DNA from: Ascidiella aspersa
Taxonomy: Eukaryota
NCBI GenBank assembly: GCA_963924565.1
Contig: OZ004615.1
Location: 16,058,001 to 16,122,000 of the forward strand
Length of the DNA stretch: 64,000 bases
Reading direction: 5' to 3'
A model generated the notes under the pieces. It did no database searches and was not told the DNA's origin. It saw only the letters and a program-made list of their open reading frames with translations. The position numbers and the translations under genes are program-made. Below are positions 1 through 64,000 of this stretch, piece after piece. Each line of letters starts with the position of its first letter. The first letter of the stretch is position 1.

Positions 1-1582
1 GCATCATGTTTTTACATATTTAAACTACTTAATGGCAAATATTTCAATATGTCCAACCGTTTTAGGATATCTTTTCAGCAAAAGTCTCATGGAAGTTCAA
101 AACCAAAAAAAGTTTCGTGCGGATGTTTTTCGTGTTTCTAATATAAAAATGACATCGAGAGTATACTTAATTACATTTTTTTAACTTGAAACTAGACTAT
201 CGACAAAATTATCGCGCTCTAACTATTTTGCTACCCTTTCACGTTAATAAATAACACCTTTGTAATGTGGCTTAAATTAAGTGTAAATAACAAATTTTTG
301 TAATGTGGAATAATAAACTATAATATCAAACGTATAATTTTAGCACAAGAAACACCACGTAATATTTTATGCCCTTAACTTTACGTGATAGGCTTTTGCG
401 CCCTATACTTCGGTATATATTTATTCCTAATTTGAGTCGCAAATTTGGGACGGGACCTATTTTATGACTTCGCGCTTTGACCAATTTGTGTTGTCATCCT
501 AAATTAACTTGGGCAATATTTCGATTGTGGGCGATTTTTGGCAGACCTTTTTTGTAAATATTGTTTAAAACCTTGGTCGCAAAAATTACTTTCGTAAAAA
601 ATATTTAGCTTGCTCGATTAGCCAATTTGTGGATTTGAATTTAAATTATGTTTGCCCTGGCCGAGGAGTAGGTCAATGACATTGGTAAACAGAGATGTCA
701 CAATTGTGCAAAAGGCGCATCTGGAAAGCGGTAATTAAGTCTAACAAGTTCGAAGTGGTTCGCAAGAACTTTTTTACCTAAAATATAAAAATGTACATTG
801 CATACAATGCCTTTTACTGCCTTTATACTTTAAGGTAACATGTCAGATAGGCGAAAAAAACAGTTAGGCACAGAGTCAATTTACGGCATATCGTGACTTC
901 CCCCGTTTAAAACGAAGACGTTCGTTGGTTGTTTGGTTAATAAGTAGCTTGTTGTTTGCGTTTATGAAATATGATACGGCCCTGATGTGAAAGGCTTTGC
1001 TAAATGTATTTCAATCACGAAGCGAAACACAGATAAAGACCTGATAAACTAGCGGCTCTATACGCTTTTAGTTGAGCTGTTTTAGCCGAAAACGAAGACG
1101 AAGTTGTTAGTTATAGCAGCATATTCCTCGGCGAATAAGACATTGCTGAATTATAATCGTATATATTACGTTAAATATCTGTTGAATAACTGCCATGTAT
1201 ATACAATGAGTCTGTTTATTAAACAAGGAATAAATATCAAGCATGAAAAGATTTTCGAATAAATAATTTTATGAATGCAAAATCAACAAAGCAACCAGGT
1301 TAATAAGGCAAAAGAATCGACCCTAAATATATTTTTTACTTTGTTCAACCAAAAACAACTATTAGGTGGAATATTGGGTCCCATGGTATTTATAGTTAAG
1401 AAATAAAGGAGAGTATATTGGTAATTTACATTAATGTTGCACTAATATTTGCTATGGCGTATAGTATATTTGTATGTTAATATATCTTATTATAAAAGGT
1501 TTTAAGTATTTTGTTTGTATCGGCCGAATGTTCAGGTGATCTCTCGTAACGATTTTCGTAGTCGTTTAAAGTCAAGTTCGAA

Positions 1583-4500
1583 ATGAATTTTAAGTTTCTC
1601 ACAGTCCTGCTTCTACTGATCTTAGTTTGCTCCCTGCTGTTTGAGATCGGAGATGCGGGAGACGACGAGAAATTGGGAAAGAAAAAGAATAGAAAGAAGA
1701 GAAAGGGAAGGAGGAAAGGAGGACGCAAGAGGAAGAACAAGACAAGCACCACTGCAGCAATAAATGTAACTCTTCCACTTGTCACAACCGTTATGCCAGA
1801 TATCTCAACAATAGTCTCGACCAAAGCCAAGATGACTACCTCAACCACCACAACAACAGGAACATCCGCGATTTCTTTGTTTCCAGCAATCGACCCTCCC
1901 ACATCCTCCGGTTCTTCAGAAGGAGACGTGCCCGACGTTTCCAGCAAAGGCCTTCTCTCACTCTTCGACTACATGTTTGGTGGCGCCGGCGACGACAACT
2001 CAACGTACGACGATGGATATGACTACGAGACCACAACCGCTGCCACGGAAGACGACTACGACGACGGTGGAGATGCTTCCTCGGCCGCAGAAGTTAGACA
2101 GGTAATGATCAATGGTAAGGTGGTTCCAATTTGCATTGAAGAACCAGTCAAGGCTCGATTCAAGGGTTATGTGAACAGCGGAGACGTCAGCCTTTGGGAC
2201 GCTTTGAACATCGCCAAGCCTGACTTGTCAAAGAGACAGAAAATCGAAATGATGAATAGCACTCTAAACGATGCAGGACTGCCGCCGATCGCTGCTTGCA
2301 CTCTGGAATCTGAACTGGACGACAATTTAGTGTCGTGCGATTTGGAGGCTGTTGCCGAATACATGATGAAATACGCCAAAGCCGGCACGCTGTCGATCGC
2401 TAGGTTTCACGCTCTAATGAAGAGCAACACAAGTGAGGCAGCAAAATTAAACGCCTCGCAGCAGATCATGGTCGACGAGGAGCTGCCCAAAATTCTGCCG
2501 TGCCTCAAAACGCCCGGAAAGGTACCGCAAAGAACGGTGGCGCTGAAATGTGATGCCGAAACCATAAAAAAAGCTTTGTTAGGGTATGTTACACGCGGAG
2601 AACTGGCGTCGACTATTCTGCTCGAACTGGCTTCCCCCGATCTAACGCCAATCGACAAGTTGAAATTAATCAATGTCGCACTGGGTGAGGCAAATTTGCC
2701 CATAATAGTTTGCACTAAAAGCGATTCAACTCTGCCAGAAACAACTACGGCGCTTGGTGGAACTGCATCTCGTATTCGAGCTACATCCCGTCCCGCTGTT
2801 CATTCAATCGCCTGTAACCCAGATTCAATCAGGGCTCTGGTTATTTCACATATTGCCAATTCCGCTTTACCGAAGTCTTTGATTCCTTCTCTTACAAATA
2901 AGAACAAATCGCTGCCAGAAAAATTGCGGATAATCAACAACGCACTACTAGAGAGCGGGCGTCCAAAAATCGTTTGCTCTGACGATGATACAAAAGTCAC
3001 AACTGTACCAACAGTCCATCCGATTCAGTGCGACCCAGAAGCCTTGCGGAAACTTGTAATTTCCTACATTAAAAATGGAATATTAACGGATGGGACGCTT
3101 ATCGGTAAACTGACCAATCAAACTTGGGCGCTATCAGAAAAGTTGAGCGTCGTTAACCGCGTGTTAGAAGAGAAGGGACTGCCGCCTCTTGCGTGTATAA
3201 CTGAGGAAACACAGTTGACAACTGTGGCAGCAATTATTTGTGACGAGGATAGCATAAGGACTCTTGTTATCTCTTACATTAAAGATGAAATTTTGCCGGG
3301 AACCATAATCGGTCAACTCATGGTTCCCGATTTGTCGCCGGCAGATAAACTTGCCACGATTAACAACGCTTTAGAGATGAAGGGTTTGCCTTCCATAGTT
3401 TGTGCTCAAAACCTGGTTGAATCAACAACACATTCTCCTCCTTCTTCGCAGCAAATAAGCTGCGACCCAGAATCAATTAAAGCATTGGTTACCTCTTACA
3501 TGAAGAATGGCGATCTTCCTTATTCGCTGATAGGTTCCCTCACAGATCCTGAAATATCGCAGGCGGATAAATTGGACACAATTAACGAAAGCCTATTGGG
3601 GGCAGGGTTGGCACCTATCGAATGCTCTTCAGCCGAATCGGAGATGGATCCCGGGTCCCATGGCCATACGCCGGGTTGCTCTCTTCCGCTAAACACAACC
3701 GATCACGGCTCAATTTTGGCATTTGCCATTCAGCTGGAAGAAGACGGAAAAATACCGGAAGGCACATACCTCCGAGTGACTAACGGCGACCTGAAAATGG
3801 AAGAGCTCTTGGCGACGCTCAGTGACGCTCACTGCGCTAAAGCGAAAGGTCCCAATCTCGGCGGATCAGTTGGTGGAAAAGACCTTGAGGTAAATCCATA
3901 CGTTGTTCGTATTGCATGTAGCTGTAAAGTTTCCATAAAGGTTGAGTTTCGATGTATAAACCAGGGGTTGGCAACCTACGGCCCGCAAATGCAATTCATG
4001 CGGCCCGACACCTCTTTAAAAATCTTGGAACCAAGCCGTTCCCCATGTTTTCAGTCTATTTTAACTACGTAAATGTTTCCTTGTCTATTGTTTATCCTTT
4101 TCCTTTTCTATTTTAACTACGTAAACAAAACCAAAATTACTGAAATACACGTTTGAACAAAGAATCACTAAAAATTGAGTTTTGTTCAGGCCCCCCTAAT
4201 GAAACGATACAGTGCCGACAGCCTGACACGTACATTACAATTTTGATTTTTGATTTTTTCATATTTTATATATTTTTTTTAATCGGAACCATATAAGCAA
4301 ATTAAATTAGGTAAGGCGAAAAGCCTCGCACGTAGTTTTAAAGTCATTCGAGCACGACTGTATTGTTGACATCACCATGCTTTATGCAGCAACTAAATAA
4401 GCTGATGGCGATTATCGATGCCGGCTACCTACCTCCTGACACATTGACAAAGCTCGCTCTGGGAGAGATCTCACAGGAGTGGTTGCGCGCCAACTTGTCC

Positions 4501-7500
4501 AAGAACGAGGATTATATCCTCTCGCAACTTCCGGCTCCGATCGCTAAACTGATAAGGGACGGCGACATGCCACCCGAGATCGTGGCGGCCATCTTCGGAG
4601 GAACAAAGAACAAAACTGAAATCATCCAGATGTTGGTCGAAGATGACGATCTGATCCGTAAGCTTCTTCCACCCCAGATTCTTCTTATGCTTGGGGTGAG
4701 TTTTACGCGCTTGTCTTTTTCATCTGCTTCGGAAATATTAAGCTAAGCGTTGATTGAGATAGGTGTAATCTAACTGGAATAATTTAAAAAATAAGTGTAC
4801 TTCAGTAATGTTTGCTTCTTCACCTCATATTGACCAATTTTTTGTAAAACGAACAGTATTTGCGGGCCAGCAATATTCTGAATGATATGCTGTATGTCGT
4901 GTTACTGTTATAAACGTTGATACAATTTGTTCGCTCTTACAACTTTTAAATTTGAAAACTTTGTGAACAGCTCATGATTTTTTTACATTTTGGTCAAATA
5001 TCAACATAATAAAAAAGTATAGAATCGATAGAAAAGCCAAAACAAATGTACGTACATTTTGAAATACTTGTACGTACATTTTGAATATTTTGTTTATTTT
5101 TATACCTTAGACAAAATCCGATTAAATTTTGCATAATTGTCATTGTTAACCTGACATGATTACAATGCCCCAAAATCAAAAACATCAAGGACCCTTCGTT
5201 TAAAAAATCAAAAACATCAACGACCTTAGTTTTATCACAAAGGAAACCTTCGTTTTATCACAAAAATAAACGTTGATACAATTTGTTCGCTCTTACAACT
5301 TTTAAATTTGAAAACTTTGTGAACAGCTCATGATTTTTTTACATTTTGGTCAAATATCAACATAATAAAAAAGTATAGAATCGATAGAAAAGCCAAAACG
5401 AATGTATGTACATTTTGAAATACTTGTACGTACATTTTGAATATTTTGTTTATTTTTATACCTTAGACAAAATCCGATTAAACTTTGCTTAATTGTCATT
5501 ATTAATCTGACATGATTACAATGCCCAAAAATCAAAAACATCAAGGACCCTTCGTTTAAAAAATCAAAAACATCAAGGACCTTCGTTTTATCACAAAGGA
5601 AAAACCTGTTCCCGATGAGCTCAAAGAACTGATGGTCAGCGGAAAGAACGCAACTGAAATCCGGGAAGAAGTGCAGAACGACGATGATCTCCTGCAGAAG
5701 TTAATGAGTCCCTCCTCCTACTTCTTCTACAACCTCTTTCAGAGTCAGATGAATCGCAACATTAACTCCGCCATCAGTATTTGCGTTATCGTGGTTCTCA
5801 CATTCGTGATGATATCCTTGGGTAAGAAAACAATGAAAGGAGAAATGCTTGACAGTATGCTGGCAAGTTTTGTCCCAGTGTCTATATATAACGTTACCAT
5901 CCCCGAAATAAAAGGCGACCCAGGCAAGACCTTTGAGAAGATTTCTTTTTAGTGTCAGTTTAATATTCGCCTATAATTTGTTTTGTGTATTTCAATGCAT
6001 TTTTATTCCTCACTACGGTAGCCTTTATGTGGGACATAACGGAGCAAATAATAATAAAATAGAACTGATTTTCCACAGAAACAACAAAGTTTTGAATTTA
6101 AATTAAATAGCGTGGTTTGATGAACTTTAAATAAAGTTATGTAGTTGTTTTAACAAATCTTGATAGAGTTATTTATTTGTTATGTAACTATACTTTTCTC
6201 AAACTATTTTTATATCTATCTATAAAGAAAGAAAACGTAAAATGTTTCAATTTGCATGATTTTAAGCGTACCAGCAGTTATAAAACAACTTTGGTTTTAA
6301 AGTCACACCAAGCTTATTCTGTCCAGGTTGCACAATGACAGTGGATAAAATAGCCGAACACGCCAAAGCGCCAAAGGGTGTGGTGATCGCGTTGTTTGCA
6401 CAGTTCGTCATCATGCCGGCGTCGGCGTTCGGTCTGACCCAAGCGTTTGACCTTGATACCTACTCTGCCATTTCGGTGCTGATTTGCGGATGTTGTCCTG
6501 GAGGCAACCTCTCCAACATGCTCGCCTACGCCTTAAACGGAGACATGAACCTTAGGTATATTATAAGTATTTGCTGGTTAGTCAGCATGTATTGGTTTCC
6601 CCTTGCATCTAAGATATTTTTCCAGGATAAATCATCAATCCACTATTGAAAATGCTTTCAGAGAATAACTTAAGTAAAAACTTAGCAGTTATTCTTGTGT
6701 ACATTCGGTCGTTATGTTCGCTTGTCTTACCGATATTCGTGGTACAATGCAAATGGAATCAATTAAGATATCTAGCTACATCAGGTAGTATTAAACAAAA
6801 CGTTTACCACTCACAGAAAAGTGTAAGGGTATTTAACACAAAAGTTATTTTAAAACTTTCTTTGGTTAAATAAACCAGTTATTTTTAGTTTTTATGTGAA
6901 AAAAAAACATTTCAGCTAAATGGCCGGAATCCTCGATCGGTTGATTTAAAAGTTTACACACAATCATTCATTAAATCTGTAGCATCCTGATGACGACTTG
7001 CTCGTCAATAATCGGACTCGGAATGATGCCGTTTTCGCTCTGGCTCTATTCGCGGTTTATAATTCCCCTCGACAGCGGAGTGATACCGTTCGAAAAGATC
7101 ATCCTGAACATCGCCCTAACTGTGCTTCCGGTGGGCATCGGAATAGCAATACGTCACTTCCGGCCGACGTGGGTCACCAACGTCATGAGGGTGTGTTTTA
7201 TTACTGTGTTGGATATCAATGTACTTTAATGACATTTTTAATCCGAAACTTGGGAGTGATTTGCACTAGCACAAGTAAGTAAAATAATTGAGTTTTCAAG
7301 ACCTGGACATAAAGGTATGCACGCAATACCACGCGTAAATCTGTACACAAACAAGCGCCACTAATGACTAACATATTTTGTACTAACTCGTGTTTGATAT
7401 TCGAAAGATTAAATTTTAAACTGTTTCTCACTTGCGATTTTAAATGGTAATAACAGTTTATCTTCTATTAGGTTTTAACTGAACTAATTGTTAAATTTAA

Positions 7501-10469
7501 TGCCAACGTGGAAGAGCTTAAGTGATATATGAACTGCAGAATTGTGAGTTACAGAAGATTCAATTTTATGTAGCACGACATGTTTAAAGCCTTAAAAAAC
7601 TAACAACAAGAACAACAGCAGCAATATAGAATGCTACAATTTTCGTTCATTGTGGTTCAACACTTCTCTTCTGAACTCACTTCGATGGCGTTATAAACCC
7701 TGTTTGCTTTAATTGCGTCACACGTTTCGCGATATTTTGCAGTTTGGAGCCGCGATGTTGGTTTGCTGTACGATCACGGTGGCGGTGTTGGCCGGGATTA
7801 TGTTGGGCGATTCCTTCTTCCTCTTCTTCAACCTCAAGGTGCTGGCCTGCTGCGCGATTCTGCCCATGGCCGGATACGTTCTTGGCTACACGTTTGCCTT
7901 TGTCGCAAGAGAAACGCCCAAGTGCAGGTGCGTGCTGAATCCAACTCAACCACGTGCGCTAGCATTTATCTACAATATGTTTGCATTATAAAAGTCGGAT
8001 TTGTGATGTATATCAACCGATCATGTTGCCGTACTTAAACATGGCCAAATATATACCACTGCTATTTAAATAGTTTTAAAAGCCCGTTTAAAAAGTTGCT
8101 ATAGGCGGATATATTATCTCCATAGGAAGCGTCGACTAAAAGCACTGACTTTATTACCGTTTATATATACAAACTTGTTGATATAGGAACTCAATTTGAT
8201 AAGAGCCAATGTTTCTTTTTCAATATTACTTAAGATTCGAAAACATGTAAACCTATAAACAAATGTTTGAAACAAATTATTCAGTATTTTGCCGAAATAT
8301 TGTGCATATTAATATATTCCCATATCATATCCACTGTATAGGCGCACGATATGCGTTGAGACCGGATGCCAAAACGTCCAACTGTGCTCCACTGTTCTCA
8401 AATTGGCATTCGACCCGATTCTTGTTGGGGTGCTCTTCTTAATGCCGCTGGTTTATATGGCTTTCCAGGTAAGATTCAACATCTACATTGTTTACTTTTG
8501 TGTAGTAGCTTAAGGTTGTGGTAAAAATAGTAACCGCTAGGTCAGTGGTCGGCAAACTGTGGACCGCGGCCCAAATGTGGGCCACGGAGCCATTTGTAGT
8601 GGGCCGCGGTCTATTGTATTAAATTTTAAAAATTAGTGAGTGTGGCGTAACTTTGTGAAGTCGTTCGAGAAATGAGCATGCCCCAGACCTAACAAAAGTC
8701 CATGATTCTCCTCTGTTGTCGTTGTGGTTTTACGCTATGGGCCTTTAATAGCTCTGGAAACAGTATTTTGGGTCGGTAAAAAAAAAGTTTGCCGAACACT
8801 GCTCTAGGTATTGTAAAAAAATATTAACTTGGTCGTGTGAAAAAAAGGTGTCAAAGATTGTAAAGTTTTATGTAAACAACTATCATTTGTTACAATACCA
8901 GGCTTTTCAATATTGTGTCGCAAAAAACTTGCGACACTTGTTTCAACCATGCTAAATAGAATTTTTCTTTATTTAAAGTTAACTTGAAAGAGGGATATGA
9001 CATAACATTTATTTTGTCGGATATTATATACAACGATATATAACAATTTATCCAGGGTCGTTTAACTTTGTATTTATAATTAAAAAATAGATTTTCCTAG
9101 AAGTGGTATAGCCAAGTCTGTTAGACATGGATTTAGTAGAAAACTGCATCTTGTTATAAAACCATGTTAAAGCGGATTGAACAAGATCTGATTCTACAAA
9201 CATAAGCGAGTTCTTGTAATATATATGTAAACCCGCAACTGTACACAGACTGTTGACCTGATTGAACATGCCCCTGTGTATGAACAAGCTTGTTTACCGA
9301 GCGTTGGCCCAGTTCGTTCGATAATATATTACTTGGTTTGGCGCTTGGAGTGTCAAAGTCATTCTAAAGCTGGGATATGGACAATACTGCCCCAAAACAC
9401 GAAATTAAAAAAAAAATATTTTTCTGGATAATCCAAAAAAAGTATTTACTTATTTTCTGGTGCATTATGTTTTTAAACCCAGAAATCAATGCACTATAGC
9501 TTTTCGTATGGGTTCACCAGTCTCAGGTGTAACCAAGCATTAAAACTAAAAATTGTCTTATAGTTTGTCGTTGTAAAAACAGACACCGTGCTCAATAAAA
9601 AGTTCAAAAACGAAACACAATATTACACATAGTAACAGTATAAACATCAACTCAAATCGTTAAGAAAGATTGAAGGCTATTATAAATTTGTAAGTTGAAT
9701 GCAAGGATTTTACATACCACACTTAACTGAATTTCAAACAACACAAAGTAAACTTCTAATGTGTTAATTAGAAAAACATATTTTCACGTTAAACCTGTTA
9801 CCAAACAGACCGCGGAGGCGTTTTTATTGATCTGCATATTCCGTCTCTACAATCGCTTAACCAACCCTCAGAAGCTAATCGAAGAAGACGGCGAAAGCGA
9901 AGAAAAAAAGAGACTGGACAGCGACCTTGGAAAAGGTAAGGAAAAGCATTATTGGCTCTGTGGACTAGAAGAAAACGCTCGTTTTTAAAGGTTTAACGGT
10001 ATGATGGGATGTAGTCTATTTTCGCTCTGTTCGACACAGAAAATTAGAAAATAAGAATAGCATCACAAAACGTGTGGGGAAATATAAAAAACAGCTAATT
10101 AAATATCAGCGTTGTATGTCATTATAAAATGACTTCTAAAGGCAATACCGTTATTTGGAAAAAGTCCAATGACATGGCTTGGTTTCGGCTTGTTGAAACA
10201 CTTGGACTGGGACTTTCTTTGTAGATAAACGAAGAAATAACCTTATCACTTATTTAGGTTCGCAGTTAAAGGATGAAGAAGGGAAGAAACACGACAACGG
10301 TGAAGCCGGTACGAAGCCAGCTGACGAAGAAGTGACCAATGGCAAGCTGGCAGAAGTCAAAAAAGATTCCGATGATAGCGACATTGTCGAGCTATGGCCT
10401 TTGAATAACACTCCTACGCCGGCCTACCTTGATTCTTTTAAGGCGGCTGGAACGGAAAACTACGTTTAA
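1583..10469 (+). CDS. SLC10 family (ASBT/NTCP-like) sodium:bile acid symporter with a very large repetitive N-terminal ectodomain, about 1307 aa
   Basis: Exons 1583-3889, 4390-4695, 5599-5821, 6327-6555, 6983-7190, 7743-7927, 8342-8468, 9809-9935 and 10258-10469 all have GT-AG boundaries, compatible phases and total 3924 nt. SLC10 signature segments: [76 protein letters not shown]. The N-terminus is a signal-peptide-like hydrophobic stretch. Joining exon 1 to the transporter exons is inferred from splice phase, not from transcript data. Confidence 0.88.
2132..3835 (+). repeat. Coding tandem array: 7 clear copies plus 1 divergent copy of a ~55-aa Cys-bracketed protein module
   Basis: Approximate consensus C-D-x-E-S-I-x-A-L-V-x-S-Y-I-K-x-G-x-L-P-x-S-L-I-G-x-L-T-x-P-D-L-S-x-x-D-K-L-x-x-I-N-x-A-L-x-x-x-G-L-P-x-I-x-C, visible in the 829-aa ORF translation, with Thr/Ser-rich linkers between copies. 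Confidence 0.9.
3962..4010 (+). mobile_element. 5' end fragment of a hAT-type MITE in SLC10 intron 1
   Basis: CAGGGGTTGGCAACCTACGGCCCGC matches the left end of the complete element at 51271 (CAGGGGTCGGCAACCTACGGCCCGC). No matching right end was found nearby. Confidence 0.65.
4910..5602. repeat. Recent tandem duplication with a 356-bp period in SLC10 intron 2, including the exon-3 splice acceptor
   Basis: Near-identical copies start at 4910 and 5266 (ATAAACGTTGATACAATTTG...). The twin antisense ORFs 4994-5188 and 5350-5544 are offset by 356 bp. Confidence 0.92.
8543..8801. mobile_element. hAT-type MITE in SLC10 intron 7
   Basis: TIRs CAGTGGTCGGCAAACT / AGTTTGCCGAACACTG; 8-bp TSD cgctaggt/ctctaggt (7 of 8 match). 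A right-end fragment of the same family lies at about 14510-14564. Confidence 0.85.
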
Positions 10470-12064
10470 ATCTAACAAACTGACATTGACTTTTTGGATT
10501 GGCCCTGGTGGCAATTTTATTACAGCCTGAAAGTTTTCTTCTCTTGTTTTTAAAAATTACAATATATAATAGCCTAAGCCCCAATGGAACCTACAGATTA
10601 TGCAGCTGCGAATTTTACGCATAATATTTGCTTTAAATTTCGATTCCGCTTCATGTTTACAAATTCAGTAAAACATTTTCTTTAGGACATGCAGACAGTC
10701 TCAACAGGGTTTTCAGGTTAGTCCTTTTATTTTGATTGACTGCCTATTTCGCTCTATGTTGTCGTTATTTCTTTATGTTGTTTTCAGAATTACACAAACT
10801 TTGTTTTTTGTACCGACAATCAATCCGCGCTATATATTTTAATCAAATGGATGCAGTAATTTGTTTTTTGCAATTAATACAGTTTGACCGAGAAACTTTG
10901 CTCTGGTAATTTGATACGCGTTATTCTTAATCAATAAATTACTACAAAAATGTATCTAACAAAGACTCAGTCGTGTAGTCAATAACTCAGTCGCGTAGTT
11001 GCAAATGACATAAACGATAGCTATCACAAATTTTTCCATTATAAGTATATTTTAGATAAAAGGGCGACAGGAAAAATATTATGCTCACTTTAAAACGAAT
11101 CACAAACAATGTTTTTCAAATATCTTAAAAATATATTGATCCAAACCCCAGCCTATAAAAAAGGTTTTAAAAACACTTGTTGCATGGGCGTGTCATGTAA
11201 TATTTCTTGTGTGTGTGTGTGTACATTACACATATATCCATGAAAATTTATTACATCTGAGCGAAACGTGTTAGGCTAAATGACAAAAAAGTGAAAATTT
11301 ACATTTTTAATGACTCAGTAAATGTTTAACTTTTATCGCAATAAATGTTTAGCAATATCCCAACTTTACAATATCATTTAAAACAAACGCATAACGAAAA
11401 ATGCCGGTGTAGTAAACCATTTTCAGCGGACAGTCGTCGTTAGGCTATACTTATATGATAGTCTCTATTTCGACGCTGCTAAAATTGCAAAAATAATGAT
11501 TTTCAATGGGGCAAAAAATAATTGGGCTGAAAATTATGATTTTGCATTCGTTGTATTCCATGTGTTTAAAAACTGGCCCCTAATCGCTAAACATATTTGG
11601 CTCCGTTTGTCCTTAGTATAAGACGCCGGTTGTTCATTGCAATAGTGTGGCGGAGCATTGTGCGCGACACAGTTCCATACCAGCAAGCGAGAGGTTTCGT
11701 GTTACTTGCAAATAGGAAGAAACTCATTTTCCAGGCAGAAAAAAATACTCTATTTCTATAAGAGACGAGCGTCTCAAGCGAGCGTTGTCGCAATACTCGT
11801 AAAATAGCCAAAACAAACTTTTTTTTTAATAGCCAAAACAAACTTTTAGCCAAAACAAACGTCGCGGGTCAAGCTTAATGGTTTCCGGTTAACGTCGCAA
11901 AATTTAGGCAGTGTTGCAAAGTGTCGCAAGTTTCAGCAGTTTTATAGCAAGTTTGAGCAGTAAGCATATTTGTTTATAAGCGATTTTTCTTACGTTTGAG
12001 GCAGTGTGGTGCCAAGATTACGTTAATAATAAGCAACTTGCACAATTGTTGCTTCAACTTAAGG

Positions 12065-12364
12065 CAGTGGTTCTCAACCGGGGTGTCATTTCTAATTCTC
12101 AAGTGTGCCAAGAAATACTGGAGAATGTTCAAGAATCTTATTTTTGTCCAACTTCTACAAATTTTTGTGTAAGATTAGATGAAATAAATCCAATTGTTAC
12201 TTCCTACGTTGTATACTAAAGACTATAGAGTTTATGTGTGTTGCTCCAGTTTCGTTTATTGCGACATTATAGTGAATTAACTACGGAAAAATCTTGTAGG
12301 GGTGCCGCAATCTATTTATTATTTCTGAGGGGTGCCGCTAGCCATAAAAGGCTGATAAACACCG
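12065..12364. mobile_element. hAT-type MITE
   Basis: Left end CAGTGGTTCTCAACC, degenerate right end GGCTGATAAACACCG, perfect 8-bp TSD ACTTAAGG. Confidence 0.8.
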
Positions 12365-13685
12365 ACTTAAGGTTTTACTTTTGTTAGTGATTTCCTATCT
12401 ATATATGTCACTGGTTTACGTTACATAAAACATGTGAGCCAAGTTTCTGTGTGCTATAGCCGAGTATTCGGTCGTTCCTTGTCAGAAACAACACACAACA
12501 TTGTAAATTGGCTGTATGTGCTCGCGACGCACCTGGAAGACTTCCATGGCGCACCAGTGCACCGCGGCGCACCGGTTGAGAAGCGCTGTACTAATGCATA
12601 AATAACGTGGTCGAACAACATAACTTCCAACGTCGAATGTACGCTGTCCGGAACCACACCTTTACGTAAAAATTCATGTTGAATATATAATAACGGTCAT
12701 TGAACAACGCAATTTTTAACGTCTATAGTGAAGTCGACACTTTTACATGAGATATCGTCTATGATTAGGCTTGACATTTTTTAGAAACGTAAATACGGGA
12801 CGCGTATTGAAAACTGCAAATAAACTTAATGTAGACCTAATACAAAATAATTTAATTCAACTAATTAACTTAACGGGGTGGCTTTGTCAGGGAGTATTTT
12901 CAGGGCCCTATTTTTAAGGGTGGTTTGTCTAAGTGATTTAAATTGTAACCGAAAGTAATGTTCTGTATTGTGGATAAAATGAGTGTAACTGCCTTCTACA
13001 ATTAAAGTAGGGTAACTGCCTTCTACAATTAAAGTAGATGCGGCAAAAGCTGCAACAATATTAGGCGGTACATGTTGGCAAAGGCGCTGTGTCCATAACA
13101 AATTCGTATTCCCCGGACCAAATCAACCTCAAGCATAGATTAAACAAAATGTAATATTCCATCAAGCTGGCCTCTCAAAACTATTAAATGTTATGTTTTA
13201 CTCTGCGTCATTTGCTTGAGCCGCGTGTTATTGCCGATGACTTGAAAGGGTAATTTACCATGTTACGAAAAAGTAATGTTACGGATATCGTACCTGGCTT
13301 AAGTGCTAAATAATGTGTAAAGTGGTAAACATTTTACTTATTTCTAAATAAAACATTTTAATTTCTTTAGTCGTTAATTCCTATACAGCATATGTGTTGG
13401 TCGCCCCTTGACTATTTTTTTGCTTATTGTGCCTGAAATGGGTTAACTAAATGCTTCCCCGCCAATGGAGTCACATTCTTAGCCAGTGTGGAAGCAGTGA
13501 TTAATCGAATGGCGTGGTATAAATTATCGCATTTCTCTGCGTGACTGTGAAACATCTAATTGTTCGTCTTCGCAAACTAAAATTTTACATTTTGTTGAAA
13601 CAAAATTGCAAATTATGCGTGCTTATTTTGAAATGAAGTGTGGAAATACACAACGGCTAATTAGCACGTTAAACATCTTTCACGT

Positions 13686-14030
13686 CAGTGCTCGCCAACC
13701 GATGTGAACGGTTCATCTAGGGTGCACCCAAATATACATGGGGAGCACCAGTACGAAAAGGTATAACTTTTAATGAACCATTAATATTTGACATTCAGGA
13801 TAATATAAAATAGATGTAGGTTTCACTAATGTATAAATGAACCTCTGTATTTCTTCAAAATGCTGATGCGGCAGCTACGCTCGATTTAATTTGCATGATG
13901 ATACTGATATGTATACCGTAATAATGTTTAATTTCTCTTTTAATCCCAGTTTACCTCAAATAAACAGGGTGCCTGAGTTCGTCAAACAACTTTAGGGGTT
14001 CACCAAACCAAAAAAGGTTAAAGAGCACTG
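13686..14030. mobile_element. hAT-type MITE
   Basis: TIRs CAGTGCTCGCCAACC / GGTTAAAGAGCACTG; TSD tttcacgt/ttttacgt (7 of 8 match). Confidence 0.75.
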
Positions 14031-15074
14031 TTTTACGTTACGAAAACCAGCGACATATGTCAATAGGTAGCCACTCACTAACGTAAAACCTTAAGTTGTA
14101 TAGCAGCCATTGTTCGCATTGCGTAATATTCAGCATATACGTAATCCTGGTACCATGCTGCGTCCAACGTAAGTAAAATCTTGTTTGAAACTGAAAACTG
14201 TTTACGGTTAAAACCGTTGCATTACATGCGATGTTTTACGAACTCTGTCTAAATTTTGCGCGACAAAATAATTTAAGAAGTTCTTAAACCTAAAAGTAAT
14301 TAATTTTAATTAAGGCAATCACCTAATTTGATTTTTATTTCCACGGAAGTGATTGCTATTAATTTTATTTATACAATGCAACAAAGTATGTAACCAAAAC
14401 GTTTGCCAACTGGATTTTAGCTGCCTACTTACTTACGTCATTGTCGCCAACTCAAAACAAATAGGCCTATCCTGGATCCACCCTGTTTCGTATAGTGGTT
14501 TTACCCTCCAATAACTCTGAAAAGAGTATTTTGGGCCGCGACAAGAAAAGTTTGCCGACCACTGGTTTATCGTTTTATATTTACGTCGTGGACTTGCTCT
14601 CATAATGGCTTTACTTGAAAAAAGAAATGACTTTTGGACTTTTGTTATTTTTCAAATAACTTGTTTGCAACACTGTCGAGGAGTTAACTAAAACATCCAA
14701 ATTTTGAGTCAGTTGACATTTTCCTTATACATTGTAGCCTAACTGCTAAAAGCTTTGTTGTGTTTGGTATTGCTAATTGAATAAAGATACAGGATGTCCG
14801 TTTCACAGTCATACTAGGGCACTAGACTAACCCTATCTACAGCTCTCTCGAAAACACCACACTTTCCTAAAATTACTTGGCCGACGTCACGTTATGCCGT
14901 TAAATGTAACATCATATGTTAAGATTTATATCCCTGTTATTGTAAACAAATCATTTTAAAATGATATAACTTCAAGTCATCACCAAATGATGAGTTTCCA
15001 ACTAAAAATAGTCCAAGTCATTGCGATACAAGTCAAATCCAAGTCACGTCATTGGCATGCTTAAATGTTTAAAC

Positions 15075-15602
15075 CAGGTGTGGGCAACGTGCGGCCCTTC
15101 ACGTTCTTCCAGTTTTTTTCCCTAAATAAGGCTATGAGTGTGCACCATGTTGGGACTTTTGTTCTATCAGTTTCCTGTTTGAAGTGCGATGTAACCCATA
15201 GGCTACACCGCTACAGTCGCTACACTAATATGCAGTTGAACTCGAATGGGAAGCATCTATTACAAAACAATCTTTATTCATAAAGTTGTACTTTTGTCAC
15301 GTTGTTATGATAAAGCATATTGCTAAGATGTTATGTTTAACAGCTGGTTTTGAATTAAAGCTGTTAATTAAATTGTACTGAGCCGATCCGTACGAGAAAG
15401 GCGTCATTGGAATTGTAGGAAAAGTTATTTCCGAATCCACAAGTAGACAGCTCCGACAAAACTGCCGTAGTTACAGACTAGAAGTTCATTAGTTTTTCTA
15501 GTAAAAGCTGAAATATGAATAAGTGTTTATTTGATGTGCGGCCCTCCTGTAAGAATTACATTTGTTTACTGACCCTTGTGTTAATAAGATTGCCCACCCC
15601 TG
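15075..15602. mobile_element. hAT-type MITE
   Basis: TIRs CAGGTGTGGGCAA / TTGCCCACCCCTG; perfect 8-bp TSD GTTTAAAC. Confidence 0.85.
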
Positions 15603-16601
15603 GTTTAAACTGACAAAATCCGAACTCGTTCCGTTTTGAGTATCATTTTGCATCTTAGCAAGTTTTGAGTTTAATTATAATAGTTTACGTAAAACCCAAT
15701 TTTCATTCAATATAAGGTATATGTGTCAATGACCTTTAAAGTAAACCAAGTGGATTGCGTTGATGTCGTCACTGGCAAGCTGTGATGAGTCACCGAGTTA
15801 ATCAAACTGGACCGCCGCTGTTGATAGGTAAACAAAGGAGGGCGTTCGCAACCACAGCTCAAAAAATTAAACTGACTTCCTTAAGGTTCCTCTACAATTC
15901 ATGAAACTCGATTGTAGGGGTAATTAAATTAAAATGCTGGGTTTAATGGCCAATCAAGGTTATCGCAAATTGAGGGCTTTTGGCTTCTCAAATGCGTTCC
16001 TCACAACCCATAGGACGCTGTGCCATCGCGCGAGGTTGAATTGCCCACTAAAGGAACTGCAGTCCCGGCTTCTTTCCGCTCCAATTCAAATTATTGTTCC
16101 ACGCGACAACGCGCATGTGACGGTTCTGTGTCGGCGACGTGGCATCCACACAATATAAAATTGCCTGTACGGAAAGGAGGCTTATAGATCAGATGTCAGA
16201 GTGCCTTTTCGCCATAAAACGGTGTTTCGACAGATATGTAGCGTGCCACACCGTCATTTTTGCATGTATTTTTAATAGAGTCGCATCTGTATAGCGAAAG
16301 CGCGTTTGCTCTTCCATAGAGTGTGATGCCAGATGCTGCCTGTAAACAGTTCAAATAGTGAAACGTCGCAGATGGTGTAAATTTGAATTCCCCTGTAGAG
16401 CAGGCCATTAAAAAAAAAAAGAATCTGAGGTACTTGTACCAGAACAGCTAATTGTGAAAACATGGTGTTCAGTAGATATCTAAGTCATTTACATTTAAAT
16501 ACCTTTAGGCTGATTCGATGCAGAGCTTAATCAATGTAATATTTGCTTTTCCAGGCTGATTTTCTTCAATTTTTATTTTTTTTTGTACCATTTTCTTCAA
16601 A

Positions 16602-22884
<6,283 letters not shown>

Positions 22885-25487
22885 AACACACGTAGCCAAG
22901 CTTGTTAGTGGCACACAGATTTGATAGGGGCCAACTTTATAGGTTATTATTATCAGAACGCCTATAAATGCATTGCAAAAAACACAACCCATTTGGTTGA
23001 TAAAAACCTATATAATATAATAGAGTGCAAATACACTTTATGGTGCAAAGGATTTTTCCAAATGGTTTTATACGCAACACTCTTTGATGGCAGTCGAATC
23101 GTAGGGATATTTGTGTTTTTTTACTCTACATACTTCACCACATCACTTGCTTCTGGTAAGTATCTTCAAAGATTTGTCGTAAGAATGCAGTAATATCATC
23201 ATTGTGATTACTTTTATGTTTTTATACATAGATACTGGCTTTAGTTAAATACCAAAATTTTAGATATTTTTTAGAATTTCGTTAAAAACGATTTTTACTG
23301 TATATTTTAAATATTTTTATGCAGATATATTAGGTTTTAAGGACGGCGAAAAATTTTACGGCGAATATTTTTATCGAAAAGACTTAAACAAATTTTCACA
23401 CAATTTATTGCATTACAAACCTTAGAATTTAACTTTACCTAAACTAGCAAACCAAAGCTTTTACCTTATGTCGCGTCAGCAGGATTTAATTTGTTTACAC
23501 AAGCACACGTGTTACTCAACAATGTGCAAAACAAGATGTTAACATCTCTTTTTATGCACTGAACGCCATCTATCTCAAAAAAAGTAATTCATAAAACGAA
23601 ATATAGTCCAAAAGTCTCAAAACTAAAATAAATAATTGTAATGCGATTCGCTGTACAAATTTTTTTGGCATTTTTTCGAACAACTATAGTTTAAAAAAAT
23701 CCATCAGTTAAATTTGCCGTAAACGGAAATTTCAATGCTCGGCAGTATAGCGTGTCATTTACTGAACAAAGTTTCGTTGTGGTTACATCCTATAAGCTCC
23801 TAATGCACTACGTCGTTTAAAAGATAACCCTATATAATATGTATAAATAGTAATATTAAAAAAATAGCTCCTCTGGTAAATTCTTTGGTGCTCCCAATGT
23901 TATGTTTTGTTCGACGTAAGCAAGCCGTGAATGACATTGAACCCAATGAAGGCGATATGTGTACTGCGTCAAAACTTTGGGAAAAATAAAATGAATTGCC
24001 AGAGCAGCAAATTTCATTAATATTATGTTTCTTAAGAAATGTTTTGATGTAACTAGTTTTGTTTGTATTTGTTTCAAAACAAAGGCCGAAGTCGTTTTTT
24101 TGGTAAGGCCGACCGACGCGATTATAATCTGGAATCACTATATGCACAAGGCCGAAAGCCGTAAAACATGGTGCGTAAATGTTTGCCACAATTCCTCAGT
24201 CGCCAATCTCATTTTTTGTTTACTCCAATTCCTATCACTGGTTTACTATTACAGTAAATTTGTTGGACCAATACTCTTACAAACAAAACTTACTAAGCAG
24301 TTAAAACTGGATTTTGAAGCACTCCAGATGGAAAACTAACCTTTTAGCTTTAAACTGTGCGGTTGCGATGGTAAATTTCAGATGCGTGAAATACGTGTTT
24401 CTTCATGCAGAAAGTTATTTGTCGTATCGTGCTTTTTTGCTTGATTCCTTTCTCTTTCACAGCAAAGTAAGTTAGTGTGCTGTAACAAATCCGTGTTTTC
24501 TTCAAAGCCATAATTTATATTTACCGTATCTTCAACGAATGAAAATTTCTTACTGTTTCTTCAAAAGAATCGAAGCAATTTTGTTACTGTTTTCTGTCTT
24601 TCTTCAATAGACAACTTTTTGTATTTTACGCGCTTAAAAGTTGTCTTGAGAGTATATTTTAGTCGTAGTTTTTCATTGCATTTTTCACACGTCAACTATA
24701 TCCGGTACATGCTATACCTGTATTTACGTATTCAGTCGTATTGCTTTGCGTTGTCTTTGTTACTTCCCAGTCAGTTTATCACATAAAATATCTTTAAAAT
24801 ATCGAAACCCTGTCATTAATCTGCTTCCTGCATAGCATCCTTTTAAACGTTTATTTGGAGTAAAGATGGGGAATTAATTAATTATTACAAAAGATGGCAA
24901 CAAACTATACTTTTGCTTGCTTGATCTCGGCCCAAATAGCAACGTTAAATGTACTTAGATATACAGAATAAGTGCCTAAATTGTTTTTAGGGGGAAAGAG
25001 TTTCCATTGTTATTGAAATATTTAGGTATATTTAAACTTCTTAAATCTACATTAAGTGTACTAAAACTAAATCCACGATCGATTTACCTTGGATGTGTCA
25101 TATTTGCTTTTGTACAGCAGCGGCCTCTGGTATAAATGCACGAAAAAAATAGAAATATATTGGCTACTATTGTTTTGGGGAACGTATATTGAAATTTATT
25201 GGTGAAAAACAATAGTGAAATAGCTCAACAAGCAACCTTCGGTTCAACATAATTTATTCTCAAAATGTGTGCCCGGTCCACTAGTGAAGTTCATAAGCGT
25301 GCGAAACTTTTTCTTATGAAGGCAATGTACTTTGTTTACGCACTATAGTGAATCGCTGGCCCAGCAAATTAACAATGCAAAATAGCCGTTTTTGGCATAG
25401 GATTTTCGCCAAAAAATTTTAACGCGATCCTCGGTCTTCGGGTCACAAGGAAGACTAAGTAAAACTACCCGAGTTTTGAGACCATCG

Positions 25488-25499
25488 TGCGCATGCGCA
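25488..25499. promoter_or_regulatory. Perfect NRF-1-type palindrome TGCGCATGCGCA
   Basis: Exact 12-bp consensus in a locally CpG-rich intergenic patch. Function is not demonstrated. Confidence 0.4.
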
Positions 25500-27711
25500 G
25501 TAACGAATTTCGAAAATGATTACACCACAAACTGTAAATTGTAAAGGTCGAATAGCATATGATAGAATTTGCCCACAAAGTATTGAGGATGGATGAGTGG
25601 ATTGCTTAATATCCAACTTTAGTTACGTAAAATGGATAAAAAATTGTCCAGCTTTAGTTGTGTAAATGGATAAAAAATAGGCTGTATTGGATAAACGAAC
25701 CGGACTCTTAGACTATAGGAAATCGGATTCAGGTTGTTTTTCACCGTCTCCACAGTTCTGTCACTGAATATAGAATGCAGCGGGATGCACAGCGCCTTTG
25801 ATATGATCGAGTTAACGCGAAACGGACTTAAACACGGCTAAAACTTTTCTTTGTATTAACATATTAAAAGTTGGCGAAAAAAGTAGTTGGGGGCTGGGGC
25901 ATTGCCTGGTGCCCCAACTAAATCAGCCCCTGCTCACAGCATTTTTAGGAAGCACTGTTTTTCTTATTCCAGCATCATTTGATTTTAAATTAAAAAATAA
26001 GTAAGTCAACTAATGGTCTATGTATATGCAACTTTTTTCTGTAAAATTTAATTTTGTGAATAATTGTTAAAACATGCCTTAATTAATTCAATATAAATGG
26101 GATCGGTTTCCAAGTAACCGATCTAAAATTCGGCATCGTTCTCGATCTTTGTCTAATTTTCAGACAAACTAAAAGTATGCTTCTAATTCAGGCGTGTAGC
26201 CTACAACTTTTTAATGAGGCCCGCGATGTAATAACAGTTTTCGTTTAATTGGTTCAATTTTGAATTAGTGCGAAGTTGTGCATTGGTGATCAGTGCTGAT
26301 CAATGACCTTACACAGAAGGAGGGGTCAACAGACTAAGGTTCCACAAACTATATTTTTTTCCAACTAATCTACTTTTGCCAACTTTGCAAATTTTACCTT
26401 TTTCGGTTTTTACCATCGTGCAATTTCTGTCAAATCTATATAGAAATTCCATTATTTTAAACGATATGCGAACGTCAGTACAAACCGTTATCCGGCCAGC
26501 GGATTTTTTTGCTTGTTGCGGTCCTTATGCAACTTTTAGATGTGGTAATGGTACGGTATTAGACTTTTTAGACTTTTATAAGACAAAGTTTTCGAAACTT
26601 GATATTCAAAGTAAACTCATAACTGTATAGTCTAACTTGTCTCATTTTTCTACTTTTTCTTCCTGCAAAAATATAGCACAACGTTTTTATTTGCCCAGCT
26701 TGATATTTTGTTATTGAGTGAAAATACATTTCATTACAAACGAAAGCGCGACAAATATATAAATACATCAAATACAAGATTAACATAAAGCATCTGCAAA
26801 TATAAAACTTTAACCAATCAAAACGAATGCAAGCCACAATAAGGGTCATAGATGTTACTTAACAATATGTTGACATAAAAATTGAATATAATGAATTACA
26901 GTTGTTTGTGTTATAGTATGTTTGCCCATGAGACATAATATTCATATTATTAATATTGTGATAGTGATAAAAACAAATGGCAGGCAATGTGATAAAGTTC
27001 AAGGCACATAAGAGGAAACTGATTTAAGTACGTGAATAAATGAGTTATATAGTATAAAAGTTAAGCATAAATAAAATAAACGAAAGGCACAAACATGAAA
27101 AATGACTATTGCATAAAAAGAAAGATAAGGCAGTAAAATATAGAGGCAAATAAGTACAAAGAAAAAGTATGACAAAACGCTAGTATGCTGTTTTAGGGGA
27201 TTAAATATAGACAACACGTTTAACCAGAGATTCGCTGATGTCATTTTGAAAAGTTACTTCGTGTTTACTTTTAAGTCGTGCACTGGCGAGAGAAATTAAA
27301 GTTATATTAAAATTTAATGACTTTGGGCGGTGTATTGCAGCCTTCATGAAATAGCGCGCTCTTTTGTTATGTATGCTGGGGTGGTTTTGCATCCGGACTC
27401 CGCTTACAGATGTCTGTTGACCGTTGTTTGTCGTTACTGGAGTTTGTGCTTTGCTTTTGGATAAAATACCCATCGGTCGTTTTCGAGTGAAACCAACTTC
27501 ATAGTGAATGGTGATGTATTCATCGAAACGTTCGTTTTCGCACGAAAACTGTACGCCGCAAGGTTTTATCGTTGTTACGTGACACGATACCGGCGGCAAC
27601 ATTCTTTGGTGAGTTTAGAAAAAAATCGAAACCTTCGTACATAGAAGCCTTTTCGGGATACTGTTTCGCACTGAAAGCTGTTCGAAATTTTGCTTTTTTG
27701 TTTGTCTCCGA

Positions 27712-30700
27712 CTAGTCCACCCAAGTATTCTTACGATTTACTGGTTTAACAGCGTCACTTGTATTTGAAGCGGGTGCGACTTCCTGAGTATGGTTGTTGC
27801 TTATCTGCGCAGATCGTCTTTTAGTAATTCGCCTTTTACGTGCTGCAGAGAACTTTTCCATTGGTGGAACAGGTTCTTTTGGAATTTTGGGAGTGATCGG
27901 TCGGATGTGTTGATCAACATTTACTGTGGATGACGACCTTTTTTGAAGTAAAAATGGAACTTCTAAGGTTTCACCTGTAGTTTTTATCGTTTTGTTACAT
28001 GGCTGAGCATATTGCCTGTTTTTCATAAGCCGTTTCCGTGCTTTAGATATATCGTCAACTAATATTGGAGTAGGTTCTTTTGATTTGTTAATGTGCGTTG
28101 TTGAGGGGGATTCATCTTTTTCAATTGGCACACGGATTTGTGAGTTTTCTGTTGACTTTTCTTTGTCTTGATTTGATTTCTGCAAAGTTTGTCGTTGTAA
28201 AATTCTCCTTTTTCGCGCTGCAGAAATCTCCTTGCTTTGCTTTGGTGGCGTCGGGACTTTGAATTTATTGATGATATTAGACTTGGTAGAACATTGCGCG
28301 TTTTTTATCGGCACAAGCAATGGTGTGTTCAATTTTGGAGCTTCTTTGTCTTGGTGCGATTTAGGCCAATTTTGACGTTGAAAAATTCTACCGTTTAGCA
28401 TTTCAGAACTATCTTTGCTTTGTTTTGGCGGCTTAGGTGCCTCGGAATGATTGATGATTTTATTCTCAGCGGAAGATTTGTCAATTTGATTTAGCACGGC
28501 ATTCTCCAAGTTCTCCAAAACTTTCCGCCCCTTGCTTACATTGTGCACAGCGGATTGTCGCTTGATGATTCTTCTTTCACGTGCCGCAGACAAACGTCCC
28601 GTCCTGCTTGGTGGAACAGGTTTTTTCGGCTTACTGCAGCTGTTTATTTCCTGATTCTCATATTGTTTTTCGGTTAAACGGTTTCCATCACACGGCTCTT
28701 CTTGCTTTAAAGCGACCATTGCCGCTTGTTTGCGTGTTAAAATTTTGTGATTAGCAGTATATAGGCCAGCTTCTAGCTGTTTTGTTGTTTGTGGTTTTAC
28801 TGTATTGACGTTTCTGCTCTTCGATATAGCATTCTTGTCTACCAGTGTTTTGTGATTTGGAATTGCGAAGCTTTCATCACTCCTGTTGTCACGGATTTCA
28901 ATTGGGATCCAACACTTGGAATCGAACGTATGCTTTTTTAAGACCGATGATTCTTTATCTGTGTTGTAAAAAATATTTCAAATTCAAACAAAAAAAATAC
29001 ATACATTGATATACACTTATGAATATTTTAATCAATTTGTGAATAATTAAACTGAATGCCGGTTTACAAACGACAAGATTTATTCGACTAACTTGATTTA
29101 TTCAGAAATTTGTTTAATTGACAATTTTTTTCACAAAAACGACAGATGATATGTGTATGTCAGTGACTCTTAATTCATTGGGTAATATAGGTACACCCTA
29201 TTTTTGGCTCTGAAGACTTTGTGCCCCCTGTTTACGTATTAAAATACGTCACACAAAACAAATAATTAGGTTAAAAAACGCAGTGGCACCTGGATGCTTT
29301 GGGTATTTTTCTTTAATTTGTACAACTTTCTGTTTGAACTCGTCGTGTTTTAGGGTAGCTGGGACAAGTGGAACAACACAGGGCCCTAATAAATAAAATT
29401 AATTGCATTATAAAATAAAACAGACTTCTTTATATCTTCATGTTGCGTGCATCAATCAAATATTATTTTTTTAAACAAAATAAACTTGAATTGCAAATGT
29501 TAACACGTACCGATTATAGGTGAGTGTCGTTTGTTGAACAATCGCAAAGGTTGCTCTTTGACTATGTTTTTAGCGTTCGGTAACTTTTGGCTTTTAGATG
29601 AGTGCTGATGGTTACTATCCACAGCTTGCCCTATCAAAACAAAATTCGTTAAAAATTGGTCATATACTTACGTTGTTATACAAAAAACAGGCCCACCGTT
29701 ATCATGGCAAAGTTTTGATCTTGTTTGTATGTTGTTTAGCTTTTGCATGTCTTTTCGAGCAAAATTCTGTAAAGGTAAATAAAAGTAGGTGTTATCAAAC
29801 GAAAATACAGAAAATAGAAAAATAATAAGATTTTAACAAACGAGACAAAAATTGAAACCACCTTAAACAACTTTGCTTGGCTGTTAATCTTATCATTCAT
29901 GTTGGTCTGAACATTGGCGCTCTAAGAAAGAAGAAAATACTGAATACCAACAAAGTCACAAATATTAGTAGCTATGTGTTACCTTTGGTTGATGTACACT
30001 TGGAGTTCTAGCCTTGATTTTTGTCGGACACGGCCCATAAGGTCGACACTATAAAAAAATGGTTGATTAGAACGGATGCAAACAATTAAGTCAAAGTTAT
30101 TTTCTGGCGAATTACTGACATGCTCTAATTGAAGGTCATCAATTAAAAGTTCGTAGGATTCGCTTGGACATTTCGGAAGTGGTCGATATATTTCTGTTGT
30201 AGGATTGGTGGGGTTTTTAGAAGAATTGTGATTTTTGCTCTGAGGATTTTCACTTCCTCCTTTGGCTGAAAGTAAAATTAGAAACATTAAATCCGTTTTT
30301 TTATTAATTTTGTGATACTTAACTGAGCGACGAGGTTTGGTGGAAACCACAGATCTGAGATAGAGACACAACGAACATAGTGATTGGCATTCTGTCGATG
30401 TGAAATCTGTCGATCTCAGACGCAGAATACCAAGTGTAGTATCAACAAACAACGGGAAATCAAGCCTTGATACAACACCAAAAACATAACAATTAGAATA
30501 TTATAGTAAAGCATACACTACCCACTGCTGTCAAACACTTACAAACAACTTTTTCAAAACGATTAGATTTATTCTCTGAAATATATTAATCAAAAACTAA
30601 AATTACAAATGGCTTTGCGTGTATATTTACATCTATTGTTCGGCGTTTACCTGTTACAGAGATCTTATCTGCTTCAATTGATTTTTTTTCTTTCAGTTTC

Positions 30701-33700
30701 TTAACTTGATTTGTTTGCCTTTCTTTCTGCTTTCTTAGTTTTTTCAAATCGGATTTGTGTGGTTGGTCCTTTGCGGAGAACTAACGAAAAAATAATACAC
30801 TTTTGATAAAAAATAAACACAATGATCGTGAACCAATAAAATCTAAAGCTTTCTATTGGTATTAACCTTGAATAAATTTCAAAACAAATTTAATTACAAA
30901 CTATTTCACTCTTACCTCCAGGGCAGCATTTGATCCATTTTTTCCCAATTCCTTTTGGGATGAAGTATTATTATTGGATTTTTTATGGCAAGAAAATCCG
31001 AGAATGTTACGACGAGCATTTGCCAATTTTATTTCATCATCGTGACGGGAACATGTTGCTGGTTTGTGTTTTCGTCTAGATCGGCCACCTCCTAATTCAA
31101 CAGTGTTGTAAAATTTAAAAGTGTGCTCAAAGTCTTCTGTGGTTAAACATTCGATTTTAAGGATGCCTTCCAATGAGTTTAACTTTGGCGAATCCTTAAT
31201 AATTCGCGCAACAATACGAATGCCAAGCGTCGGCTCTTCCACTTTCGGAGACCAAGCCCACGGATCTTTGAGCTTGTCGGATTTCGCATGGTGCTTGCTA
31301 TCACGCGGATCTGGAATCTCAGCGGTTTTGCGCATCTCGTTTTCTTCAAACCTCCAAACTTCGTTGACGGTAACTCCTCCGGTGTCTTTTAGCGGCAGCT
31401 TGATCACCATTCCGGCGTCACGCAGTTCTTTCGCGTTAAAACCATTTTTGAGCAAGAACCGACGACGGTCTAACAACAGCTGTTCGCGTTGCATCAAGTA
31501 GTTTCTCACGTACTTTGCTTGGAATCGGTAGACTAAATAAAAAATGATAAATTAACATTAAAATAAACGCTTTTTTGTTTAATATTTATATACCTAATAC
31601 CAGGATGACTTACCTAATTTATCTGCAATATTGCGCAGTTTTTGGGGGCTTATAGGTGAATCCTAAGATATATTAATTTGTGGTTAATATTAGACAAGTT
31701 TTTTTTATTGATATTCTGAAGACAACTTACATTTAAAAGTTCGCTGTTTTGATTCAACCACTGGTCGCTTACAATTTTATTAATATTTGGCCTTTTGAGG
31801 GGACTTGTCAGCAAACGAATGATCAACTCTTTACATTCTGTTTCAATATTTAAATATTACTACTTAACGAATGGTAGTTCTATTTTACAAACAATACTTA
31901 CCAGTTGATAGGCCATTCCGGAACCGTAGTTTATCGTTTTGAGGAGACAACATCTGCTTATATACATAATGCGATTTTTTACCTTCAAACGGAAAATATC
32001 CGTTTGTCAGTACAAAAAGAATGACTCCCCTGAAAAGCAAAATAATGTTCTACGTTTATTCAAAAGTTGTAATAAATATTTTTAAATTGAAAAACCAATA
32101 TACGTACAAGCTCCACATGTCAGATTTGATAGGATCATACGGGTGTTTGCGATCATGAAAAACCTCAGGTGCCACGTAGTTAGGCGTGCCACAATGCGAA
32201 GAGGTTACAAAGCTTCCTGTGTCTTCATTTCGATCACAGCCAGCTATCGAAAAACCGAGATCACACAATTTAACTTGATCATCGCCAAAAACCAAGATGT
32301 TGTCCAGTTTTAAATCTCTGAAAACAACCAATATACTATCAACCTATAACAAAAGGAATCACTGAATCAATATCTTAATAATACAGCGGTAAGAGTACAA
32401 TAGTTCCTTACTGAAGTTCATTAATTTTTTAGAAATGACGTCACCAGTTTACGTCATAAAAAAGAGGCGTCTAAAACAGGTAGTCTTCGAAAACCTGATG
32501 TTATCTTTTGATGCGGTGCATATATGTAACTGGAATTTTAGTTTAAGTGCAACTGATGAAATGGCAGGATGGCCCGGTGAAAAAAACACATGGTCTGGTA
32601 TAGAAAGAACGTACCTGCAAAAAATGTATTACCGTAAGCCGAGTCGGTAAAGAAATGTTTTTGTTATACCAGTCCATGCCCCTTTTTCATCGGCTTACTT
32701 TCACTACTGGCTATAGTATATATAAACCATAATAAAAAGTTAAGTCATACCTGTGCGCAATGTTTTTCCTGTGCAATTGCTGAACACCTCTTGCAATTTG
32801 CCAAAAATAACGACGAGCTATATCTTCCTCCATGTAGCGCTTTCCTGATTGTTTGGTAGAAATGTGTTCGAGAAATGTTTTGGTCAAATCCCCTTTGGCC
32901 GCATATTCGAAAACAAGAAATATTCTCTTGCATGACACGAACACGTCCAGCAACATAACCTGCACACAAATTCCATTCACAAGTTATATATATTTTAGAC
33001 ACAATGAAAACCTTGTTTTATTAGTACATACTATGTTTGGAACACCAAAACACTTGTTGCAGTTTGCTACTTCAGTTGGTAGGTATTTGGCAAAACCTCC
33101 AATACGATTCACTCCAACATCCGCATAAAATATTTTGATTGCAACCTAAAAGTATGAAGTACATTTCTCCATTAAAAATGATTCCTATAAAGTTTGTTTA
33201 CACAATTGTTTTTTTCAAATTGTATTTACCCAACAGTGTTATAAGATATATTTAAAAAATGAAACTATCTAATTAATATTTCGAGCTGTAAGAGTTTATA
33301 ATTAAACCAAGCAGTATTTGTAGTTACTTCAGACCGCAAAGTATAAATATCAGTCCAGTATTACGTCACATAGGCAAAAACGCAGACTCAGGGGAAAATG
33401 TAATTTGACTGAAATATAATCACGTGATCATTACCATGGCAATAAAACCTAAGGTGCTTAAAAATGGAAATTTATGAAAAAATGGCTACACATCATGCTA
33501 TAGACTTGAACTAATTTAATAAAAAAAAAACTATTTTTAACAAGATTACAAGTTAAATTAGTGTAAAACAAACAAATTAAACTTTTCTCTATTCGATTTC
33601 TTATTTCTTCAGTTTGAATTAATGATTTCTTTCTGTTTGCTGACCAACAGAACAATAAATATTAACTAACCTTGAGCGTCTCATTTTTCTTTTGCACCAA

Positions 33701-33862
33701 CTTCAACTTCTCGGTTGACCTGATCTTGTCCTTAGTAGGTTGAGCCAAGAATACTCTACCTGTGGCCCCACCTCCTAAATATTTGTTGACCACCTTGTAC
33801 CCGTGAACAGCACAGATGCTTCTTTCCTTCTGCAGAAGTTCCTTTCTAACCTGTAAATTCAT
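27712..33862 (-). CDS. Testis-specific serine/threonine kinase (TSSK)-like CAMK-group kinase with a long basic C-terminal extension
   Basis: Kinase exons 33671-33862, 33032-33145, 32751-32959, 32108-32317, 31902-32029 and 31731-31837 encode GGGATGRV, VAIK, HRDLKLDN, CDLGFS, HCGTPNYVAPE and PYDPIKSDMWSLGVILF. TSSK-like features are the HGY start of the domain, KYLPTE and PYDP. Phase-compatible exons continue at 31614-31662, 30916-31532 and 30651-30780, through several small exons at 29290-30265, to a last exon at 27712-28958. The tail exon structure is less certain than the kinase domain. Confidence 0.8.
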
Positions 33863-34797
33863 AGTTAACGCACCAGGAGCCACTTTATGGCAGCACAGAG
33901 CAAACAATCGCTTTTCGTATGATATAAATCACTTTTTCAACAGCTTTTCAAATCACCACCTTCTCTACAATCTCAAAAATCTCAAATTGTACACAAAAAA
34001 TTCTTTAAATCAAACCATTGAAACCAAATGTAGCACTGTGACGACACAATTATGTTTATTACCTCCAATTTACAAGCAAACGGCTTAGGATTGATACTAT
34101 AAGTGTAAATCACTGTGCTCTTTGGCTTGGCTATTTGTTGTTTTTCAATCAGTGTTGCAATTTTCAATAAGGTGCTGATTAGTTTGATAGTGTTACTGTT
34201 GGCCGGAACATAAGCATTTGTATTTCCAAAAAAGTTTTAGTGTAATTGTTCCGTTTTTGCTTCCCAATCTTAAATTCCTGGCAAATTTTTGACCTAGATG
34301 TGTGTTTTTTTGTATTTATTTTGAAATTTAGCTTGAATTAGGCGCAAAGGGAAAATAAGTAAGACGTTTCAACGTTGAACACATCTTCATTTTCCTTAAC
34401 TTGTTTCTGCAAGCAAAAACAGATATGGGCCGAAAAATTCCCCACTTTACTTATGCCTTTGATGCGAAAGGGGTTCAAATATGGCGTAGATTTTGGGAAA
34501 TGATCGAAACATATATTTGATAAATAGAATTTACGTAGATAATGTGTATGGCCATTTTATTACATTTTGGCCAGCTTATACGTGTTTGAAAAGCAAATAT
34601 TATCATTCTCCTAAAGACTTAAAATGGTTTAACCCCTATGGTTTGCTATACTTTTGCAAACTTTTACTCGGTAAATTTTTACCATGGCTTGGTCCGAGCA
34701 ATCACTGTTAAAACAGACTTTAAATCTGTAGTTTCAAACAATATGAAACACACTATTATGTGCCTAATACGCAAACTATTAAATCTAAAGTTCTGCT

Positions 34798-35350
34798 AGT
34801 TGTTTAGGCCTGATGTTGGTATGTTGGTTGGAGCAACATGCACAACAGGTCGGTGCTGATAGAGAGGCGTAGACTGCCTCAAGATTTCGCATTTAAATTT
34901 GCGGCGGTAAATACACTCTATTGACACTTGATTATTAGGCGAAGCTTATCGCGAAGTAATTGGTCGCCCGAAAAAACGCTGACTCCGCATTTAAAGCAAG
35001 CATTATAAATGTGTCGACGATATTCTGCTTTGAACATCTCTACTCGCAATGCTACCCTCCGTTAATTGTACGGTGGGTGAAACTTTATTCACGGCCTTAC
35101 CTCTCTGTGTGTATTACCGCGACAATAAAATGAAATACCATTTAGAGAATATTTGAAAAAACTTATTTGGAGAATATTTGCTATTTGCACGTGTTTCGTA
35201 TGTTGCTTCATTCCAACATATCAACACACAATTTTAAGTTGTGTAGGCCTGGTGTTGATGTGTTGGATTGGTAACACGCGAAACAGGTGCAAAGAGAGAG
35301 AGGTGTATATTGCCACCATATTTCGCATTTAAATTCGCGGCGGCAAAATA
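34798..35350. repeat. Diverged ~115-bp direct repeat pair (34798-34913 and 35237-35350) with an inverted partial copy at about 35185-35228
   Basis: Both copies share AGTTGT-TAGGCCTG-TGTTG...ACAGGT...AGAGAGG...TTTCGCATTTAAATT-GCGGCGG-AAA. Confidence 0.7.
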
Positions 35351-35407
35351 TGTTGTTTCTTAAGAGCATTTTGTTTAAAATGCAAGTCGAACGTGCCCAG
35401 TTTTGGA

Positions 35408-35823
35408 CAGGGTTGCCAGTTTGGATTTTTTAAAGCCAAATTTAAAAATTTTGGCTTTTTTTGAACGTCTTGAGATTTTTTATTGTAAAAAAAAATTCAA
35501 ATGAAATTTGGCTTTTTTAGGCTTTTTTTTGTTTCATTCAAAATTGCATGAATTTTATGTTAAGAAGAGATCAAACTATCACAAAAAGAATAAAATTACT
35601 AAAAAAAATGAACAAAAAGAGATAAAATACCAATAAAATTTTACAAACAGCGACAAAAAATTTAGAAAAATTGCTACAAAACGAAAAATTCAATGTACAA
35701 GCATGATCATTTGTATTTTTATTAATTTAAGGAAAACCATAGGCTTGTTAGAGTTTGTAGTAGATTTGGCTTTTTTTTGAGGTGAGTTTGGCTTTTTTTT
35801 ATTTTTTCCATCTGGCAACCCTG
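35408..35823. mobile_element. hAT-type MITE
   Basis: TIRs CAGGGTTGCCAG / CTGGCAACCCTG; perfect 8-bp TSD GTTTTGGA; internal TTTGGCTTTTT repeats. Confidence 0.9.
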
Positions 35824-36113
35824 GTTTTGGACGCGGCACAATGAAAGTCTTATACGCGCTTGACAATAAAGCGCAGCAGGCGTCAAGTCGCTTCGTCACT
35901 TCACGAGCTGGACAAAGCAAGCGAATATGAACAAATTCTGTATGGAAGTTTTTCTGCTGGTAGATGGCAGTCGTTAGCTACAGAGAGCTAAAACGCAATA
36001 TTTCAGGTTTTGCCCCCTAGTCAAAGGCACTTAGGGGTGCAGCCTCATAAACCTCGACATTGCACCTTCATACCACTCTACGCCATGTATAAAAATTTGA
36101 AAGTTCTACGATG

Positions 36114-36251
36114 TATGTCCCGAAAATAAATTTTCGGCCCATATAAATAGCGGCAAAAACAAGATATGTCCCGAAAATAAATTTTCGGCCCATATAAATA
36201 GCGGCCAAAACAAGAAACGACCCGAAAATGAATTTTCGGCCCATATAAATA
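36114..36251. repeat. 51-bp minisatellite, about 2.7 copies, each with an internal palindrome
   Basis: The unit begins TATGTCCCGAAAATAAATTTTCGGCCCATATAAATAGCGG and recurs at 36114, 36165 and about 36216. Confidence 0.9.
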
Positions 36252-37012
36252 TCAGGACATTTGCGCGTCTAAACCATGGCCCACTGGTTGGGAACCGCTG
36301 TTCTAAAACAAGTAGCCTTAAGAAACTTGAGGTTAGCGCTCTATCTTGTGCTACTCAAATCTTATTTTAAATGCACTAAACAGGAGAGCGGAATAGCCTG
36401 GGAAAATTATGTTCGTTATGAAAATCCATTGATTCACTGTCGACCAAAATCGATGTTTCAAGAACTGACCAACACAGGTTCTGTTTGTGAAGATATAAAA
36501 CAGTCAAATCTGTACATATTCTAATTTTATTGCTATTGGAACAAATGGAGTGCAAACTTCACAAAGTGCATGAGAGAACAACAATGGCGTCAACTAATTT
36601 CTATTATTTCATCCGGTGGAGAAAGAACAACAAATTTTGCTATCCAATTTGTTAAGTAGAGCCCAACAAACAGTTTGTTTAAGAAGTATGAATACATGAT
36701 TTATACAGAGTTGTACATGCAATTACACCAGGCTACAAATAAAAAAAATTAAAAGTTTGGAAACGTTTTCCGACAAATAATTTCCTTACAAAATACTTTG
36801 CAAGCAAGCTTCCCTGCCCTTTCATACCATACTCGCACACACAAAAAAACTTTCGATAATAAAACAAGTGGACAATAAATTTGTACATACTAGCAAGAGA
36901 AGGGAAAACAATAAAGCAAAAGCAAATTCTGTACTGAATAAGTGTAACAAGCGTCTATTTCAGCACTTTTTTTTACAAAAGGTTTTAAAAATTGTTCATA
37001 AATCCGAGCCTC

Positions 37013-40000
37013 TCAAGCGAAGAATCCACCTCTGCTGGTCATCCGGCCTTGTGGTCTGGAAGCTCGTCTCTGTTCTGCCTCCTCTCTGTACACAAGCGCT
37101 TGGACGGCCCGATTTACGTCACCTGCCAATGAGAAATTTCATATTAGAAGTTCATAAACGAAATTATGTCATAACTAAATTTTAATGAACTTTGAAGGGA
37201 AGCGCAAGTTTTTAGGATGATTTTGTCAAGTTTTTTTTTATGTTTTCCTCTTATATTAGTAATCAAGTCGATAAATTCGATACAAATTTTAATCGACCAG
37301 CGATCGTCAGTCCTTACAGTTTATCTCTTCTGAATATAAAATCTATACCTATAGATCACCGGCAAAATGGCAAAATATTTTAACTAAATATAAATAAGAA
37401 ACTTTTCGAGTTTTGCATTTTATAAACAAATGACAAAGGACCGATTTCGGCAGGAATCAGATTTAAATTCAATTTATTTTGTGTTCACTTTACGATCCCC
37501 AAAAAATAACACACGGACAGCCAAATAGCCTAGGAAACTAGTTCGCAAAATTTTCGAAATATGCCAAGAATTTTCCTACATTTTTCAAGTATTACTATAT
37601 TTCCTTTGCGCTAACCTATACCTCTTGACGTCATTACTTCGAAGTGCGAATCTAAGTCACGTGGATAAAAACATGACTTATAAAGTTTTTTTTTTAACTT
37701 GGACAAGCAAACATGACAAGCCTAGTTCGCGGTCCGATTTGACAAATCCATTAGCCAAACCACCAGTTACACCATAGTTTGTTGGCGGTGTAAGGTTTAA
37801 AAAGAATCAGGTATTAGCAAAATCACAACGTTTTTGTTTACCTTCAAATTCCGACAGAACGCTCTGGTTCAAGCTCAGGTCGGTGAAGCCCATCTCGATC
37901 AACAGCTCGATGGGGGAGGGGTTGTAGGGCAGAGAGGCCACTGGGGGCTGTTCGGGGGCCTGTGGGGCCAGGTGGAACTCGTCGTTGGCTTCCTCGGTGC
38001 CGAGCTGAGGGGGGTACAAGATCTGGGGCTCGTCCTCTTCGATTTGCACCTCGGGGGCCGCGGTGTCAGGAACAGGGACTGCGAAAATGGGAAGAGAAAG
38101 TAGTTTACATTCCGTTTAAGGTAGAATCACAATGTTTTTTGTTATGGTCGTTAGGCCGTAAACATTCTGCCAAAAAGCATAGACCAGTTTACTAAGAAAA
38201 CTGTTTTGGAAAGTAATCGCAATTAGTTGGGCTAGCTAATCGCATAACGCTAGTGCTCCACCCGGGCCACTTCAAGGACCAGTGATTTATGTAAAGTCCG
38301 CCAAGGCATTGTAGTGGACAGGTGAAAACGAACAATTTGGTAAAATAAATTTTACTTTTAAATAAGATGTTTTTCAGGACGGTCTTAATCTATTTTGGTG
38401 CTTAAAAACGGGATCATAAAAACACGGATGTTTTTTTAGCAGAGCACTGTTTCGTCCAAAAGCTGTTGTAAAAGTTCGGGTCAACTATTCAAAACGTTTT
38501 TGTGCCGCCATATTTAAAACATTTGTAAGCTAATATGCATGTGACAAAGTCTTACCAGTGATAGTGTCCTCTGGCTCAATAACACTATCTTCAGGTGAAT
38601 GAGGATAGGAGTACGCTCGGGGTTGAGGAACTGGAGCAGAGTTGGCGCCAGGGATCCAGGGCTCATCTTGGTTGACGACGGAGCGAGGAAGAGCAATAGG
38701 ATCAGTTGTCCAAGGGTGGTTGGGAGTGACCACCATCTGTGGCTGGATGTGGTAACCTTGGGAGTAGTCTTGGACGAGATGCGGCTGATTCATGTCAAGG
38801 ACAGATTGGGGAACGGGTTTAGGAGCGGCGACTGCTTCCACGACGTCTGAGCTTGAAGTTGTTGGTTGTTGGAATGCCTCCTGATCATCTTCTTCAATGT
38901 TGGCTGCGTCAGGATCAGCTCGGTCGTCGCTGCTCTGCATTTGAGCGTCCTCGTCCGCTTGCGGGGGAGCAACTTCCACGTCTTCTTCGTGCTCCATTTG
39001 CTCCTCTTGTTCTTTCGGTGGCTCCGCAACGTCTTGTACGAGGTCGGCGGATGCGGCTTCTAGGCTTTTTGTCCCGGTGGAAGTAAGACTCGTCGCAGCT
39101 GACTTGTCTATATTGTTGAAAAACAAATTAGAAGTATGCATTTGACTGTAAAACAGCAGGACAAATTTTGGATTAATGACTTTTTACAAGGCATGAATCA
39201 CCAATCAAATCTTGTGGAAACACATACTGAGCTAATAACTTTCTGTATTCAATATTATCAATATTTCGCTTACCTCCTCTTTCAGACCCGGAAAGGGGCC
39301 GAGTCACGTCGAAGCATTCGGGAAGCGGAATGACTTCGAAGTCGCTGACTTCACTCGATGCATCCTCTTCCGATGAGGACGAAGTCGATGAAAACTGCTC
39401 GTCTCTCAGACGATCCTCTACATCGTTTCTCTCTTTTTCTTCGTTATCTGCTGCTTCTTCATCAGGTTCGACTTCATCCTAAAATAAATACGTAAACAGG
39501 CAATTAACTCTTGAATATAGCATAAATAAATTTTTCACATTGCAAAAGAGCTTAAAAACAAGTTTTAACCTGTCCTTCGTCCCCAAGAGTATTAATGGAC
39601 TCAAACTTCTCATTTTCTTCGGAAAGTTGTTGCTCTTCTTCCAATGGAAGCTCTTCTAGAACTTCTGGTTGTTCTTTCACAGCTGCATCGGGCACTTCTT
39701 CCTGGTCAACTTTTTCTGGTAGGGACAAGCATCATTTAATTAGTTACGAAAAAGCAAGATCTAAATTAAAACACCATATAAATGATTTGTCGCAACTGCA
39801 GTAGGTGAATAAGTTAATACAGTTTGTTTGTTTCGACACTTGGATGACAATATGGCTTACTCAAAGCCCTTGGTTCATTAAAAGCTTATGCAATTTGACC
39901 GGATGTAAGACAGTGTTAGAGCACATATCTGGTAAAGGTTTTATATCACCTTAACTTTTCCTAATGTAAGTTATCGACAAAACTTGAGCAGTAGCTGCAC

Positions 40001-43000
40001 TTTTTAAAGTTTTAGGTGTATTTGGTTATGCAGCCGGTAGTTTGTGCGATCGGCTTATGAAATCAAGCTTGTTAGCGTTTGCATGATCTGTATTGTCACG
40101 AATAAGCTTTGCATAGATTTATTTGCATCGCTAACAAAACAGTGATATTGGTGAGTACTTTTACCTTGGGGTTCGTTTGTTTGGTCCTCTTCATTTCCTT
40201 GTTGGACTGGAGCACCAGCTGTGGTGGCAGTTTGATTGTAAACATATGAAGACTTCTCTGCAGGAGCCGCTGACGATATTTGCACATTACTGATGTCTGG
40301 TAAAAAATATTTCGTTAACAAGAAAACCTTGTTCGATTTACCAAAGAGTTTCAATAGAAAATGGTGACAAAATATTAGTTTTATGTTAGATTGAAAGTAG
40401 GTAGATTTGAAGAAATATTTCAGAAATTGCATTTAATTTCAATATTCGATTTCTGCAAAGCACTTGTTGGGAAAAGAGGTACCGAAATACAATCTGCCAA
40501 ATTTTATAACATCAGATTGCAATCGGCAAAATTATATCCATGTAAACATACAGGTTGAAGGATACTTATTATGTGCAACAGAATATAAACGTATTTATCA
40601 TTCAAAGGTTTCTTAATGAAAACTCAAGGAAATCAAGCCTTAAACAAGAGAAAGTCAAAAAGAAGCAAAGTCACCTCTACCGACGTCGGTCATTTCAAAG
40701 GAAAGCATGTTGGACAGTTCGTCCTCGTGACTGTTTTCATCCTTTTGGGAGTGGCTTCTTTGTCGGAACCAGTCGGGGTTTGATTTTACCAAGGATTGTT
40801 CTGCACAAACAGAATACCGAAATTTACGGGACAAGTCAGCTAACATGATCGTAATTTCGCTATGTTCTGAAATGGGGGTATACAACAACAAAATGTTTAG
40901 TGACAGCATAACATGGTAGTTCTTTTCAAACTACTTAAGGTTGGACAATGGAGATTAAACGCGCATGCGGCGTTATCAATCAGGGCCAATGGCGGACAAC
41001 TTAAATGAACCTCGAGGCAACACAATTAGTTAATGCGGCGGTGATCATATGGATGTGGACTTTAGTAGCCACGGTATACGAAAGACTATTTAAACATCTT
41101 GCTTACCATCTTCTGTGGTTAGTATTGATGGAGGGAGCGAATCCATTTTGGGTATTTCAGAGTGTTCCACCACACTGACACTGCACCACACCCTGCAAAA
41201 AAAGTAGTTTATTAAGATCGCTTAAACTTTGAAAATGTAAGGAACGGGTGACTATTTTATAACATACCTAACAAGCCCTGAAAAGTCTAAATCTATAGTG
41301 TACATTTGTAGGCACAAAAAGCAGCGTATTCAAATCAACTTACAAAGGCATAAGTAATAAAATTCGTAAATCTATGATAAGACAACCTATTTGGAAACCG
41401 ATCATAAAGCACGTGTAAGTCAAGTATAAAAAAGTCATGCAATTATTAAGTAAGTTTTTTTTAAGACAGGCCAACTCGCAAACAATATTTGCGTCTAAAC
41501 CTGGTGCCGCTGTTCCGAATCAGTAATACACTAGTCGTGGTATGGAAAAGGGTAAAATGAAAAAAAACGGGAGGCAATTGTGGTGAACCATAGAAATAGG
41601 TGATCCACGTGTTCAAGCTCCCTCCCTTAGTTTTACACACACACTAATAAACTTATGTCTTACTTAGGGCCGAAGGGCTGCCCTTTGCGGTGCAGTCTCC
41701 ACGACGAGGTGTAGGTGCAAGTATGCGCAGGTGCTGTATGTCGAACTGCGATCACGGCCGTTTCGTGTTGCTTTACGATAGGAAGGTCGAAGCTGGTCTT
41801 CTCCGGACCAAAGCCGTTGACCACCGCTTGACCGCTGGCATGGGGGCCTTCCCCTTCAGCGTTGGGGTCCACCGGGGTCCCGTTGGGGGACGGGGTCTCC
41901 TTGCGAAGCTGCAACTGTGCGAAGAAAAGTGCCATTAAAAAGTGTTTTGCATGTCAGATTTTCGGAATAATAATATTTTGTCGAGCAGGCCTAATACGCA
42001 ATGACGAATGTTAGTTTGGCAATGTAATATATTGTCCAGCATCTATAACAATCAAGTGATGTCATAATAAAGAATTGTACAAAGATGAGACCGGTGAATA
42101 ATCTGCCTAAATTGAAAATGCGAAATGCTTAGGTTTAGATTGATAAGGGCCGCCAAGAATGGAGACAGCTCTACAGCTGCTCATATTGGTCAACACAAAG
42201 GCTCTTGGGTTTGAGTGTGCTTCGTCCAACAAACTTTTAAAGCGAGTCGCAAGAAAAAGTTTGACAACAACTGGGATAAGTAATTGGCATACAATGGTGA
42301 GTTGAAAAGCAGCAAAATACCAAAGTATCAGTGTTCAACAAATTGGAAAAGACATACGTGACTGATTGACTAGTAGCCTGATAGTCGGGTCTTTTTCTTG
42401 AGTCTTTCGCTCCTCTTTGCAAGCCCTTTAAGTTTCCCAGTTTACGAAATGTTCCATATATTTGTACACTGTACAGTTTTGTTGGTATCGAAACAGACAG
42501 CCATGCTTATCCCTAATGACAACGGGCTTTACCTTAAACGTAGCTGATAATTGCATCACAACAGCGCTTAGATAGCGATGGGTAAGTATATATCTATTTT
42601 TAAATGGGTTTTGATAGTATAAAATAAGTTTTTTCATATTTGCAAGTAAAATTAAAAACGTTTTGACAAGAAAAGCATATTAAAACTCGGCACGTCTATC
42701 GGATACCTTGATTTTGTGATCCCAAGCCCTTGATCCCTCGTTCTTGAGCACCCAGTACTTAGTGAACTGCTGACCAGTGCCGACCGTGCTTCCATCCAAA
42801 AGGTTCTCGCAAATAAAGCTTGCTGCGAAATTTCTGTGAAAAGGAAGACGCAGTTGACGCATTACCCTTTTTCAATTGCAAGGGCGCTTTCTTAATAAGG
42901 CAGTAAATAAGCCAAATAGAAGACCACTTGGTTAGTGGTTCTGCATTTATAAGTTCAACAAAGTGATTGCATTTATAAATTGACCAACATGAATGCATTT

Positions 43001-46000
43001 ACAATAATTCAACTATCAAATGCAGATAAAAAAAAACTGATGAATAACTACAGCGTTTTTTTAAATGTACAGAATGCCCTAAGCAGTAGCACATCGTTAC
43101 CTGACTTTGCGCATTTCTCCCTGGGCAGAATCCTGTCCGCTGGCTTGTGCTTCTTCCGCTTTATACTTTTTCAGGCGTTTTTGTGATTTGGCCACTTTCA
43201 TCTCCTTTCGAAGTTGGCTGCAAAGACAAGTTTGCCAAACAGGCAAATTGAAAATATGTTTTAATCAAGAATTTCCACATACATGAAAGCTAGCAATAGG
43301 GGTGAACAGAAAACAATACGTTTGAACAAAGGCACAACTGGATAAGAGCGAAACGCGATCTTGGTATTACTGTTGAATTGTTCAACGTATTGTTGCATTG
43401 TCTTTAGATGCTTTGATTTTCCAGGAAAAGGTTATTGCTAAATCACATGGTAGAATGTGGAAAAGCAAAATAAATGAAAATATTTACAATTATATTCATA
43501 ACAGTGACTAAAAGTTAGTTTGTAGAACAAACTAAAATAATGGTCAGCCACTTCAAGGTGAAAAGCTTTTGTATTTCAGATCTTGGAAGCGCAAACGGTG
43601 ATAACAAAAACTCAAATTTACATTGCACCTTACTAAAACACTATATAAAAGGTGTTGCTAACATCTATTCATGACAAAACTTATCATTATTCTCGTTTTA
43701 ATCAGTGTAATGATGTGATGGTATGAACTCACTTTATTTCGCGCTTGATAGCTTTTGGTGATCGGGCGGTCTCAACAAGCGAGTCGTCTGACGTTTCCTG
43801 GGCTGCTGTTTTGGCGTGCTTGTTTCCTGGAATACAAAACAATTTTCGGTTGAGCATAACAAGGTAGCTTAGAATAAGGTCGCACAATGCAATGGTATGG
43901 AAGCAATAGACTTGGGTAACAGACAAAGGGTAAAATTTGTGGGTTACAGTTGCATGTTGGCATTTCCTATCACATAACTATGTACGGAAATTAATTCATA
44001 TAGTCTCGGCAGCCAATATCAATTGTTACAGTTTTTTAAAATAGACTTGCTTTGCTAAGTTGTTAAAACAAAATTCTGGACATATCCCGTCATTTTTGAC
44101 CGAAACAATGTCTATTTATATGCATGAATAGTTGATTACTTAGTTGTTGCAGCATCTGAGTGTTAAGTTCTTGACGGAGAGCAGACATTTCTTTGTTGAT
44201 GACGAGACGGACCTCCTAAGTAATAAAGAAACAAAGTAGTACAAATATTTTATATTTACATTTTTAAGTGAATTAAACGTTACCAAAGTTGTGTACCTGT
44301 TTAATTGATTGAATCATATCTGAATCCATAGGTTCTGGTTTCTCACAACTTTTGCTTGTCGTTGGGTCTTGACTTTCAACAGGCATTTTGACATTAACTT
44401 CGTCTACAATAGGTAGTTAAAAACTTTTTTAGGTGCTTAATTAGCAACCTAAGTGATATAAAATACTATTAGGATATAACAACAGAAATAATATAAATTA
44501 CAAAACTGTTTAATTTAAGCAATATCAAAATCTAATTCTTCATTTAGTAAACAACAAACGTTAAAATAGTTTGGCATTTTTTAAAATACAGCACAGCAGG
44601 TAGCCATGTATTCCAAAAACAAAACTTCGTTAAACATTTTATATTTCCAAATACCTTCAAAGCTTGTTGGAACTTCAATATCTTCTACAGAATGTACTGG
44701 TTCCTTAGTTGCAGTGGTTGAACTTGATGGAAAATCCTCTCTTAGCTGAGAACTCTCCAATGGCACAGTAGTGCAACTAGATTCAGGGTGGTTAATGTTC
44801 GGTGCAGATGGGCTTGTTATTGATGTTTGAGGAGTGTTGTCTTTTTTCAAATTAATATCTTCCATACTTTAAACCATAAAACATCTTGTCATTTTTAACA
44901 CTTTCACTTAAAATATTTTGAACAATAAAAACATAAGGCTGGATATTAGTGTTTCTGTAGTGATATGTCATCCTAATATATCAAATCAGTACACTAGGAA
45001 AATTTTTCTACATGCCAGATAGCCTGAAAAAGCTAGATTGTATGAGTTTAAACTGACACATGGACGCCATTATGCACACACACACACACACACACTTTAA
45101 TGCACACAAACAACTACACACACATACCTTAATAATGAACAACCTGCGATGATTTTTTCAATCGCCAAAATTTACACATAAACCAACTAATTATTCTTAC
45201 TACAAATACCAAGTGAAAGCATTATTTAGTAACCAATTTTGCAGCACAACAATCAGCCAAACTATGTTTAACGAAAAATTTCAGTTAGTTTCTAAAGTCC
45301 TTTTGTACATTTTGTTGCAAATACACACCTAACTAAATCCTCCTGGTTAGATATCAAAATTAACCCTTGTCCAATACCATGGACAGCGTGCTTAACTGCT
45401 TTTGAAGCCCAAGCAATTCCGTTCTGCAGTGGTGACTGTGAATTCTGCTCAAAGAGATTTATTTAGTGAAGCAAATTATGAGCAATATCATGTGACCAAG
45501 GCTGGCACATGATACACTGTGTGATGTCACACAAAATATTTGGCCTGTGACACGGTAGAATGAAATAGGTGACTCATTAACCAAGGAAATGGCTTAGTTC
45601 CCTTTTTTTATGATACACTAGAATGTAACATGTTAGAGGTTTTAAATTTGATAACTGGAAAAGCATATGACATACAATGTTAAAAATAAGTTCTAACTTT
45701 TAAAACATAAACACTAAACAATAATACAGAACACATTAACCCAATTAGGTGTATTGCTTATAACAGATTATGCCATTATTTTTACCAAAAGTGATAACTA
45801 ATGTTACACACAGAGCTAAATTGGAAATAAAAAAATAAGCGGTTACTTTGATTTGCATAATAAAATTTGTGTTTTTTACTTTTATTGACAAATAAAACCC
45901 AAAATAATCTTCTACCTCACGGTTGGTACCATTTGAAGAGCTGGCTCCTTGTCTGGAAGTTGACTTTGGAATAGGGATTGGGGATAAAGCCGACCTAGGC

Positions 46001-47721
46001 CGTAACATCACATGGAGAACATCATCATTCTTCTTACACATCTTTATAATAAAGCAAAATTAAAAACCAAACAAACTGAGGCTGGCATATTAAGTTTATA
46101 TATGAATATGTTTTGTATATATAATGCAGGTGTAATGGTATCTTGATATTTAATAATAGATATTTGTAGATAGAAAACAACTGCAATATTCTTAGCGAAT
46201 TATTATTGAATAAATTGGCAAATATTTAAAAAAGCAAACTTTGCATAAGGTAAACAAGTAAAAGTTACAAAATAGTTTTTCGACAACCCAAACAGTGAGA
46301 TAATGTTTTGAAAATCGACATAAAAATGCTTACTTTTAAAGCTTCCAAAAATTCATCTGAAATAAAAATACTTAATTTTAAAATGTGCCTTTTTGAAATT
46401 TAAAATGTATCTTTTCTAAATATTAAAAGCAAAACATATTATGTTCATGAAATACAAAACCTTAGCTTATTTCGTTAAGTAAGTCCTATCTTTTTGGTTT
46501 ATACAAAATAACTAATTAAATGAAAATAAGTTTTATAAAACATGATTAAGTAAAAAATATAGCCAGGTAGGCTTTTGTAAATACAAAATTAAAAAGATCA
46601 AATGTCTATTTATCAAGATCAATAGAATCAAATAAAATAAAATTTGCTGTTAAATACATGTACCATAACCAACCATTCAAAAACATATAGGTTTTTAAGC
46701 TATATAATATACGTAAATATATATATATAAACCAAAAATATTGTGACAGAAAGTTTAATTATAAAACTACTTGTACATCATTACATTCTGGGCCCGAAAC
46801 CCTTTACTACAGTTATATACATAGGCGCTGAATGTGGGTGTGCATAGAGTTTTTAGAAGTCCTGGCCCTGGGATTTGACCAAGTTATAACTCAGTGTGCA
46901 AAATAATTTCTGTAGCAGGCTTAGTTAACCAAAACTGTTTAAAATTTTCCTGAATTGCCATACTGACATGAAGCCAAAGAATCCCCAAACTATGATTTTT
47001 GATGTTTTATTTAATTTTTTTTAAGTATTGTTACGTTTTTCCCATTTCAATAGAAAGCCCAAAGGTGTGAAAATTAGGTTTTAAAACACGAAATGGTTGG
47101 CTCAGTGAAAACTAGCAACAACTGTTATCTAAGAACTCATATTTTGGTCTAATTAATGAGCAGTTTTGCACTGTCTATAAAATAAAGCCTGGGAATTTTA
47201 AAAGTTTGGCACCTGTGGTCACATATATATATATATTACTGTATATATATATAAGTATTATTGCCTTATATATATAAAAGTATGTCCAGTTCTAGTTATA
47301 ACTAGACTGGATGCTTTCTGATAAGAGATTAGGCAAATCATGAATAAACACACAAACTATTCTATATATAAATATAATATTAGGCTAATTATATGTATAT
47401 GTTTTATACAGAATATAGTGTTCTCTAGATTGGCAGAGGTAGTTTGAAAAAAATATATATATTTAACCTTGGGTTCCCAATGAAATCTCATCATCTTCAT
47501 CATCCAAGTAAGTGAATCTTGGAGGATCATCAAATTCATATTTAACCTGCAGCTAAAATTAACAAATATTTGTCAACTTGATATAAAACATTATACAGAC
47601 AATTTCTTACCATAACAGCAACGTCACTCCATATAGTGTCATAGGAGAGTTGAAATATATCAGCTTCCCCATTTTGATCCACTACAAGAACATAATTTTT
47701 TTTGTCAGGGTCTTTTGCCAT
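37013..47721 (-). CDS. NBR1: NBR1-like selective autophagy receptor (PB1, coiled coil, FW, LIR, UBA), about 20 exons
   Basis: PB1 with acidic OPCA motif (TYLDDEDDEISLGTQDEFLEALK; exons 47611-47721, 47468-47546, 46334-46356, 45916-46041). FW domain with all four Trp (TKYWVLKNEGSRAW, SSWRL, FGPKVWCSV; exons 42707-42833, 41664-41914, 41107-41192). LSFEMTDV resembles NBR1 LIR2. SDFEVIPLPECFDVTRPL resembles NBR1 LIR1 (FEVI at 39329-39340). C-terminal UBA LIEMGFTD...GDVNRAVQAL; last exon 37013-37122. Confidence 0.9.
45076..45125. repeat. (CA)n microsatellite
   Basis: A CACACA... tract followed by a degenerate continuation. Confidence 0.85.
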
Positions 47722-48689
47722 AATTTGGTAAAAACTTGTTTCTAACAAAACAAATGTACTGATTGTTAGTAGTTTGAAAAACTTGTAGCAGTAGAAGCAC
47801 CATGTTTTTTTCTGGGCGAACTTGCACCCTGAGATTGTTTTGGGGCAATATCTCAAAAAGTTGTGCCGCTAATAAGCAGATTTTTTCTACATTCCTGGTA
47901 TTGGCTTTAGTAATCTAGCAAACAAGTAAAAAAATATTGATATTTTTTCTAAAAGTGTAATTGTTATATTGCTAAAGCAAGAGTGTGTGAAAATCTTAGA
48001 TCTCGAATGTGAATATTAGATACTCTTTAGGGACTTTGAAATCGAACAAACATATTTAAAACGAGAGCATTTATGAGTTTTTGATCGGATATTAAAAGCA
48101 TAGCTTGATTGATATTGACTACAAGCGATGTTTCTTTTTGAAGAGTATGCCTTGTAGTTTATATTATAAAAATTTAAAAAGCTTGACAATTAGGTGTTAA
48201 TTTGCTGGATTGTTAAAGGCAATACAAGGACTGTAGAAAAAGTTCTGCTTATTAGCAGCACAATTTTAGAGATATTGCCCCAAAACAATCTCATCACGTC
48301 AAGTTGGCCAGGTATGTTTTTGTCTATCGCTGTGTATGACCTGAACTCAAAAGAACTATTTGGCTGAAATTTACCTAAGTTTATTGAGGCAAAGAAGTAC
48401 ATATTTAAAAACTTCGTCCCCGAGGATGACCGCTGATTTTACAATATAGCTTTAAATGTAATTTAATGTAACAAACAGCACTTTGCCCTAGTTTTCTCAG
48501 CAGTAAACCTAATACCTGCTCGACCACCACCTGAAATCCTTTGTGTACTACAGGATAAAAACCACTGCTCTAAACATAGCGTTATAACCGAAAACTTTGG
48601 CCTACGCAAAGAACTGGATGACAACGATTTTAGTGCTTGTGTCACTTCGTGTTTTTCAGCAGAACAGCGTATCTAGTTTCTAAAATCAA

Positions 48690-49030
48690 ACGCATTGCAG
48701 AAATAGCACAATCGGCGGAATTTGGTTTTCCCTGGGGATTTTACCGAAGCAAGTTTTTCTGTACCGCTTGCAAAAACCTTTTCGTTCAATCTGTGCCATA
48801 GCTCAACCTCAACAGCTCGCTACCAACAATAACAAGATCACGTGGCTTGACTGACGTTTCACTGACGAATGGCGAATCGTGATCATGTGACCGAAGAGTG
48901 ACGACACTACAAACACTGACTTTGTGAGAGGCTGGCAAATATTTCACCAGTTGAAACGCGTCCCAAAGACGAGAATTAACGTCAGGGCGACACACAAGGT
49001 AAATATAGCGCAATAGCTAAGCCGTTTGAC
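48690..49030. promoter_or_regulatory. CpG-rich putative NBR1 promoter with an M-box/CLEAR-like site and CRE half-sites
   Basis: Local CpG enrichment flanked by CpG-poor DNA. TCATGTGAC at 48883-48891; TGACG at 48852, 48863 and (reverse strand) 48980. It lies about 1.1 kb upstream of the NBR1 ATG, which is preceded by a splice acceptor near 47741. Confidence 0.55.
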
Positions 49031-50929
49031 GTTGGGGTTGCTCCCTCTGTTAACTCAATCGAACATTAAAATCATTAAGATATTTAAGCAAGAACCAACA
49101 CGATTTGTGTATGTTTTCTGCTAATGTTATTACACATCATACCATTTTAACTACAATTTCATTAAGAACTGTAAAATATGTAGATTTATGGGAATTTTTT
49201 GTTAACTGCCCATAAACTTTTAATTTCATTTTTTTTATGAATTAGGACCCAATTAAATCACTGAAACATAAGAAAAACTTTTTTTAAATATACCCACTAC
49301 CCTCCTTGATACTACTCAAACGTTTCCAGGGGCTATAACTACTGTAAAAGGTGCTATACAAATTCCATAAACTTCCTAATTTTAAGCCGTCTTCCATCAT
49401 CAATCCACCAACATTCATTGTTTATTTATTTTGTGTGTTTTTGAATAACACCCTAGTTTCAAGAATTTTCATGCATCTTACTTTTAATTGTTGGATGGCC
49501 ATTGATTTGTTTTTTATCAGTTGTTTCAAAAATTTTGCCATTTAAGTTTATCATTAAGATAATTAACTCTTATTATGTTTGATTTTGTTTCATGATAAAG
49601 TGTATCCACATTTTATGTGGTTTGTTACCAATGATATTTAAGATTTTTAAACTTTGTAATACTGGTTTTAGTACTATAATCATTCATTTACTCTATTTTA
49701 CCAATATTCTATATTATGTTTATAGGTTCCCCAGCTATTCATATTGGTTTCATGAACAGTAGTTTTTAACATATTTTCCCATTTAAATGCAGTACTTTTG
49801 GTACCTTAATTGTGGTTGTTTCGCTTAATTAACTGAGCATCTTGTGCTTAAAGTTTGTTTTCAAGTAGGGTAATTGCAAAATTCAATTGTGATTGTTCGG
49901 ACATGGAGCGAGTCTGTGATTTCCTATTTGACATGTTAAAGTGAGATATACTGTGGGTACAGGCTATTACTGCCCTTCACTTATTTCATAGTGACATCTT
50001 TGAAAAAGTAAAAAATCTGTTTCTTAACATGAAATAATTTCTTTGGACAAGAAGTTTGTAAAAGAAAATTTTGCCTGGTTTGATATGATCATTTTTTAAA
50101 TCGTCATTGTCTTAAATTTCAGGTCTAGCACAGCCCCTTAAAACAACAAATTGTACCGTATGAATAAATATAGTTATCGTATGTGTATGGCATTGTCCTA
50201 TTCACGGAGGTGACTACTGGTGATATTCTCGGCCCATTTATTATAAGGTAAAATGCGGTATATATTAAAATTCCAAACGATCGCTAAGCAAAGTGAACAA
50301 TATGTTGATCATTATTAAATACAGCTAAGAGACAAAATGTAAGTAATTAATTTTTTTGAAATGTTGTTCTTCTGTGGAAAAAGCTGCATGGGCCCACACG
50401 TTAATCTCGTTAGCCTTTACCAATTAAGGCACTCTGTTTACTATTTAAATTACTGCCCATGCCAAACAAGCATTAAATCACCTCTACTTACGCAAGTGAT
50501 ATGCCAAGTTGAATCAGAAAAAAATATATATTTTGCAAGAATAAAATCTATTGCGTTAGTGTGCCCCGTCCACTGAAAATACTTTTTTATACTATTTAAG
50601 TACATGTACAAAACGAAGATGATGTGTTTACGTTTTCCACTGTATAGTCTGTCGAACTGTAGATTATAGACCAAACACGAAACAGGAAGTTTAATTCAAC
50701 TATTTGGTGGGTCCGCTAACCGTCAACCGTTCGTGCGTATTATAGTTTTAAAAGTAATGCGTAAGTAAAAAATCAAAACGTGTAAGTTGATCAAACAGAA
50801 ATAGTATAAATAAAGTCTGTCATATTGTCTTACGTTAATACAAACAGTTTTTCAACGAAGAAAAGCGTATTATTTAATTATTTTAACCTATATCGAGTTC
50901 ACCTCACTAATTTCTATCACAACTGATTG

Positions 50930-52252
50930 GACTCCAGCCATAAGACCGAGATAAGAACAACACACCAACGTCAGAATAAAACACAATTCGGAATAAGGCC
51001 AAAATAGGACTAATACCTAATGGTATAAGTACCGGCTAAATCGGAAAAAGTCCAAAATCCGTCGGAATAAGACCTAAAAGGTCAGAATCAGGTCTAAACA
51101 ACACTTTAAATAAACCCAAACCCCACCCCTAAGTACATCACTAACCCCCTAATAAACAAGAAACCCTAACCCATTTTCTAAACCCACCCATTACCCTTCA
51201 ATAACCCCAAACAGGACCAAAAATCCGGTGCCAAAACAGCGGCGCCCTGGCGGCGCCGGTTAGTCTAGTGCAGGGGTCGGCAACCTACGGCCCGCCGGCC
51301 GGATCCCGCCCGCCGATGTAATTCATCCGGCCCGCCGCCTCTTTGACAAATTAGACACCATTTCACATAGCCTACTTTATGACTATTTCAACTACAAAAG
51401 TGCGAAAAATTTTCGCGCTTTGCGCGAATGAACCTTCTACGTACAGTGGTTACTTTTGATGCTGTCTTTTCAACTAGATCAGCACGAAATGCCAGTATAC
51501 CAAAAAAAAATAGCGCTCGATTCGCTCGCCAGGTGTGCTTTCAATTAAAAACGTTTGCTTAAAAACGTTTGCAAGAGCTAGATTAACTTTAAATGTTATC
51601 GCGTTCCTAAAGTAGTTTTATTTTACTTTTCATTATTAGTACGGATGACGACGTATGAACTCGAATTTTAAACCAAACAAACGCTTTTTTCGTTCTTTGC
51701 GCCTGCACTTTACTGCCTCCTTAAATTTAATTAAACACGTTTTTAAGTGTAAAAACGATCCGAGGCCCGCCTGATTCACAGTTGTTTGAACATGTTAATA
51801 ACACAATTTTAGTTAACAGTTTGTGCGGCCCACAGAGACCTTTCTCAGTTTGGTTTTGGCCCGCGACAATAAAAAGGTTGCCGACCCCTGGTCTAGTGCG
51901 TCCAAACGTAGTCACCAAAACGGCCGATGCCAAACCGATGGCCCCAATCGTCCCATAGGCCTACCCTCTACCACAGGTTCGGGCGTTATTTTGGCCATTT
52001 AGGCCTACTTCCTGTGAATTTAGGTCTTATTCCGATGAATTTTGGCCTGATTCCGATGAATTTACGCCTTATTCCGATGAATGTAGCCCTTATTTCGACA
52101 GATTTAGGTCTTATTTAGACGATTTTGTTCTTTATTCTGTATTGGATAATACTACGTATTTGGCTGTATTATTTTGTTGGTCTTAATAATATGGTTTTAT
52201 AGAATTTTCGGCTTTAGGTATTGTTGCTCTTTAGGTCTTATTATGTGTTTCC
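50930..52252. mobile_element. Foldback-like non-autonomous element with inverted arms built of ~21-bp subunits and a telomere-like (AACCC/CCCTAA) tract
   Basis: Left-arm units resemble TCGGAATAAGACCTAAA (50940-51100). Right-arm units are TTTAGGTCTTATTCCGATGAA, about 6-7 copies (about 52000-52140). AACCC-rich tract at 51110-51210. Boundaries are approximate. Confidence 0.65.
51271..51890. mobile_element. hAT-type MITE inserted in the foldback-like element
   Basis: Perfect 16-bp TIRs CAGGGGTCGGCAACCT / AGGTTGCCGACCCCTG; perfect 8-bp TSD GTCTAGTG. Confidence 0.93.
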
Positions 52253-53172
52253 AATTGATCAAGTTTGAAGCTTCCACTTTTAGCTAATTTGCATGGTAGG
52301 CTACATTAGACGACTAAGTAAACTAACGTTACTATTTTACTAACCACTTCTAATTTCGTGTATATATGTAAGGTATGCGCAACTTTCTGAACAGACACAC
52401 TATCCATGAGGAGATTTCGTGTATATAGGCTTCGTATACAATTTAAATTTACCCACAAAATAATGAACGGATTAGTGCTACTATTCTCGTTGGTTGGCGT
52501 AAAACTAAAGCCCACTTATTTTTTTCCCTGTTGACCGCAGGCTGCACACCCTGGTCTTTAGCGTTTGTCTAGTTGTTATTTTGCGTTATTTGCATCTAAC
52601 CTTAAGTATAATCAAGAACATTTCATGGTAAATTTGCCTAATAATTTGCAGAAAACGTCAAATTTTATATGCGACTTAACAGCAAAACACTATACTGTAC
52701 AACAAAAATCAAGAAAATATTCGGCGAATATAGGCTACAGGAACTTTGAGTTTGAAACAACTTATTTTGTTTTTCGAGGTACTTCGATTTGTGAGTAATT
52801 TACCAGTAAAAGCAAAGCAAACAGTTTAAAAATTAACACAAATATAACGGTTACTTGACCAATATAGTAAAATTAAACGGCTAAATTGCAAACCGGATAT
52901 TTTTTAAATGGACGAATTTATTGCGCAATATACATTTAAAAGGATTTATTTGGCCCAAACCAATGACACAGCCCCGAAAACTCTAAATTTATTATAGAAA
53001 TTGGCTTGACCTCAGCTATGATGTGAGATGCCACCCAATTTACCCACATTGCATTGCGATAATTATTTAGCATAGTGACCGTGGTCCATGCATTGGCTTG
53101 AGTATATGCTATATGGGTAGCAGCATAAAAGCCACTTATACGAGCAACAATATTTTTATTCTTTTGGCCGCA

Positions 53173-56100
53173 TCAGTGTGCAGTGGTAATGAGGTCGACT
53201 GTGCTCTTTGTCACATCTGCGTTCGCCCTGTTCAGGTTTCCAACCACAGTGTCGTCATCTTGAGCTGCGATTTTAGCTTCGGTCAGCTTGTCACGATACT
53301 TGCTCTCGAAAAACCCGACCTGCGAAACAACGATTAAATTGTTAAACCAATTTTAGGTGTAAACGTTTAAATTGAGGCATCATAAATTGGGGTTACCGCA
53401 TAAACATTTTGACGTGTATTCGTGTATTATTTAAATCAGTGGTACCCAGCCATGGGGTCGCGGCCCAAGAGGTTCGCAAAGTAGTTATTGAGTCGCCGTA
53501 TGCCTTGGTTAAAAATTACCGAAATGAAATATAAGCCTTAAAGAGAAAGCTCGCACATGCGTTTATGACATTTAGCCCAGTGATCTAATCATATTTATGT
53601 TCTTACCCAGGTTTTTTTTTAAGGTTTGGTTTGGATGACCGCTAAGTAGTTTTAAGATACCGCAAGTGTTTCATTTAAATACCAAAAAGTTGCAAGTCCA
53701 AAATTTGGGAAACCGCTGGAGAAATTTGGGTGACCGTTTCGGTCCCACAAAACACCTTAAAAAAAAACACTGTTGTTATCATTACACTTGTTTTTAGTAA
53801 ATGGCCGAATTCGTACAAATAACGACAGATTTGGGCAAATTGTCTGGTCCAATAAAAAACAACCTTGGCCTTTATACGACCGCCGGAGACCGCTTTTTCT
53901 CCGCCCGAGAAGAGGTGATCCTTATATTTTTTTAAAATTTATTATAAGATATTTCAAATAACTAAAAAAAGGTTGCATGAGAAAAAGGTTTGGTATCACT
54001 ATGGTTTAAATAGATGACGTCACAAAATGTTGCGAATACCTTTTTGGGGCTTTGATAACAGACAATGGGAAACCTGACATCTATGTTTTGTCTGTTCACA
54101 TATACACGTGCTTAATAGAAAACAATATTAACCCCTACGTTTTTCCCCAATAAATCTGGCTTAAAAACTCTAACCTTCCACAAAACGATCGATAAGATTG
54201 CCAGAAGGACAACGCCACCGGTTATCGCCCCAATGATTATGCCGTTGTTCAGTGAAGGCGATCCACTGTATCGGGACCCAACCCACGTGCTGACCATAGT
54301 AGACGCCTGCAAAACAATGTGGTGTAAAACAGACACAAATCGTGAGAAAAACTTTGTCGTAAAACTGTTTGGTTGCATCACAATACATTAAAAATAACGT
54401 GTGTACACAAATTACGAAGTCGCATCAATAACATATGTTGCATATAGCCTGTGTTTTTTTTCGAAGTTTTTGTCCATTCAAATACGAAAAAATGTCGTTA
54501 ATGGCAACAATTACTCAACGTGATGTCTTATGTTCTTTACGAGTATAAACGTCACATACTGTAGATCACCTGTATATATGTTACGCTTAAAGCAGGAAAG
54601 ATTGGCGAAGCGGAGGCATTAATCCTAATGGAGCTGACCAGCCTTGACGTTAGGTTTTTCTGCAAAAAAGTAGAATGTAAGAAAACAGTGTTCCAGGGTT
54701 TCCCAAACTGTGGTCTGCGGACCATTGGTGGTCCGCGACGACTGCACAGGTGGTCCGTGGCGATATGACACGAAATTAAAAAGTTACACATATAGGCTAC
54801 GTTGTACAGCAGGGGCGACAACTCACGGCCTGCGGGCCGGATCCGGCCGGCGAATGTAATTTATTCGACCCGCATGCCTCTTTGACAAACTAGACACGAG
54901 TCCATTTTTTTCTATTTCCCATACTTTTTGACTATTTTAACTATGTAAGTGCGAAATTTTCGCGCTTTGCGTTAAAGATCTTCAGGTTTTTCTACGTTAT
55001 GATGCTGTCATTTGAACTAAATTAGCGCTTTTTACACTGTGGAAGACTGACTGCCAAGTGCTAAAGTGCGTCGCGTACAAACGGAAAACGTATTCAAATA
55101 TATTGGACATACATTTAGAATTTTTATTTCTAAAATGTAATAAAAATTAAAAAAAAAATTTGAATGAAATGCCGAGATACAAATGCCGAGTTAAAATTGT
55201 AGAGCATACAATCGGATTTAGTAATTATTATAGTTTATTGTTGCATACTTTATGAACTACCCAGTTGACTGGGCAAGTGGTGAACGAAGGTAATTAATGG
55301 CTGACATGGGCCTGGGTCGGTTGTAACAAAATGACGGGGTTGGTTGTAACATTTGAAAGCTGTTACAACTGACCCCGGCGAAACAGTATAATATATATAA
55401 TATAGTCTTTAAATATTTTCAGCTATGTTGAAAAACTTAAAACGAAAAACTGACAGAGGTAATACACCTGTGCAAGAACTTGCAAGAGCTGCCAACGATG
55501 TGAAAAACCATGGAAAATCTATTCGATCAGTAGCAAAAAAATATTCTATTTGCCAAGTCACGTTGTCTAGATTTTGTAAAGCAAAACAGAAATTAGAAGA
55601 TAAAGGTTCAAATGAATTGCCTTCTGTTGGTTACCGCAGTGCTACTCAAGTATTCACGGAGTTGCAAGAAAAGGAGTTGACGAAATATCTCTTGATGTCA
55701 GCGGATGCTTATTACGGATTGTCTCCAAAAAATGTAAGATATTACACTTACTACCTTGCTTTTTGTTTTTGTAGAATCGATGATATCATTTCTAAATCAC
55801 ATAAGTTATAAGTATAGGCTGTAGTTTTGGAAATAAAGTTTAATTTTTTTAGGTCCGATAATTCGCTGACGAACTTGCAGTGAAATACAAGTGCAGTCAT
55901 CACAAGAGTTGGGAAGAGAATGGTAAAACCGGAGCGGATTAGTTTACTAGCTACAACAAAAAAAAACTCAACGCTATCAATACGAAGTGCAGAGGCAACG
56001 AGTCTGTCAAGGGCTACAAGTTTAACAAACACAATGTCGGTGTGTTTTTCTCCAAACTAGACGGCGTGATATCAAAGCATAAGTTGAATGGTAACGATAT

Positions 56101-59100
56101 TTGGAATGTCGACGAAACAGGTATTACCACTGTTCAAGTTCTTAACCGTGTTAACGCAAAACGAGGGTCAAAACAGGTCGGTGCTTTCACTTCAGGTGAG
56201 AGGGGCACGTTAGTCACCCTTGCCTGTGCAATAAACGCCATCGGAAATACAATACCTCCCATGTTTGTTTTCCCTCGGTCTGGATATGCCGATCATTTTG
56301 TTCGAGATGGTCCTGATGGCTGCATAGGGTCCGGAAACAAATCTGGATGGATGCAGCAGGACGACTTCCTTATTTTCCTTAACACTTTTTTAGGTACACT
56401 AAAGTCACAGTAGAACGAAAGGTATGTACACACATATATGTAGAACGAAAGGTTTTGCTTTTGCTCGACAATCATAGCTCCCACCATACAATTGCAGCCA
56501 TAGATTTTTGTAAGAAAAATGGTATCATACTTCTTTCGTTTTCTCCTCACTGCAGCCACCAACTTCAGCCTCTCGATCGTAGTGTTTATTATATAAAATG
56601 TGTTAATGGTGCCAGCGACGCGTGGATGAAAATGAACCCCGGAAAAACCATGACCATTTACGATGTTCCTGGGCTTGTTAAAACCTCTCTTCCTATGGCA
56701 ACAACGCCAAATAACATTCAGTCAGGATTCCGGTGCAAATGAATCTGGCCCTTCAACTCCGATATATTTGAAGAACACGAAATTTCTCCTTCACTGGTGA
56801 CTGATCGGCCATACCCAGCTCTTCTTGACTCAACTTTGCAGGCTCAACATGAAGAAGAATATTTATCGTCTGGCAATCCAGCTAGGACATCTTTTTTTAC
56901 TCAAGATGCTGAATAAGCTTCATCGTCTGGCAATTTGCAAAAAAAAAAAAAAAAAGATGTAAGCAGAAATTTTAACGGATACGCCAGTCAAGAAAGCAAT
57001 GGAAGAGGCGGAGAGACAGAAGCCTGATAAAGCTAAAAGAAAAATAATTCTGCCCAAAAAGTCAATAAAAAACAAACAAAATCAATTTAAACAACCCAAG
57101 TAAAAGCGAGCCACGCTAACTGATTCTTTCGGACGACTAAAACAAAAGAGGTTTGGATTCAATGTGTCAGATGTCACTTGTGGGCCCACAAAGCGTGCAC
57201 CCCCGACATGAATTATCCGTATTTATGTCACAACTGCGACTAGGATGATGAAAACTATTTTTTTTTGTAACTTTGATAACCGTGCCATGCGATGTTGTCT
57301 CATGTGTATGCACAATTCCACATATGCTGCGCACAATGTACAATAGTTTCCGATACGTTTAGAGAACGTATTATTTTTGCTAACTTTTTTCGTTTACCTT
57401 TGAGTTGCCAATTTGTTTGATCAGTACCAAAAACAGCCAATTTTGTTTAAGCTAGTTTAGTAATCATGCCCATCCAAGCCTGCAGTTTCAGCTGTAGGCT
57501 TGTTGAACTTAACAATAATCGAAATTTGTTTGAGTAGTAATCCTGTCCTTTTGCAACTCCTGGTTACACCCAGGCTGAGACATACAGCCTGATAGTAGCC
57601 TCTTTACTCTATCGTAGGCTAACACTTTCTGTTACTTTTACCTTTTGAGTTTGACATTTCGTTGAAATATAACAATAAAAATTTATGCGGTTGTTTTCAT
57701 TTGTTACAATTTGCCCCATCAGGTGTTACAACCGACCCGTGCACGGGGCACGTTGTACCACATTATTTGTCTTTTTTAAAAGGTCATAACTTTTGCTGTG
57801 AACAAGATATTTTTATTGAACCTGCGGCAACTTATTGCTAACAGATTGTATTTTTGTATGGCGAAGGTTTTATTTTATTTATTCAAAAGATAAACAAGTT
57901 ATTTCATAATATGTCAAAATTGTATCAACACGCCCCGGTCTCCCCTACTCTTCCAAAGATAATCAAACTGCCGCAGTTGTTCACAACTTATGGATTTCGA
58001 AAGCTTTTGCTGTTCAGTATCGAAAATCTTCCTTGTGCGCTTTAAATTTATTATGAATTGATGATTTAAGCAGAGGGAAGCAATCCTATCTGTCCCATTG
58101 CTGTTTTCAGTTTTGTAAATATATACAATTTGGTTTTTTTATTTTTTTGCTTTGCTGTCCGCGAAAAAACAGATTTACAAATAGTGATCCGTGGTCCAAA
58201 AAAGTTTGGGAAACCCTGAATTAGGCTCAGGGCTTATTTCTATGACTAAAAGGGATAACACATGGGTAAAAGGGATAACACATTTATTCATATAGTGGAA
58301 ATATTATGTCTGTTACATTTTATTGGAATATATATAAATTTGTAAGCAAAACAAAACACCTGAAAAGCAAAGATCATGTCAAAACTTCTAAACCAGAATT
58401 TTTTTCTAAAAACAAATTGCCCTGGATAGGAATTCCTTAGTTGGAAAAAAAAATTAATAATGTATGACTTGTAGCAAATTCTGTTATTGTTGTAATCTAC
58501 TTTAAAAGGTTTGTAAAATAAACCAATTAAATGTTGTTATTATCTTTAAGATATTATCGGTAAAATTACAAACAGATTTTAAGAAAATATTCCTGTAGAT
58601 TGAGTTTGTCATGAGAAACAACTTTCCATATTAGTTATAAATTCGCTTAAACGTTTTTCCTAATCGTATTATATTAGAAATTTTTGTAGACCTGTTTAAA
58701 GTAGGAAAGCCTCAACTTGAATTTCGCAACCGCCTCGATCCAAGTATGTTTTGATTGATTGAATACTAGGCACGTGATCACATCGCAGCTCACGACATCA
58801 CATGACTACAAGTAACAGCGTAGATCTTGTTAATATGACTTGAATTGAAATTAGTGTTTTGGTTTTACTCAACACAACGTTACCGTTTGTGCTGGAATAG
58901 CTGTCGTTGACAATGTAGACATATTACTTCTGATGAACTGATCAGGAACTGATATGTTTGTTAAAAACTGCGGAAGCAACTCGCATTGGCACCAGGTAGA
59001 AGGCTTAATAAAAAAACATACATAAAACTGACAAGAAAATTTTAACATTTTGTATAATTATAGTGTTACCTTATTTTTTCGTTTGGGGAGCCTTGATTTT

Positions 59101-62100
59101 TTTAGCGATGACGTCACCAAATTTCGTTATAACGTGACGTCACAAAGGTACGCCAAACCGTGACGTCATTAAGAAAAAATATTAATAACACGACCCAGTT
59201 AATTTATTTTGTTAAAGTGTTAGGCTGTTAAAAACGAATATTGCAAGTGGATCATGCAACTAGGCCTACCTTGTTAGAAAGCATAAAACAGAAAATGTAA
59301 AAGCTAAAGTAGGTGTTTAATTGGGTTTCCGACCCTTCTCAAGAAAGGGTTCTTTAGGGAATTTTAATTGGATATAGTTTGAAATTGGCTAATATAACTG
59401 GAACACATCCTTCTAAATGTGTTTTGCACTTTATGAAAATAGTTTAAAAAAGTTTGCATCGCAACGTACCAAACACGTGAACTCGTAGAGATGCAGAAGT
59501 GGAACTCCGACTTTGGTTGCATTGGGCCAGGTAAAGCTGAACCAAGCAGACGATAGCGAATTCGGGCCCCTGTTGTTTATCTGGCCACATATAAGCTTTT
59601 ATTAATATCCTAATGCAAAGTAGCCTACATAACGGACGTTTTTCTAAAGCAGTTCTTCCCAACCTCTTTTAGTTCGCAACCCACTTTTAATGCAAGTTTT
59701 ATTGTGCGACCCACAATGAGATATATGACCAAACGAATGAAAAACAAATCGAGAAACAATGTATACACATGCAATTTGCTATCAATGCGACCCACTGGGT
59801 GGGAAGCACTGTTCTAATAATTTTGGTTTAGGCCTACATTGATTGACTTCAATAGTATGTACGATGACGTTTATGTTTTTATTTATTAGGTAAATATATA
59901 GAAGACTGCAGGTTTTCTTAAGTCACGTTTATAATCCTCGTCCCGACTACCTTAAACGTGTGTGTGATGAAGAGTGTTGAATTTTCACCTGATGTAGGTT
60001 CTGTTCCTTCTTTGTGAACGCCAACAGCTGAGTTATTAAAGGTAATTTGTTTTGGAGCTGACGTCCTAAAATATATATCAATTAATTAAAACACAAAAAT
60101 AGGATGCAACTTAACTTTTAAGTAAAACGCCTTTACTCACGATCCGAGGACCATGTTTACGGCGTATTTCAACGGGCGCCTAAATGCGAATACGTTGTTG
60201 ATCGTAACCGGGTCTTCAGAGTAGTTGGATCTACAAAATAAGGTAAATTTATTTATTACCGTTTGTGTGTTCTCCATTCGCAGTTTTACAGAGTATGACA
60301 TTCAACAAAATAGTCTGAAGATGAACTATACTCTTTAAATAACAGTTTGATAAAGTATATTTCTAAATTAAATATTGTTCACCCCGAGCGACCAGCATAA
60401 GAGAATTATTTAACTAACTTACTTCGAAAAAATACTTGCTGTGATATTGAGCATATTCTGAGTCGCCGAAGCAGTCAAATCTCTTAAGTCGAACTTGAAC
60501 ACTAGATTACACTAAAACGTAAAGACAATAATGACGTTTTTGGGAACACATAACAAGACCTTCAAAGCAACAATATCGAAAGAATGATAATCTATAATGT
60601 CATAGCATTCAAACCAATGGAATAATAAAGCCACTACGCAATAATATTTATTACAGGATAAGATTTAATGCTGAATAAATCCCAAATGTTATGGAACAAG
60701 GCATAAATAGACAATATAACGTCTAAAAGGAGAGGGTAGGCCTATGAATAGGGGAGAGGGTATGAGTCGATTGGGGGGCACCTGTCGGGCATCGGCTGTT
60801 TTGATGTCGACGGTTGGGCGCCCTAGTTTGAACGGCGCCGTTAGGGCTCAACTGTTTTGGCAACGGATTGTTTGTTTGAAGTTAGGGGTGGGGCTTGGGG
60901 TTATGTAAAAGTTTGTGGACGGTTTACAACCGGCCATAAGCGTTATTATTCTCTGTTGTATTACACATGAAGAGTTGTTTAAAGTTACCTGCGCTCCATT
61001 CTCCAGAGTAGACAGAGCTTTGTTGATTTGTATGATATCGACACCAGAAGCACTGACTTCTGATTTAACCACACATTGATTGTTCTCCTAGCAATAAAAT
61101 GTTGACCAATTTATTGTAACCTTGTCTCCTTTCGATTTATTATATAGAAAATATTGCTACTAAAAAACTTGGAAGATTCGTCATTAAAATTGTAGCTGTA
61201 TAGAGTGCTTAGTGCCTTTATATGGTTAACGGTTTCTGTTTCTCTTGGTAGTGAAATGAACTAATATTAAACAGCGTAAGCATGCTCATCACTTATGAGG
61301 AAGTTAAGACGCTTTTATTAAAGCTCATTCGTTAAAATAACTATAAAAAGTAAACAAATTTATAATTTGAGCTTTTTGCTGTACTCTGTATTTTTTTTAT
61401 CAGAGCGTGGCTGTAGCAAGGAACGTCAAAAGTAATGTTATGGTCAGAACACAGCAGCGTTTGTCTTGTAAGAATACTACCAGTTGAAAAATGTGCCGCC
61501 TTAAAGTTGGTATGTTTACCGAATTGCTAGGACGCTACTGGCGTTGTCCTGCCGATTTAATGTTATGATTGTAACAATTAACACGAAAATGTGCAAATCG
61601 CGATGTTTCGTTTTTAATATGCTTATTACGCTGAAATGAAGGGGGGGAGGTAATAACAAAATTTGGCAGAGGCGGGAACGGTGATTGCATCGAAGTCAAA
61701 AAGTAAAGATTTGCTGAAAGAGTGTTTCACTTTTAACGAGTTTTAAGAAATGCGGTTTGCTGCATCCGCTGTCATAATTAAGAATGTAAAGCCTTGTCCT
61801 TTTATCTGCAATCCAAATTAGATAACAAAAAGTGGACGTTTTAAAAACCAGCCTATTTATAACTTATTGAAAGTATGTCACAATGAAATAATTTGAGACA
61901 GTGCGACATTCGCTGCGCTAAATAAAGAAACCTAATTTTGTCAAATGTCGCTTTAGCTGATTTAGCAGCTCTTAAGAGCTAAAACAGCAATTTTATGTAG
62001 AAGAAGCACTCAGTCACGTTTATTGGTGGGACGTCATTATAAAGAAAACGAAATACAAAAATCGTACTAAAACAGCTGAAATATAATGAGTTATGGCGAC

Positions 62101-63821
62101 TTCACAAAAATTTTAGGCAACCACATGGTGTCGCACCCACAGGTTAAAGATCACTGTTTTAGATAAATGCCTTGGGTCAAGCATTTTCTTATACAATGGG
62201 TTATTTATCTTAACGTTTTCATATAAACCAATTTACTTGCTATATGATGCGTATTCGTTATTTTTAGGTGATTTATTTGCAATAAATAAGACTTGAATTG
62301 GACTTAAGTTATTTTACAAAAGACTTAACTAGGACTAAGTCATTTCAAAATCACTTGTTTATCACACTGTTTTTCTCGCTCCTATAAATCGACAAAACTG
62401 GAATATCGATTTGCTTTTAGTATAATATTAATTTAATATATGATGGAACAAGGCATAGGCAAATTTCAAAAAGGGGCTCGCCATAAATAGGTTTTGAACC
62501 ACAAGGCTTACCCACAATAAGTAAAGCCCTATAATTAGGATAAGCCCCTTGTGAATACGTCATTTAATGGATAAAGTAATATCCAAAGCTAATACGCAAT
62601 TTTTCAAATCGTTCTCTGGAAAGTTCAATAAGGAGGCGACAACGCAAACAGTTTACATTGTGTTGTATGTCACCTCCGTTAAAATAGCCGATATAATTAA
62701 AATAAGGATTGTGTCAATTTAACAGGTAATTAAAATGCAATGTTGTGTATTGTGTATAAAGTGTATCGACTAAGTTTTCGATTATAATGCGCTTAACTTG
62801 GCTAAACTAGTCACGCAAAGTACCAAGGGTGATCCGTATTGTACCCTTATGTTTGTGTAGCATAAACCTTCTTTGCACTATTTGGGGCAAAAAGGGGCCG
62901 TTCGCTTTCGATCACTTGACGCCTATCATCTCAACCTGTTAGTTTTTTTTGCAAACACGAATATTCAGACTGACCAACCCAATGACCTACTGGCTGATAA
63001 ATCTCGGCTAATATATGTAGCCTATATTTATTTATATGCTCAACCTACCAAAGTCAGTCTTAGACCTGGCGACTGAACCATTATAGTTGTGTAGAAGGAA
63101 TGCTCTGGTCCATTGTTGCTTATTACCACGTTAAACGTTAGCACTTCCGGCGCAGCTCCGATCACATAATATTCGGGTGACACCGATATTCTAAATAAAT
63201 ATGTGTAAGCCGCATTGCAAAAAATCGATTTGAGCAATGTTTCCTTTATAAATTTCTAAAGCGCGAATATTTTATTGCTGAATGAGCAAGTCCTAAACAA
63301 ATAATATCGTTTGTGAACTTCTACAGTTAGTATAAATCTTCAAAAGTCTTTACAAATGAGTGCGAGTAGCAAATTTTACACAGTAAATTCTTTGTTGGTT
63401 CTGCGCATTACAGGAAAAAGAAGACCACACTTGATTGCAATATTTATAGGTCTGTTAAATTGACTTGAGGTATGTAAACTGAAATTATATTTTCTATGAG
63501 TTTTTTTAATTTCATGGAATTCTCCACTTCGTAAAATAAAACTAAAACGATAGTCCTTTTTATCAAAGCCATGAATGTTTAAAGTTAAACTCACGAAGAT
63601 GTCGCTGTCAGCGAAAGGTCGTGAATACAAGTGCCGTCGGTCCCCATGCAACCAGTTGTCAGCGTCCAATCACTTTGATGCGATTTTGCTGCCAGTGGAT
63701 CAATTACGGGCGAGAGGACCCGATTTAATGAGACCTGTTTAAGTTCGTAGCTAAGCTTCACCCTTAGCCTATTTGAAGGAAGTGTGACAGCGGGCTCCGA
63801 AGTAAAAGAGTAAACTGCGCC
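53173..63821 (-). CDS. Integrin alpha subunit, 3' portion (end of thigh, genu, calf-1, calf-2, transmembrane helix, cytoplasmic tail); the 5' part lies beyond the window
   Basis: Exon 63595-63821 encodes the genu motif GCMGTDGTCIHDLSL. Exon 63049-63190 encodes ISNNGPEHSFYT (calf-1). Exon about 59470-59580 encodes NNRGPNSLSSAWFSFTWP...GVPLLHL (calf-2). Exon about 58692-58805 encodes SCDVVSCDVITC. Exon 54175-54306 encodes the TM helix IIIGAITGGVVLLAILSIVLWK. Exon 53173-53319 begins VGFFESKY (GFFKR-like). Confidence 0.88.
53437..53718. mobile_element. Degenerate hAT-type MITE in the last integrin intron
   Basis: CAGTGGTACCCAGCC...GGGGTCGCGGCCC at the left end and TTTGGGAAACCGCTG at the right end; TSD not recognisable. 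Confidence 0.55.
55255..57947 (+). mobile_element. Decayed pogo/Tigger-like (Tc1/mariner superfamily, DDE_1) DNA transposon
   Basis: Transposase remnants (next feature). Perfect inverted subterminal 15-mers GGGTCGGTTGTAACA (55314) and TGTTACAACCGACCC (57724). Probable right terminus CCCCGGTCTCCCC followed by TA at 57946-57947. The left terminus was not found, so the start is approximate. Confidence 0.8.
55425..57243 (+). pseudogene. Transposase pseudogene: psq-type HTH, CENP-B HTH, DDE_1 and a C-terminal PHD-like finger
   Basis: SIRSVAKKYSICQVTLSR (HTH); WNVDETG, LLLDNHSSH and PHCSHQLQPLD (catalytic D, D, D); WIQCVRCHLWAHKACT...YLCHNC. Intron at 55734-55852. In-frame stops (e.g. TAA at 55859) and frameshifts. 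Confidence 0.9.
59650..59811. mobile_element. Short hAT-type MITE in an integrin intron
   Basis: TIRs CAGTTCTTCCCAACC / GGGTGGGAAGCACTG; TSD ttctaaag/ttctaata (6 of 8 match). Confidence 0.7.
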
Positions 63822-64000
63822 CTGTAATAATAGTACACTTCCCAGATAAATTGCAACTATATGTGATATGTTTCAATTGTTCGTTTATGTCAGTGTTTTT
63901 CAACAGTTGGGTCGTGATCCAAAATTGGGTATCTGTTTGATTTGGTTATAGGTCGCCGACTGCAGTAGTTTTACATGGTTAGATTTATTGAGATTGATTG

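Follow-up and report, generated by a model that had tools for sequence, protein, structure and literature searches.

The tunicate Ascidiella aspersa probably carries a single gene in which a secreted-type ectodomain, encoded largely by the first exon, is fused to the core of an SLC10 transporter. The gene lies in a window of 64,000 nt, the whole stretch of DNA that was analysed (assembly GCA_963924565.1, contig OZ004615.1, positions 16,058,001-16,122,000). The reading we favour, and consider reasonably likely, is that it encodes a 1307-residue Na+-coupled SLC10 transporter of the NTCP/ASBT type whose N-terminus of ~925 residues acts as a stalk rather than as a substrate binder. To our knowledge, all described SLC10 members have short or modest N-termini.

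The gene model has nine exons with GT-AG at every junction and compatible phases, as computed from the DNA, and forms one open frame of 1307 codons and a stop. The initial annotation had proposed such a phase-compatible joining into about 1307 residues, with a first exon of 769 codons, and both figures were reproduced. The joined model was checked for frame, hydropathy, cysteines and sequons only, and homology searches were run exon by exon. The ATG of exon 1 has A at −3, and an Rfam search of window positions 1-12000 gave no match. The model is least certain in exons 8 and 9. The features, with exon limits from the frame and splice-site check, are:

1491..1498, + strand: TATA-like TATAAAAG, ~85 nt 5′ of the exon-1 ATG (weak consensus evidence only)
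1583..3889, + strand: exon 1, 769 codons, ending in phase 0 at GAG/GTAAAT
3890..4389, + strand: intron 1, 500 nt, GC 0.36
4390..4695, + strand: exon 2, 102 codons, phase 0/0, Cys-free, all-helical, two conserved sequons
5599..5821, + strand: exon 3, rest of the juxtamembrane region and TM1, conserved NAT sequon, conserved Met at 5632, ending in phase 1
6327..6555, + strand: exon 4, corresponding to NTCP residues 44-118, with the Q68, S105 and N106 equivalents
6983..7190, + strand: exon 5, corresponding to NTCP residues 120-187, with the T123 equivalent
7743..7927, + strand: exon 6, corresponding to NTCP residues 191-241, in register (E = 0.007)
8342..8468, + strand: exon 7, corresponding to NTCP residues 251/252-292/293, with the E257 and Q261 equivalents
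9809..9935, + strand: exon 8, last transmembrane helix and start of the cytoplasmic tail (from frame and splice sites)
10258..10469, + strand: exon 9, acidic C-terminal tail and stop codon (from the frame and splice model; the orthologue contig ends earlier)

The core closely follows the plan of NTCP. Exons 4 and 5 match the Pfam family SBF (PF01758) with 75.3 and 39.6 bits, over a cut-off of 24.3. Aligned exon by exon, the core and solved NTCP are collinear from TM1 up to residue ~293, at a per-exon identity of ~45-70% as judged by eye from the printed alignments. The junction of exons 3 and 4 (...SLG/CTM...) agrees with NTCP, and TM1 runs on into exon 4 as it does there. The Q of AQF, the SN of NLSN, the T of ILMT, and the E and Q of ETGCQN correspond to NTCP Q68, S105, N106, T123, E257, and Q261, which we take to be the Na+-site residues of the published NTCP and ASBT structures. 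All are identical in the NTCP alignments, which bears out the earlier claim that these sites are kept; the S of LSILMT lies in a split codon (AG/C) and was read from the DNA. Exon 8 has no significant match among PDB sequences, and its likeness to the TM9 region of NTCP is one seen by eye only. By the look of its motifs, the core resembles NTCP rather than the Ascidiella paralogue L002. The positive loop after TM1 indicates an N-out topology. Judged from its sequence, the core most likely still works in the Na+-dependent transport of an amphipathic organic anion.

In the model, a signal peptide is present in exon 1 alone. Hydropathy places a hydrophobic stretch at residues 1-27, and 13 N-x-S/T sequons stand ahead of TM1, in agreement with the signal peptide and many sequons described before. 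The ectodomain contains 16 cysteines, which make eight brackets. The segments below are taken from the translation, and R1-R7 from a hidden Markov model (HMM) search:

aa 1-26, + strand: signal-peptide-like segment
aa 29-53, + strand: polybasic segment
aa 54-125, + strand: S/T-rich, mucin-like segment
aa 126-170, + strand: acidic Tyr-rich segment, followed by the eight Cys-bracketed units
2132-2299, + strand: unit R1
2336-2503, + strand: unit R2
2549-2713, + strand: unit R3
2813-2977, + strand: unit R4
3029-3196, + strand: unit R5
3239-3403, + strand: unit R6
3461-3625, + strand: unit R7
3677..3835 (aa 699-751), + strand: degenerate eighth unit R8, Cys-bracketed, with a sequon, kept in the orthologue

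Units R1-R7 (2132..3625) are 55-56 aa long, are separated by S/T/P-rich linkers, and score 77-90 bits each with an HMM built from the window units. Each consists of ~55 aa between two cysteines, arranged as a hydrophobic helix, a G-x-L-P/S turn, a short helix, and a long helix, and closes with the pattern L-P-x-I/L-x-C. The AlphaFold2 model of R6 (alignment A1, pLDDT 86.8) has helices at 6-18, 25-30, and 37-50 with its ends paired, and the unit is accordingly modelled as a three-helix bundle with paired ends. The module appears, from the searches made with it, to be a previously undescribed one. Pfam found no domain above cut-off in exons 1-3, the only match of exon 1 being a sub-threshold 'Mucin' hit on the N-terminal S/T region (19 bits, cut-off 34.7). 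A profile search of PDB sequences with the module found no match, Foldseek with the R6 model none at E≤0.001, and the wide structural search of VIA-align a best Z of 4.8, under the noise level of the tool. ESM Atlas gave no usable match for the repeat region or exon 2, and neither exon 1 nor exon 2 drew a match in word-indexed protein searches. Death folds (CARD/DED), which are six-helix bundles, were rejected for the three-helix unit, as the CARD rows (Z 4.1-4.7) fall within the noise stated by the tool for helical models. The plakin-repeat rows of desmoplakin from VIA-align were likewise rejected as a family assignment, their Z being under the noise level.

Outside this gene, the module is found in a small set of proteins. 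A phmmer search of 1.84 billion protein representatives returned relatives at E 2e-15 to 1e-3, and the members are P0001-P0004 and P0012; the HMM built from the window units gives scores of up to 51.5 bits for units in P0001, P0003, and P0004. P0002 is a free-standing secreted protein of 305 aa with four units that ends right after the last cysteine; a word-indexed search with it found one more relative only, P0012. Pfam has no match on P0001-P0004. Within the Ascidiella aspersa genome, a genome-wide search found the module only at the SLC10-fusion locus.

The case for one gene comes mainly from a second species. The orthologue search suggested by the initial annotation found the same architecture, through exon 5, in a very divergent relative represented by two metagenome contigs, L015/L016, where an exon-1-like ORF (P0001) is followed by exons 2, 3, 4, and 5 in the same order and on the same strand. 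The acceptor and donor codons and the phases of exons 2-5 are identical to those of the window, and phase-0 donors follow the last unit (GAG/GTTTAC and AGC/GTAAGT). Between the species, synonymous sites are saturated (pS 0.78-0.94) and flanks are 27-38% identical. Identity reaches 83% in exon 4 and 73% in exon 5, 62% in exon 3 (L015 15240-15461, same splice phases), and 53% in exon 2 (L015 10795-11100, same acceptor and donor codons). Exon 1 and P0001 share the start, signal peptide, and polybasic stretch, with 55% identity over the first 29 aa; the Cys-bracketed units are 26-28% identical and number eight in the window gene and ~4 in the orthologue. Exon 2 is taken as coding because its pN is 0.30 despite the deep divergence, which against its pS of 0.78 indicates purifying selection. 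Its conservation starts exactly at the acceptor, and it lacks an internal start codon that the two species share. Three sequons within exons 2-3 are kept in both species. The introns of L015/L016 hold no ORF of at least 80 aa that looks like a recognised host gene. Upstream of exons 1, 2, and 3, comparison of the two species revealed no conserved non-coding blocks, a result that says nothing about promoters.

The alternative that survives best is a pair of neighbouring genes, which we regard as unlikely. Exon 1 would then be a single-exon secreted mucin-like repeat gene ending in a read-through tail, SLC10 would start at 4384 or 5632, and the phase match would be due to chance; the result would be an ordinary SLC10 gene beside a lineage-restricted secreted repeat protein. 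The existence of free-standing, module-only secreted proteins (P0002, P0012) means that exon 1 could in principle be its own gene, but the module is absent elsewhere in the genome, and same-strand adjacency has been maintained in spite of saturated synonymous sites. GC3 also differs, at 0.49 for exon 1 and 0.57-0.75 for exons 2-8, and an ATTAAA stands at 4301 within intron 1. Against a gene that ends in the intron, the post-donor tail of exon 1 is largely a dispersed repeat and is unrelated to that of the orthologue, whereas in each species the last unit is followed by a consensus donor in phase 0. The repeat (3951-4076; 199 first-look candidates, 40 scored) makes up about a quarter of intron 1 and takes in the greater part of the tail of the read-through ORF, stop codon included. 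That stop, at 4072, would lie only ~310 nt from the ATG at 4384, and no signal-peptide-like ORF was seen among the listed ORFs of at least 60 aa in the intron.

The downstream starts weigh on both sides. An in-frame ATG lies in the short open stretch just 5′ of exon 2 in both species (window 4384, two codons before the acceptor; L015 10780), which makes a shorter isoform or a separate gene possible; the chance of such an ATG is roughly estimated at ~10% per species. Both ATGs are in poor context, with T at −3, whereas exon-2 conservation begins at a good acceptor. A start at the conserved exon-3 Met, 5632, would give an ordinary NTCP-like N-tail but would leave exon 2, which is conserved and under purifying selection, outside any gene. 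The three conserved sequons of exons 2-3 fit a lumenal N-tail of ~157 aa, and a tail of this length normally requires a signal peptide. Two separate genes would leave this glycosylated tail without one, whereas the two other SLC10 paralogues in the genome (L002, L021), with N-tails of ~125-150 aa, have their own. An operon or spliced-leader (SL) trans-splicing at the exon-2 acceptor was rejected since the orthologue interval is 3 kb; it is also countered by an orthologue exon 2 that has no in-frame Met before about codon 60 and codons conserved as coding. The fusion architecture first proposed very probably holds, given the exon order and phases shared by the two species and the coding exon 2; the in-frame ATG and Met 5632 keep a downstream start in consideration.

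Known SLC10 proteins differ from the model mainly ahead of TM1. NTCP, ASBT, and SOAT (SLC10A1, A2, A6) are ~350-380 aa long, with an N-tail of ~20-40 aa and no signal peptide. The model shares with them the collinear SBF core, the Na+-site residues, and the N-out topology; it differs in its 1307 aa, its N-tail of ~920-925 aa, its signal peptide, and an acidic C-tail of ~100 aa, and so lacks the canonical architecture of a short N-tail without signal peptide. The orphan members SLC10A3, SLC10A4, and SLC10A5 are alike in joining an SLC10 core to an extended glycosylated extracellular N-terminus. The N-tails of SLC10A3 and SLC10A5 fall within a range of ~75-190 aa and are free of repeated modules. 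The same holds for SLC10A4 (PMC4472396). No sequence likeness of such long-tailed members to exons 1-3 was seen in Pfam or the genome search. An elongated N-terminus is compatible with SLC10 transport, because a chimera of the SLC10A4 N-terminus and NTCP (NtSLC10A4-NTCP) retains taurocholate transport (PMC4472396). Among invertebrates, Clonorchis sinensis CsSBAT is an SLC10 protein of 546 aa with unusual terminal extensions; these total ~200 aa, are disordered and trematode-specific, and differ from a secreted-type modular ectodomain (PMC7746286). The ectodomain is also reminiscent of membrane-tethered mucins and other beads-on-a-string proteins in its signal peptide, S/T-rich linkers, many sequons, and serial disulfide-closed modules. 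Membrane mucins, however, have a single TM anchor and often a SEA domain, while here the anchor is a nine-TM transporter and Pfam finds neither a SEA domain nor any other in the ectodomain. The initial annotation had recognised this architecture in no described family, and this holds across Pfam, the PDB, the 1.84 billion protein representatives, and the literature searched, where nothing combines SLC10 with a modular ectodomain.

If the fusion is real, the units or the juxtamembrane domain might bind the transported solute or a signalling ligand and feed or gate the SLC10 core, as a transporter or transceptor, much as the initial annotation proposed for the ectodomain, although this seems improbable on the sequence at hand. 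Such a protein would be a secondary-active animal transporter with its own multivalent receptor array, or a transceptor or adhesion receptor linking transport to contact with the matrix, and we give these forms the same small chance. The attachment of several like modules to a transporter whose Na+ sites are intact, and a conserved juxtamembrane domain beside the outer face of the core, would suit this arrangement. The principle is known from GlnPQ and OpuA, bacterial ABC importers with fused tandem substrate-binding domains. These are a conceptual precedent only, as they belong to another transporter class and use the periplasmic-binding-protein fold, which Foldseek and VIA-align did not find in the R6 unit model. 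Units that diverge as far as these and vary in number are unexpected for a conserved-substrate site. They are predicted to be small three-helix bundles, and no fold or family link to a known binding domain was found by Pfam, PDB sequence, Foldseek, or VIA-align searches. In addition, the SLC10A4 N-tail placed on NTCP is without effect on transport (PMC4472396). A spacer, glycocalyx, or recognition role fits better than a conserved substrate site because the units evolve fast and vary in number. Least probable is a fusion whose ectodomain is released or processed, for example at the polybasic stretch or near the membrane, the SLC10 part then serving mainly as the membrane-bound precursor of a secreted product, or as its anchor, or being activated by the cleavage. 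The polybasic run after the signal peptide has several sites of the R/K-x-K/R-R type and is conserved in the orthologue, but it stands at the far N-terminus, where a cut would take off no more than ~25 residues. Inspection by eye of the stretch from the last unit to TM1 (aa 752-946) showed no dibasic site, and protease activation of SLC10A4 was not reproduced (PMC4472396).

The juxtamembrane region differs from the outer units in being conserved. Exon 2 is single-copy in the genome, and its AlphaFold2 model (pLDDT 86.8) has nine short helices; Foldseek found no neighbour of this model at E≤0.001, and VIA-align a best Z of 4.2, under the noise level of the tool. Some weak indications point to exon 2 as a set of Cys-less copies of the Cys-bracketed module. 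In each of the two species, R8 can be aligned in register with the first half of exon 2 (p ~0.002 by shuffling, uncorrected, 32 tests), the helix patterns of the R6 and exon 2 models are alike, and their lists of weak structural neighbours have entries in common (e.g., 4jqw_A, 6k8j_G, 4e9m_A, 9wz6_A, 6n2p_A). An HMM comparison of the Cys units with exons 2-3 gave no significant similarity, with an hhalign probability of 1.1%.

For the favoured single gene with a stalk, the working of the protein may be pictured as follows. The exon-1 signal peptide would take the long N-tail across the ER membrane, where the tail would become heavily N- and O-glycosylated. Its fast-evolving outer part, comprising the polybasic, mucin-like, and acidic Tyr segments and eight disulfide-closed three-helix beads strung on glycosylated linkers, would form an extended stalk that reaches the extracellular matrix or glycocalyx. 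There the stalk might place or retain the transporter, or serve recognition, and would not bind substrate. Of the whole tail, the helical region of exons 2-3, which is conserved and free of Cys, would lie on the outer face of the transporter and would be the likeliest to affect it. Alongside the long form there may be a shorter isoform, with its start just ahead of exon 2 or within exon 3.

SLC10 carriers are drug targets, and NTCP is a viral receptor. If the single gene is real, the family would include a member whose ectodomain is over twice as large as the remaining ~380 residues and is built from a module without family or fold assignment. The module would be a new small extracellular domain family, present also in free-standing secreted proteins of other eukaryotes. 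The gene would then offer a natural experiment on what an appendage does for an elevator-type transporter, be it placement, shielding, gating, or ligand capture.

The gene is predicted to span nine exons, rebuilt from the window sequence as follows.

Predicted exons of the proposed fusion (window coordinates)
1583-3889, + strand, exon 1
4390-4695, + strand, exon 2
5599-5821, + strand, exon 3
6327-6555, + strand, exon 4
6983-7190, + strand, exon 5
7743-7927, + strand, exon 6
8342-8468, + strand, exon 7
9809-9935, + strand, exon 8
10258-10469, + strand, exon 9, ending in stop codon TAA at 10467-10469

By script check, the chain has AG...GT at all junctions, compatible phases, and a single open frame of 1307 codons, in agreement with the splice model of about 1307 residues proposed in the initial annotation. 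The GC content is 0.46-0.56 in exons versus 0.29-0.36 in introns. An ORF listing of the window gives an 829-codon ORF at 1583-4072 and smaller ORFs further downstream. Searches and folding were run per exon, and the joined protein was used solely for frame, hydropathy, cysteine, and sequon checks. Intron 2 contains a tandem duplication at 4910-5565, with two 300-nt copies that are 98% identical and start 356 nt apart.

The C-terminal exons form an SLC10 core corresponding to NTCP ~20-316, preceded by ~925 residues versus ~22 in NTCP. Exons 4 and 5 match Pfam SBF (PF01758) with 75.3 and 39.6 bits (cut-off 24.3). Against sequences of solved structures, exons 4, 5, 6, and 7 align with NTCP 44-118, 120-187, 191-241, and 251/252-292/293, respectively; exon 8 has no significant match there, and its resemblance to the TM9 region of NTCP is judged by eye alone. 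The exon 3/4 junction (...SLG|CTM...) is identical to NTCP, and the hydrophobic end of exon 3 continues into exon 4 as in NTCP, so exon 3 carries TM1. A positively charged loop follows TM1, another feature of NTCP, and puts the N-terminus on the extracellular side. All six positions aligned to NTCP Q68, S105, N106, T123, E257, and Q261, which we take from published structures to be the Na+-site residues, are identical, as had been claimed. With these residues and the motifs of the family preserved, the core is predicted to transport.

Twenty SBF-positive exon matches are listed in the host genome, grouped into about ten loci. Other SLC10 paralogues lie on contig C3 at 19784820-19785356 (locus L002) and 19359774-19360343 (locus L021, 7774-8343). 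One paralogue is intronless and P3/P5-like, with a 463-codon open frame, its own signal peptide, and an N-tail of ~150 residues that is rich in sequons; in another, the TM1 exon encodes an N-tail of ~125 residues, again with a signal peptide.

The extension is dominated by exon 1, whose features run in the following order.

Features of exon 1, N- to C-terminal
aa 1-26, signal-like hydrophobic start
aa 29-53, polybasic run
after the polybasic run, S/T-rich stretch
after the S/T-rich stretch, acidic Tyr-rich stretch
seven clear Cys-bracketed units (R1-R7), 55-56 aa each, with S/T/P-rich linkers between
after the seven clear units, an eighth, degenerate Cys bracket (R8)

Thirteen sequons precede TM1. 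The AlphaFold2 model of R6 (12-row alignment, pLDDT 86.8) has three helices, with both ends, and hence both cysteines, adjacent. The module is unmatched in Pfam and in a profile search of PDB sequences, and Foldseek with the unit model returned nothing at E ≤ 0.001. A likeness to CARD in a wide structural search was rejected, as its Z of 4.1-4.7 (top Z overall 4.8) lies in the range that the tool itself counts as noise for helical models. Searched exhaustively with phmmer against 1.84 billion representatives, exon 1 matched four proteins, none with a name or Pfam domain: P0001 (601 aa), P0002 (305 aa, four units, terminating directly after the last Cys), and P0003 and P0004 (two units each). 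A protein search with P0002 found a single further relative, P0012. From these comparisons, the Cys-bracketed unit appears to be a new small extracellular module.

P0001 leads to an orthologous locus, as it is encoded on L015 and L016, two JGI metagenome contigs of a divergent second species. Its ORF occupies L015 5959-7761, and exons 2-5 are matched downstream on the same strand.

Matches to window exons on L015
10795-11097, exon 2, 53% identity
15240-15461, exon 3, 62% identity
15875-16099, exon 4, 83% identity
16466-16675, exon 5, 73% identity

An orthologue with the same exon layout, as had been sought, is present over exons 1-5, the locus stopping short of exons 6-9. The P0001 ORF has the start, signal peptide, polybasic run, and degenerate last unit in common with exon 1, has only ~4 units, sharing 26-28% identity with the window units, and offers phase-0 donors soon after the last unit (GAG|GTTTAC at 7699 and AGC|GTAAGT at 7717). 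Acceptors and donors of exons 2-5 fall at identical codons and phases in both species. Between the species, synonymous sites have reached saturation (pS 0.78-0.94) and the intron flanks share 27-38% identity; pN is 0.30 for exon 2 and 0.23 for exon 3. Conservation of exon 2 begins at its acceptor, and its pN despite saturated pS indicates that it codes for protein and is subject to purifying selection. In the orthologue, the larger introns hold no host-gene-like ORF of at least 80 aa; an ORF in intron 1 there (L015 10130-10537) resembles, by eye, a non-LTR retrotransposon reverse transcriptase fragment.

Because exon order, strand, and splice phases are conserved in the second species, a long fusion transcript probably exists. 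The sequons of exons 2-3 (NLS, NKT/NKS, and NAT) are conserved in both species, which argues for a lumenal N-tail of ~157 residues, and the sole signal peptide of the chain is in exon 1. Two other SLC10 paralogues of the genome with N-tails of ~125-150 residues each have their own signal peptide, which supports the fusion, as does the restriction of the module to this locus: exon 1, exon 2, and the unit profile have their sole genomic match here. The 500-nt intron 1 shows no signal-peptide-like ORF in the ORF listing. A dispersed repeat (3951-4076, ~115-125 nt; 199 first-look candidates genome-wide, ~75-80% identical and mostly in opposite orientation) takes up roughly a quarter of this intron; where the exon-1 ORF reads through its donor, most of the resulting tail and the stop codon come from this repeat.

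The long form may well be accompanied by a shorter isoform that begins at an internal start. An in-frame ATG lies a few codons upstream of the exon-2 acceptor, inside a short open stretch, in both species (window 4384-4386, L015 10780-10782) and may start such an isoform lacking a signal peptide; its context is poor in both, with T at -3, and its chance occurrence is roughly estimated at 10% per species. That exon 1 and the SLC10 gene are fully independent is unlikely. This ATG would suit such a division, as would ATTAAA at 4301, the free-standing secreted protein P0002 bearing the module elsewhere, and a Met of exon 3 that is aligned between the two species (window 5632), from which an ordinary NTCP-like N-tail would begin; however, a start at 5632 alone leaves the conserved exon 2 unexplained. 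An operon or trans-splicing at the exon-2 acceptor is rejected, as the interval in the orthologue spans 3 kb and exon 2 there lacks a Met before codon ~60.

Exon 2 may itself consist of module copies lacking the cysteines, as several weak signs suggest. In both species, its first half and R8 align in register (uncorrected shuffle p ~0.002 in each case), and of 32 pairwise shuffle tests, 5 gave values below 0.01. The exon 2 model (pLDDT 86.8, nine short helices) found no significant structural match; it has a helix pattern similar to that of the unit model and many weak structural neighbours in common with it. HMM searches gave no support for this homology, with hhalign at 1.1%.

Elsewhere in the window, a 335-codon ORF at 27712-28719 on the minus strand has ~4 copies of a proline-rich motif followed by S-A-A-R-K/E-R-R-I-x-K-R-Q-type basic motifs and no Pfam match. 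On host contig C5 (19610700-19614090), cellulose-synthase (27.5 bits) and GH6 (28.1 bits) matches, both barely above cut-offs, are separated by 3 kb on the same strand and resemble the tunicate CesA-GH6 gene, which supports a sea-squirt origin of the host genome. Among animals, the fusion of cellulose synthase with a GH6 domain is the hallmark of tunicates.

The ligand-capturing antenna first suggested for the ectodomain is now a rather improbable function, as the outer array diverges rapidly and its number of units varies. Given these features and the conserved exon 2-3 region, the favoured reading is that the outer units would form a glycosylated stalk or recognition array for placement, retention, or shielding, and exons 2-3 a conserved juxtamembrane domain, possibly contacting the transporter. 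NTCP grafted with the long N-tail of SLC10A4 retained taurocholate transport, and the activation by proteases suggested for SLC10A4 was not reproduced (PMC4472396). Neither Pfam nor the literature searched on invertebrate or ascidian SLC10 proteins or long N-termini describes a comparable SLC10; the longest invertebrate member found there, CsSBAT, has 546 residues with disordered ends (PMC7746286), compared with 1307 here. The predicted fusion would give an SLC10 transporter an unprecedented modular ectodomain.

What the first reader, a model, noticed from the sequence alone, without database searches (positions are those of the whole stretch)
2132..3835. Unrecognised ~55-aa Cys-bracketed helical repeat domain (7-8 copies)
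Seen in sequence: each copy begins and ends with Cys and has no internal Cys, e.g. [56 protein letters not shown] and [55 protein letters not shown]. Conserved positions are Y-x-x-x-G-x-L, (D/E)KL-x-x-IN-x-x-L and GLP-x-I-x-C, and the linkers are Thr/Ser-rich. Copies are strongly diverged at DNA level yet keep the hydrophobic pattern, and all lie in one exon, which implies old intra-exonic amplification under selection. Inference: each copy is a disulfide-clasped three-helix module, possibly binding lipid or sterol, arranged as beads on an O-glycosylated string.
Basis: partly seen in the sequence, partly recalled or inferred. Interest (0 to 1): 0.8.

Follow-up and report, generated by a model that had tools for sequence, protein, structure and literature searches.

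The report
Unnamed disulfide-bracketed three-helix repeat module
A sea-squirt (tunicate) gene for an SLC10-type membrane transporter carries, on its outside-facing front end, seven to eight copies of a small, previously unnamed 55-residue helical module bracketed by two cysteines; the module is real, folds confidently in prediction, has no database name and is found in only a handful of unnamed relatives, but what it binds or does is still unknown.

Summary
Window 2132-3835 (+) lies in one open exon (1583-3889) and encodes eight Cys-to-Cys segments with no internal Cys. Seven are homologous: a leave-one-out HMM scores them 21-74 bits, against at most 10 for shuffles. The eighth is divergent but predicted to have the same three-helix layout.

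A single module predicts as a compact three-helix unit (pLDDT 89.8). Two modules together give pTM 0.35 with disordered linkers, which fits beads on a string.

An exhaustive HMMER search of 1.84 billion proteins found six true relatives. All are unnamed ORFs with signal-peptide-like N-termini and 2-4 Cys-bracketed modules. All map back only to this locus in the window's genome.

One relative is exon 1 of the orthologue on a metagenome contig. There the same exon order leads into SLC10 (PF01758) exons. Its modules are 22-28% identical to ours, while the transporter exons are 72-82% identical.

RNA reads cover the exons on one strand only.

Conserved positions are core, capping or Cys residues, and the surfaces vary. 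I read the array as a structural display stalk. Lipid or sterol binding has no support. It is a new domain family of a familiar kind, of moderate interest.

The parts
1583..1651 (+). Start codon and signal-peptide-like N-terminus ([23 protein letters not shown]...)
   Evidence: Read from the sequence. The N-terminus is 53% identical in the orthologue L021. No signal-peptide predictor was available.
1664..1741 (+). Polybasic stretch (aa 28-53, 65% Lys/Arg)
   Evidence: A similar stretch follows the signal peptide in P0002, P0007 and P0009.
1742..1987 (+). Thr/Ser-rich mucin-like stretch
   Evidence: Weak sub-threshold Pfam Mucin hit (19 bits, cut-off 34.7).
1988..2080 (+). Acidic Asp/Tyr-rich stretch (aa 136-166, 39% Asp/Glu; Tyr flanked by acidic residues)
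   Evidence: Tyrosine sulfation is my inference only.
2132..2299 (+). Module R1 (aa 184-239)
   Evidence: Leave-one-out HMM 30.2 bits. Best match of the second module of the P0001 family.
2336..2503 (+). Module R2 (aa 252-307), the most divergent canonical copy
   Evidence: Leave-one-out HMM 21.0 bits.
2549..2713 (+). Module R3 (aa 323-377)
   Evidence: Leave-one-out HMM 49.8 bits.
2813..2977 (+). Module R4 (aa 411-465)
   Evidence: Leave-one-out HMM 52.7 bits.
3029..3196 (+). Module R5 (aa 483-538)
   Evidence: Leave-one-out HMM 57.6 bits.
3239..3403 (+). Module R6 (aa 553-607)
   Evidence: Leave-one-out HMM 74.3 bits.
3461..3625 (+). Module R7 (aa 627-681), the copy that was modelled
   Evidence: Leave-one-out HMM 66.2 bits. 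AlphaFold2 pLDDT 89.8, helices 3-15, 23-27 and 34-47.
3677..3835 (+). Divergent eighth Cys-bracketed segment R8 (aa 699-751)
   Evidence: Not significant by HMM or hhalign. Predicted helices 89-101, 109-114 and 120-135 of the construct at pLDDT 82-85, the same layout as R7. Its start (CSL...) and the helix-1 pattern are conserved in the orthologue.
3836..3889 (+). End of exon 1; donor GAG|GTAAAT at 3889/3890
   Evidence: The rest of the ORF (3890-4072) is intron read-through.
3953..4007 (.). High-copy interspersed repeat inside intron 1
   Evidence: Summed contig depth is 18761 in that bin against about 109 beside it, with many loose ends.
4390..4695 (+). Exon 2: two Cys-less helical units of about 45-50 aa with a similar helix-G-x-hP-helix-...-LP pattern
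   Evidence: Canonical acceptor and donor, conserved in L021. 53% identical to the orthologue. Homology to R1-R7 not shown (hhalign E 0.025). RNA reads present.
5599..5856 (+). Exon 3 (limits approximate): a third Cys-less unit, then the first transmembrane helix
   Evidence: 55-57% identical to L021. RNA reads present. Boundaries inferred from frame and AG/GT only.
6326..6559 (+). SLC10 exon (PF01758 SBF)
   Evidence: Pfam 84.5 bits, cut-off 24.3. Matches NTCP chains at residues 43-118, E 1.9e-23. 82% identical to L021. RNA reads present.
6981..7193 (+). Next SLC10 exon (PF01758 SBF)
   Evidence: Pfam 39.6 bits. 72-74% identical to L021.

Best explanation
The repeats are a real, previously unnamed extracellular protein domain that I found only in this tunicate gene and six unnamed ORFs.

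Each copy of about 55 residues folds on its own into a small three-helix bundle: a 13-residue helix, a 5-residue helix and a 14-residue helix. A conserved G-L-P-x-[IL] tail leads back to the start. There the first and last residues, both Cys, most likely form an intramodule disulfide.

Seven canonical copies and one divergent copy are strung on flexible Ser/Thr/Pro-rich linkers, which are probably O-glycosylated. They sit between an N-terminal polybasic, mucin-like and acidic region and three Cys-less helical units that lead directly into TM1 of an SLC10 (sodium/bile-acid symporter family) transporter. The array therefore faces the outside of the cell.

Only core, helix-cap, Gly/Pro and Cys positions are conserved. 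Surfaces, net charge (+5 to -6) and copy number (2, 4, 4, 8 between species) change freely. I therefore take the array to work mainly as a protease-resistant, semi-rigid stalk or display scaffold with fast-evolving surfaces, and not as a conserved small-molecule pocket.

Shown here: the repeats, their homology, the predicted fold, the absence of a named family, the conserved gene order with SLC10 and transcription. Inferred: the disulfide, the glycosylation, the single transcript and the stalk function.

The confidence given is for the whole statement. The structural part alone I put at about 0.85 and the stalk function at about 0.4.
For: - Repeat homology: leave-one-out HMM 21-74 bits against at most 10 for shuffles.
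- Fold: pLDDT 89.8, pTM 0.68, three helices. The same layout appears for R7 and R8 in a two-row model. Linkers fall below pLDDT 50 and pTM is 0.35, so no inter-module packing is predicted. The only strands are the residues flanking the two Cys of R7.
- Relatives: ten hits at E<=1e-3 in 1.84e9 proteins. Six are true relatives with 55-57-residue Cys brackets behind signal-peptide-like N-termini.
- All of them match only this locus in the 308-Mb genome.
- Orthologous contig L021 keeps the order exon 1, exon 2, exon 3, SLC10 exons. Identities are 22-28%, 53%, 55-57% and 72-82%.
- Splice sites are canonical in both species.
- RNA reads fall on exons only, all in one direction.
- The SLC10 exon aligns to NTCP residues 43-118. 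In solved NTCP structures the N-terminus is extracellular (my own knowledge).
- Conservation: hydrophobic positions 6, 10, 13, 14, 19, 27, 38, 40, 41, 45, 50 and 53 form one face per helix. The other conserved positions are Cys1/55, G17, S/T33, K37, N42, G/N49 and P51. The rest run at about 3 bits of entropy.
- The four P0003 modules form their own clade (99/94), which indicates independent amplification.
Against: - The disulfide was not measured, because no coordinates are returned. Secretoglobins use terminal Cys for interchain bonds, so inter-module or interchain pairing is not excluded.
- No splice-junction read was listed. Only 27 reads were laid, from 6% of the run, so one transcript spanning the modules and SLC10 is inferred and not shown.
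- A stalk function is an argument from what is not conserved. K37 and N42 are nearly invariant polar residues that could be functional.
- Fast evolution fits a recognition role as well as a spacer role.
- P0003 may be a free secreted four-module protein, which would argue that the module has a function of its own. Its genomic context could not be read (look-up of encoding contigs closed).
- The AlphaFold models rest on shallow alignments of 7 and 2 rows.
Confidence: 0.55

Rival explanations
1. Ligand-capture antenna. The modules bind amphipathic small molecules such as bile-salt-like or sulfated sterols and hand them to the SLC10 pore. This would resemble the way the N-terminal domain of NPC1 hands cholesterol to its membrane domain.
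For: The array is encoded directly upstream of SLC10 exons, and this arrangement is conserved in a second species. The helices are amphipathic. From my own knowledge, SLC10 members carry bile salts and steroid sulfates, and ascidians use a sulfated sterol as a sperm attractant. The polybasic N-terminus could attract sulfated compounds.
Against: A 55-residue three-helix unit whose conserved hydrophobic residues all fit one small core leaves no conserved pocket. No conserved aromatic or polar cluster sits on the surface. No saposin, secretoglobin or other lipid-binding fold appears among the listed structural matches. Modules are only 22-28% identical between orthologues while the transporter is 72-82% identical, which is unlike a site tuned to one ligand.
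Confidence: 0.12
2. Recognition or adhesion array. The variable module surfaces bind a protein or glycan partner, such as matrix or tunic components, microbes, gametes or other cells. Fast sequence change and copy-number change would reflect co-evolution with that partner.
For: Hypervariable surfaces on a conserved scaffold. Net charge per module ranges from +5 to -6. Copy number differs between relatives (2, 4, 4, 8) and P0003 amplified independently. Two of four exon-1 polymorphisms seen are non-synonymous. Flanking polybasic and acidic Tyr-rich stretches are typical of glycan or protein contacts.
Against: No partner is known and no population data were available. The same pattern is expected of a mere spacer under relaxed constraint. 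The gene is single-copy in the genome, unlike most fast-evolving recognition families.
Confidence: 0.25
3. The terminal cysteines do not clasp each module. Instead they link neighbouring modules or two chains, as in secretoglobin dimers, giving a cross-linked rod or a covalent dimer of the transporter.
For: Secretoglobins are small helical units with Cys near both ends that form interchain bonds (my own knowledge). No Cys-Cys distance could be measured here.
Against: The module model orders both termini (pLDDT 86-87). It pairs the residues next to the two Cys of the same module in a small beta-bridge. There is no confident inter-module packing (pTM 0.35). The bracket spacing is kept at 54-57 residues while linker length varies from 12 to 40 residues, which is as expected for an intramodule bond.
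Confidence: 0.08
4. Not a functional feature: a decaying or non-coding ORF, or an assembly artefact.
For: None found.
Against: The frame is open for 2307 nt. The hydrophobic pattern is kept under saturated synonymous change. Strand-specific RNA reads are present. The same DNA occurs in independent runs. An orthologue in another species keeps the same architecture.
Confidence: 0.01

Closest known systems
Prosaposin / saposin-like (SAPLIP) tandem modules
   Same: Several small, all-helical, disulfide-stabilised modules strung along one secreted or luminal polypeptide with linkers between them.
   Different: Saposins have about 80 residues, 4-5 helices and six Cys in three disulfides, and they bind lipids. 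This module has 55 residues, three helices and two Cys. It has no Pfam saposin match and no saposin among the listed structural matches.
Secretoglobin (uteroglobin) fold
   Same: A small helical extracellular unit with Cys close to both termini. Secretoglobins are linked to steroid and hydrophobic-ligand binding, which echoes the SLC10 context.
   Different: Secretoglobins have about 70 residues and four helices. Their terminal Cys join two chains, and the ligand cavity exists only in the dimer. No sequence match and no listed structural match to them here.
Generic three-helix bundles (pieces of CARD/death domains, designed minibinders)
Mucin-type stalks with small folded modules on membrane proteins (for example EGF, LDLa or sushi repeats separated by Ser/Thr/Pro linkers)
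   Same: The architecture is the same: signal peptide, Ser/Thr/Pro-rich linkers, small disulfide-bonded repeats and a membrane anchor. I expect it to work in the same way, as a spacer or display stalk.
   Different: Those modules are beta-rich or knotted with 4-6 Cys and are found throughout animals. This one is helical with a single Cys pair and was detected only in a handful of unnamed ORFs.
SLC10 family transporters (NTCP, ASBT, SOAT; orphan members with longer N-termini)
   Same: The membrane part downstream is a clear SLC10/SBF domain. Its N-terminus is outside in solved NTCP structures (my own knowledge).
   Different: Solved NTCP and ASBT-type chains are 300-354 residues long and have no such ectodomain. 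Of at least nine SLC10 loci in this genome, only this one carries the modules. A paper counted 16 putative SLC10 sequences in Ciona but describes no such ectodomain (PMC3540847).

Membership tests
Any Pfam-A family (module region) | hmmscan match at or above the family's gathering score | tested here: not met
   For the whole 829-aa ORF at E<=10, the only hits were Mucin (19 bits, cut-off 34.7, in the N-terminal stretch) and YibX (E 0.18). The six relatives have no family either.
Saposin-like (SAPLIP) | About 80 residues with six conserved Cys (three disulfides) and 4-5 helices | tested here: not met
   Each 53-56-residue copy has two Cys and none inside. Three helices are predicted. No Pfam saposin hit.
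Secretoglobin / uteroglobin | Four-helix monomer of about 70 residues | tested here: not met
   Three helices in 55 residues. No Pfam hit. None among the top structural matches.
Secretoglobin / uteroglobin | Terminal Cys form interchain disulfides in an antiparallel dimer | not testable with these tools
   No coordinates or multimer prediction were available. Indirect evidence favours an intramodule bond.
Death-fold (CARD), the top structural hit | Six-helix bundle of about 90 residues matched over the whole domain, well above background | tested here: not met
The new Cys-bracketed three-helix module family (defined here) | Two Cys 54-57 residues apart with none between, plus the core pattern (positions 6, 10, 13, 14, 19, 27, 38, 41, 45, 50, 53), K37 and N42 | tested here: met
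   R1-R7 meet it. 21 of 22 modules from seven proteins keep both Cys. R8 keeps the bracket and helix layout but not the sequence pattern.
The new Cys-bracketed three-helix module family (defined here) | Intramodule C1-C55 disulfide | not testable with these tools
   The models give no coordinates. Supporting evidence is only ordered termini and a beta-bridge next to both Cys.
SLC10 / SBF transporter (the host protein) | PF01758 match above the cut-off and similarity to solved SLC10 structures | tested here: met
   84.5 and 39.6 bits against a cut-off of 24.3. NTCP residues 43-118 matched at E 1.9e-23.
SLC10 / SBF transporter (the host protein) | Modules and SLC10 domain lie on one transcript | tested here: inconclusive
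   Same-strand RNA reads fall on exons 1, 2, 3 and the SBF exon, with none in the introns, but no junction was listed. Exon order and canonical splice sites are conserved in the orthologue.

The most novel reading that the evidence does not exclude
The array is a substrate-capturing or sensing antenna of a tunicate-specific SLC10 protein. The polybasic tip and the helical modules would bind sulfated sterols or sulfated glycans outside the cell and either feed them to the transporter or gate it (a transceptor). This would be the first SLC10 member with a built-in extracellular ligand-binding apparatus, possibly tied to the sulfated-sterol signalling that ascidians use between gametes.
Probability: 0.08. 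Interest if true: 0.8.

Novelty: new variant of a known kind. Interest (0 to 1): 0.5.

Why it matters
If it holds, this is a new extracellular domain family that deserves a database entry. It is one of the smallest disulfide-closed three-helix folds, so it is easy to express and to solve.

It also marks a lineage-restricted elaboration of an SLC10 transporter. In vertebrates that family carries bile salts and steroid sulfates and has no large ectodomain in its solved members. The finding therefore gives a concrete handle for asking what non-vertebrate chordate SLC10 proteins transport or sense.

Its practical weight is limited. The family is rare, with six relatives among 1.84 billion representative proteins. 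Its function is unknown, and nothing here points to a new mechanism.

Tried and rejected
- **Word-index protein search** with the module region, candidates of 456-1450 aa: blank. The same search with the two-module family alignment A2 returned only its own members.
- **Spurious hits of the exhaustive search.**
  - P0004 and P0010 are low-complexity repeats.
  - P0005 is a 2498-aa HEAT/NBAS-like helical repeat protein that matches only module positions 21-46.
  - P0008 is a roughly 30-aa YI-x-x-G-x-LS repeat that matches only positions 7-38.
  - I do not count any of these as relatives.
- **R8 and the exon-2 units as sequence homologues of R1-R7:** HMM scores of 1-3 bits and hhalign E 0.025-0.034 with probability under 2%. 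Not shown. Only the layout of R8 was supported by a model.
- **Module tree:** mostly unresolved, with 1 of 19 branches well supported. It cannot order the duplications in this gene.
- **Literature** on SLC10 in Ciona and ascidians describes no such ectodomain.
- **Organism.** That it is a tunicate rests on a cellulose-synthase exon match and a GH6 exon match about 3 kb apart on one strand.
Full report
**1. What is there**

The window has one long open frame on the + strand, 1583..4072, of 829 aa. Within it, every Cys of aa 184-751 falls into eight pairs spaced 52-55 residues apart, with none inside a pair. In DNA these pairs run from 2132 to 3835, exactly the finder's limits, and both quoted peptides are copies R5 and R7.

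Seven copies (R1-R7) are homologous beyond doubt. An HMM built from any six scores the seventh at 21.0-74.3 bits, whereas 500 shuffles of that copy never exceed 10.0 bits. Pairwise protein identity is 18-51%, and R4-R7 are the closest set at 45-51%.

DNA identity between copies is 35-61%. Third codon positions under identical residues agree in only 27-56% of cases, so the duplications are old and the pattern is held by selection.

The eighth segment (aa 699-751) is Cys-bracketed but is not recognised by the HMM or by hhalign (E 0.034).

Tandem Repeats Finder sees nothing at the DNA level in this stretch, as expected for such divergence.

**2. Gene context**

The frame begins with a signal-peptide-like sequence. 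It continues with a 65% Lys/Arg stretch, a Thr-rich mucin-like stretch and an Asp/Tyr-rich acidic stretch before the modules.

Linkers between modules are 12-33 residues long and 38% Ser/Thr/Pro, against 19% inside the modules.

Exon 1 ends at a canonical donor, GAG|GTAAAT, at 3889/3890. The rest of the ORF is intron and holds a high-copy repeat at 3953-4007.

Exon 2 (4390-4695) and the start of exon 3 (from about 5599) encode three Cys-less helical units with a related look (h-x-x-L-h-x-x-G-x-h-P ... LP). Their homology to R1-R7 is not demonstrable (hhalign E 0.025).

Exon 3 then runs into a hydrophobic helix. The following exons are SLC10/SBF, with PF01758 at 84.5 and 39.6 bits. They align to residues 43-118 of solved NTCP chains at E 1.9e-23. 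In solved NTCP structures the N-terminus is extracellular (my own knowledge). With the signal peptide, this places the whole array outside the cell.

I handled the spliced gene exon by exon only.

**3. Is it expressed and conserved?**

A stranded RNA-Seq run with the same species label gave 27 reads from the 6% of the run that was read. All lie in one direction. They cover exon 1 (modules included), exon 2, exon 3 and the first SBF exon, and none lie in the introns. No junction reached the listing threshold. Transcription is therefore shown, and a single transcript is inferred.

A metagenome contig (L021, 35 kb) carries the orthologue. Its exon-1 ORF (P0002) is followed, in the same order and strand, by exon 2 (53% identical), exon 3 (55-57%) and the SBF exons (82% and 72-74%). 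Splice sites are canonical at the same places. Its module region is only 22-28% identical to ours and has three canonical modules plus an R8-like one. The ectodomain thus evolves several times faster than the transporter while keeping its architecture.

**4. Fold**

R7, with the seven copies as the alignment, predicts at mean pLDDT 89.8 and pTM 0.68. It has helices at 3-15, 23-27 and 34-47 and an ordered tail at 48-55.

A 150-residue construct (R7, linker, R8, end of exon 1; two-row alignment) reproduces the R7 helices. It gives R8 the same layout: helices of 13, 6 and 16 residues at pLDDT 82-85. The linker and the tail fall below pLDDT 50, and pTM is only 0.35, so no packing between modules is predicted.

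The only beta-strands in that model are the three residues before the first Cys of R7 and the three residues ending in its last Cys. The two ends of a module therefore meet, which is compatible with a C1-C55 disulfide. I could not measure the distance, because the tools return no coordinates.

Across 22 modules from seven proteins, both Cys are kept in 21.

**5. Is it known?**

- Pfam gives nothing for the modules or for any relative.
- PDB sequences give nothing with the protein or with the profile.
- Foldseek against the PDB has no match at E<=0.001.
- An exhaustive HMMER search of 1.84 billion representative proteins with the seven-copy profile found ten proteins at E<=1e-3.

Six of these ten are true relatives: P0001, P0002, P0003, P0006, P0007 and P0009. 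They have signal-peptide-like N-termini and often a basic stretch. They carry two to four segments bracketed by Cys 54-59 residues apart, apart from one P0007 module that lacks the closing Cys. The other four are low-complexity or other helical repeats that match only part of the module.

Searched back against the window's 308-Mb genome, the profile and all relatives hit only this locus. The genome nevertheless has at least nine other SLC10 loci.

I found no paper describing an SLC10 protein with such an ectodomain. One paper counts 16 putative SLC10 sequences in Ciona (PMC3540847).

The genome is a tunicate's. A cellulose-synthase exon match and a GH6 exon match lie about 3 kb apart on one strand. 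That is the tunicate CesA hallmark (my own knowledge) and agrees with other notes of this scan.

**6. How it probably works**

In the 22-module alignment the conserved positions fall into four groups:
- one hydrophobic face per helix (positions 6, 10, 13, 14; 27; 38, 40, 41, 45), together with L19, L50 and I/L53;
- helix caps (D/N2-x-E4, S/T33);
- G17, G/N49 and P51;
- the two Cys, plus two polar residues, K37 and N42.

All other positions are close to random. Net charge per module runs from +5 to -6.

Copy number differs between relatives (2, 4, 4, 8). The four modules of P0003 form their own well-supported clade (99/94), which indicates independent amplification; the rest of the tree is unresolved.

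This is the signature of a scaffold whose fold matters more than any one surface. I therefore favour a semi-rigid, probably glycosylated stalk or display array. It would hold the charged N-terminal region away from the membrane and offer fast-changing surfaces.

A recognition role is the main rival. Interchain or inter-module disulfides remain a minor possibility.

**7. Verdict**

It is unproven on the disulfide and unsupported on lipid binding.

This is a new domain family of a familiar kind (small disulfide-stabilised extracellular repeats). It was detected only in this tunicate gene and six unnamed ORFs, one of which is the orthologue's exon 1, and here it is attached to an SLC10 transporter. 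I score interest as moderate.

**8. Limits**

- InterPro member databases other than Pfam, and profile-profile searches against Pfam or the PDB, were not available.
- Both structure models rest on shallow alignments.
- The scan's note s1-790853 on the same window had already flagged the SLC10-ectodomain fusion.

Noticed in passing
window 4910-5602: A 356-bp unit is present 1.9 times in tandem at 97% identity inside intron 2. It holds near-identical 64-aa minus-strand ORFs (4994-5188 and 5350-5544) and looks like a recent intronic duplication.
   Followed up: no
window 3953-4007: A short element in intron 1 with summed contig depth of about 18,761, against about 109 for the flanks, and many loose ends. 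It is a high-copy interspersed repeat of this genome and is also seen in the run labelled organism B.
   Followed up: partly
window 1664-1741 and 1988-2080: A 26-residue stretch that is 65% Lys/Arg lies right after the signal peptide and recurs in P0002, P0007 and P0009. An Asp/Tyr-rich stretch follows ([14 protein letters not shown]) that looks like tyrosine-sulfation sites. These could be glycan-binding or charge-pairing elements of the ectodomain.
   Followed up: partly
window 4390-4695 and about 5599-5700: Three Cys-less helical units of about 45 aa sit next to the membrane (for example ...[26 protein letters not shown] and ...[25 protein letters not shown]). They are 53-57% conserved in the orthologue, about twice as well as the Cys-bracketed modules.
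   Followed up: partly
G000:C5:19610700-19614090: A cellulose synthase (PF03552) exon match and a GH6 (PF01341) exon match lie about 3 kb apart on the same strand. This is the tunicate CesA hallmark and identifies the genome as a tunicate's.
   Followed up: partly
G000, several contigs: There are at least nine further SLC10/SBF loci, for example C3:19784820, C2:12220406, C3:19360467, C8:12734011, C9:7320992-7331377, C4:14326261-14347206 and C4:34803636. Two matches contain an in-frame stop. None carries the module.
   Followed up: no
window 27712-28719 (-): A 335-aa ORF rich in Lys, Ser and Pro has about four internal repeats of a motif like SAARKRRI-x-KRQ preceded by PKPPKQSK-like stretches. 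It was not examined.
   Followed up: no
window 2167, 2765, 2826, 2935, 6406: Five single-base differences between the assembly and the RNA or DNA runs. Of the four in exon 1, two are silent (G195, I451) and two change residues: A395T in a linker and S415L in module R4.
   Followed up: partly
P0003 (305 aa, metagenome ORF): This four-module relative ends two residues after its last module and sits on contigs of 1.2-6.4 kb. It may be a free secreted protein made only of these modules, not the front end of a transporter.
   Followed up: no
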